From positions 96,001 to 160,000 of IMG/VR virus record IMGVR_UViG_3300021387_001774: DNA of 64,000 nucleotides; one strand, 5' to 3'. The translations under genes and the position numbers were made by a program. Below the pieces are notes generated by a model. That model made no database searches, was not told where the DNA came from, and saw nothing but the letters and a program-made list of their open reading frames with translations. Below, one piece after another: positions 1 to 64,000 of this stretch. The stretch is from a virus. Lineage: Duplodnaviria; Caudoviricetes. Within the stretch, counting starts at the first letter, position 1. Each line of letters begins with the position of its first letter.

Positions 1-393
1 GTTCAAATAGATTGTAAAATACATAATAAAATTTATTACAAAAATATCATACAGATAATAATACAGACACAAACTACCTTCAGATAATGATAAACCAAAC
101 CCTTTTTCAAAGAATTCACCCATCTTCATTTGGAAGACTCGCAACGCATCTTTATCATAATCTGTAAATGATGGGTCTATTAATATAGACCTGTCATATA
201 TATTGTTTATTGAATCTTGATTGAAGAAGTTAATCATTGCTTCTTTAAAATAATCTTCTTCTATTGCTTTCTTATTTATAGTACTTATTTGATAATCTAT
301 GTGATCCAAATATTCTCTAAGTATCTGATTTGATTCATCAGTAATTTGTTCTTCTGATGAACTAGTTTCTTCACTATCAATAGTTTCAACCAT
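1..393 (-). CDS. Hypothetical protein, partial (runs off the window start)
   Basis: ATG at 393 overlaps the upstream gene's TAA (TAATG); open frame MVETIDSEETSSSEEQ... to position 1; not in the ORF track. Confidence 0.7.
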   Translation of the reverse strand, partial: MVETIDSEETSSSEEQITDESNQILREYLDHIDYQISTINKKAIEEDYFKEAMINFFNQDSINNIYDRSILIDPSFTDYDKDALRVFQMKMGEFFEKGFGLSLSEGSLCLYYYLYDIFVINFIMYFTIYLN

Positions 394-1232
394 TATTTTT
401 TACCTCCAAAGGAAAATAGTTTATGTTTAAAAGGATTTTTCGGTTTGTGATGAAAGTTAACTTTCATACTTTCTTTAAATGTTTCGGCATTCTTAGCATT
501 TCTCTTTTCAATAAGTTTCATACGTTTATTTTCTTTAGTTTGGAAAGAAGTTTCGTTATGATAATCTTTACTTTTATTCTGATTAGCTTTCTGTTTGAGC
601 TTCTCTTCTCTCATTAAATCTTTTAGCATTTTTATTTCTTTTAACTTAGCAGGTTGTGAATCGACTTTCTTAGCATAGAAATCTTCACTTTTATCACTAA
701 GAATCTTATTTAACATTTGTTTATTAAGAAATCCATTATGAACCAAATGAAAGAAACACATCCAAGTACTTTTTTCAATAGTCATAAGTTGATACGTATT
801 TCTTATATCTGGAGCTTTTGTTATAGCAACTTTACTTAAATGATTAAATCCTATACAATGTGGGAATCCAAATTCTCGTTTTACTACATAATCAAAAGTA
901 AATGTAAAACTAGGTGAATTAGAAAACATCAAGATATCATAATCTTTTATTTCTGTCAACTGTTCTTTATTCTTCTTATGTTCGTCAGTAGGATTAAATT
1001 CCAACACTACATCATACATAATTGCTGTAGGATATTTTTCATTTTCTCCTGATGGAAATTTAAAAAAGAACGTATATCTATCATATTTCTTATTATATAC
1101 ACAAGTTACTAATATATCTTTAGCATATTTTTCAAAGTATGCAGCTTTAAATTCTTCCATTTTTGGTCTAAGATTTATAGCTGCTTGTCCTTTAAAAGGA
1201 GCCATAAAATTATCATATTTAAGTTTTCTCAT
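393..1232 (-). CDS. Hypothetical protein (late-promoter class)
   Basis: 279-aa ORF, GAAGGA SD, preceded by TACA-N5-ATATA. Confidence 0.75.
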   Translation of the reverse strand: MRKLKYDNFMAPFKGQAAINLRPKMEEFKAAYFEKYAKDILVTCVYNKKYDRYTFFFKFPSGENEKYPTAIMYDVVLEFNPTDEHKKNKEQLTEIKDYDILMFSNSPSFTFTFDYVVKREFGFPHCIGFNHLSKVAITKAPDIRNTYQLMTIEKSTWMCFFHLVHNGFLNKQMLNKILSDKSEDFYAKKVDSQPAKLKEIKMLKDLMREEKLKQKANQNKSKDYHNETSFQTKENKRMKLIEKRNAKNAETFKESMKVNFHHKPKNPFKHKLFSFGGKK

Positions 1233-1253
1233 AAAGAATCCTTCAAAAATAAA

Positions 1254-1267
1254 TATATTAAATTGTA
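1254..1267 (-). promoter_or_regulatory. Putative late promoter TACA-N5-ATATA
   Basis: Motif recurs upstream of 8 genes in the window. Confidence 0.55.
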
Positions 1268-1316
1268 TTTTTGTTATTATATAAATATATAACTATATAA
1301 AACATGGAGTTTGAAA

Positions 1317-1811
1317 ATGATTTTTTCAATGGCGAACAAAAGTACTAAACCTTTATTGAATTTTCACAAATACGATGAAGTAATAAATGAAAAAAGAGAG
1401 AATTACACAAATAAAATTCTTGATGCAATATGTGATTCTCAATTTATGGGTAGAAAATTAAATTTTCTTTCTTATATGCTAAACGATCTTTCTTTATTAT
1501 GTGCTAAAAATGAATTTACAATAAAATTACCACACACTAAAACTAAAGAAAAATTTTACAATGTTCCTTGTGTAGCTCTCAGTTACACAAAATTAATTGT
1601 AAAACAGATGAAAAATGAGCAAACGCCTGTAGCCTATTTTACTATTAAAGATACAATACAAGTAGATATAGGAAAACAAGAGCTATACAAAGTTCTAAAA
1701 CATGAAAAGATAAATAATATAAAACTTAGACTTGGTAAAACTGATGCATTTATATATTTAACAAGGTCTGACGATAAATTGATCTTTGATAAAATAGTTC
1801 TTGTTGCTTAA
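1317..1811 (+). CDS. Hypothetical protein
   Basis: ORF with GGAG SD before the ATG; followed by a hairpin. Confidence 0.65.
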   Translation: MIFSMANKSTKPLLNFHKYDEVINEKRENYTNKILDAICDSQFMGRKLNFLSYMLNDLSLLCAKNEFTIKLPHTKTKEKFYNVPCVALSYTKLIVKQMKNEQTPVAYFTIKDTIQVDIGKQELYKVLKHEKINNIKLRLGKTDAFIYLTRSDDKLIFDKIVLVA

Positions 1812-1816
1812 TATAA

Positions 1817-1851
1817 ATAACTAGGGAATTTATCCCTAGTTATTATATTTT
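1817..1851 (+). terminator. Intrinsic terminator-like hairpin
   Basis: aataactaggga-attta-tccctagttatt. Confidence 0.55.
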
Positions 1852-1860
1852 CTTATCAAA

Positions 1861-1874
1861 AACACAATAATATG
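1861..1874 (+). promoter_or_regulatory. Putative late promoter AACA-N5-ATAT overlapping the terminase start codon
   Basis: AACAcaataATATG; no SD upstream of the ATG. Confidence 0.5.
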
Positions 1875-4058
1875 ATACATTATAATACTAAAAATATATC
1901 TTTCTTAAGAATGCATTATATATTGAAAGAAATGGGTATTACAAATAATGTATTCTTTTTACAATTATTTGATGAAACATTAGTAGATGTTGATCCTTTT
2001 GATGAAGAGCATTTAACTGATGAACAAAAAATCAGAATTCATATAGAAATAAGTAAAAATCCTTGGTATTATTTCAGAGAAATAGTTAGAATTCCTGCAA
2101 CAGATATACCGGCTAGATTTGAATTAACTAGAGCTACATTAGCTATAACATGGTCGTTACTTAATGATTTACATTCGTATATTGTTATTCCTCGTCAGTG
2201 TTATAAATCGTATACTGTAGCAATTTTTTATAGCTGGTTGATATATTGGGGATCTAAAAACTTTTCTTCAGTGTTTTTTGGTAATAATGATACCCTTGTT
2301 ACTCAAAACTTAGCTCGTGTAAAAGATATACGTGAAACATTACCAAAGTATTTAAATCTAAAAACTAATAGTGATACAGATAATACTAGAACCTTAATTT
2401 ATAAGACAGAAAATTTTAAAAATACAATTGTAATTAGAGCTCCTGGTATAAATGAAGAAGCGGCAAATAACGTTGGTCGTGGTGCTTCAACTATGGGACA
2501 ATGGTATGATGAGTTTGCATTTATTCCTTTTGTATGGGTTCAATATGGTGCAGCTATTCCTGCTTATTCTACAGTATCAAAAATGGCAGAACGAAATGGT
2601 TCTCACCACCATATTATAATTACAACAACTGCTGGTAGTAAAAATACAAAGAGTGGTGCTTGGGCATACAAATTTTTTGAAGACTGTGCACCATTTACTG
2701 AGCTATTATATGATAAAGTGATTTATGATAAAGATGGATTCCCAGTAGCTACTAATAAAGACGAAATCAAAGAATATATTCAAAACAATAACAATGGACA
2801 ATACTTCTTACGTATAGAATTCCAATGGTATGAACTCAATAAACCTATGGACTATCTCGAAGAAATGAGACGTCAATGTGGTGGTATGGATGAGTTCAAT
2901 CGTGGTATTCTTAATATGTGGATGGATTCTAATGCTGATCACCCATTAGGACAAGAAAGAGTAGAAGAGTTAACTAAAACAGGTATCGATCCAGTTAGAA
3001 TAATGATGATCGATAGAATTTATGTAGCAAAATTCTATAGGGATCCAGACGTTTTAAAGAACCAATCGCATCACATAGTATTTGGTATGGACTGTTCAGG
3101 AAATACAAGACGAGACTATTCTACACTAGTAGGATTGGATGTAACTAATTCAGAAGTAGTATTTACAATGAGATGTAATCAATATTCTGTAGTTAGATTC
3201 GCTAGAGCTGTAGCATATATTCTTCTATATTTATTCCCAAAAGCTACATTAGTTCCAGAAAGAAACTATGTAGGTTTACCTGCTGTAGAAATTATAGCAG
3301 AAAATATGGGAACTAGTAGAATTTATAAAGATGAAAAAGATGAAAAGCTTGGTGTTTCTTTGGTACATAATCTTCGTAAAATTATGTATGGGGATGTATT
3401 ACGTGTTTCTGTATATGAGCATGGACCAAAGATCCACGATAAAACAATCATAAATGAAATAGCTGGCTTGATAACTGATAAGAATGGACGTATTGACCAT
3501 AAACAACGTGGTGGACACGATGACCTTCTTATTGCTTATCTATATACTAGATGGTTCATTATGTATTGTAAAACAAAAAATAGATATATCGATGCAATAT
3601 TCTTTAACTCTAGATTAGATGAAGATCTGAGTGAAGATGAGCTTATCGATTTAGCTAAATATTCTTCTGATGCAGAATTAATGAATTCAGTATTAGGAGA
3701 TGGAGGTTATATGCAAAGATTAGCAAAACGTATGGAACAAAGAGCAGAAAATAATGATCATATTACTATGCAAATTAAGAAAGCTATAGATATGAGAAAC
3801 AATGATTATAAAGAAATGGGATTCTTTGGATCTGCTGATGATTATATAAATAATTATCGAGATACTAATAAGATTAAAGAAACTGAAACAGCTATCGATT
3901 ATATCGCTAAAGAACATATGGCTGATGCACATGAATATTCGGAAGATCTTGATAAAGATGATCCAGAAAAGATTGCAAAAGAAACTGAAGAAAAAAGAGA
4001 CGATAGTATGGATTTCAAATCTGTGTTTGCTGACTCTTTTGGTTGGTTTGGTAGATAA
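1872..4058 (+). CDS. terL: Terminase large subunit
   Basis: NPWYYFRE motif, Walker A-like PRQCYKS, GRG, Walker B WYDEFAF, TTT coupling motif, RNase H-like nuclease motifs (GMDCS, ERN, HDDL). Confidence 0.9.
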   Translation: MIHYNTKNISFLRMHYILKEMGITNNVFFLQLFDETLVDVDPFDEEHLTDEQKIRIHIEISKNPWYYFREIVRIPATDIPARFELTRATLAITWSLLNDLHSYIVIPRQCYKSYTVAIFYSWLIYWGSKNFSSVFFGNNDTLVTQNLARVKDIRETLPKYLNLKTNSDTDNTRTLIYKTENFKNTIVIRAPGINEEAANNVGRGASTMGQWYDEFAFIPFVWVQYGAAIPAYSTVSKMAERNGSHHHIIITTTAGSKNTKSGAWAYKFFEDCAPFTELLYDKVIYDKDGFPVATNKDEIKEYIQNNNNGQYFLRIEFQWYELNKPMDYLEEMRRQCGGMDEFNRGILNMWMDSNADHPLGQERVEELTKTGIDPVRIMMIDRIYVAKFYRDPDVLKNQSHHIVFGMDCSGNTRRDYSTLVGLDVTNSEVVFTMRCNQYSVVRFARAVAYILLYLFPKATLVPERNYVGLPAVEIIAENMGTSRIYKDEKDEKLGVSLVHNLRKIMYGDVLRVSVYEHGPKIHDKTIINEIAGLITDKNGRIDHKQRGGHDDLLIAYLYTRWFIMYCKTKNRYIDAIFFNSRLDEDLSEDELIDLAKYSSDAELMNSVLGDGGYMQRLAKRMEQRAENNDHITMQIKKAIDMRNNDYKEMGFFGSADDYINNYRDTNKIKETETAIDYIAKEHMADAHEYSEDLDKDDPEKIAKETEEKRDDSMDFKSVFADSFGWFGR

Positions 4059-4104
4059 AAAAAATAATGTGTGGTCAGTAGACCACACATGTATTTATTT
4101 TGCG

Positions 4105-4467
4105 TCAATTACTTACTGTAAATTCAACATCAATTGCATCCTTTTTCAATTCATGCAATTTTCCATCAAATATACGTTCTTTGTTTCTCATTATTCTACT
4201 TTCTTTTTCTTTCTTTTCTTCTTCCTGTATTTCATCAATGTTAAGTATTTCTCTTAACGTATGAGCTACAGGTTTGATTACATATTTCCAACTCATATAA
4301 CATAATGCTCCTAAGGATAAAATACCTAGAACCGTTTTTGTTGTACTTTGGTGTTTACGTTCTTCATTTTCTACTTCACAATATGTAGTAGTATATCCTT
4401 TTGATTTGGATTCATTTTGCATTCTTGAAAAGATATCTTTATTAACATTGAATTCTCCAAAATTCAT
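4105..4467 (-). CDS. Small membrane-anchored hypothetical protein
   Basis: 120 aa with one hydrophobic segment. Confidence 0.6.
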   Translation of the reverse strand: MNFGEFNVNKDIFSRMQNESKSKGYTTTYCEVENEERKHQSTTKTVLGILSLGALCYMSWKYVIKPVAHTLREILNIDEIQEEEKKEKESRIMRNKERIFDGKLHELKKDAIDVEFTVSN

Positions 4468-4491
4468 CGACGATTAGTATGACAAAATAAA

Positions 4492-4671
4492 TTAAAGTAT
4501 CTCATTTTCTTCGTATATACGTTTGAATGAGAAATGTCTTCCAGAAGTTGGTACTTTACAACTATTGGAAGAACTAATTAGTACAATTTGGTCACCTGTT
4601 GATTCTTTTTCAGAATCATCTTGATAACCAAATAATTGCATAATTAGTTGAATTAATTTATAGATTATCAT
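4492..4671 (-). CDS. Small hypothetical protein
   Basis: GGAGG SD before ATG 4671; early-type promoter at about 4723-4736. Confidence 0.5.
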   Translation of the reverse strand: MIIYKLIQLIMQLFGYQDDSEKESTGDQIVLISSSNSCKVPTSGRHFSFKRIYEENEIL

Positions 4672-4745
4672 ACTTGTACCTCCATACATAAAGTTTAGTA
4701 ACTTTTTACTTAGTTACACGTTTATAATATATAATTCACAATTTT

Positions 4746-6659
4746 TTAATCGTCGATATGTATTGGTATAATCCCATTTTGAATAAACGTATTTTTAATA
4801 GCTTCGAATCTGTTATGTAAATTAGCTTCATCAAGTGAAGAACTATCATCGTTAATCGTCGAGAATACCTTTTCATCAAATTGAGAAATATCTCTATCAC
4901 CAAAACTATTTTTAGTCAGTTTATTAAATTCCCAGATACCACCAAAACCACCACCAGGATTATGTTTCATAGTCATAGTATCAATTAAAGTGCGGATATA
5001 TGTATATTTTAAATCAAAAGAACTAACACTGTTATAAGAAGTCATATCATTAATGTACAATTTTTCCAATATAGCTAATGATCGGAATATATAATTGACA
5101 GTTTCTTTAGTAATTGATGAATAAATACCATCTACATTAATCTTAAGATTATTTGATTTGTTTTTCTCTGTAATAAGTTTTGAATTAGAATTTATAATAA
5201 GTAAAACATATAATTCAATTAATGCTGTAATCCATGTGGAACGAATAACTTTACAATACATAAAATATGCATACTCTCCACTAGACATCTTAGAAGAATA
5301 AATTTTTTCTAACCTAGTAGTAATTTCATCAGAAATAATATTATTCATAAAATCTCTAATGTTATAATCACTTATTTTAGCAGCTTCTTCTTTAAGATCT
5401 TGTTTAGAATAACTTCTATAGAAGTCTCTACAATACTCTCCAAAGTAAATACCACGTTCTTCTTTTCCATCTTTAAATACAATAGTATTAGCAGAATATA
5501 AGACTGATGATGTAAATGATTTAGTAAAAGCTCTACAAAGTAATGCTGTACCTATATATTCGATAGGTGTTTCATCTGCTGTCAAATTAAAGAATGCAGC
5601 TTGCAATGATTCCAAGAACATATTGTAGTAAGTCATTTGTTTTCTTGTAGGATTGTTTCTTTCACCTGGATTATTCTTGAAAATTACTGAAGTAATATTT
5701 TCTGGCATAGAAATACCAAAATGTCTAAGCTTACTACAGATATTTTTCATTTCATCACCATTAAGTACTTTGGTATATCCAGTATCAATACTCTTTAAGA
5801 AACAAGACCAGTTACTCTGAATATTTTCATAGTTGTCAAACAATTCAAGAATAATCTTTCTAGTAAATTTCTCAGAGAAATCTTTAAATGTATCCAAACC
5901 ATTCTTAATATACTCTTCTTTGTTTTGCTCACATTGAGAAAGATATTCTGGTAGACCACCTGGATCAAAATTCCTAGCTAAGAAACAAACAAGTCTATTG
6001 ATATCAATATAAACTTCTTGTTTAACTTCAACTAATGAATCTGAAATAGCGTTTTCTACAGACTTTAAGAATGGACAAACTACAAATGCTATTCCAGTAT
6101 TATAGTAATTGTAGAAAGTTCTAAGTTTATCTTTAATCATTGGAAATTCATTATGTGAACAAGCAACTGAAATAGAAATATCATGATCAGCATATGTTGC
6201 ATAGTATTCGTTATCTAATTCAGCTTTCAATTCCATAACCTTTTTAATGTAATCATCTGCATTATAAACAAGATTAGGATCTGAACGTTTTGAATAAGCC
6301 AAGAAAAGTTCGATAAAATAACTAAAACTATTACCGCTACAGTTCTCGTTTATTCCACATCTTAATGAACTCATGACTTTTTCATAATCTTTAATATTAG
6401 CAGACTTATAATCAACCCATTTATGATAAAGATCATAAGTTAAACCCAATGCATATTCAAAAATACGATATACATTTGAGTTAATAATTGAATACATATT
6501 ATAAAGTTTCTTATAATAAGAATCAACGCTTATTCCGAAACCATTTGCAGGATCTCTTAAGGGATCCTTAACACTAAGTATACCACTTGTGTCATATGAT
6601 ACTACGGAATCATCACCATAAGATAATGAAGGCATAACTTCATTCCCCCTGTTTATCAT
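4746..6659 (-). CDS. Hypothetical protein, probably virion-associated
   Basis: 637-aa ORF downstream of a late-type promoter; start may be ATG 6635. Confidence 0.7.
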   Translation of the reverse strand: MINRGNEVMPSLSYGDDSVVSYDTSGILSVKDPLRDPANGFGISVDSYYKKLYNMYSIINSNVYRIFEYALGLTYDLYHKWVDYKSANIKDYEKVMSSLRCGINENCSGNSFSYFIELFLAYSKRSDPNLVYNADDYIKKVMELKAELDNEYYATYADHDISISVACSHNEFPMIKDKLRTFYNYYNTGIAFVVCPFLKSVENAISDSLVEVKQEVYIDINRLVCFLARNFDPGGLPEYLSQCEQNKEEYIKNGLDTFKDFSEKFTRKIILELFDNYENIQSNWSCFLKSIDTGYTKVLNGDEMKNICSKLRHFGISMPENITSVIFKNNPGERNNPTRKQMTYYNMFLESLQAAFFNLTADETPIEYIGTALLCRAFTKSFTSSVLYSANTIVFKDGKEERGIYFGEYCRDFYRSYSKQDLKEEAAKISDYNIRDFMNNIISDEITTRLEKIYSSKMSSGEYAYFMYCKVIRSTWITALIELYVLLIINSNSKLITEKNKSNNLKINVDGIYSSITKETVNYIFRSLAILEKLYINDMTSYNSVSSFDLKYTYIRTLIDTMTMKHNPGGGFGGIWEFNKLTKNSFGDRDISQFDEKVFSTINDDSSSLDEANLHNRFEAIKNTFIQNGIIPIHIDD

Positions 6660-6786
6660 TTTTCTCAGAGTCTTTTATGGTTTCTTTTTTAATGAATGTA
6701 ACTTGATATCCAGTTTTAGCATCATTAATTTGACTTTCAAACTTGTTTTTCACGGTATATTCATTAGGTTTTTTATCATTTTCCAT
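6640..6786 (-). CDS. 48-aa hypothetical protein (MENDKKPNEY...)
   Basis: AGGAG SD, directly after GACA-N5-ATATA at 6807-6820; translated manually. Confidence 0.55.
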   Translation of the reverse strand: MENDKKPNEYTVKNKFESQINDAKTGYQVTFIKKETIKDSEKNDKQGE

Positions 6787-6880
6787 ATAAAACTCCTATT
6801 TACCTATATATTTATATGTCGATCCTCATATTATTTAAAAACGTCTATGATTATATAATATATTAATGGAGGTTTAATAT

Positions 6881-7789
6881 ATGAATCTTAGAAATATTAA
6901 ATTGGATGAAGGTGCTCTTAAATTTGAGAAACTTCGATTGGAAACATTTAAAAATATTCAAAAGTATGGTGAACTAACTATAAAAACATTGCGAGAAGCC
7001 AAGTTTAAACTATTCTTAGTGAATCTAAGTATAATAATTTTTGTAGTTTGTTTCATCAGTATTCTTACTTTATTATTTTATACTTTGTTGGGAAATGATG
7101 TAAATCTTACACAAAGATTATTTACTATGGGTGTTGTTTCTATAATGGTGTTGATACCATTGGAAATATGGATTCATAGGAATATCTACACTGTAGAAAA
7201 AGATCATGATCCAAAAGATGAAACAGGTGATTCAATAGATGAAATAAAAACTATATTGAAAAAGGTAAACGATAATTCATTGATTGGTCGCTTTCTCAAG
7301 TTTACAATTAAAATATTGGAAAAATTGAGATTGAATCTTCGGCGTCACGATTTGGTAGCAAATATCACTACAGGTATTTATACTATGTGTGTTTCAACTT
7401 TGTTTAAAATAGAGAAATATCCTGAAGGTCCTTATAGTACTCTTGAAAACTATATAGAGAATAATGCTCCTGAAGAATTCGTTAAACTCTATTATGAATC
7501 AAAAGAAGAATTATCACATATTGTAGAAAATATCAGAAATAACGATTATAGTTCTTTACCAAAAGAAGATGCTGATAAAATTGATAGATTAGGTAAAATC
7601 GTTACTACAGATATTATCCTATTAAAAATGATTCAACTCTTCTGTCATGAAGGATGTATTACTATTGATGAATGTGATAAGATTATTGAAGTTAAAGGAG
7701 ATGAGCATAAGGATGCTTATGAATTCTTCTTCACTTCTCCTTTAAATCCAAATCAAGAATTCAGTTTCCCAACAATGAATTTCGATTAA
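6881..7789 (+). CDS. Membrane protein with two N-terminal TM helices
   Basis: GGAGG SD, two hydrophobic segments; same layout as 18881..19828. Confidence 0.7.
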   Translation: MNLRNIKLDEGALKFEKLRLETFKNIQKYGELTIKTLREAKFKLFLVNLSIIIFVVCFISILTLLFYTLLGNDVNLTQRLFTMGVVSIMVLIPLEIWIHRNIYTVEKDHDPKDETGDSIDEIKTILKKVNDNSLIGRFLKFTIKILEKLRLNLRRHDLVANITTGIYTMCVSTLFKIEKYPEGPYSTLENYIENNAPEEFVKLYYESKEELSHIVENIRNNDYSSLPKEDADKIDRLGKIVTTDIILLKMIQLFCHEGCITIDECDKIIEVKGDEHKDAYEFFFTSPLNPNQEFSFPTMNFD

Positions 7790-7792
7790 AAT

Positions 7793-7830
7793 ATAAGCTG
7801 GTGGGAAAACCCACCAGCTTATTTTTTTTT
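7793..7830. terminator. Terminator between convergent genes
   Basis: ataagctggtggg-aaaa-cccaccagcttat followed by a T-run. Confidence 0.75.
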
Positions 7831-7843
7831 AGTTAAGTATCAA

Positions 7844-9796
7844 TTAAATGCCCTGGAACACATAACCAGACTTAGCCTGTGTCATCTGTCCTTCGAACTT
7901 ATTGACAACTTCACCAGTTGAGTCAAGAACACCATTGAGCTCAAGCTTAATAGCAGCAGCTGCAAATACACCACGGAACTCACGTCCACCAATGTAGATA
8001 GCTGTTCTATTTGGCATATCAGCATCGATAGCTGTGTACATACGGATAGCATGTGGATAGTATACCAAGAATGGATACTCCATGCTGTATGTGCGCATAA
8101 CACCGATGATGTCATTGCCACGCTCACGCCAACGCTGATCGTTGTTAGCCAAGAGACGTACACCACGACCAAGAGAATCGATAAATCCACAGCGTGTATC
8201 AACTGCGAAACCGAAGTTCTCATTAGCAGCAGCACCCTCTTCCTTAGCATCCAAGTTGAATGCAGCATTCTCGAATTTAATTTCAGGGAATTCGGAAATG
8301 AGTGGTGAGTAGCCCATAAGGATCCACTGTCTCTTAACAGATGCAGGAATATTAAGGTCAGTCTCAGATGTTTCGAGTACCTTTGTGAGGTAGTCTTTGA
8401 GACCGAACTTGTAATCCTGGAGACCAAGACCAGGTGCGAATCTGTTGATGTTGAATGTCAACTTATTGTTGATGAAACCACCGATCTTGCGAGTAAGTTC
8501 GAAAGAATCGATGTCAACAATATCAGAAAGTACTTCGTCATAAACAAACTTCTCAGCTTCGAGCTCTCTGTTGAAGAGAGTATACTGAAGGTTCTTATCG
8601 GTAGCATATGCAGCATAAGTAATGTTGTTATTGCTTCCGATACGGAAGTTGTCAGCCATGTACTCGTTGAGTGATACCTTTGAGTAGTTACGATATTCAC
8701 ATTCACGGATGAACTGATACTTATCAACACCAGCAGTTGGGATATTCTGGAGTTCGTTAGCAATGTTAGATACTTTACCATCGAACTGGAGACCCTTAAT
8801 GATTGCTGCTGCCTGTGGAGTATCACAAATAACGGCGAGAGTAAAGTCACCATCGTCGATATTAAGCTTCATCATGATCTGTACTGTGATAGCACTTGCG
8901 AAACCAGTTACGTCCTTAATCTTTGTTGTAGACTTGAAGAAACGCTGATTTGTTTCACCAGTAGCAATATCATAGTGCATATTAAGCTTCTGTGTAACAG
9001 TCTTACCACCGTTTTCATACTTAATAGCAGAGAAACGACAGTTAGGTTCGATACCGAACTTATGCTTGTTACGCTTACATACCTCGAGCAAGTTACCCTT
9101 TACAGAAAGAGCAGTTGCATTAGCAACAGGTGTGAACTCAATGAACATGTTCTCACCACACCATGGCTCAGGCTTTGTATAATTACCAGCAGTTGTGTTT
9201 GGTGTTACCCAGTCAACACGTGGAAGCTTGTTGTAACCTACAATTTCACCAGAACGGAAAGCCTTCGGGAAGAAGTACTTTTCATTACCAATCTGGAGGT
9301 AGTCTACGTTATATTCGAATTCAAGGCGAGTAGAATTCTGGTTGTCGATATGGAGGAACATTTCCTCAGAACGAGCAGCAGCAATCCAACCACCGATAAT
9401 GAAAGGTGTAGAACCCATTGCAAATGCACCAGTAGAAGATGCATAAACAGCGGTACCACCACCCCATCCTTCAAGAGTACGTGAATCACCAATGATATCA
9501 GCCTTATACTGAACATCACGAGAATTATCAAGCAATCTCTCAAAAGACTTCTGCTTAGAAGGATCCTTAGCAAACATTTTACCAAGTTCATTCTTTGCTG
9601 TGTTATATATTGAGTCGTTAGAGATAATCTTCTTCCAAGATTCAAAGCTAAAAGGAGATCCGCCTACGAGAGGTGCGAGCTTACGTGAATAAGCCTCCAT
9701 AGCCTTGTAATAACCCTGGTTTCTATCAAGAACAGTTTGATATTCTTTAATAGCATCCTCACGAGTCAATTCAATAAAGTTACCAGTCTGAGACAT
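7844..9796 (-). CDS. Probable major capsid protein
   Basis: 650 aa; strongest high-expression codon bias in the window (C-ending codons); late operon; candidate propeptide cleavage at SRTLE/G; near DnaB as in phiKZ-like genomes. Confidence 0.6.
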   Translation of the reverse strand: MSQTGNFIELTREDAIKEYQTVLDRNQGYYKAMEAYSRKLAPLVGGSPFSFESWKKIISNDSIYNTAKNELGKMFAKDPSKQKSFERLLDNSRDVQYKADIIGDSRTLEGWGGGTAVYASSTGAFAMGSTPFIIGGWIAAARSEEMFLHIDNQNSTRLEFEYNVDYLQIGNEKYFFPKAFRSGEIVGYNKLPRVDWVTPNTTAGNYTKPEPWCGENMFIEFTPVANATALSVKGNLLEVCKRNKHKFGIEPNCRFSAIKYENGGKTVTQKLNMHYDIATGETNQRFFKSTTKIKDVTGFASAITVQIMMKLNIDDGDFTLAVICDTPQAAAIIKGLQFDGKVSNIANELQNIPTAGVDKYQFIRECEYRNYSKVSLNEYMADNFRIGSNNNITYAAYATDKNLQYTLFNRELEAEKFVYDEVLSDIVDIDSFELTRKIGGFINNKLTFNINRFAPGLGLQDYKFGLKDYLTKVLETSETDLNIPASVKRQWILMGYSPLISEFPEIKFENAAFNLDAKEEGAAANENFGFAVDTRCGFIDSLGRGVRLLANNDQRWRERGNDIIGVMRTYSMEYPFLVYYPHAIRMYTAIDADMPNRTAIYIGGREFRGVFAAAAIKLELNGVLDSTGEVVNKFEGQMTQAKSGYVFQGI

Positions 9797-9840
9797 AAAT
9801 AACTCCTATTTAAGAATAAAGTTTTAATATAAACCAAAGC

Positions 9841-10578
9841 TTAATGCCTGTTATTGACCTTAAGTTTACTTATCTTATTAGAAATATTTTGAACCAATCT
9901 GTCATATTGATCATGATACAACCCTAACTTCATCAAATTCTCCGGATTCTGTTGCATCATGAATGACTTTCGTTCTTCGTCAAGTATCTCACTTAACTCT
10001 TTAAGCTGACAAACTTCAGACCAGTCAGCATATTGAGCGCTATATAGTTCGATAGTTTTCTTGATCGATAATCTTAGTTCATTCAATGTTTCTAATTGAT
10101 ATAGTTTTTGGTTAATTTGCGTAAATGGGTTCATTGAAGAACCTTTATTTGGATCGAAGACGTCAACTTTATTTTTGCCGCCATCTTCGGAATCTCCATT
10201 TTCATCACCATCTCCAGATCCATCATCACCCCAGCCACCATCGCCGGAGTCGTCTCCAAAGTCTCCACCATCTCCGCCACCCATGTCATCACCTCCATCC
10301 ATTGAAGGCATTTCTGGTTCTTCGACAGCTCCACTATCAGACATACCATTTCCATCGTCAGAAGAATCATTACCACCAGCAGCTTCTTCAAAACTACCTC
10401 CATCATCTTCTTCTATAGAAAAAAGGCTGATATCTCTAGAAATTATATCATTTTGTTCTATTTTTTGGTTTAAAGCTTCTGAACTAGTTTCTTTAATTTC
10501 TTTTTCTTTAGGTTTTTCTGTTGAAAAAACTGAGAAACAGCTCTCATATGATTGAATTTGTCGTTCTTCCATAGTCAT
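9841..10578 (-). CDS. Acidic D/G-rich head-associated or scaffold-like protein
   Basis: Low-complexity acidic middle, several S-x-E motifs, upstream of the putative capsid gene. Confidence 0.55.
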   Translation of the reverse strand: MTMEERQIQSYESCFSVFSTEKPKEKEIKETSSEALNQKIEQNDIISRDISLFSIEEDDGGSFEEAAGGNDSSDDGNGMSDSGAVEEPEMPSMDGGDDMGGGDGGDFGDDSGDGGWGDDGSGDGDENGDSEDGGKNKVDVFDPNKGSSMNPFTQINQKLYQLETLNELRLSIKKTIELYSAQYADWSEVCQLKELSEILDEERKSFMMQQNPENLMKLGLYHDQYDRLVQNISNKISKLKVNNRH

Positions 10579-10593
10579 TTTCCTATTATAAGA

Positions 10594-10624
10594 TATATAG
10601 AAATGTTTTCTACAATAAAATATA
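10594..10624. promoter_or_regulatory. Back-to-back divergent late promoters
   Basis: AACA-tttct-ATATA on minus (10607-10594) and TACA-ataaa-ATATA on plus (10611-10624). Confidence 0.6.
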
Positions 10625-10638
10625 GAGGATTTTTAATT

Positions 10639-11853
10639 ATGGCAGAAGTTAATTTTTTGAACGCGTTTCCAGATAGAGTTTTCAGTAATAATGTAGACTC
10701 TGATATTACTAGAGAAGATTTCTTAGATATAGTAGAAACTAAAGAAAATCTTTTATTTTACGATTATTATACTAAATTACAATTTGATAATATCAAATCT
10801 AAAGCTAAGATGCTAAAAAAGATAAATAGTATCTATAAAACTAATGAATCTTGGGATTTAGAAGAAAGTAGAGAAGGTGTCGTTGGTAGTTTAGTTAAAC
10901 TTTTTATTGAAATAGTTAAGTTTATTATCAAAGTTATTGGAATGATTATTAAAGGAATCTTTAAATTCTTTGTTAATCTTTTCATAAAGAAACCAATAAG
11001 ACGTATAAATGAAAAACGTGTATATAAAGCATACTTACAACGAAAGAAAGCTCATGGTGCTGAAAGTTATGACTATTCTACAGAACGTGATGAACCTCAA
11101 CCTCATAGACCTACTAAACCAACAGGTCCTGCAGAAGGTAATGATAAAGAAATAGCTAATATTAACAAATTCATGGATTATAACATGGAGCAATTAGTTT
11201 CTAAAATGATGGAAAATGAAAGCAAAGATATTCAAAACATGTTTAATGCTATCTTTATTCCTACTAAAGAAACTCTAAACCTTGGCGGTATAAATACTAT
11301 AGGTACAAATATTTGTAAATCATTTGATAAATTCTCATCAGATACTCAACGTCTCGCAACCAACTTTGCATCACACGTAAATCGCGATAAATCTAAAGAA
11401 GATGATCAAAGTATTCAGAATGAAGGAAAGAATATTTCTAACGATATGAATTCTAAAGAATTTTCTATATTTAATGGTGTTGATATTAGTAAAAAGAATT
11501 GGTCAAATAAGGTCACATGTGCTAGACGTACTGTAGACTATATTGTTGCTCCAGGAAATACTCAGAAAGTTATGAAAACTATGGGCGAAATGAGTAACAT
11601 GATAAAGGAAAAACGTGGATCTATGGATCAACAACAAAAACTCTTGGAAGATATTCTTCAAAAAGCTGAAAAGCAACAGAATGTCGAAAAAGAAACAGTT
11701 AATGTTGTTAAAGGTGTTTCTAACTTTATTAGTAGAATTAATAAGTGTTTCATGTGTTTTGGTGATATTGCTAAAACTTTACATACACTTCTTTCTAAAT
11801 TCGAAGAAAATAAAGATGACTATAAAGAAAGAACCGGTCCTGGTAAATTCTAA
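10639..11853 (+). CDS. Probable internal head protein (phiKZ-like processed type)
   Basis: Start MAEVNF with GAGGA SD; S-R-E followed by an amphipathic helix GVVGSLVKLFIEIVKFIIKVIG. Confidence 0.55.
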   Translation: MAEVNFLNAFPDRVFSNNVDSDITREDFLDIVETKENLLFYDYYTKLQFDNIKSKAKMLKKINSIYKTNESWDLEESREGVVGSLVKLFIEIVKFIIKVIGMIIKGIFKFFVNLFIKKPIRRINEKRVYKAYLQRKKAHGAESYDYSTERDEPQPHRPTKPTGPAEGNDKEIANINKFMDYNMEQLVSKMMENESKDIQNMFNAIFIPTKETLNLGGINTIGTNICKSFDKFSSDTQRLATNFASHVNRDKSKEDDQSIQNEGKNISNDMNSKEFSIFNGVDISKKNWSNKVTCARRTVDYIVAPGNTQKVMKTMGEMSNMIKEKRGSMDQQQKLLEDILQKAEKQQNVEKETVNVVKGVSNFISRINKCFMCFGDIAKTLHTLLSKFEENKDDYKERTGPGKF

Positions 11854-11897
11854 AAAAAATAAAGACCCGGGAGATTTCTCTCCCGGATCCTTTTTAT
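11854..11897. terminator. Bidirectional terminator
   Basis: A-run, ccgggaga-tt-tctcccgg type hairpin, T-run. Confidence 0.6.
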
Positions 11898-11912
11898 TAT
11901 GACCACAACCAA

Positions 11913-12242
11913 CTAACAATTTGTATCTGGCTGGTTATGGTCATAATAGTTCTCAACAGAGGTCTTTACCCTCTGTCTTACCAAGTAACGCTTCTTGGCT
12001 GGCGGGAGACTCTGGACATCTCCATTTTCAGATCCCTCGGGTCCATTATTCACGAACCCAAAGAATCTGGAGGATAAGTGCTCATAATCTTCATTCACCC
12101 GGTACTTACCGAATGTGGTGAAGATTATGCTTGATTTTTCCGTATACTTACGGAAACCTTGAATTTGATCCTCCCTTATCCTCATAGGGAGGCTTTCTTT
12201 TTCATCGTCCAGATCGATGAAAACCTGAAAAAATTTTGCCAT
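11913..12242 (-). CDS. Small hypothetical protein, weak FlbD-like pattern
   Basis: AGGAG SD; visibly GC-richer than its neighbours. Confidence 0.6.
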   Translation of the reverse strand: MAKFFQVFIDLDDEKESLPMRIREDQIQGFRKYTEKSSIIFTTFGKYRVNEDYEHLSSRFFGFVNNGPEGSENGDVQSLPPAKKRYLVRQRVKTSVENYYDHNQPDTNC

Positions 12243-12382
12243 AATTGACTCCTTTTCAATATGGTCAAATATCGGATATGAAACCTATTTTCATTCCTTT
12301 ACCTTAATATAATATATAAATGAAGCTTTTAATTGAACAGTAAAAAAAGAAAGGACTTTGGTCCTTTCTTTTAGTAAGTAAA

Positions 12383-12757
12383 TTAATGTGTTAATTTTTC
12401 AATAGTAGTATCATATGTTAATGGTTTACCTTTAAATCGTTTTAATACTAAATTCTTTAATTCTATAGAAGGTATTTTGAACACCGTACCAAGACCTTGT
12501 ATTGCAAAACTACCTCCTCTTTCTGTTACGAAAAAGTCTTCAACCAAGTTAGTTTTCTTATCAAATATAACGTTCGCACAAGTATAACCTGGATATCTTA
12601 TAAACCATCCATAAGTATACTTATCTTCAAATGTATCTGGTTCACCATCATGAGACATAATATACACATGACTTTCACCATATTTTTCATCTTCTCTAAC
12701 ATATTCATCCAGCATTTTAGTTAGTTCGTTTCTTATTCCTAAATAACTTAATGACAT
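12383..12757 (-). CDS. Hypothetical protein
   Basis: 124-aa ORF, AGGAG SD. Confidence 0.65.
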   Translation of the reverse strand: MSLSYLGIRNELTKMLDEYVREDEKYGESHVYIMSHDGEPDTFEDKYTYGWFIRYPGYTCANVIFDKKTNLVEDFFVTERGGSFAIQGLGTVFKIPSIELKNLVLKRFKGKPLTYDTTIEKLTH

Positions 12758-12787
12758 ATTTTCATCTCCTTATAAAACTTAAATCGT

Positions 12788-13303
12788 TTACCCGTTTGCT
12801 TCAAAGAATGGTGACCAACCAATTACATTATCAATTTGTTCATCCGAATAAGGACGAATTACACGCCAGCAGCCATTTTTATAAAAACCTGCGCATGATA
12901 CTATCTTATCTTTATTTTCGTCATATTCGAATACAATAACAACATCTCCAATTTTTGGATACTCATTCGTTTTGTCTGCTTCCTTAATTCGATGAAACAT
13001 AATACCAACTGGTAATTTTCTTAAAAGCTTTTCTATTCGTTTTTCTCTATTAGAATAGTTAGGTACATATGTCCAAGCTACAATATCATCTTTGATTAGC
13101 TCAGTCTTAGTGTTTCTATCATACCAAATACCTTCTTCTGCAGCACATTTTAACTTATGAAGAAATGATGCACAAAATTGATTTCCAGACGTCGTTTGAA
13201 TAAGCACTCTCTCAGACCACATTTCATCATCCTTAATAGGTGGTAAATCATTTGGATCTTCGATTAAATCATGCCACACAATAGGAACCATTGTTCTATT
13301 CAT
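12788..13303 (-). CDS. DUF551-like tandem-domain protein
   Basis: W-H..LP..VL..AW.YVP pattern occurring twice; GAGGAGG SD before ATG 13303. Confidence 0.5.
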   Translation of the reverse strand: MNRTMVPIVWHDLIEDPNDLPPIKDDEMWSERVLIQTTSGNQFCASFLHKLKCAAEEGIWYDRNTKTELIKDDIVAWTYVPNYSNREKRIEKLLRKLPVGIMFHRIKEADKTNEYPKIGDVVIVFEYDENKDKIVSCAGFYKNGCWRVIRPYSDEQIDNVIGWSPFFEANG

Positions 13304-13320
13304 AATTATTTCCTCCTCTA

Positions 13321-13722
13321 TTATTCTAACCAAATACCAATGTATAATGAACCAATTTCATGATCCATATGTACACTAGCAATAATTCCTTTTTTAACCA
13401 TTAATGGAAGACATTCTCTTACTTCACAGTATGGAATTGAACCAAGCTTTTCATTAAGTATCAGTTCCCTAAAAGCCCATTCAGTAATATAGACGTATTT
13501 CATATTATTCCTATTATTTGTACCATAAAAACTAGTAATTCCAATTTCTCTTGATACAGGATCACGTATCCAATATTTAAAAATTCCTCTCCATCTTAAA
13601 GAATCTTTAGAAATAAATTCCCAATCAAAATTCTTTATTGCAGATTCAACTGTACTAAAGATAATATTGACATAGTCGTTAACGTCAGGATTTATCTTCT
13701 CCACCAATTCGTTTAAATTCAT
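13321..13722 (-). CDS. Hypothetical protein
   Basis: GGAGG SD, 133 aa. Confidence 0.65.
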   Translation of the reverse strand: MNLNELVEKINPDVNDYVNIIFSTVESAIKNFDWEFISKDSLRWRGIFKYWIRDPVSREIGITSFYGTNNRNNMKYVYITEWAFRELILNEKLGSIPYCEVRECLPLMVKKGIIASVHMDHEIGSLYIGIWLE

Positions 13723-13928
13723 AACATATACCTCCAGTATTTATTAGAATATAAACTCTAGAAAATTCGTTTAACTTTCTAGAGATCACTAATGTATAAA
13801 TTATTTCTTTTTCAGTTTCCTATATATCGTATTTATAGGTTTCTTTATTAATAGATTTATGAAAAATTCTACAATAGATACTATAGTTAATACAATAAGA
13901 CTTACATAATATGTAATATCATCCATAG

Positions 13929-15800
13929 CTACCACATTTCCTCCCCTTGATATAAATATTCGGATTCACCTATCCATACAGATTTACATTCATCCAATAT
14001 AAAATCATCAGAATAATCAACCAATTCTTCTAAACTATATGTATTAGAATATTCGAACCATTTTTCTGCTTTTAACATACTCTTAAGAGAAACAGAATTC
14101 TGAACATTCTGTACAGTTTCATTTTTAGGAACTATATCTAATATATTTCCTTTACTTGTTTTTGGTTTATCTCTAATATCAGTTGCACCTCTACTAGTGA
14201 TTCCATTATTAATTGAACTAGCATCAGTATTTGGTATAGCTTCTAAATATAATGGTTTTGGTAAATAAATATCATCTTCGATAATAATTCCATCTTTAAT
14301 TTCCAATACGAAATACTCTAATCCATATTTACCAGAATATCTACATTTACTTCGTTTACATGTTAAGAACTTTCTTCCTTCATGCATTTCTATATCAATA
14401 AACATGGCCCAAGATGCAGCTTGAATAATACCGAATGATTCACCAATGTATTCGTTAGTCAATTGTGAAACAGCGTTTGCTCCACCTTGCATCTTAATAT
14501 TAGCAAGAATTGTATCACCAGATCTATTCAACTGATGAGCTGCTATAACTGGAATATCTCTATATTTCGCCAAAGACAATAAATCATCAGCGATATTCTT
14601 TAACTGAATACGATTTTCTTTACCGAGATCTTCTTGACGAGGTTTCATTACACCAATATAGTCAACAAGTACAGCTTTTACTTTATAACCTTCTTCTTCA
14701 AGTATTTCACAAGTTCTATCTATATCATCTACAGAAATTGATCTAGCATCAGCATGTATGAACGAAATATCTATAGGATTATTTTCTTTATCACTATCAA
14801 ATGTGTGTTTCCATGATGAAAACAATTCTTCCTTAGAAGTACACTTACCAATATCCTTTCCTGCTACTACTTTATAAAGACGTTCATTATCTTCATCAAT
14901 ATCGTTTTCCATTTCTACGAATACTATAGTTGGAATCTTTCCAGTCGTTTTATATTCATCCATAAGCTTTGCTGCATTATATTCTTTAATCATACGAGCA
15001 AAGTGTAACAATATAGCTGACTTAAATGAGTTAGTTCTAGCATTAAACAAATAAAAGTTTTTATTCTGAAATCCACCACGAGGACCTAATGCAGAGTTCA
15101 TAGCTACCCAACCAGTTTGAAGAGCTGATGCTGGGTTTCTTATTGCTTCATAAGTATCATGTAAGAAATCATAAAATGAAGGATCTGATGTATGAACTAT
15201 ATTGTTTAAATCTGAAGAATTATCAGTTCCTCTAAAGAAATTCATTATATCTGTTATTAAGTTTCTATATTTACCAAGTATTGTTGGAAAGTCTTTATAA
15301 GAACAAGTTGTTAATTCGCTAGTCAAATCATAGAGATCATCTTTAGTATCAAGAATATAAGACCATTTGAGATTTTGATCTAGTGATTCTGATACATATG
15401 CTAATTCTGTTTCTATTGAATCTTCTTTTGCAAGTTTAATCTGTGGTATAATAAGATTATTCTTTACTTCTTCATATTCATCATCTGGAAGTAATAAGTT
15501 TACATTAAATAAAATATCTTCAAGTTTAAGACTTGTACCTAATTTAGTTTTAGTCAATAATAATGAATCACAAACAATAATCATTGCTTCTAGATGATTA
15601 TCATTATAATAAAAATCTCTATCTATTACGTCAAGAAAACGTTTTATATTTATTAACTGTCTTCTCATTATAGAAGTATCACTAGCTAATATTTTAATAA
15701 GACAAAGTAAAAATCTATCTGAAACTAAATATGATCTGAATTTCTTCTTACTCTTATATCCTGTTTGGTTGTTTGTTTGGGAAATATTACCGATATTCAT
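13929..15800 (-). CDS. Replicative DnaB-like helicase
   Basis: TGW..N..LG, Walker A-like ARTNSFKS, EME, VDYI, HQLNR, K.R motifs. Confidence 0.85.
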   Translation of the reverse strand: MNIGNISQTNNQTGYKSKKKFRSYLVSDRFLLCLIKILASDTSIMRRQLINIKRFLDVIDRDFYYNDNHLEAMIIVCDSLLLTKTKLGTSLKLEDILFNVNLLLPDDEYEEVKNNLIIPQIKLAKEDSIETELAYVSESLDQNLKWSYILDTKDDLYDLTSELTTCSYKDFPTILGKYRNLITDIMNFFRGTDNSSDLNNIVHTSDPSFYDFLHDTYEAIRNPASALQTGWVAMNSALGPRGGFQNKNFYLFNARTNSFKSAILLHFARMIKEYNAAKLMDEYKTTGKIPTIVFVEMENDIDEDNERLYKVVAGKDIGKCTSKEELFSSWKHTFDSDKENNPIDISFIHADARSISVDDIDRTCEILEEEGYKVKAVLVDYIGVMKPRQEDLGKENRIQLKNIADDLLSLAKYRDIPVIAAHQLNRSGDTILANIKMQGGANAVSQLTNEYIGESFGIIQAASWAMFIDIEMHEGRKFLTCKRSKCRYSGKYGLEYFVLEIKDGIIIEDDIYLPKPLYLEAIPNTDASSINNGITSRGATDIRDKPKTSKGNILDIVPKNETVQNVQNSVSLKSMLKAEKWFEYSNTYSLEELVDYSDDFILDECKSVWIGESEYLYQGEEMW

Positions 15801-15927
15801 AAAATAAGCACCTCACATGGTATATAATATAATCCTTTCAGTTTTTAAAATAAATATGTCATAGGACAACGTCCTATGACATAAACGAGGTTGTTAAGGA
15901 GGTCAAAATGTATATGAATTACCCAAT

Positions 15928-16284
15928 TTACTTTTGTTTATTTACTACCATAAACATTTCCTCTTCACGAGTCAATGTTAAGAAAGTAAGTAAATCATCC
16001 GCATCATCAGGCAGTTCTTTTAATGGAAGTTTTGTTTTAATTAATGATAAAGCTTTACCAAAATCATCAGTATTCAAACATTCTACCATTGAAACTTTTG
16101 TAGCTAAAGACTCTATACTATTTGCAAGTTTAAGCAAGACTTCTTTAGCATTTGATATTATAGCTTTTCTACGTTCTTCTATTTCGTTCTCAGGAACATG
16201 TAGATTACGTAGTTTATTTCTTTGTAGTTCTCTTACTTCTTTAAGAGAATAAAATTGTTCTTCAGTATTCTTTTCATCAGCCAT
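15928..16284 (-). CDS. Hypothetical protein
   Basis: AGGAG SD, MADEKN start. Confidence 0.6.
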   Translation of the reverse strand: MADEKNTEEQFYSLKEVRELQRNKLRNLHVPENEIEERRKAIISNAKEVLLKLANSIESLATKVSMVECLNTDDFGKALSLIKTKLPLKELPDDADDLLTFLTLTREEEMFMVVNKQK

Positions 16285-16298
16285 ATTAATCAACTCCT

Positions 16299-17372
16299 TT
16301 ATATTATATAAGATTGTAATTCTACAGGATTGGATAAATTTCCAAAATCCTTACAAGGATTACCATTACTATCGTTGGCAATGTTATAATGAATATGTAT
16401 AGTATCAAGAAGATGTCTCATATCTTTAAACATTTCTTCATACCAACGAAGATCGGTATCTTTATCATTGTCTGCAAAAATATGTATAGTAGCATTAATA
16501 AACCCAGTCATTTTCATAATCTGATTTATTGCTCGTTTATATGCTGTTCTTGTACCTATTGCTGCAAATACAACATCGGTTCTATCTTCAGGATAATATA
16601 ATTCTTTTGCTCCTATTATATCATAATTGCCTTCTGCTAAACAAATAGTTGGAGTAGGCGTTAAAAGATCGATCTTAGTACTAGGTATGTACAAGTAAGG
16701 ATTACCTATATTTTTGTTAATAACATGAACCATATATCTTTTTGATTTAAGTCTTTCACTATTTATATTACGTAAATTAACTTTATTATTATCTACACTA
16801 AGTATACCTACAAAATGTTTACTGAATTCATCTATAAGATATTTGATACTCATACAAGCTTTCTTATCAGATTTATCAGTAAACTGTAGAATATCAAGAT
16901 TATTAAAAGTATACAAATCATGTAGATTTAATACTATCTTATATGTGAAAATATCTTTCATAGTTAATTTTCTATTGAAACGTTTTGAAAGATAATCTAA
17001 TTTAAACTTATCTTCTGGTCTAACGAAATCAGGTATTCTAAGATTAAGTGTTTCATACTTAGAAATTTTATTTATAGTTTTAGGAACTCCAGTCTTAATA
17101 TCCTGAAATATCATCAAGTCTTTATCAACTTTAATTCCAAGCGTATCATAAAACTTTTTACCTACATTACCAGAGAACAAACATTGTTTACATCCATAAC
17201 CAAGAATCTTCAATCCTTTTGATGTAAACGCTGGATTATGAGATAGCCCAACATACAATTTATTGTCTTTTTTGTTACATACAGGACAATGCATTCTTAT
17301 TTGAGTATCATTTACTTTCACAGAACCTGGGATAGTCAAAAGAAATTGTAATATTTTCTGATATTGTTCCAT
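16299..17372 (-). CDS. DNA primase (Zn finger plus TOPRIM)
   Basis: CPVC...CKQC, AEG.YD, ADND, KDF. Confidence 0.8.
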   Translation of the reverse strand: MEQYQKILQFLLTIPGSVKVNDTQIRMHCPVCNKKDNKLYVGLSHNPAFTSKGLKILGYGCKQCLFSGNVGKKFYDTLGIKVDKDLMIFQDIKTGVPKTINKISKYETLNLRIPDFVRPEDKFKLDYLSKRFNRKLTMKDIFTYKIVLNLHDLYTFNNLDILQFTDKSDKKACMSIKYLIDEFSKHFVGILSVDNNKVNLRNINSERLKSKRYMVHVINKNIGNPYLYIPSTKIDLLTPTPTICLAEGNYDIIGAKELYYPEDRTDVVFAAIGTRTAYKRAINQIMKMTGFINATIHIFADNDKDTDLRWYEEMFKDMRHLLDTIHIHYNIANDSNGNPCKDFGNLSNPVELQSYII

Positions 17373-17447
17373 ATATGTCTAACCTCAAATCAACAATATA
17401 TAATTAAAATTATATTTAGTTGTGAGATTAATTTTTAAAAGTTATTA

Positions 17448-18323
17448 TTACCACTGATTAGGATTTGTAGGTTTGGCTGTAACATTAAAATTACTAGTTA
17501 TTGACCGCGAATTCTGTCCTGAAGCTCCATCAGCTACACTTCCGTATCTTGACCAAGAGCCATAACTAGTAGTAAATTTTGAATGATAAAGAAATTGACC
17601 CGTTTTAGGATCATAAGTTGCTTTATGGTACCAAGCGTCAGCATGAGAAATTTGTACAACGTTGCTCCACCAATAATATTTACCATCTTTCCAGTATGAT
17701 TCAGTTGAATATAAATTATAGTTTGTACTGCTTTTCATCTTTCCATATTCCCATCCAGTTCTCCATTTAGTAATATCTCCAGGTATTTGATAATATCCAC
17801 TAGGAATAGTACCAGCAGGAGGAGGAAATATATAAATATCGAAATTGAAATCATCCTCCGCACCATATTTATTCAAAAACTTATATCTTAAATCTTTACT
17901 AAGATCTATCTTAAATTTATTCAAATTAGTTCTAATAGTAGTATTAAAATTACTAATATCACCTTTATTTTTATACAATTGAATTCTTTTACTATTCTTA
18001 ATATTTTCATTTGTACCTTTACATTTATCTACATTTCTCATTATCAATGATGAATCATATGAATTTATATTATCTTGAGGTCTAAATAAGTGATAAACGT
18101 CATCAGAACGATTAAAAATTGATGAAGAAGAGGGTTGTACTATTTTTATTTTATTTAATTCGTCTATTTTTTCAAGACCTTTATTATCAACGTCGTTAGA
18201 ATAAAGATATTTTTTATCTTCTTTACATAATATGTTATTAGTAGTTTCGTTTACTTTTCTAACCTTATCATTATCTGATATACAATTTTTAATACTTTTT
18301 ATTAAAGAATTTACTGATTTCAT
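17448..18323 (-). CDS. Late (probably virion) protein with a K/N-rich N-part and an aromatic-rich C-terminal domain
   Basis: GGAGG SD, GACA-N5-ATATA at 18347-18360; PPP linker then a W/Y/G-rich domain. Confidence 0.7.
   Translation of the reverse strand: MKSVNSLIKSIKNCISDNDKVRKVNETTNNILCKEDKKYLYSNDVDNKGLEKIDELNKIKIVQPSSSSIFNRSDDVYHLFRPQDNINSYDSSLIMRNVDKCKGTNENIKNSKRIQLYKNKGDISNFNTTIRTNLNKFKIDLSKDLRYKFLNKYGAEDDFNFDIYIFPPPAGTIPSGYYQIPGDITKWRTGWEYGKMKSSTNYNLYSTESYWKDGKYYWWSNVVQISHADAWYHKATYDPKTGQFLYHSKFTTSYGSWSRYGSVADGASGQNSRSITSNFNVTAKPTNPNQW
17935..18020. repeat. 86-bp perfect inverted repeat, arm 1 (inside the CDS)
   Basis: Exact reverse complement of 18393-18478, checked base by base. Confidence 0.95.
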
Positions 18324-18392
18324 ACAAGAAATCCTCCATTTTTAGATATATTACCATGTCAGCCCACCCACCACCCGTGTAAATAAACTTTG

Positions 18393-18478
18393 AAAGGTAC
18401 AAATGAAAATATTAAGAATAGTAAAAGAATTCAATTGTATAAAAATAAAGGTGATATTAGTAATTTTAATACTACTAT
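18393..18478. repeat. 86-bp perfect inverted repeat, arm 2 (intergenic)
   Basis: Encodes the same peptide KGTNENIKNSKRIQLYKNKGDISNFNTT on the plus strand. Confidence 0.95.
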
Positions 18479-18553
18479 ACTGCTACAAGATATATGGGTT
18501 CAACAAGTGGTCCGTAGTCTATATATTTTAACTACTGTTCAAACCTATCTTTC

Positions 18554-18570
18554 AATTATATATTATATAT
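18554..18570 (+). promoter_or_regulatory. Early-type promoter AATTATATATTATA
   Basis: Same motif as about 20 other intergenic sites. Confidence 0.65.
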
Positions 18571-18813
18571 GTGAAGGGATGGAGGTATCTCGCAGCCAGA
18601 AACAGTACCCTTCCTGGGCTGGAGAATATTAGTGTCTATGCTTTTTAGCATAGACACTTCGAAAAAAGCAAATAAACATCTGACTCACCACTTGTTGTGG
18701 TGCGCTAAGAGCCAGGGATTGGAAGCCGCAGGTTTAACTGCATCGGTGCGCAACGATGTAGAAGTTAGATCCAATCAAGTTAAGAAGGGTGTATACTACA
18801 CCCTTCTTTTTTT
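18571..18813 (+). ncRNA. Putative structured noncoding RNA of unknown family
   Basis: GC-rich island between a promoter and a terminator; multiple stems and a possible pseudoknot; no convincing ORF. Confidence 0.6.
18782..18813 (+). terminator. Intrinsic terminator
   Basis: aagaagggtgta-tac-tacacccttctt plus a T-run. Confidence 0.8.
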
Positions 18814-18880
18814 ATTTATATATTATATTAATAGTAAACTCGTATGAGTTTATAAAAATATTTTCCAAGGAGTTACAATT

Positions 18881-19828
18881 ATGGAAAAAAGAACTTTTTC
18901 AGCGATCGTGAAGTTTTATAATTACTTCATGAATTCACCAGAATTTAAGCGGTTGGAAAGAGTAAATCAATTTAGAGAACCAATCATAAGTGCATCGTTT
19001 TCTGTACTTACTGGAGCTTTAATATTTTGTATTTATTCTTTAATGATGTGTTTAAAAGGAGTTTCACCATTTGATGACAGATATGTAGGGTTATCAATAA
19101 CACTTTTAATAGGTTCTACAAGTTTTGTTGGATTTATAATTAGTGTTTATTGTGGTTTTTCCAGTTTTACTAAAATCGGAACATACGAAGATTTAGTACA
19201 ATTAAAACGTGAACTTGAGTACCTCATTCAAAAAATAGTTTTTAATAAACCTTTATCTGTTAAAGAACCATCTCATTATATTGGTACGGAAAGCTTTTCA
19301 ATAGAAATAGATAGAATAACATCTTTATTATATTCTACTTCTATGAAAGTACTTGATTTTTCTTTCTATAACAGATTATCTAGAGTTTTAACTGAGATCT
19401 TGGGAGAATTTATGTCCTTAAGTGCTCATGTAGTAACATATGATAATCTCAGGAAATGTGTAGAAAAAATAATATTTTTCGATATCAATATATTGAATTC
19501 TGTACCTTTTTCTTCTATACATCGAAACGATCTAGCGGAAGTTAACTCAGTCAGATGTATAAAGGATTATGGAGCAATCATAAAAAATTCAGATCTTCTA
19601 AAAAATAATTGTTATGAATTCTTGATTAGAACACGTCTAGCCACTAATCCTGATGATTTAGAAATGTTAAAATCTACAGATCTTTTCGATAAAAACAACT
19701 ATATATTTAATTGCGAAGCCGTTCGTTCGTCTTACGGTTTAACCTGTTTAGAGATGGATAAACGAATAGCAGAATTCCGTAAAAAGTATGAGAAAGAAAA
19801 AAGAGAAGATATTATCGATTGGATCTAA
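18881..19828 (+). CDS. Membrane protein with two TM helices
   Basis: AGGAG SD, early promoter at 18814-18832. Confidence 0.7.
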   Translation: MEKRTFSAIVKFYNYFMNSPEFKRLERVNQFREPIISASFSVLTGALIFCIYSLMMCLKGVSPFDDRYVGLSITLLIGSTSFVGFIISVYCGFSSFTKIGTYEDLVQLKRELEYLIQKIVFNKPLSVKEPSHYIGTESFSIEIDRITSLLYSTSMKVLDFSFYNRLSRVLTEILGEFMSLSAHVVTYDNLRKCVEKIIFFDINILNSVPFSSIHRNDLAEVNSVRCIKDYGAIIKNSDLLKNNCYEFLIRTRLATNPDDLEMLKSTDLFDKNNYIFNCEAVRSSYGLTCLEMDKRIAEFRKKYEKEKREDIIDWI

Positions 19829-19830
19829 TT

Positions 19831-19871
19831 AAAAACCTGGGAGCATAAAACTCCCAGGTTTATTTTTTTTT
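19831..19871. terminator. Bidirectional terminator
   Basis: aaacctgggag...ctcccaggttt plus a T-run. Confidence 0.7.
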
Positions 19872-19873
19872 CT

Positions 19874-22000
19874 TTAAATCATTCCCGATTTTTTCAAAGC
19901 TCGTTTCATATATCTGAAATCATGTTTGATAGAAGTGTTGAATGATGAATCGTGTATACCATCACCAATAGATGGATCTTTATAGAATGAATCTATATCC
20001 TTGAATACTTTAGTTAATTCTTGGAATATTAATGATGAATAAAGATCTCCTTTGAAAATAGCCGTTTTAAGATTAACAACACATACATCTACATTCTTTT
20101 TACTAAAATTAGGTCTCTTCATTATATTATTTGGATCTCTAGTTAATGCATGAATAATTGGTTCCATATAAACTAATTCTTTATTTTTCATACCTACTCT
20201 ATTTATCAAATCTGCAAATTCGTTTATTGGATCATCAAGATTTGTATACCAATTAGGTTTAGATCTTTCGATAATATTCTTTAATTCTTTAATATATCTA
20301 GAAGTTTCAGCTGTAATGTATTTAATATTAAACACTGCTGTTCCAGGTTTAATATCTTCAAGATGCAATATAGCTACTTCAGAATCAATTGGTAATTCGA
20401 TTTTCTTTACATTATGTAGAGTCATCATTTCTGGAGACAATGTTAAGAACACTCCATCCAATGTCACATCATAACTAGTTTCTGTTTCTTCATTAGTAAA
20501 TTCATCATACTTCTTAGTTATAATAGTTATATCAGTTAGCATACTAGATACAACAGAATTAGAATTTATATTTTCTGTATCGATATCATCGTCATCTTCC
20601 AAGTCTGCATCATTCTCAAGACGTTCTACAATATCTTCAACATATTCTTTATTGAATAATATGGAAATTCTATCAGCTTCTTTTAATTGTTTAAGTACAA
20701 GTTTAGAATCTTCATTATTGAACAACTTTAATAGTTCTTCATTGTCGAATTCTTTAGTCTTTGTACCAGTATGATGTTTTACAGCCATTACTAAGTTTGA
20801 TAACGGATTTTCAATTTGTGTACTTGTTGCTCCACCAATCATATAATCTGATTTAAATTCTTTAGGATTACCATAACAGCATTTACATACTTTATGTCTA
20901 TTAGGATGAGCACATGTTACAATACTTCTTAGCTTAATTGTTTGACCTATAAGATGTGTATCAGTTGGTTTTATTTCTACTATCTTTCCATTAGGAAGAA
21001 TCATATTTTTAGAAATAACTAGATCTAAGAATTTCTTATCTTTTACTTGATAATTCACATAATGTGGCGTTCCACAATCTTCCATAGAATAATCTATAGA
21101 AAGATTCATTCCTGTTAAGTTTGTTTCTCTAGACATATATCCAGATACAGAAACGTATTTCTTTTTCCAAATAAGACCTTTAGCAGCAATTTCAGATTCA
21201 GCAATAAGATCGCCAACGTTCTGTAATCCATTAAGATAAGAACGTTTCATAATATGATTCATAACAATATTTGATGAAGACATACGTGGTCCTACTGCTA
21301 TGAACATCTGTTGTAACTGTTGGTCATTAAGACAACCGGATTCTATAAATGGTACAAGACAAGACTTACCATCTTGTAAAATAATTTTCTTTAATCTCTT
21401 ACCATCTTCAACCAATTCTTTTTCTATAGTTGCAAATGATTTAGTTTCATCAATAGTTGTATCAAGTAAATCTCTAAAATTTGCATCACGTTCTGTAAAC
21501 TTAGCAATATCAAATAAGTTTAATGTTGGAGCACTAATTGGTGCAAATAATTCTGTAAGTCTAGTTAATCTTTCAGTAAGATTACTAAGGAACCAAGAGA
21601 AAACTTCTCCGGAGTTTAACTTCTTTTTCTTTATGAAAGGATAAATCTTTGTCTGTGTATATTCTTCGATATGTTTATGATAATCTTGGAAGAAACGTTT
21701 GTCTATATCAACTAACCAATCTCTAGTAACTGGAACTTTATACATAAAGTTAAATTCAAGAAGATAGAGATTAATTAATAACTGGAATAATGAAATATTT
21801 ATAATATTATTGTTTTCATCATAAATTGTAACTATGTTATTTGCTCTTGTATAATCGTCCATGATATAGTTTGTAATGTATTCACAGAATACATCATAAT
21901 CACGTTTAGATCTAAATATAGTAAATAATTCTTTCAGATCTATTTTCAGTTCATTTTTATACAAATCGGACATAAGATAATCAACACCAAATATAGACAT
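19874..22000 (-). CDS. Phage multisubunit RNA polymerase beta'-like subunit, C-terminal part (probably non-virion RNAP)
   Basis: Bridge-helix SGYMSRE, EDCGT, LRS..TC, VCKCCYG Zn site, trigger-loop region M..KH; no NADFDGD motif, so the N-part is encoded elsewhere. Confidence 0.85.
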   Translation of the reverse strand: MSIFGVDYLMSDLYKNELKIDLKELFTIFRSKRDYDVFCEYITNYIMDDYTRANNIVTIYDENNNIINISLFQLLINLYLLEFNFMYKVPVTRDWLVDIDKRFFQDYHKHIEEYTQTKIYPFIKKKKLNSGEVFSWFLSNLTERLTRLTELFAPISAPTLNLFDIAKFTERDANFRDLLDTTIDETKSFATIEKELVEDGKRLKKIILQDGKSCLVPFIESGCLNDQQLQQMFIAVGPRMSSSNIVMNHIMKRSYLNGLQNVGDLIAESEIAAKGLIWKKKYVSVSGYMSRETNLTGMNLSIDYSMEDCGTPHYVNYQVKDKKFLDLVISKNMILPNGKIVEIKPTDTHLIGQTIKLRSIVTCAHPNRHKVCKCCYGNPKEFKSDYMIGGATSTQIENPLSNLVMAVKHHTGTKTKEFDNEELLKLFNNEDSKLVLKQLKEADRISILFNKEYVEDIVERLENDADLEDDDDIDTENINSNSVVSSMLTDITIITKKYDEFTNEETETSYDVTLDGVFLTLSPEMMTLHNVKKIELPIDSEVAILHLEDIKPGTAVFNIKYITAETSRYIKELKNIIERSKPNWYTNLDDPINEFADLINRVGMKNKELVYMEPIIHALTRDPNNIMKRPNFSKKNVDVCVVNLKTAIFKGDLYSSLIFQELTKVFKDIDSFYKDPSIGDGIHDSSFNTSIKHDFRYMKRALKKSGMI

Positions 22001-22584
22001 TATTCTTCCTCCTCATCTTCTTCTTCAGAATCGTCTTCATCATTCTGATCTTCAGCCTTTACACCAGAATTAATTCTTTGTATCTTCTTTTCCATTTCAT
22101 CATCTCTCGAATCCATATCATCAGAAAATACTATAATCTTATATTTCAGATGTAGTTTATCAAGAATAGTTCTAAATCTGTTCAAACTCAACTGACCATT
22201 ACTGCTCTTCTCTATAGCATTTTTCATATTATTCATATCAGAATCATTATCGAATAACTTTCTGAATGAATTCTTTGTGAATCCTCTTAAAAGTTCTTTT
22301 ACTATTACTAGTGTAGAATCATCTCCTGGTTTTATTTCCAAATCAAGCTCGTCAGATTCATCAACATCTTTTACTGGATTATTAATTACTTTTAGTCTAT
22401 TAAACTTTTCAAGATCAATTCTACGAATATAAAGATAATCATCCATACAGAATAAACAATTACTCTGTGGAACATCAGATATCCTTTTTACTTTTCCAAT
22501 GTATTTATAATAGCCATTGTCAAACTTCAGAAAATCATTCTTTGACATGACTATCTCGTTGGTTTCTGGTATATATTCTACCAT
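22000..22584 (-). CDS. Hypothetical protein, possible HTH, acidic tail
   Basis: Translationally coupled to the RNAP gene. Confidence 0.6.
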   Translation of the reverse strand: MVEYIPETNEIVMSKNDFLKFDNGYYKYIGKVKRISDVPQSNCLFCMDDYLYIRRIDLEKFNRLKVINNPVKDVDESDELDLEIKPGDDSTLVIVKELLRGFTKNSFRKLFDNDSDMNNMKNAIEKSSNGQLSLNRFRTILDKLHLKYKIIVFSDDMDSRDDEMEKKIQRINSGVKAEDQNDEDDSEEEDEEEE

Positions 22585-22600
22585 AATTAAAAGACTCCTC

Positions 22601-23263
22601 CTAGACTTTCAATAGTTCCGTTAACATGTATTGATTTATCATTTCTATGCTCAACTGATGAATATTTCTAAGGTTCTGTCTTAGAATTATACTCATAGAT
22701 AAAAATTCTTTTACTGTACAACATCCTATTACTCCTGTTATACTTTTTATGACTACGCCAGGATAACCTATCCTAGTTTTAAAATCATTTACAACTGCTG
22801 GTTGTATGCTCAAGAATCCACCTCTTATACCATAAGTTGGATACATTATAGAACTCAAATCATAATATTTATCTGATATCTTATAAGGATTATTACCCTC
22901 ATATACGAACAGATTATTTTTGAGTTCTTTATCTTTAAACCAAAATTCACTTTCATCTAACATTCGTTCTACTTCAGAAATATCATCTTGTGTTAAATAA
23001 ACACTATTCTTTATTTTCTGTGTTTCTTTACTTTCAAAATCATATGATTCTAATATTATCGCATTAGTAGTTTTTCTAAATACATAACTCATATATCCAG
23101 CCATACCACCTTTACTTTTACTAGAACCATATGTTTTTCTATAAGGTTTATTTTTTCCACTTGCATCTTTTTGAAACATTGCTACTCTATGTTTTAGTTG
23201 TATATTTCCAAATACTCCTATTTCTTTATAAATATTATCCATATCGAGCTTATTCATATGCAA
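22601..23263 (-). CDS. Hypothetical protein
   Basis: 220-aa ORF after an early promoter. Confidence 0.7.
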   Translation of the reverse strand: MHMNKLDMDNIYKEIGVFGNIQLKHRVAMFQKDASGKNKPYRKTYGSSKSKGGMAGYMSYVFRKTTNAIILESYDFESKETQKIKNSVYLTQDDISEVERMLDESEFWFKDKELKNNLFVYEGNNPYKISDKYYDLSSIMYPTYGIRGGFLSIQPAVVNDFKTRIGYPGVVIKSITGVIGCCTVKEFLSMSIILRQNLRNIHQLSIEMINQYMLTELLKV

Positions 23264-23284
23264 CTCCGAGTTAATAATATATAA

Positions 23285-24862
23285 TTAAAGATAATCTTGT
23301 AAATACTCTACAACATCTTCATAACTAACTTTTTTCTGTGCTATTGATTTGGATTTTTGTTTCATAATATCCATACGTTGTATTCGTTGACGTTGCATGG
23401 ATTTAAAACCAGTATCAATAAAATCATAGAAATAAGTTTCTTTATCTTCTATGAATCTTAAACGACCTATCATTTGTGAAGCAGTAATAAAAGATGAATA
23501 TGGAACCAATGAGAATGCTGCAACAAGATTTTCTAGATCCAATCCTACTCCACCACTACCTATAGTAGTAAAAACGATTCTATTTTTTAACTCTCGTTTT
23601 CTAAGCCGTTTATTAGATATTTTAGTGGTATAATTACCCATATCTATGCTTTTTGACTCTTTTTCATATAGAGATTCTAGAAGATCTTTAAATATTTCAA
23701 TATGCTCTATTTTTGCTAAATAGATTAAAATTTTTGTATCTGGATATTCATCGATTAATGGATCAAGTAACATTTTAATCATACCTATAAGATATGTGCG
23801 TCGCTGTTCATTATTAAATATATAATTCCAATAAAGAATAGCTGATAATCCTTTTGACGTCATGCAAGAACCAACTTCTTCATAAGTAGGCTTAGTATCA
23901 TAATCAACTAATCTAATATTAGAATGATTTGTTAGATTAAATGTTTGTAAACCATAAACCGGAATATCATGCAACATTCTTTCAAATAGTTTACTTTCGT
24001 TTTTATTTGTACGTCCTGGGGTTGCTGTTAATCTCCAAACCTTAGAAACTAAAGCATCACATTCTATTCTCATATTCTGAGCCCAGTTCATATGGTATTC
24101 ATCAAAACATAGAATCCCTATTCCAAGATGTTCATAAAGTTTATTTAATGTACCAAACTTTTCTAGATAAGAACTTAATGTTGCTGAAGTACTAATATAA
24201 AATGCTGCTTTCATTTTTTCTCTAGGATGATTTAAAAGAGCATTAATCTTATCAGTTCCTCTTAAAACTACAATACCTTTATTATTCTTACTACAGTCTG
24301 TATATTCTGTAATTTTTTCCATCCATTGATCACTCAAAGTTTCACTAACAATAAAAATTGGTTCCTTAACTCTAAATGCTCCAAATACACTACAAATAGT
24401 TTTACCAATACCTGTAGAAAGAGCTAACATTTTTGAATGACCTAATTTATCGGATACGAGAAATTCTACAGCTTCAGCTTGATATTTATTTCGAAATTGA
24501 TACTTCTCATCTATATCAAAATTAACTTCTCTAGCTGGAATTACTACATCTTTTTTATCTATTATTTCATATATGATTCCATTATCGTATAGTTTAGAAA
24601 GTATATTATTTAAACCAAAACCAAATGGAAGACTAAGAGTTCTTTCTTTTTTATTATATATTCCTAAATAATCTTTCTTATTTATAAAACCTCTAAAGTT
24701 TTCAAATAATAAGAATTGATTATCTAATTTAGGACAAGTTCCTTCAACTTCACGAGTTTCTTTATTATATTTTGATTTATAATACGGATAAATTCTAAAA
24801 GAATTTTTATAAACGTAAACTTTTACATTCTTGGGTATTTCGGTTTTATTAAAAGTTCGCAT
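23285..24862 (-). CDS. Superfamily 2 DExH helicase
   Basis: Q motif YQ, STGIGKT, DEYH, TAT, GLD, QMIGR. Confidence 0.9.
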   Translation of the reverse strand: MRTFNKTEIPKNVKVYVYKNSFRIYPYYKSKYNKETREVEGTCPKLDNQFLLFENFRGFINKKDYLGIYNKKERTLSLPFGFGLNNILSKLYDNGIIYEIIDKKDVVIPAREVNFDIDEKYQFRNKYQAEAVEFLVSDKLGHSKMLALSTGIGKTICSVFGAFRVKEPIFIVSETLSDQWMEKITEYTDCSKNNKGIVVLRGTDKINALLNHPREKMKAAFYISTSATLSSYLEKFGTLNKLYEHLGIGILCFDEYHMNWAQNMRIECDALVSKVWRLTATPGRTNKNESKLFERMLHDIPVYGLQTFNLTNHSNIRLVDYDTKPTYEEVGSCMTSKGLSAILYWNYIFNNEQRRTYLIGMIKMLLDPLIDEYPDTKILIYLAKIEHIEIFKDLLESLYEKESKSIDMGNYTTKISNKRLRKRELKNRIVFTTIGSGGVGLDLENLVAAFSLVPYSSFITASQMIGRLRFIEDKETYFYDFIDTGFKSMQRQRIQRMDIMKQKSKSIAQKKVSYEDVVEYLQDYL

Positions 24863-24934
24863 TAATTTCGACCCCCGTCATATTAATATATAATTGATTT
24901 TTTAATAAAATATAGAAGAACATTGTATTCGGAA

Positions 24935-24948
24935 AACATAACTATATA
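24935..24948 (+). promoter_or_regulatory. Putative late promoter AACA-taact-ATATA
   Basis: Recurring motif. Confidence 0.6.
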
Positions 24949-24979
24949 TTCAAATTATTTTATAAAAGGAGTTAAATTT

Positions 24980-27900
24980 ATGTATCACTCAAGTGAAGAC
25001 ACTGTTAATGGTGCACATGGTTCTATTGCTAGAACTTATCTTGAAGAATATCGCCATTTAGGTCCGCTTCAAGATGCTCCAGCTTCTCATGACTTCAAAA
25101 CGTATATGACTACTTCTTTAATTAGAAGAGGTATATTATTTGAAAATTCAAAAAATATTAATGAACTTTATAGAGCTTCATTAGAAGAATTATTCTCTAG
25201 TCAATTTAAGAATATTTTCTTGTATGATCCAAAAAGAGAAATTACTGGAATTTACACAGGTATTGAGAATGTAAAAAACATGGGTCCTGTAGGTACTCAT
25301 GATATGTTTGCTTCTTTATTTGGATTAATTCCTGCAAAATATCTACCAATTTTTGAACCATTCGATTATGATTTCAAGAATGATGAATCTATTGATGTAG
25401 AATATACACCAGAAGAGAAACGAATAATAATTCTTTCTCGTGGTATCCATGATGATGGAACAGCTTTCAATTATACAAAGCTTACCGCTTATGATAGAAT
25501 GCTTGGTCCAAATCTTGGTACAACGTATTTTACACATCCAAAACTTCCTAATAGTACTATTTATAATAGAGTAGATACGATTGCTACTCCTAATGTAGAT
25601 CCAAATCAAAAATACTTTATTAGGGTTGATGATACTTATATTGAAACACATGATTTCGATACAGTAGAAGAATTCAACAAAGTTGAAAACTCTATTACTC
25701 CAGATTTTGGAAGAACTTATTATAAGAAAACAAGGAATCCAAATACAGTAAACTTTATTCCTGCAACAGGTATTCCTGATCTTTCTACACAGTATTTCAT
25801 TAAAGATCCAGCAAATGAAGACAATTATATTATTGCTGATGTATTTAATGATAGAAAAGATTATGTTTTAGTAAACCACGAAATGGATCATACTGATTCT
25901 AAATATCCTATTGAAGGAATGGATTACTTTAAACGTAATGAAAACAGAGAATACGTAAAATGTAATGAAGAAGATTTTGCTAAAGAATATGAATATGCAG
26001 AAACAGCAGATTCTGTAGTAAGTCAAGAAAAGACTTATTATATTAAGAATATAGATGACACATATAGGCCTGCTGTAACTGAAGATTTCCTTCATGAAGA
26101 TATTACAGAAGAACGTGAAGCTGATTCATATAATGAAGTACTTGATAAATCTGCTGGTCCTCAACCTGGAACTACTTATTATGTAAAGAATGAAGTTTCT
26201 CATGAATACGTAGCTGTAGATCCAATAAATCTTCCTACAGAAAACATTTATTCTGAAACTCAAGATTTAGCATATGATGAATCTAAGTCATATTATATTA
26301 AAAACGCTGATGGAGTTACATATAGACCTACTGTAAATGAAGACTTTAATAGAGTTGAAAAAACTACAGAGCAAATGGTTGATAATTTCGTTCTTACTGA
26401 AGACGATACATATAATCCTGATAAAGAATATTTTAATAAAAATGGTGACGATTATGTTGCAGCAGAGTTTGAAGAAACACAAACTACAGTCACTACTCAA
26501 GAAAATGTTTACAATCCTACAGAAGATGTAGACTATGATGAAAGTAAAACATATTATGTTTCTGATGGTGATGGCGGTTTTATAGCTGCTGAAGATACTG
26601 ATTTCGATATTGATGCAGATATTAAATCATTCAAGGCTGATGTTACTTATTATGAACTTACAGTAACTACAAAAGAAACTCCTGGTCCAGTCACTACATC
26701 GTTTAAAGATGATCTGGAATACTATGAAAAAGTACAAGTGCCTACTCAAGTACCTAATGGAACATTCGATGTTTCTTTCAAAGATGATGTAACATATTAT
26801 GAGATTACTGGTACAAAAACTATATTTGAAGTAGGTATAATTTATTATACTAAATCAACTGGTACAGATACTGTAGTAATTGGACAAAATACAACATTTG
26901 ATCCAGATTTAACATATTATGAACGTATTAGTTATAAACTTATATTTGCTGATAATATTGATTACTATACACTTGAAATAGTTGGTAAACTCTTTGTACC
27001 TACTATTCAATATTATACAAAACAAGTTATCGATAATGGATATAAATATGAAGAGATAAACGATTTCGATATACATGAAACATATGAATTAGTTGATAAA
27101 TCAGTTATTACTAATCCTGATACAAATGAAACTTACTATGTAATGGAAAACTTCAATTATGTAGCTAAGACAAATCTTTTGACTTGGGAAAGTGATAAAG
27201 AGTATTATACTAAAGTGATTACTAAAACATTTAAAGCTGATGTAGAATATTATTCTAGAGAAACTGTTACAAAATTTAAAGTAGCATCTCTTGATGATCC
27301 ATCCTATATCTATTATACTGCTGAAGAAGTAGATAATGGATACGATGAAACTAAATATGTAATCACTGATGTAAGTGATGGATTTGAAGACATCGATTAT
27401 TATACAGCAGATATCGATTTTGAAAATACAACTCTTACTGATGAAGAAATGGCTGAACTTAGAAAGAAGAAGGTTATTAATAAACTTAATCAGTTATTTG
27501 ATTATTATGTAAAAGATGTATTAACTACAGCTAGAGAAATATTCCTTAAACACGACATTTATGAAATAACAAAATCTGTTAACATGGAGGCATCTGATTA
27601 TGAATTACACGCAATCCGTATTCTTTATAAGAAGATCCTTCAAGTGATATACACGATGGTTTATACAGTAAATGTATCAGCAGACCTTGATGATACATGT
27701 GTACCGTATAAATTACTTAGGGATTCTGTTGTTAATTTATTGGCTAATGTGAAGATTCTTGGAGAAATGATCTCAACAAAGCATTATTATTCTAAGAAAG
27801 TTCTTTCATATTTTATTCCTGATTCAAAGAAAGAAGAAGTCTGGTATAGATATACACTTGTATCTCCATTTAGTGACTTAGTTACTATTGAAGATCAAAC

Positions 27901-28189
27901 TGTAACTATAGACGAAATGACTATGAAACTTACAGAAAATATTATTAATTATAGAAGTCTTCTCGAAAGAACTGATATCATTAATGAGACTGATATGCAG
28001 CACTTGTTTGGTCTGTTTACTATGACGTACAACATTATGGTACAACTATTCTTCAATAGTGCGTATACTTCAAAGAATAAACAACCATTAGTAAATTCTG
28101 TAACAGATCTTTTCAAGAGATTCACACCAAATTATAACAATATTATCAACGGAGAGTCTATTAAAAAATTTGTAAACTTAACGGAGTAA
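24980..28189 (+). CDS. Large late protein with YY-repeat region (fibre-like virion protein)
   Basis: AGGAG SD before ATG 24980; about 20 Y-Y/F motifs between 25470 and 27420. Confidence 0.75.
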   Translation: MYHSSEDTVNGAHGSIARTYLEEYRHLGPLQDAPASHDFKTYMTTSLIRRGILFENSKNINELYRASLEELFSSQFKNIFLYDPKREITGIYTGIENVKNMGPVGTHDMFASLFGLIPAKYLPIFEPFDYDFKNDESIDVEYTPEEKRIIILSRGIHDDGTAFNYTKLTAYDRMLGPNLGTTYFTHPKLPNSTIYNRVDTIATPNVDPNQKYFIRVDDTYIETHDFDTVEEFNKVENSITPDFGRTYYKKTRNPNTVNFIPATGIPDLSTQYFIKDPANEDNYIIADVFNDRKDYVLVNHEMDHTDSKYPIEGMDYFKRNENREYVKCNEEDFAKEYEYAETADSVVSQEKTYYIKNIDDTYRPAVTEDFLHEDITEEREADSYNEVLDKSAGPQPGTTYYVKNEVSHEYVAVDPINLPTENIYSETQDLAYDESKSYYIKNADGVTYRPTVNEDFNRVEKTTEQMVDNFVLTEDDTYNPDKEYFNKNGDDYVAAEFEETQTTVTTQENVYNPTEDVDYDESKTYYVSDGDGGFIAAEDTDFDIDADIKSFKADVTYYELTVTTKETPGPVTTSFKDDLEYYEKVQVPTQVPNGTFDVSFKDDVTYYEITGTKTIFEVGIIYYTKSTGTDTVVIGQNTTFDPDLTYYERISYKLIFADNIDYYTLEIVGKLFVPTIQYYTKQVIDNGYKYEEINDFDIHETYELVDKSVITNPDTNETYYVMENFNYVAKTNLLTWESDKEYYTKVITKTFKADVEYYSRETVTKFKVASLDDPSYIYYTAEEVDNGYDETKYVITDVSDGFEDIDYYTADIDFENTTLTDEEMAELRKKKVINKLNQLFDYYVKDVLTTAREIFLKHDIYEITKSVNMEASDYELHAIRILYKKILQVIYTMVYTVNVSADLDDTCVPYKLLRDSVVNLLANVKILGEMISTKHYYSKKVLSYFIPDSKKEEVWYRYTLVSPFSDLVTIEDQTVTIDEMTMKLTENIINYRSLLERTDIINETDMQHLFGLFTMTYNIMVQLFFNSAYTSKNKQPLVNSVTDLFKRFTPNYNNIINGESIKKFVNLTE

Positions 28190-28191
28190 AA

Positions 28192-29064
28192 ATGGAGTTA
28201 TTTTTTGAAATGCTTGGAAATGTTAGAACTATAGATTTAATTATCTTATTCTGTCTAACATTACCTATTATGATTCTATATGGCATATTTACGTTTATTT
28301 ATTTTAAGTTTGTAGATAGAAAAATACATAAAAAAGAAGATGGAGATTATTATGAATCTCATACTTTGAGTAGATTCTGTTTAGCGGGTATCTTCTTTAT
28401 GTTTGGTTTAATTCTATTTGATATGATAATGGAATTTATATCAGCATATAGTGTGAGTTTCATAAATCCTGAAGTATTGAATGAAGATGTGGTTAAAGCT
28501 CTTAATAATTCATTAATCTTTAATGGAATATGTAGAGTTTTCAAATCTGTTCCTACAGATATTCTGATCAATTTCACTATAGTCTGTACAGCTCTTTATA
28601 CAGGTACGGAAGGTATTATAGCTAGTCTTAGAACTCTAAAAGTTGAATCAGGACTAGCTGTAAGACTTCCAGCTCTTAAACGTAAAAGATTAGCAACATT
28701 ATTCTATATGTGGGGATTCTTATCAATAATCTCCACATTGTATACTTTCTTAATAGGATCCGAAACTGTAAAGTTTGATATAGCAAATGTGTATGTTGCG
28801 CTTGGTGTAACTATGATTATTCTTTTCTTAGCTGAAAGAAGTCCTAGCTTACTCAAAGATCAATCTTTACAAACTAAGATATTTAAAATTTCATCCGATG
28901 GTGTGGTAAAACCATACAAATCAGATGAAGAAGATGATAGTCCTAAAAAGAAAAAGGATTGTCCTGAAAATGTTGGTGATAAAAATGGAGAAGAGTTATT
29001 GGAGTCATCTATAGCGAATTTCAAAAATGAAAGAATAGCTAAAGCTGCTCCAGAGGAGAAATAA
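28192..29064 (+). CDS. Multi-pass membrane protein (holin candidate)
   Basis: About 5 hydrophobic segments, charged C-tail, directly before a peptidase gene. Confidence 0.55.
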   Translation: MELFFEMLGNVRTIDLIILFCLTLPIMILYGIFTFIYFKFVDRKIHKKEDGDYYESHTLSRFCLAGIFFMFGLILFDMIMEFISAYSVSFINPEVLNEDVVKALNNSLIFNGICRVFKSVPTDILINFTIVCTALYTGTEGIIASLRTLKVESGLAVRLPALKRKRLATLFYMWGFLSIISTLYTFLIGSETVKFDIANVYVALGVTMIILFLAERSPSLLKDQSLQTKIFKISSDGVVKPYKSDEEDDSPKKKKDCPENVGDKNGEELLESSIANFKNERIAKAAPEEK

Positions 29065-29066
29065 TT

Positions 29067-29870
29067 ATGGGAAATATTGTTACATTACAAACTACTCCCA
29101 AAACAGGTGTAGTACAAGTAGCAAATGCTGCTGATAATAAAACTTATTATGTCTATAACGTAAGTACAGGTTTTGATAATTATTCTCAACGAAATTCTAA
29201 GTATCAATACGCTGATAGAGATTATAAAACAAACTGGGCATGTTTCTGTAATGTACACATGATGGCAATGGGTTTAATCTATACGGGAACTTATGATAGA
29301 TATAAATCTGAAATAGATGCAAGATACCCAGAATTAACTAGATTTCCTGACAAGTTAGCTAAATTTATTATCGAAGATAAAGATGTAAGAATCTATTATA
29401 AAAAAAGATTCCCAACTTTGTCTTTAGACTTCTTTAATGGTAGAAAAGATGCTTATGGTCCTAATGAAATACATAATGTACTTTCATGGGGAACTAATAA
29501 ATTCCTTGATATAGGAGCTGTAACATATTTCTCTACAAATGTTTCATGGAAAGAAATAATTTATGAATTAGTTTATAAGAAATCTCCAGTAGGTATTTCT
29601 GGTAAATTCTCAGGTCTTAACCACATAGTTTTGTGTGTTGGATGTGCATATGAGAAGCTTGAAGGTGGATCTGCTCCTGGACCAAATCAAGTACCAGATT
29701 ATCTTATTGTAGATGATCCTTATGGAAAAACTTATGAATATTATAAAGGTCTTTCTGGAAACGATATTTGGATTCCATTCTCAAAATGTGTAGATGACTT
29801 CAAATCATTAGAGAGTCCAAATTTCAAATACGCTCACAGATTTATTAGACCTGGTGATTTAGGATTCTAA
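29067..29870 (+). CDS. Peptidase C39-like cysteine peptidase (endolysin candidate)
   Basis: YSQR...C, HIVL, DDPYG catalytic pattern. Confidence 0.65.
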   Translation: MGNIVTLQTTPKTGVVQVANAADNKTYYVYNVSTGFDNYSQRNSKYQYADRDYKTNWACFCNVHMMAMGLIYTGTYDRYKSEIDARYPELTRFPDKLAKFIIEDKDVRIYYKKRFPTLSLDFFNGRKDAYGPNEIHNVLSWGTNKFLDIGAVTYFSTNVSWKEIIYELVYKKSPVGISGKFSGLNHIVLCVGCAYEKLEGGSAPGPNQVPDYLIVDDPYGKTYEYYKGLSGNDIWIPFSKCVDDFKSLESPNFKYAHRFIRPGDLGF

Positions 29871-29917
29871 AAAAATAATCCTGGGAGTTTAATACTCCCA
29901 GGTTTAAATTTCAAAAC

Positions 29918-30370
29918 TCATTTTAGTTTTTCATTCTTTATGTGATCTCCAATAGCGTTGTAGAATTTTATTATTTTATCTCGAGTTTCTTCATCAAATT
30001 CCTCAGATTTTAAAGTAGATGCTAATGATGCGAAAAATTGTGTAAACGAAATATAAGCAAACAAACATGTATGTTCCAAAACACCAAATAATTGTTGATC
30101 TGGAATTATATTTAATTCTTTACACAATTTTTTAGTTAGTTTCAAAGTTTTATCAACTAACTCTGGATTAGCATATCCAACATCTACTTCTTCCGTTTTA
30201 TCGTTTTTGTTATGTCCGATAGCACAGATCCCTTCAAAATGAATTATCTTTTTTTGCTCGTTATATACATCTATAAATTTTTCCAACACAAAATCATTCT
30301 TAGACTTTCTTGGTTTAAGTAATTCACCTTTGTGTTTTTCTAAAATAGAGTTTATTAATAGTTCATCCAT
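29918..30370 (-). CDS. Hypothetical protein
   Basis: AGGAGG SD, early promoter. Confidence 0.7.
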   Translation of the reverse strand: MDELLINSILEKHKGELLKPRKSKNDFVLEKFIDVYNEQKKIIHFEGICAIGHNKNDKTEEVDVGYANPELVDKTLKLTKKLCKELNIIPDQQLFGVLEHTCLFAYISFTQFFASLASTLKSEEFDEETRDKIIKFYNAIGDHIKNEKLK

Positions 30371-30398
30371 ATTTTTCCTCCTTAATATGGTTTATCAT

Positions 30399-30451
30399 TA
30401 ATATAATATATAATTAAAAAATAAAGGTAGGATGTAATCCTACCTTTATTT
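30399..30451 (-). promoter_or_regulatory. Terminator fused to an early promoter (repeat unit)
   Basis: ataaaggtaggat..atcctacctttat-T run-aattatatattatattaatg; near-identical copies at 41335-41388 and 41909-41963. Confidence 0.7.
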
Positions 30452-30453
30452 AA

Positions 30454-30963
30454 TCAACAATTAGAAGAAGATCTTTTAATCGTGCTTCTTTTCCAATAAT
30501 CGTCTAATTCTATTTGATCTTCTTCAGTCCATGTCATACCTGATAAAGCTATAGCTTCATCTTCTAGTATAGTTCCTTTACCTAACTTAGTCATAATAGA
30601 TCGCTTTAAAGAATCATCCCCTAGTTTCAGTATAGTAAGATAATTCTCAATAGAAGAAAAATATCGAAAATACTTTTTTCTATAAAACTTAGAAACACGT
30701 TCACCTAATATACAGAAATCATAATTCTTTCCACGATATTTTCTAAGTTTTTCAAGAAGTATTTCCCTATTCTTTTCGCGATATTTTTTACATCTTTTAG
30801 CGATTTTATCGTGATTCTCTTTATGAGCCTCACGATATTTCTTCAAATACTCGCTCATTTCTTCTTTATGAGCCTCACGATATTTCTTCAAATACTCGCT
30901 CATTTCTTCTTTATGAGCCTCACGATATTTCTTCAAATACTCTTTTCTTTCTTCTTTAGTCAT
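30454..30963 (-). CDS. Hypothetical protein with N-terminal KKYRE helical repeats
   Basis: 169 aa. Confidence 0.7.
   Translation of the reverse strand: MTKEERKEYLKKYREAHKEEMSEYLKKYREAHKEEMSEYLKKYREAHKENHDKIAKRCKKYREKNREILLEKLRKYRGKNYDFCILGERVSKFYRKKYFRYFSSIENYLTILKLGDDSLKRSIMTKLGKGTILEDEAIALSGMTWTEEDQIELDDYWKRSTIKRSSSNC
30818..30942. repeat. 45-bp tandem repeat, about 2.8 perfect copies
   Basis: Encodes EYLKKYREAHKEEMS. Confidence 0.95.
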
Positions 30964-31097
30964 AGTTTTCTTCCTTATGTTTATAGTAGTAACATCTCTA
31001 CTTCGATAATTAATTTAATAAGATACAACGTATCTTTCATTAATATAATATATAATTAAAAAAAGAAAGGTGGGACAGTTAAGTCCCACCTTTATCA

Positions 31098-32003
31098 TTA
31101 GCCTAATTGACTATAAATAAATTCTTCTACATCTTCAATCTTTTCATTTTGATAATATATAGAGTCCGTATCTACGATAATTGTACGTTTTGCTGTTGGA
31201 TCATCACTAATTTTATAAACTTCTTCATTATATAACGTTTTTGAATATTTCTGGATATAATTATCGTTATCATATGCATCATATTTGCGATCATCTTTAC
31301 AATACATATTTTTAATAACTTCTGAAGATTTAAATACAAATGTAATAATATCATAATCTAAAAATGCTCTATTTATTTCTAATGCAGACGTCTTTTCAAT
31401 TTCTAAAATAGTCTTTTCAAGATCATTTATAGTATCTATAACTTTTCCAGAAATTTCATGATAATATTCATTCTTATATTCATTAATAACATGAATAGGA
31501 ATATAATAATTATACACATATCCACTAATATGGAAACGATCAAGAATAACATAACATTCTTCAGGATGTTTTTCAAACTTATCAAGAAGAGCTATTATTT
31601 TTGAATTTATCATTTGTGAATTTCTGTCTGTATCAAGAAATTCTCCGTCATAAAATAATTTATAATCTTCTTTTACAGTAAAATCAAAATCCATAAGTGA
31701 ACCCTTATAGATATTATTTAACTGTTCCACAATATGTATACGATCTTTATGATTTATATTAAGATTTTCTGTTAAAGCCGTTTTAAGTTTAAAGAATTCA
31801 TGTTCATTAAAATCAGTAAATAATTTATTCATAAACTCTTTATTATATAATGTATCTGTAGTCAGTTTAAAACATCTTGTGGTATTTGAATCCTTTCTTG
31901 GACTATGAATAACTATACAGTTTCTAAGTTTCTTTGCTAACTTATTAATCTGTGTAGTCTTTCCACAGCAATCCGGTCCTTCAAAAATGATAACATTTTT
32001 CAA
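31098..32003 (-). CDS. Thymidylate/dNMP kinase-like protein
   Basis: IFEGPDCCGKTT P-loop, LDRF motif. Confidence 0.75.
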   Translation of the reverse strand: MKNVIIFEGPDCCGKTTQINKLAKKLRNCIVIHSPRKDSNTTRCFKLTTDTLYNKEFMNKLFTDFNEHEFFKLKTALTENLNINHKDRIHIVEQLNNIYKGSLMDFDFTVKEDYKLFYDGEFLDTDRNSQMINSKIIALLDKFEKHPEECYVILDRFHISGYVYNYYIPIHVINEYKNEYYHEISGKVIDTINDLEKTILEIEKTSALEINRAFLDYDIITFVFKSSEVIKNMYCKDDRKYDAYDNDNYIQKYSKTLYNEEVYKISDDPTAKRTIIVDTDSIYYQNEKIEDVEEFIYSQLG

Positions 32004-32052
32004 AATGAATCCTCCAAAAAATTAAAGGCACTTAAAAGTGCCTTTTTAGATA

Positions 32053-32202
32053 TTAAGTGTTGAGAGTCTTTTCCAACTCTTCTTTCTTTTTCTTATTGTT
32101 ATAATAAGTTTCTATTCTTTGATACTTGACACAAAGCTTACATTTTCCATTTTTATAATGTGGTGTTAATCCATGATGAATACAGAATTTTAGGTTATTC
32201 AT
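32053..32202 (-). CDS. 49-aa putative Zn-binding protein
   Basis: GAGG SD; C..HG...CKLC; translated manually. Confidence 0.5.
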   Translation of the reverse strand: MNNLKFCIHHGLTPHYKNGKCKLCVKYQRIETYYNNKKKKEELEKTLNT

Positions 32203-32214
32203 ATTGTGCCTCAT

Positions 32215-32826
32215 TTATTTTCGCTTAATATTATTCTCTATACAGAAATCATCCATAAGTTTTCTACAATTAATATCTACTCTTTCATTTCCTTCTACAC
32301 CACTATGACCTGCAACTTTTTCATAAGATATTTTTCTACTGATATTCAAATCATATAATCTTTGCCAAAGTTTTAGATTCTTAATTTCTATCTCTTTACC
32401 TTTATCATCATATCTTTTCCAATCATTTGCTTTCCATTTTTTAGACCAGAATAAAATTCCGAATCTCACATAATCTGAATCAAGACAAATTGTACACCAT
32501 TTATCCTTTGGAATACCCAGTTCATCCAAATATTCTAAAGCTTTAATTACTGCCATGAGTTCCATAGCATTGTTGGTAGCATCGTCACAAGCTTCCCCAT
32601 ATATTTCGTTGGTATTTTCATCATAAAATGACCATGCTCCAACATATCTTTTTCTTTCTGCAGTTGGTATAATTCTGGAACCACCATCAGTATAAATTTT
32701 CTTTACACATTCAGGTGGTCTAAATTCTTTTTTCTTAGCTCTAAAGTCTGAAGACTTAGGCTTATATTTTTGTATTTCACTCGGTTCCCATTTAATTTCT
32801 CCCTCATCGAAAGTCACTTCTTTCAT
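32215..32826 (-). CDS. rnhA: Ribonuclease HI
   Basis: YTDG, TNN.MEL, DSDY, KVAGHSG..GNERVD. Confidence 0.92.
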   Translation of the reverse strand: MKEVTFDEGEIKWEPSEIQKYKPKSSDFRAKKKEFRPPECVKKIYTDGGSRIIPTAERKRYVGAWSFYDENTNEIYGEACDDATNNAMELMAVIKALEYLDELGIPKDKWCTICLDSDYVRFGILFWSKKWKANDWKRYDDKGKEIEIKNLKLWQRLYDLNISRKISYEKVAGHSGVEGNERVDINCRKLMDDFCIENNIKRK

Positions 32827-32962
32827 GGTTTACCTGCCTGATTCTTTTAAGACTTCTTTATCAAATAAAGACTGTTCTTCACAGAACCCATAAGTAGTTT
32901 TCTTGGAAGAATGTTTCATCTTCCAAGATTTAAACAGTCTTACCAAGAACTGTTTAATAATA

Positions 32963-33478
32963 CTACTCACTCTTCTTTCCTTTGATAAAATTCTTGATGA
33001 TTTCATCTTGCTGAGCTTTAGTTTTATTCTTTGATGCAGATTTTGCTTCTTCCATAGCTGTGTCAACTGCGTAGCTAGCACATCCCAAGAAATTTCCAAC
33101 GATTGCTCCACCGGCCATACCAACAAATATTGTAGAACCAATTTGTCTAATTCTACAATTACGTCTATTTTTCTTCAAAGCTTTTTCATGTGATATTTCA
33201 AGTTCTTTAATATTAGTATCATATTCTTCTTGTGTTATATCGCCATTTGCAAGGCGATATTTCTCATGTTCATAAGCTGCGTTAAAACCTGCATTAATTT
33301 CATGTGCGAAATTATCTTTCGTTGCTTCTGCTGAAGACCACAAAAGATCTGATGTAATAAGAGATGTTGCTACAGTACCGGCTGCGAATAAAGTAGACTT
33401 TCTCTTAAGTGATCTCAATTCTTTGTTCTCTGGTTTCTTAAGAAACTCTTTAAGTTCTTTCTTTTCTTCTTTGGTCAT
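32963..33478 (-). CDS. Hypothetical membrane-associated protein
   Basis: AGGAGG SD before MTKEEK; two hydrophobic segments. Confidence 0.65.
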   Translation of the reverse strand: MTKEEKKELKEFLKKPENKELRSLKRKSTLFAAGTVATSLITSDLLWSSAEATKDNFAHEINAGFNAAYEHEKYRLANGDITQEEYDTNIKELEISHEKALKKNRRNCRIRQIGSTIFVGMAGGAIVGNFLGCASYAVDTAMEEAKSASKNKTKAQQDEIIKNFIKGKKSE

Positions 33479-33581
33479 ATTTTGACCCTCCTTAAAATAT
33501 AATTTAACAGAATATATCTTTCTGTCACTCATATAATATATAATTATAAAAAGAGTTGGTATTTAACCAACTCTTTTATTT

Positions 33582-35654
33582 TTATTTATATTCTTTAGCT
33601 AATACTTCGTTTGTACGATGTTGATCTTTTAATATATAATATTGCTCATCTTTATCAAACTTATTCAAATTTACACATAACATGAATTTCTTTGTTTCTC
33701 TATTGAATATATAGAACTGATATTCTGGATCAGGTTTCAGTACTTCTTCACGATTTATAGCAAAGAAATCATTCTTGTCTTTAAAATAAAATTGTAGATC
33801 GTCTCTTACTTCTACTACTTCTGCTAGTACAGGTATAAAATCTCCATCAACACTCTTTGTATAGTATTGATAATCTGGCGAAGCAATGCAGAAATCTTGT
33901 GTCTTTATAGGTACGAATGTATCGTTCTCGAGACTCTTTACAAGATAATGCCATCCTCTACGATGTGCAAACTTCCAGAAGTATTCACTACCTACAGTTA
34001 AGAAGAAAGTTTTATCATAATAAAATCTAGAGCCATTTTCATCTACACCATCAAGTGTTGCTGTAAATGAATCATTATCTTTAGTAGAAGTACCATCGCT
34101 ACCATTATTACTAGTACTATCATCAAGATAATATTGTTTTGTAATTGGATTATATCTATAAGTACCTGTTCCAAATTTACTTTTCTTTGTATGAGTTATA
34201 TATTGGAAAAGTATTTTATAAACATTTCCTTTACCCATATTTATAATATCTTTAAATGTAGTTCCAGTTTTATCAAGAATAATACCAGCATTATAAAGTT
34301 TATTTAAAATATATTCAATCTTTGTTTGATATATTTCCTTATTTATAAAAATATCGATATAATATGGAACCATAAGATCACAATCATGTACTGTAATAGT
34401 AAAATTCTCATCAACTTCATATTTGTCTTTTGATAATGGTTCATTATGTTTATAAATATCTATATCAAAAAGTCTGTTAAACTCTTCTTTACTTTTTATT
34501 GTATCTAATAACGCACTTATTATATAATAAGCTGAAGGAGTATCATTTGGATCTATTACTTCATCGAGGATGTTGAACTTTTCTTCTTTAGTACTCATCA
34601 TAATTTCATATTCTGTATAAAATAGATTCCAACGTTTATCTACTGTTAATCTTTTACGATCATCTTTAAACACTTCTTTAAAAGTCATTATATTAGAACG
34701 ATTCTTATAATCCTTTGTAGAAGACAGTCGGATGTAATGATCGTTCTTTCTTCCACGAATTATAGCTGGTACATTAGTAATAAAACTAATAGGGTTAGCA
34801 TATTCCATCCAACCTGAAGTTGTAACTTCAAATCCGGTATAAGCTCCACCTTTTTTAGTACCTTCATCACCATCAGGACGTTCTATTCTAAATGTGATAT
34901 ATTGTGTTCTTGCTAATGAATACACATAATTCGTAACGCCTGTTTCTGTATCTTGTTCTCTAAATGGTTTAATAGCTTTATTAGAAAAATCATAAAGATA
35001 TTCTGTAAAACGATCATTAATTCTATTTCGATAATTTCGTTTATCCTCAGAATCTCCAACCATTTTTTCTAGCATATCCATCTCATATTTAAATACAGAT
35101 TTCTTTATATATTCCATCATTAAGTTTGGAAGTAATATCTTTGTTTCTACTGGAATAACTTGAACATACATGTGTTTAAGATTTGAATCACAGTAGTTAA
35201 ACATAGAAAGTTGATCAGCCTTGGTTTGTAATTGTATTCTAATATCAAAATTATTTCTAATAGTATAATCATTAGAACAAAGAATTACACCATATGGATC
35301 ATAAAAGAAAGGTTTATATCCGGTAAGATCTGTATCAATCATAAATGCACCAGGTTGTTGATTAGGATTCCAGAAGTTACCAAATACTTCGTCCATATTA
35401 TTTTTACCCTGATTAACATTCATTCTAAGAGCAGGCTGTAAAATCTTTTGACCTGGAGCAGTTTTCTGTAATTCTCCCGTTTGTTCATTAATTATGTATG
35501 ATGAAGCGGCGGAAGATTGTGTATTTAAGAAAATATGATTAAAAAATCCAGGAGAGAATCTACTTATAAACCATTCTAGAACTCTCTTAGCTATATCATC
35601 TTGAAATATTTTATTACTTGTTGATGGGAATGTTCCCAAACGTATTGTTCCCAT
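33582..35654 (-). CDS. Late virion structural protein with C-terminal YY-type repeats
   Basis: GACA-N5-ATATA at 35681-35694; GAGG SD before ATG 35654. Confidence 0.7.
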   Translation of the reverse strand: MGTIRLGTFPSTSNKIFQDDIAKRVLEWFISRFSPGFFNHIFLNTQSSAASSYIINEQTGELQKTAPGQKILQPALRMNVNQGKNNMDEVFGNFWNPNQQPGAFMIDTDLTGYKPFFYDPYGVILCSNDYTIRNNFDIRIQLQTKADQLSMFNYCDSNLKHMYVQVIPVETKILLPNLMMEYIKKSVFKYEMDMLEKMVGDSEDKRNYRNRINDRFTEYLYDFSNKAIKPFREQDTETGVTNYVYSLARTQYITFRIERPDGDEGTKKGGAYTGFEVTTSGWMEYANPISFITNVPAIIRGRKNDHYIRLSSTKDYKNRSNIMTFKEVFKDDRKRLTVDKRWNLFYTEYEIMMSTKEEKFNILDEVIDPNDTPSAYYIISALLDTIKSKEEFNRLFDIDIYKHNEPLSKDKYEVDENFTITVHDCDLMVPYYIDIFINKEIYQTKIEYILNKLYNAGIILDKTGTTFKDIINMGKGNVYKILFQYITHTKKSKFGTGTYRYNPITKQYYLDDSTSNNGSDGTSTKDNDSFTATLDGVDENGSRFYYDKTFFLTVGSEYFWKFAHRRGWHYLVKSLENDTFVPIKTQDFCIASPDYQYYTKSVDGDFIPVLAEVVEVRDDLQFYFKDKNDFFAINREEVLKPDPEYQFYIFNRETKKFMLCVNLNKFDKDEQYYILKDQHRTNEVLAKEYK

Positions 35655-35809
35655 AGTAAAACACCTCATTTATCATCGTTTATATTCCTTTGTCTTCAAT
35701 TACTGTTCAAACTATATAGTCTAATTATATTTATGGAAGATAGAAATAGAGTAGGGTGCTGTAACACCCTACTCTATAAATTTAATTATCTTTCAAGGAG
35801 GTGATTTTT

Positions 35810-35941
35810 ATGTATCAGTACTGGTATTCCATAAACGACAATGGGGTACTAAAATCAGATTATACTTATCTTACGAGAGATGAGTATATTAAGGTTACTG
35901 GACATACTCCAGAATTCATGGGAGCATATAGAGTTGCATAA
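35810..35941 (+). CDS. 43-aa hypothetical peptide
   Basis: Perfect AAGGAGGTGA SD; MYQYWYSIND...AYRVA; upstream hairpin at 35747-35778. Confidence 0.6.
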   Translation: MYQYWYSINDNGVLKSDYTYLTRDEYIKVTGHTPEFMGAYRVA

Positions 35942-36100
35942 CTTTACTCTCATGAAACCTTATCGAAGAAAGATAATATACTATAATGTATATTTATTAA
36001 TTAAAAAAATAAACTCTCAGAGATATCTGAGAGTTTAACAGGTCAACTAACAGTACCTGTTTTATTTTTTATCATTCAAGTTTATATGTTACATAGAGTG

Positions 36101-36304
36101 TTAATGGATCTCCAAGATTCTGAATATATGAGGATCTCCAAAATGACAACGTTTATCATTTTTACATTTTTTCAAATATGGACACCGCATTTTCATAGAT
36201 GTAGGACATCTTACAAAAGGAGGAACCCTATACTTATCTACAGTTTCTTTAGCTTTTTCTTTAATCTCTTTCATAATCTTCATAGAAATTTGTTTTGTTT
36301 TCAT
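36101..36304 (-). CDS. Small Cys-rich protein
   Basis: AAGGAG SD before MKTKQ; CP..CP..C..CH. Confidence 0.55.
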   Translation of the reverse strand: MKTKQISMKIMKEIKEKAKETVDKYRVPPFVRCPTSMKMRCPYLKKCKNDKRCHFGDPHIFRILEIH

Positions 36305-36314
36305 ATTATTCTCC

Positions 36315-37826
36315 TTAGTTCTTAATAAGAACTGGATCGATATTGAATATCTTTTTATCCATATCGAATGTATCACATAAAGGACAAATGTAATGAGACA
36401 AACCAGGAGCACCAGCAGACTGTCCTTCAATAAGATTGATATTTCCTAGGTAGTCAATTGGGAATCTTCTTAAATTTGTACTTACTCTACTCGTCTTTTC
36501 TGATGGAGAACCAGCTCCAGTCTTTGTAGCCATTAATAATGTATTTGTTAATGAATCGTCATTCGATTCACTAGAGAATTTAGCAATATTCATACCAGTT
36601 ACTTCTGGTGAAATCTTACCAATAATACTATTGATAATAATCGTTGATTTAATTTTGAATACATCCAATAGACCGTCAATAGATTTAAGTTTTTCTGGTG
36701 TGTTAATAAATCTGTAAATCTTTTGTGTAAACATCTTGATAAACGGGGAAATAAGATATTCAGATAAACGAATACGTTTATTCTGTAATCCATCATCTTT
36801 CGAAGTTAATGTTGCATAGTTTACAAATATCCATCTAGTTACTGAAAATATATTATTTCTTTCTGTTCCAGGTACCAATTGTCTAATAATACCTGCTGTA
36901 TGGAAATCCAAAGCGTTAATAAATGTTTTAAGTAATGCTACACCTTTATCTAATGATTTCTGGATATTAAGATTTTCACCAAGTAATGATGTCCATCTTA
37001 CAGGATTTCTAATATAATTCATATCCATTGTACGTTTTTGTGTAGCAAGAATCGTTGCTACAAACTGTTGTAATACACGATTTTTGTCAAATGCTTCTTT
37101 ATCGACTCCAAGGAATACTGATCCAAACTTGAATACATACTTATCCTTAGGGATTCCTGTACCGACATCTCCTGAATAGATTTCTATATATTTTTCTGCA
37201 CCAAAGTATTTTAATGTTTTAAAGAAACCATATCTAGCAAAATAATATATTAATACTGGAATAGATTTCCTTTCAGTAATATAGATCATGATCTTAGAAG
37301 TAATATATTTATTACCATAAATGTCAGTAATAGTAGCTTTTTCACGTTCGAATTTTATAGCTCTTGTAATCGTTTTAAGAACCAAAACATTTTTCTTTGT
37401 AAATGTAATAGCGTCAATAATTTGTAATGGACAAGAATATTTATTTCCTCTAATATAGAAATGAGCATTATCATACAACATTGGAACCCAAATTGAGAAT
37501 GATTGTTTAACTTTCTGATTACCAAACATACATTCAAATTCAAATATAGCTTCTTTAGCATATGTATCAGAAATATGAATATGAACTTCGTTCTTAGGTG
37601 CGGTTTTAACTCCACCATCATCTTTATTCATATCAAGCATTTTAGAACGAATATTCTGATATCGATATCCATTATACCTGATATATTCTGGTGCTAACTG
37701 TACAATAGCTTTACAAGCTTCATCGATATACTTGGCCATTTCATCATTAGCACGCATATTATAAATAAGATCATTATTGAACTTATTATCATTAATCCTT
37801 GAAAAGTTTGCTATCACATCTAACAT
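36315..37826 (-). CDS. Phage RNA polymerase beta-like subunit, N-terminal part
   Basis: P....F.I.G.Y..Q, D.L.NKRIR, R......GNI...EG...G patterns of the RpoB N-half. Confidence 0.8.
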   Translation of the reverse strand: MLDVIANFSRINDNKFNNDLIYNMRANDEMAKYIDEACKAIVQLAPEYIRYNGYRYQNIRSKMLDMNKDDGGVKTAPKNEVHIHISDTYAKEAIFEFECMFGNQKVKQSFSIWVPMLYDNAHFYIRGNKYSCPLQIIDAITFTKKNVLVLKTITRAIKFEREKATITDIYGNKYITSKIMIYITERKSIPVLIYYFARYGFFKTLKYFGAEKYIEIYSGDVGTGIPKDKYVFKFGSVFLGVDKEAFDKNRVLQQFVATILATQKRTMDMNYIRNPVRWTSLLGENLNIQKSLDKGVALLKTFINALDFHTAGIIRQLVPGTERNNIFSVTRWIFVNYATLTSKDDGLQNKRIRLSEYLISPFIKMFTQKIYRFINTPEKLKSIDGLLDVFKIKSTIIINSIIGKISPEVTGMNIAKFSSESNDDSLTNTLLMATKTGAGSPSEKTSRVSTNLRRFPIDYLGNINLIEGQSAGAPGLSHYICPLCDTFDMDKKIFNIDPVLIKN

Positions 37827-38048
37827 TTATTTTGACTCCTTTCTTCGTCGTTGTTTAGCAAGATATTTTAGTCTCTCTTTACGAGACATATGTTTCAGTT
37901 TATCATATGGAGGATTAGCCATTCCTTTCATATGAGTTTTCTCAAATGTTATAGTTTTACTTTCCCTTTCATCATTTGGTAAAAATAAATTATACATACT
38001 CATCGCAGCCATAATTGGTAGAAGTCGTTTATGTGTATTACTATCCAA
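37827..38048 (-). CDS. Small basic hypothetical protein
   Basis: GGAGG SD, TTG start. Confidence 0.55.
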   Translation of the reverse strand: MDSNTHKRLLPIMAAMSMYNLFLPNDERESKTITFEKTHMKGMANPPYDKLKHMSRKERLKYLAKQRRRKESK

Positions 38049-38129
38049 AAATAAACCTCCAAAAATTATATAGAAATATTAAAGACTTTTTAAAATTCTA
38101 CTAGGACAAATTGTCCTAGTAGTTATAAA

Positions 38130-40082
38130 TTAATATTTTTGTACGAGTTTTAAGAACTCTTCTGGACTTATTATAGGTACTTTATATTTCATAGCTTTTA
38201 GTACCTTCGATGTAGATTTTTCATTAGTCACTAAGTAATTTGTTGATGTTTTAACATCTTTATCATATCTAAATGCTATATTTGTATTAAATACAGTTTT
38301 CACAAACTTATCTTTTGACTCAAATCCTTGTACTTCACCTGAGATACAATATGTAATTGTATTATCATTTGGATCTTCCACATCATGAAAATAATTCTTA
38401 CAGAGTTCCATAGATTTCTCTAAATCCATACGTTTCTGTTTATCATTATACCATTTCATAAGAGTTATATCAAATACTTCTTCAAGTACTGGTTTCTTTT
38501 TAAGAGTTTCACAATAATCTATAAACATCTTATAAGATCTGATACTGTGATCAAGCAAAGATGTTTCACCAATATACGGAATATTCATTGCTGCTATAAG
38601 TTTTATTTCCGTAAGATTATCAAACATATTCTCTAAAGCTTTCTTGAAAATGATTGGCCTTTTACCGCCACCATCTGGATCATTATCATAGAATACATTT
38701 ATTTTGCTTTCGTATTTGTAAGTTCCATTGATTGGTCTAAAGTTTTCAAAGAATGTATACAAATATAATTCTTTATTTTCTTCAGCAATCATATCAGAAA
38801 TACCTTTAATAACTGCTTCACCAATATTCTTTCCATCAAGAATCTTAACTAGATTCTCTAACTTAGAATTATATACTGCTTTACATCCAAATTCATTATC
38901 ACACATTAAATCTTGATATATCGGAACTAATTTCTTTCCACAACATGGACAATGTTCGATATCGATATACTTTATATCTACACCAGGCTTATTATAGCAA
39001 TCAAATATTTTTGGAATTACATCATTAGCTCTTTTTACAAGAACTGTAGTTCCAATACCTATATTCTTTTTCTTTATATTCTGATAATTATCAAGTGTAG
39101 CCCTACTAACATTTGTATCTAACAAAGTTATTGGTTTTATTTCTGCTACAAATGAAACTTTACGCCTATTAACATATGGAATTATATTTACTATTTCTGA
39201 TTCGGCAAATTCTGCTGGAGGTTTAAGAGCCATATTAAAACGATTGAACGAAGATATCTTATATCTAGAATTCAAATCATTATATGTGTTCTGATCTCCG
39301 TCAATTGTCATTATGATACCATCAGTTTCATAAGGCCACTTATTTCTATAAAGACTTACATATTTATTATAGATCTCTGTAACATTTGAAGTCCTTTCTA
39401 CAGGAACTATGTAAAAATGTTGATCAAGATCTGTCAATATTTGATTTATTTTCTTTATTTTATCTCCACGATTTGTGAATTCAAATTGTTTATCATAAGT
39501 ATGTGTATCATATATTACAAATGAAACATAATTGACTTCTGGGGTATATTCTTTTCTTTTCATTATACCAGAACATACATTTCGTAATGGACCATTAAAA
39601 CGATTTCTATGTTTTTTGAATATAATAAATTCTCCACGTAATTCTGAATTAGGTAAATACTTTGTTGGAACTCCATCTATCATTTTACCAAATGGTACAA
39701 GAGCTCCAACTAAACCATCACCTCTTGTAGAAGCAAATTCATAATTACCTTTTGAATCATATACTATCTTTCCAGATATACCGTCAAGTTTTGGATCTAT
39801 CCACACCGATTGTAATCTAAGACTATTATACCATTTCTCTGCGTCTTCGGCTGTCTGAACTTTTTGCATAGATAGCATCGGTATTCTATGCTCAACTTCT
39901 TCAGAATCTTTAGATACTTTATTTCCTACTTTATCAAAGTAGGGATTATTAGGATCTAAAGTTTTCAATCTTCTTTCATAAAAATCAAATTCCTCATCGG
40001 GGATATCTGATTCACCATTATAATATTTTTCTCTATATACATTAAGCTTTTTGACTAAGTCATTAATTTCATTAGTAACCAT
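38130..40082 (-). CDS. ligA: NAD-dependent DNA ligase
   Basis: YY.G..D.EFD, H..PMLS, KLDG, TRGDG, RGE, TDG, RA.DVIP, Zn finger, C-terminal BRCT. Confidence 0.93.
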   Translation of the reverse strand: MVTNEINDLVKKLNVYREKYYNGESDIPDEEFDFYERRLKTLDPNNPYFDKVGNKVSKDSEEVEHRIPMLSMQKVQTAEDAEKWYNSLRLQSVWIDPKLDGISGKIVYDSKGNYEFASTRGDGLVGALVPFGKMIDGVPTKYLPNSELRGEFIIFKKHRNRFNGPLRNVCSGIMKRKEYTPEVNYVSFVIYDTHTYDKQFEFTNRGDKIKKINQILTDLDQHFYIVPVERTSNVTEIYNKYVSLYRNKWPYETDGIIMTIDGDQNTYNDLNSRYKISSFNRFNMALKPPAEFAESEIVNIIPYVNRRKVSFVAEIKPITLLDTNVSRATLDNYQNIKKKNIGIGTTVLVKRANDVIPKIFDCYNKPGVDIKYIDIEHCPCCGKKLVPIYQDLMCDNEFGCKAVYNSKLENLVKILDGKNIGEAVIKGISDMIAEENKELYLYTFFENFRPINGTYKYESKINVFYDNDPDGGGKRPIIFKKALENMFDNLTEIKLIAAMNIPYIGETSLLDHSIRSYKMFIDYCETLKKKPVLEEVFDITLMKWYNDKQKRMDLEKSMELCKNYFHDVEDPNDNTITYCISGEVQGFESKDKFVKTVFNTNIAFRYDKDVKTSTNYLVTNEKSTSKVLKAMKYKVPIISPEEFLKLVQKY

Positions 40083-40175
40083 ACTAATTTCCTCCGTATA
40101 TTACTTTAATAATATATATTTAAGAAAAAAATAAAAAGAGCAGAATTAACTACTCTTTTTATTTAAAATGTGAAA

Positions 40176-40646
40176 TCATTCAATATAACCATCTTCTAAC
40201 CGTTTGATAACAACTTCCATAGCATCATCGATATTCATTTCTAAACAATTTTCAAGACAAATAGATATGCATTTGAAATTAAGATCTGATATACATTCAT
40301 TATTTATCGTTAAATATGGACTATAATAATGCATGTCAACATATCCTGGTTTAACTTTAGCATAATTATAAATACTAAAATGCGTATCAAATATATTCGT
40401 AAAACTCTCAACAATATCTATATTTGTTTCAAATGTGATTTTTATATAATTACATCGATTGTTATATCTTATAAATATATCATCTATATTTTCAACATCT
40501 TTCAATAATGTAGCTAATGCTCTCATACCTTTCGTCAGTTTTGCAGATTTTGCTATTTTTTCCTGTCTTTTTCTCTCTTCTTTTGCTTCTTCAATAGTCT
40601 TGCGTTTATCATCACATTTTTTCAATAAATCTCCATACTTACCCAT
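40176..40646 (-). CDS. Hypothetical early protein
   Basis: AGGAGG SD. Confidence 0.65.
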   Translation of the reverse strand: MGKYGDLLKKCDDKRKTIEEAKEERKRQEKIAKSAKLTKGMRALATLLKDVENIDDIFIRYNNRCNYIKITFETNIDIVESFTNIFDTHFSIYNYAKVKPGYVDMHYYSPYLTINNECISDLNFKCISICLENCLEMNIDDAMEVVIKRLEDGYIE

Positions 40647-40993
40647 AGTATTATCCTCCTAAATTATTATAATAAGTACAACGTACTCATTAATATAATA
40701 TATAATTAAAAAAAGAGAGATTATTATAATCCCTCTTTCAATAAGCTACTAATATTTCATTAGTAACTTTTCATAATAATTCACTGCAGCTAATGCAGCT
40801 ACAGTGAATCCTAGCATTATGATCCCTGTGATTACAACTAAATTGATCATTTTTAATCTCCTATGTTTTTATAATTTCCGGAAATAGAGTCTTTCTCTAT
40901 TCCTTACATTAATATAATATATAATCAACATAGGAGGTTTAACAGTAGTTAAAAAAAATAAAGGTGGAGTATAAATTCCACCTTTATTCTATC

Positions 40994-41251
40994 TTACTTA
41001 ATTACATTTGAGCAATCATGATAAATTTTTAATAAAAGTTCACGCACCACATTATAATTTCTTATAATATTAACAATTGAGTTACTATCAATCGATGGAT
41101 ATTCATCTGGATTCTTAGCGGAATCCGCTAATCCACTCATAATATTATCAATTGTATCGAGACTAAGTTTCAATGATGTATAAATATGTGATGATAACAA
41201 TGAAACATCATTAGCTAATTTCAGTTCTTTCTCATTGTAGTTCTTTTCCAT
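40994..41251 (-). CDS. Hypothetical early protein
   Basis: AGGAG SD before MEKNY. Confidence 0.55.
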   Translation of the reverse strand: MEKNYNEKELKLANDVSLLSSHIYTSLKLSLDTIDNIMSGLADSAKNPDEYPSIDSNSIVNIIRNYNVVRELLLKIYHDCSNVIK

Positions 41252-41391
41252 TCGCTCTCCTTTCTTTATCACAATATCTTATGACCATAGATAAAGATAT
41301 GGCATATGTAGTTTTCTCTCTACATCGTTTCATAAATATAATATATAAATAAAAAAAATAAAGGTAGGATATAATCCTACCTTTATTTTAA

Positions 41392-41829
41392 TTAAAGTTC
41401 TTCATCAACGATTCGTTTGAATTCATCCCAACTTATTTTATCAAAAGATATTGGAATATCTGATTTATTATCTTTGAAATCTTCTTCACATAATGTGCGA
41501 TAAATGGCGATAATTTTATCAGCATTTGGATTTTTTGATATAACGTGGAGCATATAAAATAAATCTGTTTTATGAAGAGTCAATTTATTATGACATTTGA
41601 ACCAAGCAGAAATCATTTGTTTAGTATAACCCATTTGTTCGCTCAATTTAGTTAAATTGATTCCTCCGATAATCATGGATGAATAAAGAAATTCAAATCT
41701 TATCGATTTAATATCTGTAATTTTATATCGATGATAACTCATATTACGCTCCTTCAGTTCTTTTTTCTGTTTATAATATTTTTTCTGATATTCTTTATTG
41801 TACTCTCTCATTTCTTCTTTAGTTTTCAT
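41392..41829 (-). CDS. HTH (XRE-like) protein with a KEYxKKY leader
   Basis: LTKLSEQMGYTKQMISAW. Confidence 0.6.
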   Translation of the reverse strand: MKTKEEMREYNKEYQKKYYKQKKELKERNMSYHRYKITDIKSIRFEFLYSSMIIGGINLTKLSEQMGYTKQMISAWFKCHNKLTLHKTDLFYMLHVISKNPNADKIIAIYRTLCEEDFKDNKSDIPISFDKISWDEFKRIVDEEL

Positions 41830-41977
41830 ATTTCTTTTCTTCCTTATGTTTATAGTAGTATCATCTCTACTTCGATAATATAATTAATAATAAGTGTAAC
41901 ACACTCATTAATATAATATATAATTAAAAAAATAAAGGTAGGATAAATTATATCCTACCTTTTAATTAATTAAGTAA

Positions 41978-42904
41978 TTATTTCATATTAAAACATTCGT
42001 CAATAAAATATGCTAAAAGATTTTTAGCAGAAGCTAATTCTTTAGATTCATCAATAGTACTATAGAATTCACAATCTTTAATTTTAGGTTCAATATACTT
42101 ATTATAACGCCTTTTAATACTTTCTAATTCAAATATATCATTTTCTCTAAGCTCATTACACATAGCAATCATATTTTTATCAGTTCCATATCTTTCAGGA
42201 TAATATTTTTCAACAATATTGAATATCTGATTCTTTATGTATTGTACAATAGAAATAGTTACAGAATAATTTGAATTTTTCAATTCGTCTGATTGTTTAA
42301 TCGAATTTCTTAATTCAGATTTTGATAAAGTATTTTTGTGGAACAAAGATTCATATACGAATTTCAAAATATATTCGCTAGTTTCTTTATCACTCTTTTC
42401 GATTATTTGATAAGCTCGTTCGAGTAAAAGCATTTTATATGTTTTAATCAACTTACTTATATCTATACACATTTTCTGCATCATTGTTGATCCATCTATG
42501 ATTTTTGTTTTATTATGTTTTAGATTTACAGTACTACCAAAAAGATTTTCAAATCCAGTTCCAGTAAATAAATCGTTGAATTCTTTATCTGAATCTTTAG
42601 TTTTAAGAGCTAATTCATCAGGATAATATTTTTCAACAATATTAATTATATTATTAAATGTTAATAATAAAATATTTTTATCATCAATTAAACTATTAGT
42701 TAAATTTCCGAGAGTTACACTAGTTTTTTCAAACATTTCCGTAGGGTTGAAACCACCAAAATATGTTTTATGGTGTCTTTCCAGTTCATTTTGTGTAGCT
42801 TCTTTTTCTCGTTTTTCTTGAATTTTAGTTATAACGATTGGTAAACCAATACTAATACCAAGTATTCCTAATGCTTCAAGAATTGATTTAACAGTATCAT
42901 TCAT
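41978..42904 (-). CDS. Hypothetical protein with an N-terminal membrane anchor
   Basis: 308 aa; internal repeat NIVEKYYP twice. Confidence 0.65.
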   Translation of the reverse strand: MNDTVKSILEALGILGISIGLPIVITKIQEKREKEATQNELERHHKTYFGGFNPTEMFEKTSVTLGNLTNSLIDDKNILLLTFNNIINIVEKYYPDELALKTKDSDKEFNDLFTGTGFENLFGSTVNLKHNKTKIIDGSTMMQKMCIDISKLIKTYKMLLLERAYQIIEKSDKETSEYILKFVYESLFHKNTLSKSELRNSIKQSDELKNSNYSVTISIVQYIKNQIFNIVEKYYPERYGTDKNMIAMCNELRENDIFELESIKRRYNKYIEPKIKDCEFYSTIDESKELASAKNLLAYFIDECFNMK

Positions 42905-43045
42905 AATTCTTATTCATCCTTATGTTATATTAGTAGTAACATCACTACTTCCTATTTAATTAATATTTATAAGAATCAACGATCCTTTTACATAAATATA
43001 ATATATAATTAAAAAAAGAAAGGACCGAAGTCCTTTCTTTTACTT

Positions 43046-43249
43046 TTAATCTTTTCTAATTAATGTCCTTATAAAGATTTCCATATCAATTTTCTTATCA
43101 AAATTAAGTTTTCTTGTTTTTCCACTAATAAAATGTATTTCTAATTGACATTTATTTTCACTTTCTTCATACGGTAATATTTCTTCGACTGTATCAGGAT
43201 TTATACAATAGTTCGTTTTTTCAAAAACTTTTATAAGTCCATTACCCAT
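43046..43249 (-). CDS. Small hypothetical protein downstream of tubulin
   Basis: Starts 1 nt after the tubulin stop. Confidence 0.55.
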   Translation of the reverse strand: MGNGLIKVFEKTNYCINPDTVEEILPYEESENKCQLEIHFISGKTRKLNFDKKIDMEIFIRTLIRKD

Positions 43250-43250
43250 A

Positions 43251-44537
43251 TTAGATCAAGTCCATGAGGTCTTTATGATTGACTACCTTTGCATTAAAGG
43301 TATCGCTCAATTCCTCAGCATCTTTCTGAACAGTGCTGAAACCAGTAGACTGTTCTTTCATAACATTGTGTTTCTTCTGATTAGCTACTCTCAAACGTCT
43401 TTCATTATCACGAAGATCTTCTACGACAGCATTGAGAGACTTGTAACCGAAGAATCCGACCATGGAAGCTGAGATAAGATCCTTAGCTACCTGATCTACA
43501 TTCAAACCTGATTCTTTAAGATCAAAGAACACTGATGTTGTATCCAAAGACATTACATCAATAGAATTCATCATATTCTTTGCAGCTGATTCTTCTTTGC
43601 TAAGATCTTCTACATCATGTCTAAGCATAAGAACTGTTCTTGCTACAGACTGACCTCTTGGTGTCGCATAGTTGAACTGATTCTGCTTTGTAATTGTTGT
43701 AAATGATGAACAACCAGGAATACGAAGAACGTTAATCTTGTCCTGAAGGTCCATACACTTAATGCTTGAATTCATTTCTACACCGAAGAACTTAACCCAA
43801 GGTGCTACAATTCTAGCATTAATAATATTAAACATTTCGTCTGTATCATTGAACTTAACATCATCTGGAAGATTGTTATCTGCAATGAAGAAGTTACAAA
43901 GACCCAGATCTACAAACTTCTGGATATCCAAGAAGCATTCGATATTGTTCTGCAAGTTAGTAGAACCTGATTCAATTCTACAACGAGGTACAAGACCTAC
44001 TACTACAGGACGTGGTACATTTCTCATCATATCATCAATTTTGTATTCTTTATCACCAATTCTGAATGATTCACAACTGTTAATATAGTTTGCAAGTGTT
44101 GCTGTGAATGCCGGACCAATACCTGAACCAGTACCACCATCAGCACTAAATACACTGATAATAATTGTTTGTTCTGTTGGATGGAAGAGGACCTCTTCAT
44201 AGTATCCAATAAACGCTGTTAATGCATCAAGATCTTCTTTTCCATAAATGTTCGTTTGTTTGAAGTTTTTATAGAAACTCTTAGCAAGGTCTCTATTCTT
44301 TCCTGCTCCGTTTACATTTACACCACCGATTTTAAATGTCTGCTGATCAGGAAGATCAACCTTCTTAAAATCATCTGTTGATGTGTTAATTGCGATACGA
44401 TAAGGATTATTTGGAAGCATTGATGCAAGCATTTTACCAATGTTGTATCCACCCTGTCCCTGTGAAATAATCACAAATCGCACCTTCTGCTCATCGCCTT
44501 TCTTTACGACAACTGTCTCGTTACCTGTTTCGTTCAT
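43251..44537 (-). CDS. Tubulin/FtsZ-family GTPase (PhuZ/TubZ-like)
   Basis: GQGGYNIG, INTS..D, GAGK, GGTGSG signature, DN, T7-like MDLQD. Confidence 0.9.
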   Translation of the reverse strand: MNETGNETVVVKKGDEQKVRFVIISQGQGGYNIGKMLASMLPNNPYRIAINTSTDDFKKVDLPDQQTFKIGGVNVNGAGKNRDLAKSFYKNFKQTNIYGKEDLDALTAFIGYYEEVLFHPTEQTIIISVFSADGGTGSGIGPAFTATLANYINSCESFRIGDKEYKIDDMMRNVPRPVVVGLVPRCRIESGSTNLQNNIECFLDIQKFVDLGLCNFFIADNNLPDDVKFNDTDEMFNIINARIVAPWVKFFGVEMNSSIKCMDLQDKINVLRIPGCSSFTTITKQNQFNYATPRGQSVARTVLMLRHDVEDLSKEESAAKNMMNSIDVMSLDTTSVFFDLKESGLNVDQVAKDLISASMVGFFGYKSLNAVVEDLRDNERRLRVANQKKHNVMKEQSTGFSTVQKDAEELSDTFNAKVVNHKDLMDLI

Positions 44538-44647
44538 ATACGAAAACCTCCTGAATGTATTTCTACTCCAATAATATATATTTATAATTATTTTAGATAT
44601 AAAAAAATAAAAGGTAGGATAGTGAAAACACTATCCTACGTAATTAC

Positions 44648-45061
44648 TTATTTTCGATTTGGATTGGCTTTAAACATATCCTCTGGATCATAAATAATTT
44701 TACCATTTCCCCCATGATAATGAATGTAATATTTTTGATAAACTTCATAATCCGATTTACTTAATATCTTTTCTGCTTCAGCTAACACATTTATAATTTC
44801 TTCCTTAGTAATAGGATTACGTTTATAATAGTTTTTCTTCCCTTTATTTGAATTAATTTCTTTCATAACTCTCTTATGAATGTCATAGTACTTAGCAATA
44901 TTCGGTGGTCGTGAATACACCTTAGTACCACAATCATTCATAAGATTATTCTTAATATCTATTCCCATCTTAATTTTATCTGCTGTTTTACAGACAAAAT
45001 CAGGATCAGAACATTTTTGTTTGACGATTTCGATTATACTACTTAATATTCCTTTTTTCAT
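44648..45061 (-). CDS. Hypothetical protein
   Basis: GAGGTG SD. Confidence 0.6.
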   Translation of the reverse strand: MKKGILSSIIEIVKQKCSDPDFVCKTADKIKMGIDIKNNLMNDCGTKVYSRPPNIAKYYDIHKRVMKEINSNKGKKNYYKRNPITKEEIINVLAEAEKILSKSDYEVYQKYYIHYHGGNGKIIYDPEDMFKANPNRK

Positions 45062-45095
45062 TTCTATAATCACCTCTTTATTTCGTTATATTATA

Positions 45096-47840
45096 TTATT
45101 GAGCTCCTTGGTATCTAAATAAAATATTCTTGTTCTTTAATTTCATCTCAGGAACTTTTGATCCTTTCAATAAAATTACATCACAAGGAATATCCTCAAA
45201 TTCCCCATTATGTGTTATTATGAAGCATGAATTACAATTCATTTCATCTACTCTCTTTTGAATCATATCGATAAATCCCATTCGACGCTTTTCATCTAAT
45301 GGACCATCAACTTCATCAAGTCTTAATACATCATATCCATTATTCTCAATATTTGATTCTATTATACTAAACGATATAGCAGCATTAATTGTTTCTCTCT
45401 CACCCTGTGAACACAATGATGCATCTTTTATTTCTACTCCATCTTTTTCCATAACAATAGAAAAATCTGTAGCATCCAATTTAAATTCTTTAATCTTAAG
45501 ATCTGAACCCCACATACTATTCATATCTTCGTTCGTTTTTATAGTTAAATCATTTAAGAACTTTTCTATTTTCCAACTTGGATATCCTACTTTCGGAGAC
45601 CAAATTTTATTTAATATGTTTACTCTATTAAACTTTTCTTGTATCTCATTACGCATCTTTTCTATTTGTCGTTTACTGATAAAGAATGTAGTCATTTCAT
45701 CACGTTTCTTATTAAGATTAAGTAATTCATTTTCTAATTCTGTTTTCTTAGGCAATAAAGTATTATCTATATAATTCTTATTAGAATTATAGATATAAGT
45801 GCTTCTATTCCATATATGTAATACATTCTTCCATTTCTTAAGATTTTCACTTACTTTATTATATTCATCAAAATCTTTATCACGTTGTCTGAATATTTCT
45901 TGCGAATTTCTATATGTATCCAATTTCTTCATTAGATCTTCTATATAATCCATAAGATTATTTTTATTTCTCATAGAGTCTTCATACTTAGTATTAAGAT
46001 CATTTAACTTAGCTTGAATCTTTTCATTATTTGTTACTAAAGTCTTTAGTTGATTCAAATCATTTATAGATTTCAACAATTCTTCTTTCTTACGTATAAC
46101 AGTTGAATATTCATAAAGATCATTCATAATCATTTTTATTTCATTCATTTTAATATATATAAATACTGGTTCTTTAGTGAAGAAATCTATAAGTATTTCT
46201 GGCATAGATGAAACCAATTCATTATTATTATATAAATAATTTATAATTTCTTTATAATATGTAAATCCTTTCTTATATTCTATAAGAGATCTTTCTATAG
46301 ATTCTCTTTCTTCTTTAAGTTTATTAACTTCTTCTGTAGAATTTCTAGAACGTTCGTATAATTCTTTTAGATTATCTTTTGGATTAAGATATTTCATGAG
46401 TTCTTCTACTATTCCACAGGAATGATTCTTACAAAAATCTGGACGTTTCATGAGAATTTCTGTATCAAGATTACCATGCTCGTATTTATAAATTTCATTG
46501 TTAATAAATGTAAGATTCTCAAATGTCTTAGTATACATTTCGATTACAGTTTGTAATCGTTTTTCTTTATTAGAAATACTTTCTTCTAGACTACTCATGT
46601 CTTTTATGCTGTCAAGACTAATAAGATTATTTAAATACAAGAATTGAGCATCCAATTTCTGCAAGAATTCTGTATATCTATTATAGTTTATATTGTATTC
46701 ATCCAAATTTTCGTTAGGATATTTTTCTTCATATTCTTCTATAGAAGAATCAATAGATTTCAATAATTCTTCATTTCTAAAAATAGTTTCATGAATATTA
46801 TTTAAATCCATATCATTTAACTTCTCATCATTATTTAATAATGACATATTGCTAGAAATTTCTGATGTTAAAATAGCTATAGTTTCTTCAACATGAGTTA
46901 ATTTATCATGCAATGATTTCAATTTATTTTCTAGTTCATGTGTCTTTTCTTCTATATTACAATCAAGATCTATTTCAGAAAGATTCTTATATTTTTCTTG
47001 AAGAATATCATATTTCTTTTTATGATTTTCTGTATATTTCTTAAAATCTATAATACAATCAGAAATATATTTCATTTCTTTTACATTCGGTTGTATTTGA
47101 TCTTGATAAGTATTCAATTGAACTATTTTAGATTCTATCTCTTTCAGTTGTTTATTGATATTCTCTATATTAGTATTCATGAAGTTTAATTCTAGTTCAT
47201 AATTGATACTACTCATATTACCAATTTGTTTATTATAATTATCTATATCTTTCTTAAACTTTGATAATACTTTAGAAGATAATTTAAAAGCATCTAGAAA
47301 TTCAGCAATTTCGGGCATCCATTCACTTATATATGAATTTCTTTCTGTAGGACTCATAGAAATAAAGTTTTTACTATTTCCACTACCACAAAGATATCCC
47401 ACATTTGTATAATTTTTCTTTATATGAAGTTCATGCTCAATTACTTCTAGATAAGATTCTACATTTCCATTTGGATTTAGATCTATTTCTTTACCATCGA
47501 TATATTTAACTATAAAGCATTTAGTAGATTTTACAGGATCATAAACTATTTTAATCTTATATAATACTACACCATCAACCAAATAGTCCAATTCCTTTAT
47601 GCCTAATAATTGTTTACCATTTTCATCTTTAAGAATTCTAGATTTATTTCTAGGTCCAAAATGCTCTAATGGAAATGGTGTCATTTCTGATAATAAAGAT
47701 GTCTTACCAGATCCATTATCACCAAGTAACAGAATAATATTATTATTTGATTTTGACCTATCTATTTCTAATTCTTTTACACCTATACCTAGATAAACTC
47801 CTACAAAGTTAACAAGCTTGATTCGTAATAAATTAACCAT
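45096..47840 (-). CDS. SbcC/Rad50-like SMC ATPase
   Basis: GDNGSGKT, long coiled coil with central CKNHSC hook, CSQGE signature, LRLDE, ITH. Confidence 0.9.
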   Translation of the reverse strand: MVNLLRIKLVNFVGVYLGIGVKELEIDRSKSNNNIILLLGDNGSGKTSLLSEMTPFPLEHFGPRNKSRILKDENGKQLLGIKELDYLVDGVVLYKIKIVYDPVKSTKCFIVKYIDGKEIDLNPNGNVESYLEVIEHELHIKKNYTNVGYLCGSGNSKNFISMSPTERNSYISEWMPEIAEFLDAFKLSSKVLSKFKKDIDNYNKQIGNMSSINYELELNFMNTNIENINKQLKEIESKIVQLNTYQDQIQPNVKEMKYISDCIIDFKKYTENHKKKYDILQEKYKNLSEIDLDCNIEEKTHELENKLKSLHDKLTHVEETIAILTSEISSNMSLLNNDEKLNDMDLNNIHETIFRNEELLKSIDSSIEEYEEKYPNENLDEYNINYNRYTEFLQKLDAQFLYLNNLISLDSIKDMSSLEESISNKEKRLQTVIEMYTKTFENLTFINNEIYKYEHGNLDTEILMKRPDFCKNHSCGIVEELMKYLNPKDNLKELYERSRNSTEEVNKLKEERESIERSLIEYKKGFTYYKEIINYLYNNNELVSSMPEILIDFFTKEPVFIYIKMNEIKMIMNDLYEYSTVIRKKEELLKSINDLNQLKTLVTNNEKIQAKLNDLNTKYEDSMRNKNNLMDYIEDLMKKLDTYRNSQEIFRQRDKDFDEYNKVSENLKKWKNVLHIWNRSTYIYNSNKNYIDNTLLPKKTELENELLNLNKKRDEMTTFFISKRQIEKMRNEIQEKFNRVNILNKIWSPKVGYPSWKIEKFLNDLTIKTNEDMNSMWGSDLKIKEFKLDATDFSIVMEKDGVEIKDASLCSQGERETINAAISFSIIESNIENNGYDVLRLDEVDGPLDEKRRMGFIDMIQKRVDEMNCNSCFIITHNGEFEDIPCDVILLKGSKVPEMKLKNKNILFRYQGAQ

Positions 47841-47965
47841 TTGTGAAACCTTCCTTTATCGATTTCATAATATATATTCATATTAAAGTTTAATTACAAA
47901 AGTACAATATAATGTATAAAAAATATTTTAAATATATATTATGTATATGCACGATGAGTGTATTT

Positions 47966-48039
47966 GGCTCTGTAGCTCAGTTGGATAGAGCAATTGCCTT
48001 CTAAGCAATGGGTCGGCGGTTCGAGCCCGTCCAGGGTCG
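47966..48039 (+). tRNA. tRNA-Arg (anticodon UCU)
   Basis: Acceptor GGCTCTG/CAGGGTC, D-arm TAGCTCAGTTGGATAGAGC, anticodon arm ATTGC-CTTCTAA-GCAAT, GTTCGA T-loop. Confidence 0.93.
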
Positions 48040-48084
48040 TACCATTCAGTACGAATGGATAAATATATTTAAGGAGGGTAATAT

Positions 48085-48456
48085 ATGATTACCATTACAC
48101 ATCGTGAAATCTCAGCTAGTACAGCTGGTAGATTGGGAAAAGACGTAACTGCAGAATCAGTAGGAAACATTGTTACTGAATATGCAAAAACTGCGTTCGA
48201 TCTCATGAAAGAAAAAGGACCAAATAGTAGTAAAGAAAAGACATTAGTAGAAACACCTCTGTGTGGTTATGAAGTGAATTACCACGAAAATATGACTAAG
48301 ACAAATCCAGATGGAACTAAACAGAATGTAGGAGCAAGACGTACAGTTAAAGTTGCTCTTCCAAAGACATTGCTTGAAGGTCTTAATGCAGACCTATTGA
48401 AACTTGGTGCAAAGATTATTAAAGCTGTAATTGATTCAAAGAAAGAAGCTGCATAA
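48085..48456 (+). CDS. HU/IHF-like DNA-binding protein
   Basis: TNPDGTKQNVGARRTVKVALPKTLLEGLN parallels the HU arm RNP.TG....PA....F...K.LK..VN. Confidence 0.6.
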   Translation: MITITHREISASTAGRLGKDVTAESVGNIVTEYAKTAFDLMKEKGPNSSKEKTLVETPLCGYEVNYHENMTKTNPDGTKQNVGARRTVKVALPKTLLEGLNADLLKLGAKIIKAVIDSKKEAA

Positions 48457-48529
48457 AAATTATTAGTTATTATTATTTAGCTAAATAATACTAAGAGGTC
48501 TACGAGACCTCTTAGTTTATATATTTTTT

Positions 48530-50329
48530 TTATTCTTCTTCGATATTTTTTGAAGTTGCGTTATGTCGTTTTTTATCTTGTAACTCTTTATCATATACAT
48601 AAATATTATAAAGAGCGGGTTTCATTTGTTTAAAGTTACCTTTATCATCTATGCCACAAGCGTAGACATTAGAAACCATTTTCTTATGCATCTTATTATA
48701 AAGTGCTGAAGCCACATTACCATATATCAATCCAAATTTTGCTCTAGCAGAACTTAACGATCTATTATACATATAGGATCTACCATCGATCTTTTGTATA
48801 ACTAAATCTTTACTAAAAACGAATTTGGGATTCATTTTTTTAACAGTCTCATTAATATCACTCAACGAACAACTTTTAAGATTATTCTTATTCAACCATT
48901 CATCTATTTTCTTACAGTTTTCTTCATAATGTTTATCTTTCTTTATGTCATTTATATGAACACAATTCATAAGAGAATCGAAAGCTTCATTGGATTGATA
49001 TTCATCAGATCCATGATAACGTTCACGAACATTTCTTATAAGTTCTTTTATTTCTTTTGGAGGTTCTATCTCAAGTATTCTAGAATACTCATTTTTATCT
49101 CCATAAGTAACTGTAGCATTTTCATATAAGGAAACTATCTTAGATTTAGACTTAGGCATTCCTATGTATGCAGTTTTCTTATTAACAAACTCTTCAGCAC
49201 GTTTATATATACCATTCAAGTTATTCATATTACCCGAAACAAACGTTGCATCGTTATGTGATCCATCTTTTAATTCGATAATATAATTGAGTCTTATATG
49301 AATATTATCATTAGCATTTATTTCATTTTTATAGAGATCCATTCGTTGCTCAACAATATCACGTTTACGTATATCATCTTCTATATAAATATCCACATCA
49401 TCTTTAAATTTTTGAAGATCACAGTACTTTATAAATTCTGTTTCAATCTTATCAATATCATTTGCTAGTTTAGAAATATATTCGTCTAACTTCTCAACTT
49501 CTTCTGGAGAAAAATATTTCGTAGAGTTTTGAATCATTCTTAATCTCTCTTCGTGCTTATTATAAGCTTTATCAATACCGAATGCTGCTCCACCAACAAT
49601 AGAACCCAATAATACCAAGCCTAATGTACCAAAAACTTCTTGAGATCTATTATTTTCTATAGCGAATAATGATTGCTTTCTGAAGAACATTTTATTTGGT
49701 TTATAATTCTTAACAATAGACATTTCTCTATCACGTTTACCACGAATAAGAAGATCTTCAGATTTATTATATTTTCGTTTCTGAATAAGATTAAGTGTAA
49801 AAAATCTAAAATTATTCTGTACACCTTCATCAATAGGTCGTACGTCGAATCCATATGGATTCATTTTAGACTTTATCCCTTGTATACATATATCTCTTAT
49901 AGAATTAAAATCTTTAACACAGAATGTTTTTGGCATACCTTGATTCGCCAATCTATCCCATCTTTCTTTTTTGATATACAGTTTGAATGATACTGGGAGT
50001 TCAAATTCAATAGTTTTACCTATAATTTGATCATTAGCATCCATACAAACCGCATGACGGAATAAATACTGACAATATTCTGATTTCTCATATGCCGTAA
50101 ATCGTTTATTCAAATCTTTAGGAATAGGTTCTATACCATCAATCATCAATACTTTAAGGTCATTGGTATATCTTCCTTCTAAAAACTTTCTACAAACTGT
50201 TACATAAGTGTCCCAATCATCTTGATAACATCTTTCGATACGTTCAGTATACTTATCACAATAACGTTCTAATAGATCTTCTCTACTCGGAACAATATAT
50301 AATTTAGGACAAAATTCAGGTTTCTTCAT
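48530..50329 (-). CDS. Hypothetical protein
   Basis: 599 aa; internal S-x-E motifs and one hydrophobic helix. Confidence 0.7.
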   Translation of the reverse strand: MKKPEFCPKLYIVPSREDLLERYCDKYTERIERCYQDDWDTYVTVCRKFLEGRYTNDLKVLMIDGIEPIPKDLNKRFTAYEKSEYCQYLFRHAVCMDANDQIIGKTIEFELPVSFKLYIKKERWDRLANQGMPKTFCVKDFNSIRDICIQGIKSKMNPYGFDVRPIDEGVQNNFRFFTLNLIQKRKYNKSEDLLIRGKRDREMSIVKNYKPNKMFFRKQSLFAIENNRSQEVFGTLGLVLLGSIVGGAAFGIDKAYNKHEERLRMIQNSTKYFSPEEVEKLDEYISKLANDIDKIETEFIKYCDLQKFKDDVDIYIEDDIRKRDIVEQRMDLYKNEINANDNIHIRLNYIIELKDGSHNDATFVSGNMNNLNGIYKRAEEFVNKKTAYIGMPKSKSKIVSLYENATVTYGDKNEYSRILEIEPPKEIKELIRNVRERYHGSDEYQSNEAFDSLMNCVHINDIKKDKHYEENCKKIDEWLNKNNLKSCSLSDINETVKKMNPKFVFSKDLVIQKIDGRSYMYNRSLSSARAKFGLIYGNVASALYNKMHKKMVSNVYACGIDDKGNFKQMKPALYNIYVYDKELQDKKRHNATSKNIEEE

Positions 50330-50353
50330 CTCATCACTCCAAATTTAAGTATA

Positions 50354-51115
50354 TTATTTTGTCGAGGTTTTAATGATTTCATTTAAGTTTATTTCTATTG
50401 TATTATATATTGAACAGAAATCTTTAAACATAAAATCGATAATACGGTTATACATATGCATAATATTATTAGATTCACCAAAAAACATATCATCTGTATA
50501 GAAATGTTTTATACCATCTTTAATGTCGTATATATCATAAAAATAATATCTCTTAAGGGATTCTTTCTTTAGCTTTTTGATCTTATCATGTCTATCTTGG
50601 AAATCTAATTCATTCATAGAGTTTATAACACAACTATTATGAACAATTTCTTTAAGAGAACTCAATGAAGAACGAATATAAGATGTTTCATCTTTAAACG
50701 AATCCAAAACATTCATAAAACGAGAAATTTCTATTTCATTTAATAATGTCATTTCTTTTGAGTTCTTATATATTTCGTCATAATAAAACTTATCTATAAA
50801 CCAAATAAATTCATCGATCTGTACAAATATATCCTTTAAGAAAATAAGAGAATTATAGAAGTTAGAAAGATTAAGAAATACTTTCTTTAAAAGGTTTTTA
50901 TTTTTAACTAAGTCTACCTTTTTAATAGATGTATTTTCATCTACTCCAAATAATAGAACTTTCATTATATTAAATACATCATTTTCAGAAAATAAACTAT
51001 ACAATTTATCATTTTCTTTAGCCAAACTTTCTACATACGGAATAAATTTTTCTTTAAGATTTATAGTCTTTGTATACATAGTTTTGAAAATATTTATTTC
51101 CTTTTCTTTATCCAT
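50354..51115 (-). CDS. Hypothetical protein
   Basis: AGGAG SD. Confidence 0.65.
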   Translation of the reverse strand: MDKEKEINIFKTMYTKTINLKEKFIPYVESLAKENDKLYSLFSENDVFNIMKVLLFGVDENTSIKKVDLVKNKNLLKKVFLNLSNFYNSLIFLKDIFVQIDEFIWFIDKFYYDEIYKNSKEMTLLNEIEISRFMNVLDSFKDETSYIRSSLSSLKEIVHNSCVINSMNELDFQDRHDKIKKLKKESLKRYYFYDIYDIKDGIKHFYTDDMFFGESNNIMHMYNRIIDFMFKDFCSIYNTIEINLNEIIKTSTK

Positions 51116-51165
51116 AAACAACTCCTAAAAAATAAAGACCCCGAAGTAATCGGGGTCTTAGTAAT

Positions 51166-53274
51166 TTATTGACGACTGAATGAGGCACTAGCCATGTACG
51201 CTGCACCTGTTTCCAACTGTTTAAGCTGGAGAGCTTCAACGTCAACATTTGGTGGCATAAGAGAAATCATATTTCCAACATTAATCAATTCTCCTACACT
51301 CTCGATAATGACTCTAAGAAGTGCTGCATCAGTATTTCTTGGAACCATAATGGAAGTACTAGACTCAACTGAATCAGGATCAAATTTCTCATCCATATTA
51401 GTCATAATGTTATAGATCGTTGGATCTTCACGATGTACACATTCCTTCCATTTATCCATAGCAATCTTAGAATCTCTATACATGTTATACAATGCATAGC
51501 GATAAGCGTTACCAAATGAATACTGGATAGCTTGTACAATAATACTTACGATTTCACGAAGACTTGTAAAGTTCTGTGCTGCAGTAATATTGATTTTTAC
51601 TTTATAAATATCCTCAATAATACTATTAACAAGATAATCAAAATTATGTTCGATAAAATGACAAATGGCCATATTACCACCGATAGAAACTCCACCATGT
51701 TTAATAGCTGCTGCTACAGATGATGTTGCATCTTCGATGATAAGCTTTCTAGAATATTTTGCCTTCTGAGTTCTACCACCACAATAGTAGTAAGTAGTTC
51801 TAGCCTGAAGGTTATCTATACGACTAAACAAATCATCTTCATCATAATCTGTTTTATGGAACTTAACCTTCTTCAACTTTTCAGCACGACTCTTAAGATC
51901 TTTAATAAGAGAATCAAAAGCTTCCTTATTTGGTTCACATCCTACAAAGTTTGTTTCACCACGACCACAAGAAATATGCTCACAAGTTCCAAGAAGATTC
52001 TTCAACTGTTCCATACGGATATCTTTATCCTTAGAGAATTCAGTCATCTTTGTAAGTTCTGTACTAAATGCTCTAGAATTTGTCATCAAAAGAAGATCTT
52101 CAAATCTAAACTGCTCAGTAATCAATTGATTCTTCAACAAAGAAGCACAAATAGAAATCTTTCTAGTTCTAGCAGAAGGATCAGCATCGGGAGAATTCAA
52201 TTCTTGTCCAAGTTCATTATAATATGTACCATCAATACACTGTCTCATGTATTGAGCAATTTCATAATTGAAATTGGATGCAACTACATAAAGTGGTCTC
52301 TTGAACTCAAAAGCTACTGTTTCTACAATCTGCTTAAATGCTGGAAGATCTGTTTCAAGCACAGAACCATCAAACATAGCAATCATAGGTTTATCTGCTT
52401 CCCATGTAAAATGATCTGCAGAATTACACATACGTGCTTCATCGAGAGGTCCAGTAGGCACAACGAATGCATTAGTTTCTTCGTAATATTCATCTTCTGT
52501 CTTAGACTCTGTAACAATAACAGAACCACGACCATCAAGTTTATTACGATAAAGTTCGGCAATCTTTTTACCGGTTTCCAAATCATTATTAGCAGAAATT
52601 GTAGCTACTTTAGTAAGCCATTCTACTACATCATCTTCATCTTTCTTATTATCGTATTTTCCTACTTCATTTACTTTAGGGAAAATCTTTTGATACTTAG
52701 TATTCTTATCAAGTTCTTTAATAATTCTTTCAGAAGCAATAGTAGAAATATTCTTAATTCCTACTGGAGAATACTTCCATACACCTTTAGATTGATCGTT
52801 AAAGATTTCTACAAACTTCTTAAGAAGTGCATTCTGAATAGGAATACCAGATGATGTAGAATCACCTACTTCACTCTGCATATATTCAGAAGCTTCTCGA
52901 ATTGTTTTGAAAATACCATTAGGGATAGGTTGACTATACTTCATATTCTGAAGAATAGTGTATCCATCACGAGTATTATAAATAGGTACTTCTCTATCTG
53001 CAAACTGTTGAATAAGAGTTGCATCAGCATATGGACCAATTGTATGACCAATAGCGGTTTCAGCAGCTTCAGAAATATTAAGAATTTCATGAATTACGGC
53101 ATCATTTCTAACGATATTTGGCTTAGAAGTTTTATATTCATTCTTACCAAAGCCCATATCAGAAATACGCATGTCTGCAAAATCACCTTCAAGTTGCATA
53201 CCAATAGAATCATTAAAATTCTGTTGTTCAATCTCTTTCTTGAGATCCTCAGCTATCTTATTTGTTTCTTCCAT
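51166..53274 (-). CDS. GroEL-like phage chaperonin
   Basis: TIGPY, TRDGYTI, GDSTSS (GDGTTT-like), ATISAN, EDA......A...GG..GG. Confidence 0.88.
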   Translation of the reverse strand: MEETNKIAEDLKKEIEQQNFNDSIGMQLEGDFADMRISDMGFGKNEYKTSKPNIVRNDAVIHEILNISEAAETAIGHTIGPYADATLIQQFADREVPIYNTRDGYTILQNMKYSQPIPNGIFKTIREASEYMQSEVGDSTSSGIPIQNALLKKFVEIFNDQSKGVWKYSPVGIKNISTIASERIIKELDKNTKYQKIFPKVNEVGKYDNKKDEDDVVEWLTKVATISANNDLETGKKIAELYRNKLDGRGSVIVTESKTEDEYYEETNAFVVPTGPLDEARMCNSADHFTWEADKPMIAMFDGSVLETDLPAFKQIVETVAFEFKRPLYVVASNFNYEIAQYMRQCIDGTYYNELGQELNSPDADPSARTRKISICASLLKNQLITEQFRFEDLLLMTNSRAFSTELTKMTEFSKDKDIRMEQLKNLLGTCEHISCGRGETNFVGCEPNKEAFDSLIKDLKSRAEKLKKVKFHKTDYDEDDLFSRIDNLQARTTYYYCGGRTQKAKYSRKLIIEDATSSVAAAIKHGGVSIGGNMAICHFIEHNFDYLVNSIIEDIYKVKINITAAQNFTSLREIVSIIVQAIQYSFGNAYRYALYNMYRDSKIAMDKWKECVHREDPTIYNIMTNMDEKFDPDSVESSTSIMVPRNTDAALLRVIIESVGELINVGNMISLMPPNVDVEALQLKQLETGAAYMASASFSRQ

Positions 53275-53633
53275 TCACGTTCCTCCAGAACTCCTTTAGT
53301 ATTTTTGGAAATTGTTATTGAATTTATTTTATTCTTTGATGTGGATAATTCGATATTGTTTTCAGAGCAATATGATTTAACTCTTTCCATACTCTTATCA
53401 TCTACATCTGTATCTATTTTTGCAGTAATTGTTTTATTCTTACGATCTTGTATTATCTTATTTATTGGGAGATACCTTTTCATGGTATTTCCACAGTTTT
53501 CTTCAAAATGATGAAGCTCCACATAATGATTTGTATAATTCACATCATATGGGTCATCAGGTTTTCCATTAGTGGAAAACACATCTGTTGCTATATCGAC
53601 CATGAAATCGATAAGCGTCTTTGTAAAATTCAT
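53253..53633 (-). CDS. Hypothetical protein
   Basis: GGAG SD. Confidence 0.6.
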   Translation of the reverse strand: MNFTKTLIDFMVDIATDVFSTNGKPDDPYDVNYTNHYVELHHFEENCGNTMKRYLPINKIIQDRKNKTITAKIDTDVDDKSMERVKSYCSENNIELSTSKNKINSITISKNTKGVLEEREWKKQIR

Positions 53634-53685
53634 TTTAGTATATCAAATCTCCATACCAAATAAAATATTTTACTATCGAGCAATA

Positions 53686-54114
53686 TTATCTAGCTCCTAA
53701 TTCCTTTAATACTTTATCATCCAATTTAGTAGTCTCATTCTTCGTGTATGCATTTATTGCACCAGTTTCTTTAAATTCCTTATAAGAAACATCAATATTA
53801 TGAAATTCATTACTAACTATATTTTCAAATGTTGGTATATCTAAAGATAATAATTGTTCGATAGTAAACCGACCTTCAAGTAATTTTGAGGCGTTCAATA
53901 TATTCTGCATTATTTTATCAGATTGTTTATCCATCGTTTCTCTTATAACATCTTCATGAGTTTCTTCTACTTGAAAATAATCACTTCCGCCGCCTACATA
54001 AACATCTTCTTCTATTTCTTTCTTCTTATTTTTATTTTTGTTGTTAACAGGTTTTAATTTTTCTTGCGCAGCCTTTTCTTTTTCTTTTAGACTAACTCTT
54101 CCTGCGCGATCATA
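53686..54114 (-). CDS. C-terminal extension frame reached by a putative -1 frameshift (includes the 82-aa ORF)
   Basis: Stop-free from the T8 run to 53686; in the -1 frame of the upstream gene. Confidence 0.65.
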   Translation of the reverse strand, partial: YDRAGRVSLKEKEKAAQEKLKPVNNKNKNKKKEIEEDVYVGGGSDYFQVEETHEDVIRETMDKQSDKIMQNILNASKLLEGRFTIEQLLSLDIPTFENIVSNEFHNIDVSYKEFKETGAINAYTKNETTKLDDKVLKELGAR

Positions 54115-56168
54115 AAAAAAAGCGTTTCAGGTTCTACAGAAATATTACCAAGTTCTGCTTTACAAGTAGGTTCATGACATACTCCTCCCTTGATAGCATG
54201 ACGAATTCCTGTAACCCTTACAAGTTTCTGTAATGTTTCATCAGTAATAAGTGCTTTATAATCTGCCGGAGAAAGATTCTGGATAGAGTTATAGATAGCA
54301 TTCTTATCATCAAAATTAACATAAGAAACTTTTACACTATTATTTTCTTTATCTTCATCAACAATATCAGCAACAATGAGTTTATTAAGATACAGATAAT
54401 AACGAAGTTCAATAAGATCTTGTGTAAGACCAAATGAAGAATCGATATATACTGTAGATCCACTATATTCATCAGTGTAAGAAAGATCCTTATCTCTAAA
54501 GATTTCAATAAGATCTTCCATAGCTGCAAGAGCTTCACCAATTGTAGGAATCTTTAGGTCATAAATAAATGCTGAATTAGGCAATGCTTTCTTTGTACGA
54601 TAAGTATTGTTAGCCATTTCAACAATCTTTTCTTCCTGGAATTCCTTATAGATCTTTGCTGATTCTGAAGCATCAAGAGTTGAACCCTTTTCAATATAAT
54701 AAATAAGCTTATTAATATTGATATTGGTATTCAACAAGAAACAAAGATCCTTTGGTTTAGCATCTACAAAGTTATCTGAACCACATGTTCCACAAGCTAT
54801 ATTAAATCTATGTTCCTTAGATTGAGATGTTGTTGCATAAGCTGCAAAGAACAACTGTTGGAAATCAGGGAACTTCAAAATCTTATTAAATAATTCATCA
54901 AATGATGGCTTCTCAACATATCCAGATACTGCAGTAATATGTTTATAGAATAACTGCAACTGTTTCTTACGTTTCTCAATAAAGTTCTTATTCTTTTCAT
55001 AGATATAATCTGGATCATTCTGATCAAGGTCTAGAAGCTTTTCTTCAATAAGACAAATTTCTTTAATATCAGGCCATGAGAATGCTGACATACTAATTAC
55101 AACACCAGAAATAATCATTGGAACTACAGCGATTGATGGTTGTAATGTAGGATAAACTGTGTTCAAATAAATTTTCTGTCTATCTTGAGCAGTCTTAGCA
55201 TTAATTCCTACAGACTTGATCTTACTTGTATCATCGATTTCGATATTTCTTAGAATCTTTGCATTCTTTGAAACTCTTGTTTTAAATGATGTTACTTCTC
55301 CATCGCCACCATAATATTCAACAGTTCTTTCTTTCTTAGTAGCTGTTTTCTTCGGCTTTTCTTTCTTTTCTTCTTCCTCATCAATAATTTCTACCTTCAT
55401 ATTTGTAGTAGGTGTTTCTTTTGTAGCATCATCACTATAAATATCATCGATAGTCTTATTGATCTTTTCTACAGTCATTTCTTCTGCATCTTCATATGAA
55501 TCACTATTCTTGATAACTTCTGTATTTGCGATTTCAACTTTCTTATCCAAGTCATCAAAATCTTCAATAGTGTTCTTAACTGTAGGAACAGATTCTGCAT
55601 TACTTTTCTTATCTTTAATCTGCTCTGCATATTCTGGAGAAATAATATCGACTTTCTTTTTCTTTGTTTCTTTCTTCTTGGTCTTTGGTTTTTCTTCGGT
55701 AACTACAGGTTCTTCTTCGACCTTCTTAGCTTTCATTTTTTCTTCTTCTCTTGCTTTAATTTCCTTGTCAATAGCTTCTTCCATATTTACAAATGGATAC
55801 TCTGATGGTGGTTCTTCAATTCCATCAGGAAGTGTTTCAACAGTTTCTACTTTAGGTTCTTCTTCAACCTTCTTAGTTCTCAAAATCTTTTCTTCCCTTT
55901 CTTTAATTCGTCTATCAATATCTTCATTTATATCACCTGGATATTCTGATGCAGGTTTATCTTCAACTTCATTTGATTCATCTTTAGCCTGCAATTCAGA
56001 CATTTCTTCATGGAATTTATTAGGATTATTCTGAACTTGTTCAGTTTTTTTCTTAGCTAGTTCTTCTTGATGTTTTTCATTCAATTCGTCCATCATTTGT
56101 TGTCTCTGTACAACATTTGGATTTTCCATTTGATTAACGAATTCATCATTCTTTTCATTATCAGTCAT
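54087..56168 (-). CDS. Putative tail/baseplate assembly chaperone with acidic N-terminus and CxxC...CxxxxC
   Basis: GGAG SD before MTDNEK; CGTC, P.I, CHEPTC, terminal LFF as in T4 gp26/gp51-like hub assembly proteins. Confidence 0.5.
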   Translation of the reverse strand: MTDNEKNDEFVNQMENPNVVQRQQMMDELNEKHQEELAKKKTEQVQNNPNKFHEEMSELQAKDESNEVEDKPASEYPGDINEDIDRRIKEREEKILRTKKVEEEPKVETVETLPDGIEEPPSEYPFVNMEEAIDKEIKAREEEKMKAKKVEEEPVVTEEKPKTKKKETKKKKVDIISPEYAEQIKDKKSNAESVPTVKNTIEDFDDLDKKVEIANTEVIKNSDSYEDAEEMTVEKINKTIDDIYSDDATKETPTTNMKVEIIDEEEEKKEKPKKTATKKERTVEYYGGDGEVTSFKTRVSKNAKILRNIEIDDTSKIKSVGINAKTAQDRQKIYLNTVYPTLQPSIAVVPMIISGVVISMSAFSWPDIKEICLIEEKLLDLDQNDPDYIYEKNKNFIEKRKKQLQLFYKHITAVSGYVEKPSFDELFNKILKFPDFQQLFFAAYATTSQSKEHRFNIACGTCGSDNFVDAKPKDLCFLLNTNININKLIYYIEKGSTLDASESAKIYKEFQEEKIVEMANNTYRTKKALPNSAFIYDLKIPTIGEALAAMEDLIEIFRDKDLSYTDEYSGSTVYIDSSFGLTQDLIELRYYLYLNKLIVADIVDEDKENNSVKVSYVNFDDKNAIYNSIQNLSPADYKALITDETLQKLVRVTGIRHAIKGGVCHEPTCKAELGNISVEPETLFFMIAQEELV

Positions 56169-56229
56169 TACTACACACTCCAAAAAAAGAAGAAAGATAT
56201 TTCTATCTTTCTTCTTTTGATTAATTTAC

Positions 56230-56964
56230 TTAGAACGGATCGTAATCCGCACTAGGAGAATAACCGCCAGAATTACCACCAGCGTTTTGATTATATGAAG
56301 CAGTATCACCTTTGTTTCCACCCTGTCTTCCACTGAAGCAAGATGAAATATATCTAGTAATACTATTAACAGCTGCATCCTGAATCCTATAAACCATAGG
56401 AATCAAAGGATCCTGAAGTTCCTTGATAACATTAACGAATTCAAATGCCTGAATATCAGCATAATCAATATTGTTAACTTTACAAGTAGCTTCAATCTTA
56501 CCATTAGGAACTCTACTATTAAATACAACTTCAATAGTATCGTTCTTTTCGTAATCTGTATATGAGATCTTTACTCTCGGAATCCCATCATACATTTCTG
56601 TATCAACAACAAGAAGACCAGTTGATACTTCTGTACCATCTCGCATTGATGTTGTTGGAATCTTGATCACTTCATCAGGATTATAGTTCTGTCCAGCTGC
56701 ATAAGCATCTCTACGACGAGCCATCATACCTTCAAGAAGTCTTGAGAAATCGAATGCCTTTCCTGCTGGAAGATAACAATTCAAATCAAGTACATTCTCT
56801 GAAGTAATTCCACGTTTAAAATGTAATGTTGTCATACCATTATAGTAATTAACATACATCATCGCATATGCACCATTATCACCCGGTTTCTTATAAGAGA
56901 AATAGGTTGAACTCATCTGTGCACTAATATGGTAGGCGTTATACCTCTTCTTTTCCTCTGCCAT
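56230..56964 (-). CDS. Possible single-stranded DNA-binding protein
   Basis: G/N-rich linker and acidic C-terminus DYDPF; high-expression codons. Confidence 0.45.
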   Translation of the reverse strand: MAEEKKRYNAYHISAQMSSTYFSYKKPGDNGAYAMMYVNYYNGMTTLHFKRGITSENVLDLNCYLPAGKAFDFSRLLEGMMARRRDAYAAGQNYNPDEVIKIPTTSMRDGTEVSTGLLVVDTEMYDGIPRVKISYTDYEKNDTIEVVFNSRVPNGKIEATCKVNNIDYADIQAFEFVNVIKELQDPLIPMVYRIQDAAVNSITRYISSCFSGRQGGNKGDTASYNQNAGGNSGGYSPSADYDPF

Positions 56965-57283
56965 CTTCGGTCTCCTGTTTAAAATAACGATGTGAGCGAT
57001 CTTTCATTTCATTATAAATCTCTCTCATGCACTGTGGAATATACCACACATCCATGTCATCATTTGTTCTATAAGTAAATGGTTCTTCACTAATTTTCCA
57101 TTCACCAAACTTTCTCTTATTAGCGCGTTCCAAAGCAAGAGTTACAAGTTCTTTCTTTGTCTTTGGTCTATCGGCTTTGTTAAGATAGCAGCAACCAAGA
57201 ATATCTCTATCAATTGCTACAACGCACCCAATAGGTCTATTATCATTCTTATCTCGAACATACTTAACGATAAACTTACACAT
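56939..57283 (-). CDS. Hypothetical protein
   Basis: GAGGAG SD. Confidence 0.65.
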   Translation of the reverse strand: MCKFIVKYVRDKNDNRPIGCVVAIDRDILGCCYLNKADRPKTKKELVTLALERANKRKFGEWKISEEPFTYRTNDDMDVWYIPQCMREIYNEMKDRSHRYFKQETEDGRGKEEV

Positions 57284-57703
57284 CTAAGTCGTCTCCTCAT
57301 ATTTAGATGAAATTTTTAGGATGTTATCAAGTAAATCCATATCATGACTATCTTTAAACATAATATCGTTTAGACCAAACATACTACACTTCACACAGAA
57401 TGTATGTAACATAGCAAACTCTGTAAGAGTTAACTTATATTCTGATACAACATCTGGATCATAAGCAAAGAACTTTTCACTCATGATCTTTGGATCTACA
57501 ACTTCATCTACTTTAACACAGTTATCTAGTAAAACATCAATCAATACTCTTCTAGCATTCTGAAGTTTTTCTGTTCTTTCTTTTGTAAACATTTCATTAA
57601 AAACTTCTCTAATATTCTTAAGTGCATCTTTCACACGAGCATCATTCAATGCTGCATTTTCTTTATCTTTTAATAATTGGATTCCTCTAATTGTTGTTGC
57701 CAT
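57284..57703 (-). CDS. Hypothetical protein
   Basis: GAGG SD before MATTIR. Confidence 0.65.
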   Translation of the reverse strand: MATTIRGIQLLKDKENAALNDARVKDALKNIREVFNEMFTKERTEKLQNARRVLIDVLLDNCVKVDEVVDPKIMSEKFFAYDPDVVSEYKLTLTEFAMLHTFCVKCSMFGLNDIMFKDSHDMDLLDNILKISSKYEETT

Positions 57704-57704
57704 T

Positions 57705-57884
57705 TTAACCTCTTGAAAATTCCATAGAATTTGTACCACATGCACATTCGTTCTTTGTACAATTTACACATTTACTAGCTTCTTCTCTACTCATCTGTTT
57801 ATTAGGTTCATTCATTACTCCATCCATAGAATCTCTAATGGACTCATTAGAACGAACATGAGTTTCATAATCTTTATCTTCCAT
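57705..57884 (-). CDS. 59-aa hypothetical protein with a Cys cluster
   Basis: AGGAG SD; MEDKDYE...CVNC...CAC; translated manually. Confidence 0.5.
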   Translation of the reverse strand: MEDKDYETHVRSNESIRDSMDGVMNEPNKQMSREEASKCVNCTKNECACGTNSMEFSRG

Positions 57885-57913
57885 AATACTTCTCCTATTT
57901 AAGATATATACTA

Positions 57914-58357
57914 TTATGAGTTATTCTTTAATTTTTTAATCATTTTACGTTCATTCTTAGCTATTTCTTCATTCTTTACACTTTCAAAGTCGAATTCTTC
58001 AAGACTATAATGAAATAGATCTGCTAAGTATTTAGTTTTTTCTTTAACAAATTCATAATGTTCTATGTCATAATATTCCATTTTTGCTACATTTGGTATA
58101 AATTGTGGTAAGAAATACTTAACGACTTGTTCTAATCGTTTAGGATCAGAACACTTATATACGTTAAGTATTTCTTTTAAATAACCATTTGTATCACTAT
58201 TATTATATTGCTTCATACGTCTAAAAACATTGTTGGAAATTCCAAGCTTAAGTGTATCTTTACCATGAAAGTTTACACAAATTAGGTAAAAGTATTTACA
58301 TTTTTTACTTTGTTTTGGTGTAGTTCTAGGTCGTCCAACTCTATTTTTCTGATTCAT
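57914..58357 (-). CDS. GIY-YIG superfamily (T5orf172-like) protein
   Basis: YFYLI...LKLGIS..V.RR..QY, LE, E motif. Confidence 0.65.
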   Translation of the reverse strand: MNQKNRVGRPRTTPKQSKKCKYFYLICVNFHGKDTLKLGISNNVFRRMKQYNNSDTNGYLKEILNVYKCSDPKRLEQVVKYFLPQFIPNVAKMEYYDIEHYEFVKEKTKYLADLFHYSLEEFDFESVKNEEIAKNERKMIKKLKNNS

Positions 58358-59651
58358 CTGTAATTCCTAACGTTTCGTTCTTAAATAATTTATAACTATC
58401 TTCATGGTTATATGAAGATCCAATAAATTTATCTTTAATATCTTTCTTAGCTGATTCTACTAACATAGTTAGACTCTGTGTAGCTGATTCTATCATATTT
58501 ATAGTTGATGTTATATCTCTTGTAATGCTTAATTCTTTCATAGATTTATCTATGTAATCTAGTTTGGCTATCTCGCCGCTATATTCTATATCATTTACAA
58601 TCATTTCTGAATCAATAGCATATTCACAATATTGTCTATGTAATGGTTTAGTCATCCTTATTTCTCTAGAACTATCAAACAAATGTAAATCACACATCAT
58701 AAATTGATCCGATATTCTAGTTATTAAATAAAAATTGCCTTTAAGTTTGTTTCCTAGTATTTCAATTTTCTCATTTATTTTATCTAACAATTCATTAACA
58801 AATGTATCAGTCGTATTTTGATTAAACTTCAAGAATGAACTTAATGAAGTTATATTTAACTTATTACGTAATCTTGAATCATATACAAATTCTACCTGTT
58901 CAAATGGTAAGAATAAATAGCTAGTAAAGAAATCACCCATATATTCATTAAGATTAATTGTTTCTTTATCTACAAATATTCCAGTTTGTTGGATATTTCG
59001 TTTGAAATTTAATACTGAATCTATATCACTTTTATTAAAGATAATTTTTGTTCGATTATCTACTATTTCATCCATAATAATAGCTCTACCATCATATCTT
59101 CTGTAACCTTCTTCTAATTCCATATGTCTTTTAGAATAATATTTTGGATTATAGTTTTCTCCAACTACTACTTCTTTATACATAGGATATTGGTCTGCTG
59201 AGAAGTTTATTATACCGAATGATGAAGATTTATTTACAGTCAAATCAACCAAACTTAAACCCAAATCAATAGTTCTATTATCTGGAGTTTCTATTACATT
59301 ATATGCAAATGCATACATAGGTTTTACTAAACATTTATCAAGACAAACACTTATGTTTTTCTTGACACTCTTGGAATCTAACGTATCTGGATATTCCAAT
59401 TCACACAAATAAACTGTCTTATTATATATCGTACCTAATTTCTTATTCTTATCTTTACTAATATTAGTAATCAAACAACCTACATTAGTTATAACATCGT
59501 TATTTGCAATGTTATACATATTCTTCTTTTCTTTCATAAAAATATTAATCTTACGAAAATAATTCTCAAAGCCTATATCACTTAATACTTTGTATTCTGA
59601 GTCTAATGTCTTATTATTTCTTGAACGTTCAAGAAAATTATTCATATTCAT
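58341..59651 (-). CDS. Hypothetical protein
   Basis: 436-aa ORF, early promoter upstream. Confidence 0.7.
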   Translation of the reverse strand: MNMNNFLERSRNNKTLDSEYKVLSDIGFENYFRKINIFMKEKKNMYNIANNDVITNVGCLITNISKDKNKKLGTIYNKTVYLCELEYPDTLDSKSVKKNISVCLDKCLVKPMYAFAYNVIETPDNRTIDLGLSLVDLTVNKSSSFGIINFSADQYPMYKEVVVGENYNPKYYSKRHMELEEGYRRYDGRAIIMDEIVDNRTKIIFNKSDIDSVLNFKRNIQQTGIFVDKETINLNEYMGDFFTSYLFLPFEQVEFVYDSRLRNKLNITSLSSFLKFNQNTTDTFVNELLDKINEKIEILGNKLKGNFYLITRISDQFMMCDLHLFDSSREIRMTKPLHRQYCEYAIDSEMIVNDIEYSGEIAKLDYIDKSMKELSITRDITSTINMIESATQSLTMLVESAKKDIKDKFIGSSYNHEDSYKLFKNETLGITDESEK

Positions 59652-59732
59652 AAAATATCGACCCCCTTAGTATATTAATAATATATATTCTAAATAAATA
59701 TAAAATGTGGAGAATAAATCTCCACATTATGA

Positions 59733-60515
59733 TTATTTCTTAATACGTTTCCTCGTAAGATAATTCAAATACAAATGTATTGAATTAAACAAATACTTTG
59801 GTTTCTTTTTTGCATTTGTCTTAACAAATGGTGTTAATAGTTTTGGAATTCTTTCCTCTAACATTGGACCTTCCACATAGAACTTATATACACCATATAG
59901 CTTTCGTTTATCTAAATTCGTACAATCTGAGAAATAATACTCTGTATGTTTAGATCTATTATACAATGATAGCTTTCCAATTAATTCATATTCTTTTTTA
60001 TTTTCTGGATTAAGATTTTTATAAATATTGTGTTTAAATGGTATGTATTTTGTTTCTTTCTTTTCTTCTTTAAACTTCCATGCTACATATCGTTCTGCTA
60101 ACATATTGAAATTCAATGCATAATACCATGTGTCAAACTTCTTATCATAATAGAAATAATACTCTTTAAGATATGTATCAGAATTTCTATATTCCATAGA
60201 ATCTTTACGTTTAGATAAACTATCTATATATTTGATTATATCTTCTTTCTTAATAGCTTTATCAAACTTATATTGAGTAAAGTTATACAGGAATAAACCA
60301 GAATTAGCATTCAAGAGATTATAAATAATCTTCTTTGAATGAGATTTCAGTTTACCAAATAGATTGAATTCTACTGGAACTCTGATAATGAAATCACCAA
60401 AGTTTTTACCTTTGGTAATAAACTCCTCTTTCCACGTGTATGAAAAGTCCCTCTCCTTTTTAAGAACATGGTTCTTTTTCTTAGAATCATGTTTGATGTC
60501 TTTCCTATTAGACAT
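59733..60515 (-). CDS. Basic hypothetical protein
   Basis: GGGAGG SD. Confidence 0.65.
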   Translation of the reverse strand: MSNRKDIKHDSKKKNHVLKKERDFSYTWKEEFITKGKNFGDFIIRVPVEFNLFGKLKSHSKKIIYNLLNANSGLFLYNFTQYKFDKAIKKEDIIKYIDSLSKRKDSMEYRNSDTYLKEYYFYYDKKFDTWYYALNFNMLAERYVAWKFKEEKKETKYIPFKHNIYKNLNPENKKEYELIGKLSLYNRSKHTEYYFSDCTNLDKRKLYGVYKFYVEGPMLEERIPKLLTPFVKTNAKKKPKYLFNSIHLYLNYLTRKRIKK

Positions 60516-60529
60516 TCAAATCCTCCCTT

Positions 60530-62638
60530 TTAGAAGTTTATTAATGAAGATAATCCCATTCTCTTTGTACTACTATCTGGTTTTACATAAGAGCATGGTG
60601 ATAAAAGTAATGATGGGAACAATGATACTATTGGTTGCAGATGTTTTTCACATAAGTCATTCACGTCTATAAATGGAAGTATCCATTCTGGTATTTTTGT
60701 CGCATCACCGAATGCTGGAACAACAAATGTTCTTAATCCAAACCTAGAAAAATCGAAATTACCATATTTTCTAAATACAGTATTTCTTACTCTTTCTTTA
60801 ATATCATGGAACTTCTCAGGTATTTTATCAAGATCTTCTTCATTATATAATGTTGTATTAAATACATACATAGAATCACCAGGCGATATCTGATCTTCAG
60901 GATAAATATTATTCCAGATTATTGTTGCTCTAACTTTAGAAGTAGTTTCTGGATTCTTAATACTTTCAAAACCGTTATACCTAGCATATACACCAAATGT
61001 CATATCACCATTCTTCAATCCATCTTCAATTTGATGTCTAAGATTTAATACCTTTTGATAAACTATCAAAGGATTAAAGTTTTTTGATCTTAATACATCA
61101 TTATGTAAGATATCAAGAATTTTAGATGAAATATATTCATTAAGTGTATCAGAACCAAGGTTTCTACCTGTAATAGCTAATTGTTTTTTCTCTGGAAGTT
61201 TTCTACCTTCCTGAATAGTCTGTATACCGATATAATTCTTTTTAGTATTATACAATAATACAATTGGGAAGAAGAATTCATTTTTCATATACATGTAAAA
61301 CTTTTCTCCTTCGTTATACTGATTGCAACACACAACAAAATTCCGACAAGCTTCTGACATAAGATCTGATATTATCGAGATATAAACCATACCTATTTTG
61401 GTGGATATCATTGGATCATCCATCAAATTTTCTTTACCAAATACTTTAAGTGTATTTTCTGTTATTTCATAGAATGAAGGCATTGTTGAATCAGTATCAC
61501 CAATAACACAAGCCTTTCTCTTTCTAGTTCTATATTTCTCAACTCTATTTCCATTAATAATAGTAGCGAAACAGAATACAGCAACAATTTCTCTAAATTC
61601 CTTTAACATGAAATAAAATTTTGATGCTTTAGTTGCTAATACATTTGCTTCTGTTGGGTCATTCTCTTCTTTATTTGTGTAAAAATCATAAAACCAATCA
61701 TAAACTTCTTTTTCAGTCATAGTAGGTTTAATCTTTTCGAACATATAAGGATTAATGAATTCTATATCGAAAGCAATCAGATCATTTACTATCTTAGCTA
61801 TTTTAGGATTCATTTTTATAAGTAATATAGGATCATATGAATAATAGAAAAATATCTTTTTCCAATCATCCATCATTTCAAACATCAAGAATGTGGTTTT
61901 AGAAACATCTAGTTCAGATCGTCGTATATTTGTAACATCTCTTGTAGAATAAACATATTTTTGTGAGCAATCATGAGATGTAGGAATATATGTAATATAT
62001 TTATTGATATAAAAACTATAATCAAGTTTACTCTTCATTTTGAATAATTCATCTAACCAACAAAAAACTTCATCCAAACTACCAAATGTATAATTATTTC
62101 CTAAGAATCTTTCTATATTCCATACCATTTCAGATATAAAATTTCTAGCTTGTGCTGTAATAGCTCCACCCATATCAACATTAGAAGTAAAACCTTTACT
62201 CATAGTTGAAGCGCCATAGATTGAGTTCGTTTTAGCTTTTACTGTATTCTGCATACCGTTATTTATAAAGAATCCAAAATCATCACTGTTTACTTTAGCT
62301 TCAAACATTTTATTCTTATAAACATCACGTAACTTACTAAGCATATCAATGATAAAATAACTAATTGGTTTAACATTTGTTGTTAAAGTACCATTCGCAT
62401 GTATATTAAGATGCTCAGATCTTATATCTTCCATAACCTGTTCTATAGGTAATTGTGTACCATAATCATATTTATACAAGTTTCTTGTATTTGCAAATAT
62501 AGGTGTGCTATATGCTTTTTCAGTAATTTTATTCAAATATTTATCTATAAACTCTTCAGATACCTTTCCATTATAAGCTGTCTTTAAAATACCTTTCATC
62601 TTATTCTTATACATATCTATCAGAATATTATTAGACAT
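60530..62638 (-). CDS. Family B DNA polymerase, polymerase subunit (phiKZ-like split type)
   Basis: Q...K...NSIYG (motif B), ITAQAR, IGDTDS (motif C), KNE, KKNY; no N-terminal exonuclease motifs. Confidence 0.85.
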   Translation of the reverse strand: MSNNILIDMYKNKMKGILKTAYNGKVSEEFIDKYLNKITEKAYSTPIFANTRNLYKYDYGTQLPIEQVMEDIRSEHLNIHANGTLTTNVKPISYFIIDMLSKLRDVYKNKMFEAKVNSDDFGFFINNGMQNTVKAKTNSIYGASTMSKGFTSNVDMGGAITAQARNFISEMVWNIERFLGNNYTFGSLDEVFCWLDELFKMKSKLDYSFYINKYITYIPTSHDCSQKYVYSTRDVTNIRRSELDVSKTTFLMFEMMDDWKKIFFYYSYDPILLIKMNPKIAKIVNDLIAFDIEFINPYMFEKIKPTMTEKEVYDWFYDFYTNKEENDPTEANVLATKASKFYFMLKEFREIVAVFCFATIINGNRVEKYRTRKRKACVIGDTDSTMPSFYEITENTLKVFGKENLMDDPMISTKIGMVYISIISDLMSEACRNFVVCCNQYNEGEKFYMYMKNEFFFPIVLLYNTKKNYIGIQTIQEGRKLPEKKQLAITGRNLGSDTLNEYISSKILDILHNDVLRSKNFNPLIVYQKVLNLRHQIEDGLKNGDMTFGVYARYNGFESIKNPETTSKVRATIIWNNIYPEDQISPGDSMYVFNTTLYNEEDLDKIPEKFHDIKERVRNTVFRKYGNFDFSRFGLRTFVVPAFGDATKIPEWILPFIDVNDLCEKHLQPIVSLFPSLLLSPCSYVKPDSSTKRMGLSSLINF

Positions 62639-62737
62639 ATGCTTACCTCACTCTATCATATTCACATGTATATTATGTAATTAAAAAATATTTTATAAAA
62701 AAGAAGAGTGTAGCTTTATGCTACACTCTTTTTAAAC

Positions 62738-64000
62738 TCAAATCTTATAACTGACTATTCCCAATGTATTCACAGGAACACGTTTTGGGATTCGAGTCAA
62801 ATCTGAAGAACGAATATTTTGCATAGATATTTGTGAAGTAGAATTTCGTCCGATTAAAATACATTTGTAATCTTTTTCTTTGGTATTAACCAGATTTACA
62901 TTAGTCATTTTAAAACCATCATCTAATTCAATCAATTTCTTTACTTTGTTTACTCTATTCGTTTCTTCAAGTAAGTCTTGCTCAACCCTTAATATATATG
63001 AATACCCACTATCGTCAACAATAGAACACAAACCTGTTTCATCAGAGTATTGTTCCATTTGAATCATCGATATGCTTTCATTGTCTGGTAGAGTTATATT
63101 TACACCGGAAGCTGTTCTTCCTAATTCTGGAATATCACTTATCTTAATAAAATGATATCTTCCAGATTCAGTTGTAATAAGACAAACATCTTTTCCTTTC
63201 TCTACTCGTTGAACAAGTCTTATATTTCCTGTAGTTACAGCTTGTTTTCCAAATGATTCTACAGAACTTATTTTAATCTTGTTGTTATCCGAGATAACGA
63301 TATATTTATCATTGTCATCATGTATTGGAATAATACCTGATATAACTGGTTCATCTGCTACGGAAATCCAGTTATTAATTCCAACAATGTCTGCAACATT
63401 GATACGTTTGGCTGTACCGTTATTCATAAACAGAAGTATACCAACAAGATCTTCTTTAATATTGTGACATCCTACAATTTCTTTTACATTTCTTCCTTCA
63501 AACTTAACATTCTTAACACCATTCATCAATGTTTTACCATTAATAAGATTATTAAGATCAAATATAGCATACTGATTTCTTGACCAAAGTATTGCTCCAT
63601 TACTCATCGGGATAGAAGATATATTTTTGTTATTAACTTCATGTTCCTCTAAGATAACAGTTCTTCTAGGTCTTCCATACTTCTTTCTAAGCTTTTCCAG
63701 ATCATCTATAATTACATCATCGATGTGTCTCGATTTTTCATCAAGTTCAGCTATCTTCCTATGTGCTTCATCGATAATTCTTTGAAGTTCATCTTTTGAT
63801 GTATTATTCAATTGATGAATTTTCATTTCTGTTATAGCTTTAGCCTGAATAGGTGTCAAATCATATTTATTTACTAGGTGATCTATAAACTCATTCACAT
63901 TCTTTGATTTCTTAGCAAATTCGATTATAGGATCAATATGATCATAAATCTTCAACTTTCCTTCGGTGATATGTGCATCATTACTCAATATAGATTGTTG
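62738..64000 (-). CDS. gyrA: DNA gyrase/topoisomerase subunit A, C-terminal part (5' end outside the window)
   Basis: QAKAI.EM....L, KYG.PRRT, beta-pinwheel GR.ASGV repeats; frame open to 64000. Confidence 0.85.
   Translation of the reverse strand, partial: QQSILSNDAHITEGKLKIYDHIDPIIEFAKKSKNVNEFIDHLVNKYDLTPIQAKAITEMKIHQLNNTSKDELQRIIDEAHRKIAELDEKSRHIDDVIIDDLEKLRKKYGRPRRTVILEEHEVNNKNISSIPMSNGAILWSRNQYAIFDLNNLINGKTLMNGVKNVKFEGRNVKEIVGCHNIKEDLVGILLFMNNGTAKRINVADIVGINNWISVADEPVISGIIPIHDDNDKYIVISDNNKIKISSVESFGKQAVTTGNIRLVQRVEKGKDVCLITTESGRYHFIKISDIPELGRTASGVNITLPDNESISMIQMEQYSDETGLCSIVDDSGYSYILRVEQDLLEETNRVNKVKKLIELDDGFKMTNVNLVNTKEKDYKCILIGRNSTSQISMQNIRSSDLTRIPKRVPVNTLGIVSYKI

Follow-up and report, generated by a model that had tools for sequence, protein, structure and literature searches.

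The window, that is, the whole 64,000-nucleotide stretch analyzed here, corresponds to positions 96,001-160,000 of a 263,686-bp viral record (genome label G000) with a GC content of 29.5% and a completeness of 94%. The genes flanking the locus under study code for an RNA-polymerase beta-type subunit (19874-22000, minus strand), a primase, and a DnaB helicase. The top named matches of the polymerase subunit were AR9, PBS1, and phiR1-37 (approximately 24-27% identity), and the phage was therefore assigned to the AR9/phiKZ type of jumbo phages, without a close cultured relative. The region was present in animal gut metagenome runs, which were bovine or sheep wherever an animal was named; the window derives from an AR9/phiKZ-type rumen jumbo phage of about 264 kb. 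The sequencing runs listed for the region included none of RNA, and the single run labeled metatranscriptomic, which is probably of DNA, had no reads over the element; neither finding bears on expression.

Upstream of a 315-aa gene (18881-19828), the window carries a GC-rich island bounded by an early promoter and an intrinsic terminator (Table 1). A preliminary description had listed this promoter, the island, a set of possible pairings, the terminator, and a further promoter for the next gene, and all of them were found where it had placed them. The predicted transcript has a GC content of 45%, compared with 29.5% for the genome, and only 0.2% of genomic 200-nt segments are equally GC-rich.

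Table 1 Features of the RNA cassette and its predicted fold (window coordinates).
Feature	Position	Strand	Basis or remark
Conserved motif, left edge of a cassette subclass	18529-18539	-	Minus strand reads AACA-N5-TA
Early (virion RNA polymerase-type) promoter 13-mer	18554-18566	+	51 genomic copies; AR9 consensus (PMC5312081)
Predicted non-coding transcript, ~240 nt	18573-18813	+	Folding; homolog
Predicted helix P1 (18573-18578 with 18608-18613), begins at +1, crosses P2 (H-type pseudoknot)	18573-18613	+	Invariant in L278; 4% chance in shuffles
Predicted helix P2 (18588-18591/18622-18625 and 18593-18597/18617-18621), bulged G	18588-18625	+	Compensated changes in L278
Switch-like strand; possible partners: 5' end (P1), 18712-18718 (via 18611-18617), or terminator 5' arm 18784-18791	18606-18613	+	Computed pairings
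Predicted hairpin P3, 12 bp, variable	18631-18658	+	Three Watson-Crick double substitutions in L278
A-rich single-stranded linker	18659-18677	+	Variable 5' half; last 9 nt invariant
Predicted 3' domain: P4 (18678-18685/18763-18770) closes junction with P5 (18686-18702) and P6 (18738-18761)	18678-18770	+	MFE and centroid
Predicted second pseudoknot: internal loop 18717-18722 with 3' tail 18771-18776	18717-18776	+	Duplex -9.8 kcal/mol; invariant
Self-complementary hexamer in the 8-nt loop of P6	18747-18752	+	Loop self-duplex -10.5
Intrinsic terminator of the cassette (12-bp hairpin 18782-18808, T run to 18813)	18782-18813	+	Same arms in L278
Separate early promoter of the downstream 315-aa gene, outside the RNA cassette	18814-18826	+	Kept in RNA-less sister phages

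The early-promoter geometry of AR9, mapped experimentally, consists of the 13-mer, 6 nt, and a G at +1 (PMC5312081). In G000 the base 6 nt after the 13-mer is G in 47 of 51 copies and A in the other 4, and the AR9 arrangement was found at the RNA gene, which places the predicted +1 at G18573, where helix P1 begins. The single homolog of the RNA, in L278, keeps the same spacing, so that in either copy transcription would start with the opening base of P1. The terminator of the L278 copy, at another site, has unchanged arms and differs only in its loop, and the equivalent of the promoter at 18814-18826 is missing after the RNA in L278. The left-edge motif occurs in 13 copies upstream of early promoters in G000 (about 15 nt before a subclass of them) and also in L120, L272, and L278; in G000 the opposite strand of these sites often reads AACA-N5-TA, and by its sequence the motif is possibly a leftward late-type promoter aimed back-to-back at the preceding cassette. 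The late consensus of AR9 has N6 (PMC5312081), and the late-type genes inspected in this phage use RACA-N6-TA, compared with the AACA-N5-TA of the left-edge motif.

The surroundings of the cassette were also examined. The 315-aa gene, its downstream neighbor, belongs to no Pfam or PHROG family, and Atlas searches with the two proteins flanking the RNA gave no usable match. A paralog of the 315-aa gene (28% identity) was found at G000:C1 37341-38294, where the promoter upstream has the same leader start (36516), and a similar D-W-I motif stands at both chain ends, that is, at the C-terminal endings of the 315-aa protein and its paralog. On the other side, positions 17448-18518 form an invertible C-terminal switch, in which the promoter and 5' part of a 291-aa gene lie between the arms of a perfect inverted repeat of 86 nt (17935-18020/18393-18478). 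The arms of this switch measure 203-234 nt in sister phages, where a full alternative C-terminal cassette was seen in L120, L310, and L312, the opposite orientation in L311, and several different C-termini after a shared PPP motif; the alternative cassette of G000 carries an internal deletion. The 291-aa switch gene matched no Pfam, PHROG, or Atlas family, and our guess is that it encodes a receptor-binding or surface protein. Elsewhere in the window there is a single tRNA-Arg(TCT) gene (47965-48040). The gene for the anaerobic ribonucleotide reductase NrdD is called in sister phages as two pieces with a gap of ~475 nt (L272:7670-10325, L273:4803-7545) and gives a faint intein signal, possibly reflecting an intron and an intein.

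The only homolog found (L278:1662-1873, minus strand) lies on a 33.5-kb bovine-gut contig; its cassette is 87% identical to the window copy, compared with ~97% identity to G000 over the flanking 21 kb. The differences are concentrated in P2, P3, and the linker. Within P2, a T-A pair is replaced by A-T through a double change and one C-G pair is lost from both strands, and P3 shows three double substitutions, all Watson-Crick, plus one extra pair. No pair of P2 or P3 is broken, giving in total four double substitutions and one paired deletion; the eight altered stem positions make up four matched pairs among 21, with a naive matching probability of 5e-5. The check on covariation among homologs proposed in the preliminary description thus yielded compensatory changes in P2 and P3 of a single homolog, which argue for selection on structure; because the comparison comprises two full alleles only, the covariation has little independent power. 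The P3 changes could stem from one template-switch event (DNA hairpin correction), an account that suits the pseudoknotted P2 less well. Where the stems vary, most of the loops and junctions stay constant, which fits recognition of shape or by a protein. In the 3' half, L278 differs only by an insertion in one loop and a single change in the tail, a constancy that is not significant by itself because both phages are 97% identical. A low-depth contig from a third run carries the change at 18588 and lacks the deletion at 18596, at a depth too thin to use.

Two candidate reading frames of the window copy were compared with the homolog. The 17-codon ORF (ATG 18579) is frameshifted after six codons in L278, and the 71-codon ORF (GTG 18632), which in the window copy continues through the terminator, has lost its SD and start there and contains a stop and a frameshift. 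A conserved peptide ORF, which the preliminary description had named as the finding that would speak against an RNA gene, was thus not found at this locus, both candidates being disrupted in L278.

Folding of the RNA gave a z-score of -4.7 with the terminator. Removal of the terminator changed it to -3.6, a value reached by 0 of 200 shuffles, and removal of P3 as well changed it to -2.0; body values of -3.6 and -3.0 were counted in favor of an ncRNA gene. The 5' pseudoknot domain alone, folded without crossing pairs, is not significant (z +0.5). The reverse strand folds at z -3.5, so that energy does not settle the strand, which is set by the promoter, the terminator, and G-U pairing within P4 and P6. 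When helices were counted greedily with pseudoknots allowed, 8 of 300 shuffles did as well (40 of 300 without P3), a modest excess only, and the single-sequence evidence for pseudoknots is therefore weak. The crossing helices of the preliminary description stood in part: P2 is supported by the changes in the homolog and is the only pseudoknot helix with comparative support, whereas the predicted P1 and 3' pseudoknot are invariant in L278.

In the 3' domain, most pairs have probabilities of 0.8-1.0, and the domain is invariant in L278 save for one loop insertion. The 8-bp helix P4, overlooked in the preliminary description, closes this domain, which makes the pairing between 18717-18722 and 18771-18776 a second pseudoknot. 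The hexamer in the P6 loop is self-complementary and kissing-loop dimers are therefore possible; the same loop can alternatively pair intramolecularly with 18700-18706 (-10.9). Also missed earlier were two helices (18611-18617/18712-18718, and 18606-18613 with the terminator 5' arm) that compete with P1 and P2, and the proposed fold is therefore not unique. Our working model comprises an H-type pseudoknot formed by P1 and P2, the P3 hairpin, the A-rich linker, and a pseudoknotted 3' domain.

The promoter-RNA-terminator unit of L278 lies between genes for proteins of 782 and 2982 aa, unlike the site in the window. The corresponding position in G000 (17522-17535) is empty, with an apparent decayed promoter remnant, and protein cassettes occupy it in L272-L274. 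The slot of the window, which precedes the 315-aa gene, is vacant in L255, L310, L312, and L314; it is filled by a 73-aa gene in L311, L313, L315, and L316, and by a gene of 92 aa in L120 and L121. Since sister phages carry nothing or one of these two genes there, the RNA is exchangeable early cargo, and the existence of two sites with filled and empty slots indicates that it is autonomous, dispensable at either site, and not the leader of a fixed gene. A patchy pattern of early cargo is typical of host-interaction genes. The claim of a stand-alone structured ncRNA with its own promoter and terminator is thus upheld by the promoter geometry, the compensatory changes, the loss of the ORFs, and the relocation of the entire unit to an unrelated site.

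The cargo of the cassette lies between repeated sequences of an early promoter and a terminator and differs among close relatives, as in the PeSL cassettes of the T4-type phages RB49 and phi1, in which non-essential cargo is inserted, deleted, or replaced between early-promoter/terminator repeats (PMC2839356). Comparing filled with empty sites, we infer that the cassette would likewise move by recombination between its promoter and terminator repeats. Unlike PeSL, the promoter is of the virion-polymerase type instead of sigma70-like, and a structured RNA takes the place of an ORF as cargo.

Several further elements were recorded. A structured leader of ~120 nt precedes unrelated early ORFs in the same type of cassette at G000:C1 73448, 90001, 246038, and 257413, as well as at the end of L124:2347-3071 and in L125:6187-6829, and other early slots carry tiny ORFs. 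In L124, a relative at 88% identity, an ORF-free unit of ~445 nt (2385-2830, plus strand) lies between an early promoter and a terminator and adjoins the polymerase gene. This unit is unrelated to the window RNA, folds with a z-score of -4.3 including its terminator, has no Rfam match and no phage BLAST match, and is absent from G000; it is a candidate large ncRNA. A long non-coding stretch between tRNA-Leu and tRNA-Lys (G000:C1 217560-218080) contains a tRNA-like element and a multi-helix RNA and showed no relation to the window RNA by nhmmer. Another GC-elevated, ORF-free interval with several hairpins was located at G000:C1 243205-243779.

Neither copy of the RNA matched a family among the Rfam 15 covariance models (including riboswitches, ribozymes, SRP, RNase P, tmRNA, 6S, ROOL, GOLLD, and HEARO), even at E 10, when this check, suggested in the preliminary description, was run; the hits were at chance level, mostly on the terminator or a hairpin. 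The raiA motif (RF03072) had no match at E<=10 in the genome. A tRNA/tmRNA search found none at the RNA, which has no tRNA-like acceptor/T-arm or tag reading frame, and together with the Rfam models this bears out the earlier view that the RNA resembles no tRNA, tmRNA, RNase P, or SRP. No reverse transcriptase of the retron/DRT kind (PF00078) was found in G000. Self-BLAST revealed no family of tandem repeats within the RNA such as those of type III antitoxins (ToxI, CptI, TenpI), and there was no Rfam ToxI match. The five GGA motifs, compared with about four expected from composition, do not suggest a sponge of the CsrB/RsmZ type.

Scans of IMG/VR and GTDB genomes with homolog DNA patterns, which have limited sensitivity, returned chance matches only, as did a short-pattern scan of JGI metagenomes among the matches listed. 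BLAST of 50,697 phage records and of plasmid collections, likewise of limited sensitivity, revealed no relative. A covariance model built from the two sequences found nothing in 10 distant-relative records (~57-63% protein identity, one of them near complete) or in 30 other loci; the model is weak, and its empty result therefore does not show absence. The motifs of the RNA had no match in the literature; the RNA may be listed in the viral structured-RNA catalogue (PMC10690425). Resemblances to raiA, glmS, SRP helix 8, RNase P loops, fluoride and cobalamin riboswitches, group I/II introns, HDV-like ribozymes, and Cas9 repeat/anti-repeat were rejected as coincidences of short motifs, with a misfitting order of pairings and no Rfam match. 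A replication-origin primer was also discarded, as the site is not at a GC-skew extreme and the RNA is dispensable at both sites.

Judged by sequence comparison, the RNA stands outside every family tested; in kind, its nearest counterparts are orphan RNAs with multiple pseudoknots known from phages and bacteria, namely ROOL, GOLLD, and raiA (PMC12286853). Like these, it is predicted to be stand-alone and non-coding, with several pseudoknots and a non-essential or patchy occurrence (PMC12286853); ROOL is also associated with the rumen and with phages, and raiA (205 nt) is close to it in size. Unlike ROOL and GOLLD (600-800 nt), it is much shorter, lies outside tRNA islands, and matches no covariance model, and unlike all three, it travels as a promoter-terminator cassette. 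Its H-type pseudoknot followed by an A-rich strand with a ToxN-type AAAU site resembles type III antitoxins (PMC5086642, PMC3475682). However, its pseudoknot unit of 53 nt, compared with 34-36 nt in ToxI/AntiQ, has no tandem repeats and no toxin gene, and a large extra 3' domain follows; it is not a type III antitoxin. phiKZ, a jumbo phage with two multisubunit RNA polymerases, also expresses ncRNAs (review PMC13282480); compared with these, the window RNA has comparative support for a pseudoknotted fold, and no sequence match was present in the 50,697 phage records.

Taken together, we put the probability that the element is an accessory structured ncRNA gene, apparently undescribed, at about 0.88, on the strength of sequence comparison. 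The mode of action is a separate matter, and five alternatives to a structured RNA acting by its shape were weighed.

The best surviving of these, though unlikely, is a riboswitch-like attenuator. The six bases that open the RNA recur in the 5' arm of the terminator, and the 3' strand of P1 is therefore a potential antiterminator: P1, as an anti-antiterminator, would hold 18606-18613, and if P1 remained unformed, this strand would pair with the terminator 5' arm and permit read-through. In a variant, a captured sensing leader would now serve as a mobile switch or as a free ligand-soaking aptamer. The first hexamer of the RNA occurs in only 2 of the 71 genomic terminators. The antiterminator helix (8 bp, -10.6) is equalled by 3 of 70 other terminator arms on the same RNA, and none of the 70 other terminators pairs as well with its own upstream sequence. 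Nested, pseudoknot-free folds of the nascent RNA pair C18609 with the terminator arm at p 0.9-0.97, and the arrangement is kept in L278. However, the observation is post hoc (p ~0.04), no Rfam riboswitch matched even at E 10, and the switching strand lies ~170 nt upstream of the terminator. Moreover, different genes lie downstream at the two sites, each with its own promoter, leaving no fixed regulated gene, and attenuation was graded low for this reason.

A base-pairing sRNA directed against host mRNAs or rRNA, with the invariant SD-like hexamer 18581-18586 and the purine-rich junction 18703-18737 as its seed, seems rather doubtful. The unpaired stretches are indeed invariant and no start codon follows the SD-like hexamer, but most candidate seeds are locked in pseudoknots, and complementarity, measured against phage sequences only, was not above shuffles: six matches of at least 12 nt were found in the phage genome, compared with mostly 3-13 in shuffles, and 217 phage start regions showed no enrichment. 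A 12-nt complement between the 3' tail of the RNA and the end of the 315-aa gene (19817-19828) was treated as chance.

A new class of trans-cleaving, self-cleaving, or ligating ribozyme is improbable. The compact multi-pseudoknot layout, the invariant junctions, and a size about that of raiA would suit a catalyst, yet there is no ribozyme signature to sustain the role suggested earlier: no Rfam ribozyme matched, the helix order is not HDV-like (there is no P3/L3 in the HDV sense, and closure of the second helix comes 3 nt past P1), and, since both ends are already set by the promoter and terminator, self-cleavage has nothing obvious to release. Hardly likely, too, is a small-peptide gene or a decayed, functionless cassette. 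The 17- and 71-codon ORFs of the window copy do stand behind SD-like sequence, and tiny ORFs fill other slots, but the breaks and frameshifts in L278 and the run of the long ORF through the terminator weigh against a peptide, and the compensatory stem changes point to selection on structure.

The preliminary description had noted a loose resemblance to TnpB-associated omega-RNA, and TnpB/IscB omega-RNAs (HEARO, IS605-orfB motifs) do share with the window RNA a length of 200-250 nt, pseudoknots, and a variable hairpin after a GGAGA-like stretch. The resemblance did not hold: the motif after P3 (18659-18670) is among the least conserved parts in L278, and no guide, transposon ends, or cognate nuclease gene was found. 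Both copies, which lie at different sites, finish 3' with a shared terminator, leaving no variable TnpB-type guide, and the 5' end, which begins at P1, is identical in both, leaving no variable guide of the IscB/HEARO type. The earlier remark that the window has no TnpB gene extends to the whole of G000, in which the sole sub-threshold TnpB/OrfB match lies inside a 581-aa NrdD-like ORF and controls were detected; an iscB search of G000 found no match, with controls equally empty. Besides the loose resemblance, a weak CRISPR-DR40 match (E 3, far under its cut-off) and the position of the RNA next to the invertible segment in G000 would favor a guide RNA, or the relic of an omega-RNA (IS200/IS605), a tracrRNA, or a bridge RNA, that works with a protein in trans, for example on that segment. 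This reading is very improbable and already largely refuted: the 94%-complete genome contains no TnpB/OrfB, RT, or IS110 recombinase (PF02371), the longest match to the invertible region is 11 nt, at chance level, and the homolog lies on a different contig from that region, whose two orientations both occur in sister phages with no copy of the RNA adjoining it.

Since the guide, peptide, and phage-antisense readings are disfavored and the RNA occupies slots of accessory early proteins, binding of a host factor by shape would be the most likely mode of action. The RNA may thus work in trans as the ligand of a host protein or as its decoy, a reading that we hold tentatively and at somewhat less than even odds. 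Among the guide, ribozyme, and decoy roles entertained in the preliminary description, decoy fares best, yet it is a role that we only infer.

In the proposed course of events, the packaged RNA polymerase would make the ~240-nt transcript from G18573 in the first minutes of infection, and the transcript would fold into two pseudoknotted domains linked by the variable hairpin and the A-rich linker. A paired 5' end hinders RppH and RNase J, and the paired first base together with the terminator hairpin would give a long-lived, abundant early RNA. In trans, the RNA would then rely on its fold and invariant loops, and not on base pairing, to bind a host protein or complex; a defense nuclease, a toxin, a decay factor, or a translation factor are candidate targets, with the RNA as decoy or inhibitor. 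The RNA might dimerize through the palindromic P6 loop, and the ornate RNAs ROOL, GOLLD, and OLE form multimers (PMC12286853). The pseudo-ToxI of phage TE, an RNA mimic directed against a defense protein, is a precedent for phage RNA mimicry and the closest functional one for the present RNA (PMC5086642). The cassette itself would recombine between repeated promoter and terminator sequences in the manner of PeSL.

A bolder version, which we regard as unlikely, would make the RNA the first of a new class of phage RNA effectors, a mobile early cassette that disarms host defense by mimicking the RNA ligand of a defense protein or as a switchable aptamer that soaks up an immune signaling nucleotide, with the terminator coupled to correct folding; such an aptamer, if real, would be the RNA counterpart of phage protein sponges.

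To our knowledge, only a small number of phage RNAs act through their shape, and hardly any has an assigned function. The present one is small, has predicted ends and two natural alleles, and occupies slots usual for host-takeover proteins, which makes direct synthesis and testing feasible. The cassette suggests that structured RNA genes can be shuffled through the accessory slots of phages like protein genes, and that standard annotation overlooks them.

Follow-up and report, generated by a model that had tools for sequence, protein, structure and literature searches.

Matched and mirrored repeat series in a jumbo phage protein that is probably a single-chain, out-and-back beta rod

P0001, a protein of 1069 residues encoded by an uncultured 264-kb jumbo phage from the rumen, is probably a single-chain, out-and-back beta rod set in a helical base. 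Two different series of repeat units, A and B, follow one another along the chain. Their antiparallel, single-chain arrangement, which an earlier note on this DNA had proposed, is supported by matched A and B counts among relatives, by a mirrored insertion/deletion pair and by a match in spacing that is found only in nested order.

In the proposed architecture, residues 1–162 and 815–1069 would pack together as the base. The chain would run outward through ten A units, reverse in a hairpin at residues 542–551 and come back through ten B units, with every B unit antiparallel to the A unit at equal height. Each A/B pair would form an aromatic node, composed of the Y-x4-TYY of the A unit, its 21-residue hairpin and the F-x2-D-x2-YY of the B unit. 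Between the nodes, the two linker strands would pair into a two-stranded ribbon that may be short (~8 residues) or long (~17–19 residues) and is alike on both arms. With such node-and-ribbon pairing, the number of nested pairs would determine how long the rod is. The relatives vary this number beside the tip (3, 6 or 7 pairs, with a maximum of 12 in another clade), and the seven base-proximal nodes hold constant spacing. Any contiguous stretch centered on the tip would be a complete hairpin and could thus be exchanged or inserted as a cassette. The exact A–B contacts are putative.

Two repeat series inside a helical protein

The P0001 gene stands among replication and transcription genes, and P0002, a full-length relative with 98% identity, starts at the same residue. 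In the AlphaFold2 model, helices lie at residues 12–153 and 821–1064 and solely strands at residues 163–812 (DSSP). The beta block is thus inserted in a helical protein, as the earlier note had described it. The composition is rich in T, E, D and Y, not in A or P. Conservation across the family is highest in the C-terminal helical domain, where most partial relatives match. The coordinates of the features are given in Table 1. They include a word of the AR9 late-promoter type, which occurs 10 times in the 64-kb window (the whole stretch of DNA analyzed) against 10.65 occurrences expected by chance; at this chance frequency, it provides no evidence of late timing.

Table 1. Positions of the P0001 gene, its putative parts and an upstream promoter-like word in the window.
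Feature	Residues	Position	Strand	Remarks
AACA-N5-ATAT word, AR9 late-promoter type		24935..24947	+	33 nt before the start codon; weak lead
Whole gene P0001		24980..28189	+	ATG at 24980; AGGAG ribosome site 8–12 nt upstream
N-terminal helical part	1–162	24980..25465	+	DSSP helices 12–153; kept in all relatives (alignment)
Proposed outgoing arm, ten long A units	163–541	25466..26602	+	
Variable-number zone by the tip	412–616	26213..26827	+	3 A + 3 B in P0001
Proposed tip turn, FDIDADIKSF	542–551	26603..26632	+	Tight hairpin, predicted chain reversal; in the center gap of the YY series
Proposed return arm, ten short B units	552–812	26633..27415	+	
Local complete unit	700–750	27077..27229	+	A-like half, then directly B-like half
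C-terminal helical domain	815–1069	27422..28186	+	Helices 821–1064, pLDDT 80–96

The A-type aromatic pairs (YY or YF), ten in number, were located at residues 183, 212, 247, 272, 316, 353, 400, 438, 484 and 525, with a spacing of 25–47 residues. The ten B-type pairs were located at residues 557, 581, 606, 622, 646, 662, 678, 757, 778 and 807, with a spacing of 15–29 residues, and the center gap between the two series is 32 residues. An A unit consists of a linker strand, the node motif aromatic-x4-T-Y-Y and an extra hairpin of ~21 residues that ends in D-F; a B unit consists of a linker strand and the node motif F/W-x2-D-x2-Y-Y. A series of first halves followed by a series of second halves had already been noticed in the translation, and the ten A and ten B motifs bear this out. 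The complete unit that had been placed at the center, at about 26504–26660, matches the motif series, and a second one, placed at 27080–27215, corresponds to a local unit with aromatic pairs at residues 719/742. The model gives this local unit strands at 719–723, 726–730 and 742–750; it is kept in relatives and probably projects sideways from the return arm as a knob.

Unit HMMs were trained on the relatives only and then scored on P0001, with 200 composition-preserving shuffles as the control. The A units of P0001 scored 17–57 bits (shuffle maximum, 6.9) and the B units 17–34 bits (shuffle maximum, 5.6).

Do the two series also mirror each other in spacing? From the center outward, the A gaps of P0001 are 41, 46, 38, 47, 37 and 44 residues, and the B gaps are 24, 25, 16, 24, 16 and 16 residues. 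In the nested register, and in no other, the A gap equals the B gap plus ~22 residues. The standard deviation of the difference (A gap − B gap) was 1.5–3.3 residues in this register (r = 0.67–0.92) compared with 4.6–11.4 residues in all the others, and parallel order turned r negative. The mirroring of linker lengths about the center, a further claim of the earlier note, is therefore real, and the relative P0006 obeys the nested spacing once a degenerate FF motif is counted. We found no tandem repeat in the DNA, and inverted DNA repeats have only short arms at chance level. Consequently, the mirror pattern is a property of the protein, and a DNA palindrome as its source is ruled out.

Unit counts and a shared cassette among relatives

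We compared unit counts in 19 proteins, which belong to three clades and to a further protein family. The A count equaled the B count in 17 of them, over a range from 2/2 to 12/12 (r = 0.987), where many of the matches stem from common ancestry and about five independent changes can be counted; none of 100,000 permutations reached this equality. With one entry for each distinct state, seven of nine matched, a result attained by 2 of 100,000 permutations. The A/B counts of the variable zone were 3/3 in P0001 and P0009, 6/6 in P0006, P0007 and P0008, and 7/7 in P0004 and P0005, and the counts in the distant clade were 5/5, 7/7, 7/7, 8/8 and 12/12. In the second family, the module forms the C-terminal end of the protein, which stops straight after the last B unit. 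Four of its representatives have 2/2, namely P0040 (the same genome's own copy, from L002), P0045, P0052 and P0031, and P0053 has 3/3. The counts were unequal in two close relatives, P0010 (12/11) and P0054 (10/12), indicating either that bulges are tolerated or that near-identical 51-nt repeats were miscounted from short reads.

Homologs had been expected to show paired, symmetric indels, and, besides the equal counts, one mirrored pair was found: relative to P0007 and P0008, P0004 and P0005 have one more A unit and one more B unit, both between nodes 4 and 5 from the base. Furthermore, residues 305–495 of P0053, its whole C-terminal 3A+3B module, align without a gap to the center of P0006 (residues 548–738) at 88% identity, and one tip-centered cassette is thus common to two different genes. 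Another protein of the phage, 2406 residues long, and the relatives of that protein contain stand-alone complete units whose halves are connected through a short Gly-rich loop, which indicates that both halves can make one local unit. The unit is common to three gene families. On the other hand, the similarity classes of the A and B units in P0006 fit nested and parallel pairing equally well, and this test is indecisive because the class pattern, xyxzyz, reads alike forwards and backwards and trivial causes account for the differing end units. A scan of viral contigs for the DNA of the relatives found none, and one metagenome locus of a relative spans only the N-terminal 351 residues.

How might such a nest have grown? 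Recursive insertion is plausible. The A and B node motifs have the core aromatic-x4-TYY in common and show brief stretches of direct similarity in their DNA (D10, D11); as the two motifs look homologous, a tandem array that folded back on itself would be an equally good origin.

Structure predictions and competing explanations

AlphaFold2 was run on shallow alignments (31 and 12 rows) and gave a pLDDT of 73.8 for full-length P0001 and of 93.2 for the fragment 412–616 in all five models, with a pTM of 0.51 for the latter. The outgoing strands of the fragment measure 7/17/17 residues and the returning ones 18/19/9 (DSSP), a mirrored pattern of lengths, and there is a single tight central hairpin, formed by strands 131–134 and 137–140 of the fragment model, two residues apart. 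The fragment had no structural neighbor at Z ≥ 2 among 48,161 + 997 chains (VIA-align), and its rmsd to globular targets in Foldseek was 37–43 Å. The missing neighbors and the large rmsd would fit a thin rod, not a compact sheet. In the full-length model, helices 95–153 and 820–1035 superpose jointly on single bundles of 157–258 residues (for example, model range 128–1031, with 126 residues aligned at 5.1 Å), suggesting that the beta region begins and ends side by side. The best structural matches of the base helices are generic helical bundles (Z ≤ 5.1). The full-length model is apparently less extended than a straight rod would be (Foldseek rmsd, ~50 Å).

The comparative evidence, namely the counts, the spacing and the indel, would fit equally well if the chains were extended and the A arm of one paired with the B arm of another in an antiparallel, arm-swapped dimer or higher oligomer. 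Phage fibers are usually oligomeric, and the 37-residue helix 821–857 could make a coiled coil. We nevertheless consider such an oligomer unlikely, because the monomer model closes the tip by a two-residue turn at very high confidence and gathers the helices from both termini of the chain into one bundle. In addition, the stand-alone units with short loops must be intrachain hairpins, and a protein end straight after the last B unit, as in the second family, is natural for a closed hairpin.

Slightly less likely again is the explanation that A and B are two independent tandem arrays, which fold locally as beads, a beta meander or hairpins of neighboring linkers and leave the arms unpaired. The core and the short DNA similarity that the A and B motifs share are what a common tandem repeat shows after divergence, hairpin turns could account for the six-residue segments at the B nodes, and the unequal counts of P0010 and P0054 would be in keeping with it. 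However, independent arrays leave unexplained why 17 of 19 proteins have as many A as B units, why an indel is mirrored and why the spacing matches in nested order only. Adjacent linkers within an arm are unequal (17, 7, 17; 19, 8, 19), which is poor for local hairpins, and a single-unit change from six to seven would flip the parity of neighbor pairing. Moreover, a compact sheet at a pLDDT of 93 should show a higher pTM and some structural neighbors, and the model brings both ends of the beta region together.

Searches for known families gave no usable match. With Pfam, whole P0001 matched zero families at E ≤ 0.01, curated repeat models such as cell-wall-binding and MORN included, and its two helical parts had no match at E ≤ 10. 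PHROGs, described tail-fiber, head-fiber and other virion families included, gave no match to the whole protein at E ≤ 0.01 or to the helical parts at E ≤ 1. A tblastn search of 50,697 phage genomes (INPHARED, 1e-5) found nothing, so that cultured phages offered no relative, and neither the ESM Atlas nor a profile search of PDB sequences gave a usable match for P0001. In structure searches of the beta region, nothing significant came from Foldseek against the PDB and BFVD or from VIA-align, and all BFVD structural rows for P0001 had a TM of 0.07 or less. Neither the known protein families nor the solved structures include a detectable relative of the out-and-back repeat layout.

Could P0001 be a diverged C-terminal beta-prime subunit of RNA polymerase, with a giant Si3-like nested insertion in its trigger loop, as in RpoC2? 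For the full model, Foldseek ranks cyanobacterial RpoC2 first and also lists the Si3 crystal structure; the adjoining gene encodes a phiKZ-type RNA polymerase beta subunit; and the phage has two beta-prime N-terminal genes for which Pfam shows no C-terminal partner, PF04998 being found nowhere in the phage genome. The RpoC2 and Si3 rows have E values of 2e-3 to 3e-2 but a probability of 0.08 or less and a TM of 0.04. The subunit identity is very improbable and was dropped on grounds of sequence and size: no sequence or profile similarity to beta-prime regions F–H (Pfam RNA_pol_Rpb1_5 and relatives, phage RNAP PHROGs) was found, the family profile drew no RNA polymerase chain from all PDB sequences at E ≤ 10, the phage's beta subunit matches its PHROG at 2.6e-55 while P0001 matches neither Pfam nor PHROGs, the N-terminal part (162 residues, helices of ≤15 residues) is too little for regions E–F and the bridge helix, and the module also ends an unrelated protein.

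Comparison with known systems and meaning

By analogy of layout, the single-chain, out-and-back rod that we propose for P0001 appears closest to Si3 of cyanobacterial RpoC2, in which one chain folds over itself into a rod of ~150 Å with nested SBHM domains (PMC10895346, PMC13114784). In a 2026 survey of 2.7 million domains, Si3 was the deepest known nesting, with six levels (PMC13114784). Si3 has, and P0001 would have, several beta domains assembled from distant parts of the sequence, in a block inserted between two helices. However, P0001 has no detectable sequence kinship with Si3, a kinship of fold appears unlikely, and there is no polymerase link. Si3 has 80-residue SBHM barrels in irregular order and fixed number, whereas P0001 would have small, regular nodes on two-stranded ribbons, in about ten levels, whose number varies among close relatives; across all relatives, the maximum is 12 variable-zone units per arm compared with the six levels of Si3.

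Antigen I/II is a cell-wall-anchored bacterial adhesin, and its stalk was reportedly described by Larson et al. in 2010 as one chain running out and back, with an A-region helix wound around a P-region polyproline II (PPII) helix. As proposed for P0001, first-half repeats pair with a different, shorter second-half series, a tip domain lies at the far end and the repeat numbers match. The antigen I/II family of streptococci is described in PMC3178794. Its stalk is alpha plus PPII, whereas the P0001 block is all beta by DSSP, and there is no sequence similarity. Judged as such an A/P stalk, with alanine-rich alpha-helical repeats paired to proline-rich PPII repeats, P0001 does not qualify, as residues 163–812 are predicted as strands only and the composition is not A- or P-rich.

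In SMC/Rad50-type arms, the chain goes out and back as an antiparallel coiled coil and its N- and C-terminal parts make one head. A change in arm length needs compensating indels in both halves there too, but the arms are helical, without discrete repeat units or aromatic nodes. In the needle domain of gp37, at the tip of the T4 long tail fiber, each chain is said (Bartual et al., 2010) to reach the tip and return within an intertwined trimer with iron-binding histidines; this phage fiber shares the returning chain but has no count-matched modular repeats. Aerolysin-type and binary-toxin pores have elongated sheets and very long two-stranded antiparallel hairpins, and the fragment reached its highest TM score against the long stem of iota-toxin Ib (0.21 over 144 columns, rmsd 9.1 Å). 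The toxin-pore rows in Foldseek had a probability of 0.33 or less, with no VIA-align match at Z ≥ 2; among them, in a comparison with the elongated three-domain body of aerolysin/ETX-MTX2 toxins, Clostridium perfringens enterotoxin, lysenin and parasporin-2 had E values of 6e-3 to 0.6, a probability of 0.08 or less and an rmsd above 40 Å. The stems of these pores have neither nodes nor repeats, and P0001 lacks a membrane-insertion pattern.

Repeat proteins are nearly always interpreted as one-way tandem arrays, and phage fibers as parallel trimers. Two different repeat series of equal number and mirrored spacing are instead the hallmark of self-pairing by one chain across hundreds of residues. 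The balance tips slightly towards a new principle of protein construction, in which a beta repeat is nested regularly and recursively to about ten levels, without a relative among solved structures. If this is true, phages could tune the length of their fibers and shift tips between genes by exchanging or inserting central cassettes. Confirmed by a structure, the protein would surpass all known nested architectures in depth and regularity and would be the beta-sheet counterpart of antiparallel coiled-coil arms. It also raises the evolutionary question of how a nest grows when one duplication breaks it, for which the central cassette common to different genes and the occasional mismatched counts are two hints. 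Furthermore, the rod would offer protein design a natural modular ruler.

What could the rod do for the phage? Its role would presumably be that of a rigid, length-adjustable spacer or fiber, and P0001 would probably be a late, virion-associated protein with its tip held tens of nanometers from the base; the place of its gene among replication and transcription genes speaks against such a function. For jumbo phages, the finding marks out a family of large proteins without annotation as probable surface structures whose length is tuned.

Two repeat series with mirrored spacing

The aromatic-pair motifs in the middle of P0001, the 1069-residue protein, form a series of long first-half repeats (A units), the outgoing arm, followed by a series of short second-half repeats (B units), the return arm. 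The A unit is approximately a linker followed by Y-N-x-T-x-D-x2-Y-D-x-S-K-T-Y-Y-V-x-D-G-x2-G-Y-x2-A-x3-D-F, and the B unit is a linker followed by S-F-K-x-D-V-T-Y-Y-E. Profiles made without the window's own sequence recovered the A units of P0001 at 17–57 bits and the B units at 17–34 bits, with shuffled controls reaching at most 6.9 bits. The earlier note, right at every point checked, had described this succession, including a central and a second complete unit, and had placed the block inside a helical protein; in the AlphaFold2 model, helices at residues 12–153 and 821–1064 flank a region (163–812) made of strands only. Neither a DNA tandem repeat nor a real inverted repeat was found in the repeat region, which indicates that the units are old and diverged and that no DNA palindrome underlies the mirrored arrangement.

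Features of P0001, of its gene neighbourhood and of related genes in the same genome
Feature	Position	Strand	Description
A series	P0001 residues 183–525		ten long units
Centre gap	P0001, between A and B series		32 residues
B series	P0001 residues 557–807		ten short units
Local complete unit	P0001 residues 719/742		one copy
AACA-N5-ATAT word, AR9 late-promoter type	window 24935–24947	+	33 nt upstream of P0001 start codon
P0001 gene	window 24980–28189	+	1069-residue ORF; ATG preceded by AGGAG
Direct DNA similarity D10	window 26408–26432 vs 27227–27251		A-arm vs B-arm element; 80%
Direct DNA similarity D11	window 26472–26496 vs 26673–26697		A-arm vs B-arm element; 76%
Downstream gene 1	window 28192–29064	+	290 residues; several hydrophobic segments, predicted multi-pass membrane protein; acidic/lysine-rich tail
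Downstream gene 2	window 29067–29870	+	267 residues; conserved-looking Cys, His, Asp positions
Second module-bearing gene	L002 1504–3141 = G000:C1 ~259.8–261.4 kb (outside window)	-	661 residues in database copy P0040
Giant gene	L008 697–7917 = G000:C1 ~82.7–89.9 kb (outside window)	-	2406-residue protein

Counted from the centre outward, the gaps between motifs in P0001 are 41, 46, 38, 47, 37 and 44 residues on the A arm and 24, 25, 16, 24, 16 and 16 on the B arm; in its relative P0007, they are 44, 45, 47, 48, 44, 38, 47, 39 and 40 (A) and 21, 25, 24, 25, 25, 16, 24, 17 and 16 (B). The mirrored linker lengths reported in the earlier note emerge in nested register only, where A and B units face each other outward from the centre: the A gap minus the B gap is then constant at ~22 residues (SD 1.5–3.3), a difference that is the A unit's extra hairpin. 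When the register was moved by one or two units, the SD rose to 4.6–11.4, and when both arms were taken in sequence order, the gap correlations were negative. Furthermore, the length difference between long and short linkers is 8–9 residues on each arm, as is required of two paired strands. A second protein family is spaced likewise (A/B pairs of 44/22, 45/25 and 43/22).

The P0001 family has few members and no annotation. Ten proteins of 896–1854 residues came from a word-indexed search and 30 representatives, many of them fragmentary, from an exhaustive HMMER search, while tblastn against 50,697 cultured-phage genomes (1e-5) found none. The N- and C-terminal helical parts are kept in all relatives, and the difference is confined to the middle. 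Counted between conserved anchors, the A/B units in the variable zone of the window's clade number 3/3 in P0001 and P0009, 6/6 in P0006, P0007 and P0008, and 7/7 in P0004 and P0005; in a distant clade, whose A and B periods are 41 and 17, they number 5/5, 7/7, 7/7, 8/8 and 12/12, and the second family, in which the module is C-terminal, has 2/2 in the relatives and 3/3 in P0053. The two counts are equal in 17 of the 19 proteins (r = 0.987), which none of 100,000 permutations reached; after collapsing to nine distinct states, seven match, a result reached by 2 of 100,000. We put the number of independent paired changes at about five. The unequal proteins, P0010 (12/11) and P0054 (10/12), are near relatives of the 12/12 protein and may be real intermediates with one unit bulged, or near-identical 51-nt repeats may have been miscounted in short-read assemblies. 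They are also close relatives of P0055, whose A units at residues 837–877 and 960–1000 are identical, with nearly identical neighbours; this sequence identity points to a very recent duplication of a three-unit block in its outgoing arm.

A paired symmetric indel, of the kind that the earlier note expected among homologs, was also present. P0004 and P0005 have one A unit beyond those of P0007 and P0008, placed after the fourth node from the base (a node being an A/B pair), and on the return arm their extra B unit falls between the B members of nodes 5 and 4 (alignment A2). By sequence order, these insertions fall at positions 4.5 and 2.5 of 6; judged from the alignment, they lie at equal rod height.

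Predicted structure and probable pairing of the arms

Could the arms pair along a single chain? The full-length AlphaFold2 model has a pLDDT of 73.8 and a pTM of 0.44, and a model of residues 412–616, built on a 12-row alignment, has a pLDDT of 93.2 in 5/5 models and a pTM of 0.51. In the latter, outgoing strands of 7, 17 and 17 residues lead to a hairpin at 542–551 with a two-residue turn (the tip), followed by returning strands of 18, 19 and 9 residues; the full model adds pairs of 17 and 19, 9 and 11, and 8 and 9 residues further outward. Comparison of 412–616 with 48,161 representative chains and with Foldseek's best 997 gave no structural neighbour at Z of at least 2 (typical models score Z 7–8 there), and the Foldseek rmsd of this fragment against similar-sized compact targets was 37–43 Å. 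As a rough estimate, such values would imply a radius of gyration >30 Å, above that of a four-stranded sheet and below that of a one-way chain. In the full model, helices from 95–153 and 820–1035 jointly superpose onto single compact bundles (126 residues from the range 128..1031 on a 157-residue SPX domain at 5.1 Å, for example), and therefore the beta region begins and ends at the same place. Together, these predicted features fit a thin hairpin rod.

If the arms were instead swapped between chains of an oligomer, the count and spacing rules would hold equally; however, the tight tip turn, the N- and C-terminal helices in one bundle, the stand-alone units with short loops and a module that terminates a protein all argue for the closed hairpin, and we consider swapping unlikely. 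That A and B are independent arrays, each folding locally, is likewise unlikely, because local folding cannot account for the equal counts, the nested-register spacing or the mirrored indel and sits poorly with strands of 17 and 7 residues alternating along a single arm. A Foldseek list topped by cyanobacterial RpoC2 and the Si3 domain, together with the adjacent beta gene, prompted a reading of P0001 as an RNA polymerase subunit, which fails every sequence test and fails also on the size of the protein's N-terminal part.

Shared modules and growth of the rod

The 3A+3B module of P0053 (305–495) matches the centre of P0006 (548–738, running from the third-last A unit through the tip to the third B unit) at 88% identity without gaps, which indicates that an uninterrupted segment around the tip forms a module complete in itself and shared by two genes. 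Similarly, the L002 product carries 2A+2B at its C-terminal end, with the stop codon directly after, and this module is 47% identical to P0001 496–587; the convergent adjoining gene hits phrog_2926, a virion structural protein, at E 1e-23. The L008 protein, probably a giant fibre, contains many YY-type units, GP-x2-G-x2-YY units and stand-alone complete units. The latter, also present in its relatives (P0058–P0060 have 2296–2364 residues, on contigs up to 267 kb), have halves linked via a short Gly-rich loop, so an A-type and a B-type half are able to make one local unit.

In the window's clade, seven outer nodes hold their spacing in all members and the variable units adjoin the tip, consistent with growth at or near the centre. 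Insertion or exchange of a central cassette would alter both arms in one step and preserve the match, a route suggested by the cassette common to P0053 and P0006. Separate events on each arm, with subsequent selection for matching, probably also occur, as the internal mirrored indel and the mismatched P0010 and P0054 suggest. The A and B node motifs have a common core, and similarities D10 and D11 involve node motif and linker; these sequence likenesses suggest that A and B units descend from one ancestral unit. The ancestor may thus have been a plain tandem array folded back, beside which the recursive insertion proposed in the earlier note may stand as one of two candidate histories.

Genomic setting, known systems and function

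The virus record comprises 263,686 bases, of which the window covers 96,001–160,000, and is 94% complete (CheckV). The window (G+C ~29%) includes genes for a phiKZ-type RNA polymerase beta subunit, helicases, primase, ligase, polymerases, SbcC and a GroEL-like protein, a set that indicates a jumbo phage. RNA polymerase Rpb1 domain 2, the N-terminal part of beta-prime, has two matches, at G000:C1:185293–185739 (−) and 226978–227097 (+), in L004 and L005, as would be expected where a phage carries two multisubunit polymerases; the C-terminal partner, Rpb1 domain 5 (Pfam), was not found in the whole phage genome. The P0001 ORF is divergent from a helicase gene and may form one operon with the two co-oriented downstream genes, neither of which had a family match in Pfam or PHROG searches; the Cys, His and Asp positions of the second are a hint of a papain-like peptidase. 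AACA-N5-ATAT words occur in the window at chance frequency (10 seen, 10.65 expected).

Streptococcal antigen I/II stalks and SMC-type coiled-coil arms run out and back and need matched halves; they share this logic with P0001 and differ by using helices. Closest in layout is the Si3 insertion of cyanobacterial RNA polymerase, whose chain doubles over itself, with several beta domains assembled from distant segments (PMC10895346), and which is the deepest nest, at six levels, in a 2026 survey covering 2.7 million domains (PMC13114784). None of these three systems has detectable sequence or fold kinship to P0001. To our knowledge, none has a small, regular unit that differs in number among close relatives. 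The probable nested, self-pairing architecture of P0001 is already known as a kind, and its fold and family are undescribed.

What might such a rod do? The protein may act within the infected cell, given the chance frequency of the late-promoter-like word and the replication-gene neighbours. Tentatively, we favor a length-adjustable spacer or fibre, probably on the virion, whose tip would stand tens of nanometres away from an anchoring base: the base is conserved and the rod variable, rod length is the main difference among close relatives, the giant L008 protein is built from the same unit, and the L002 module gene adjoins a virion structural protein gene.
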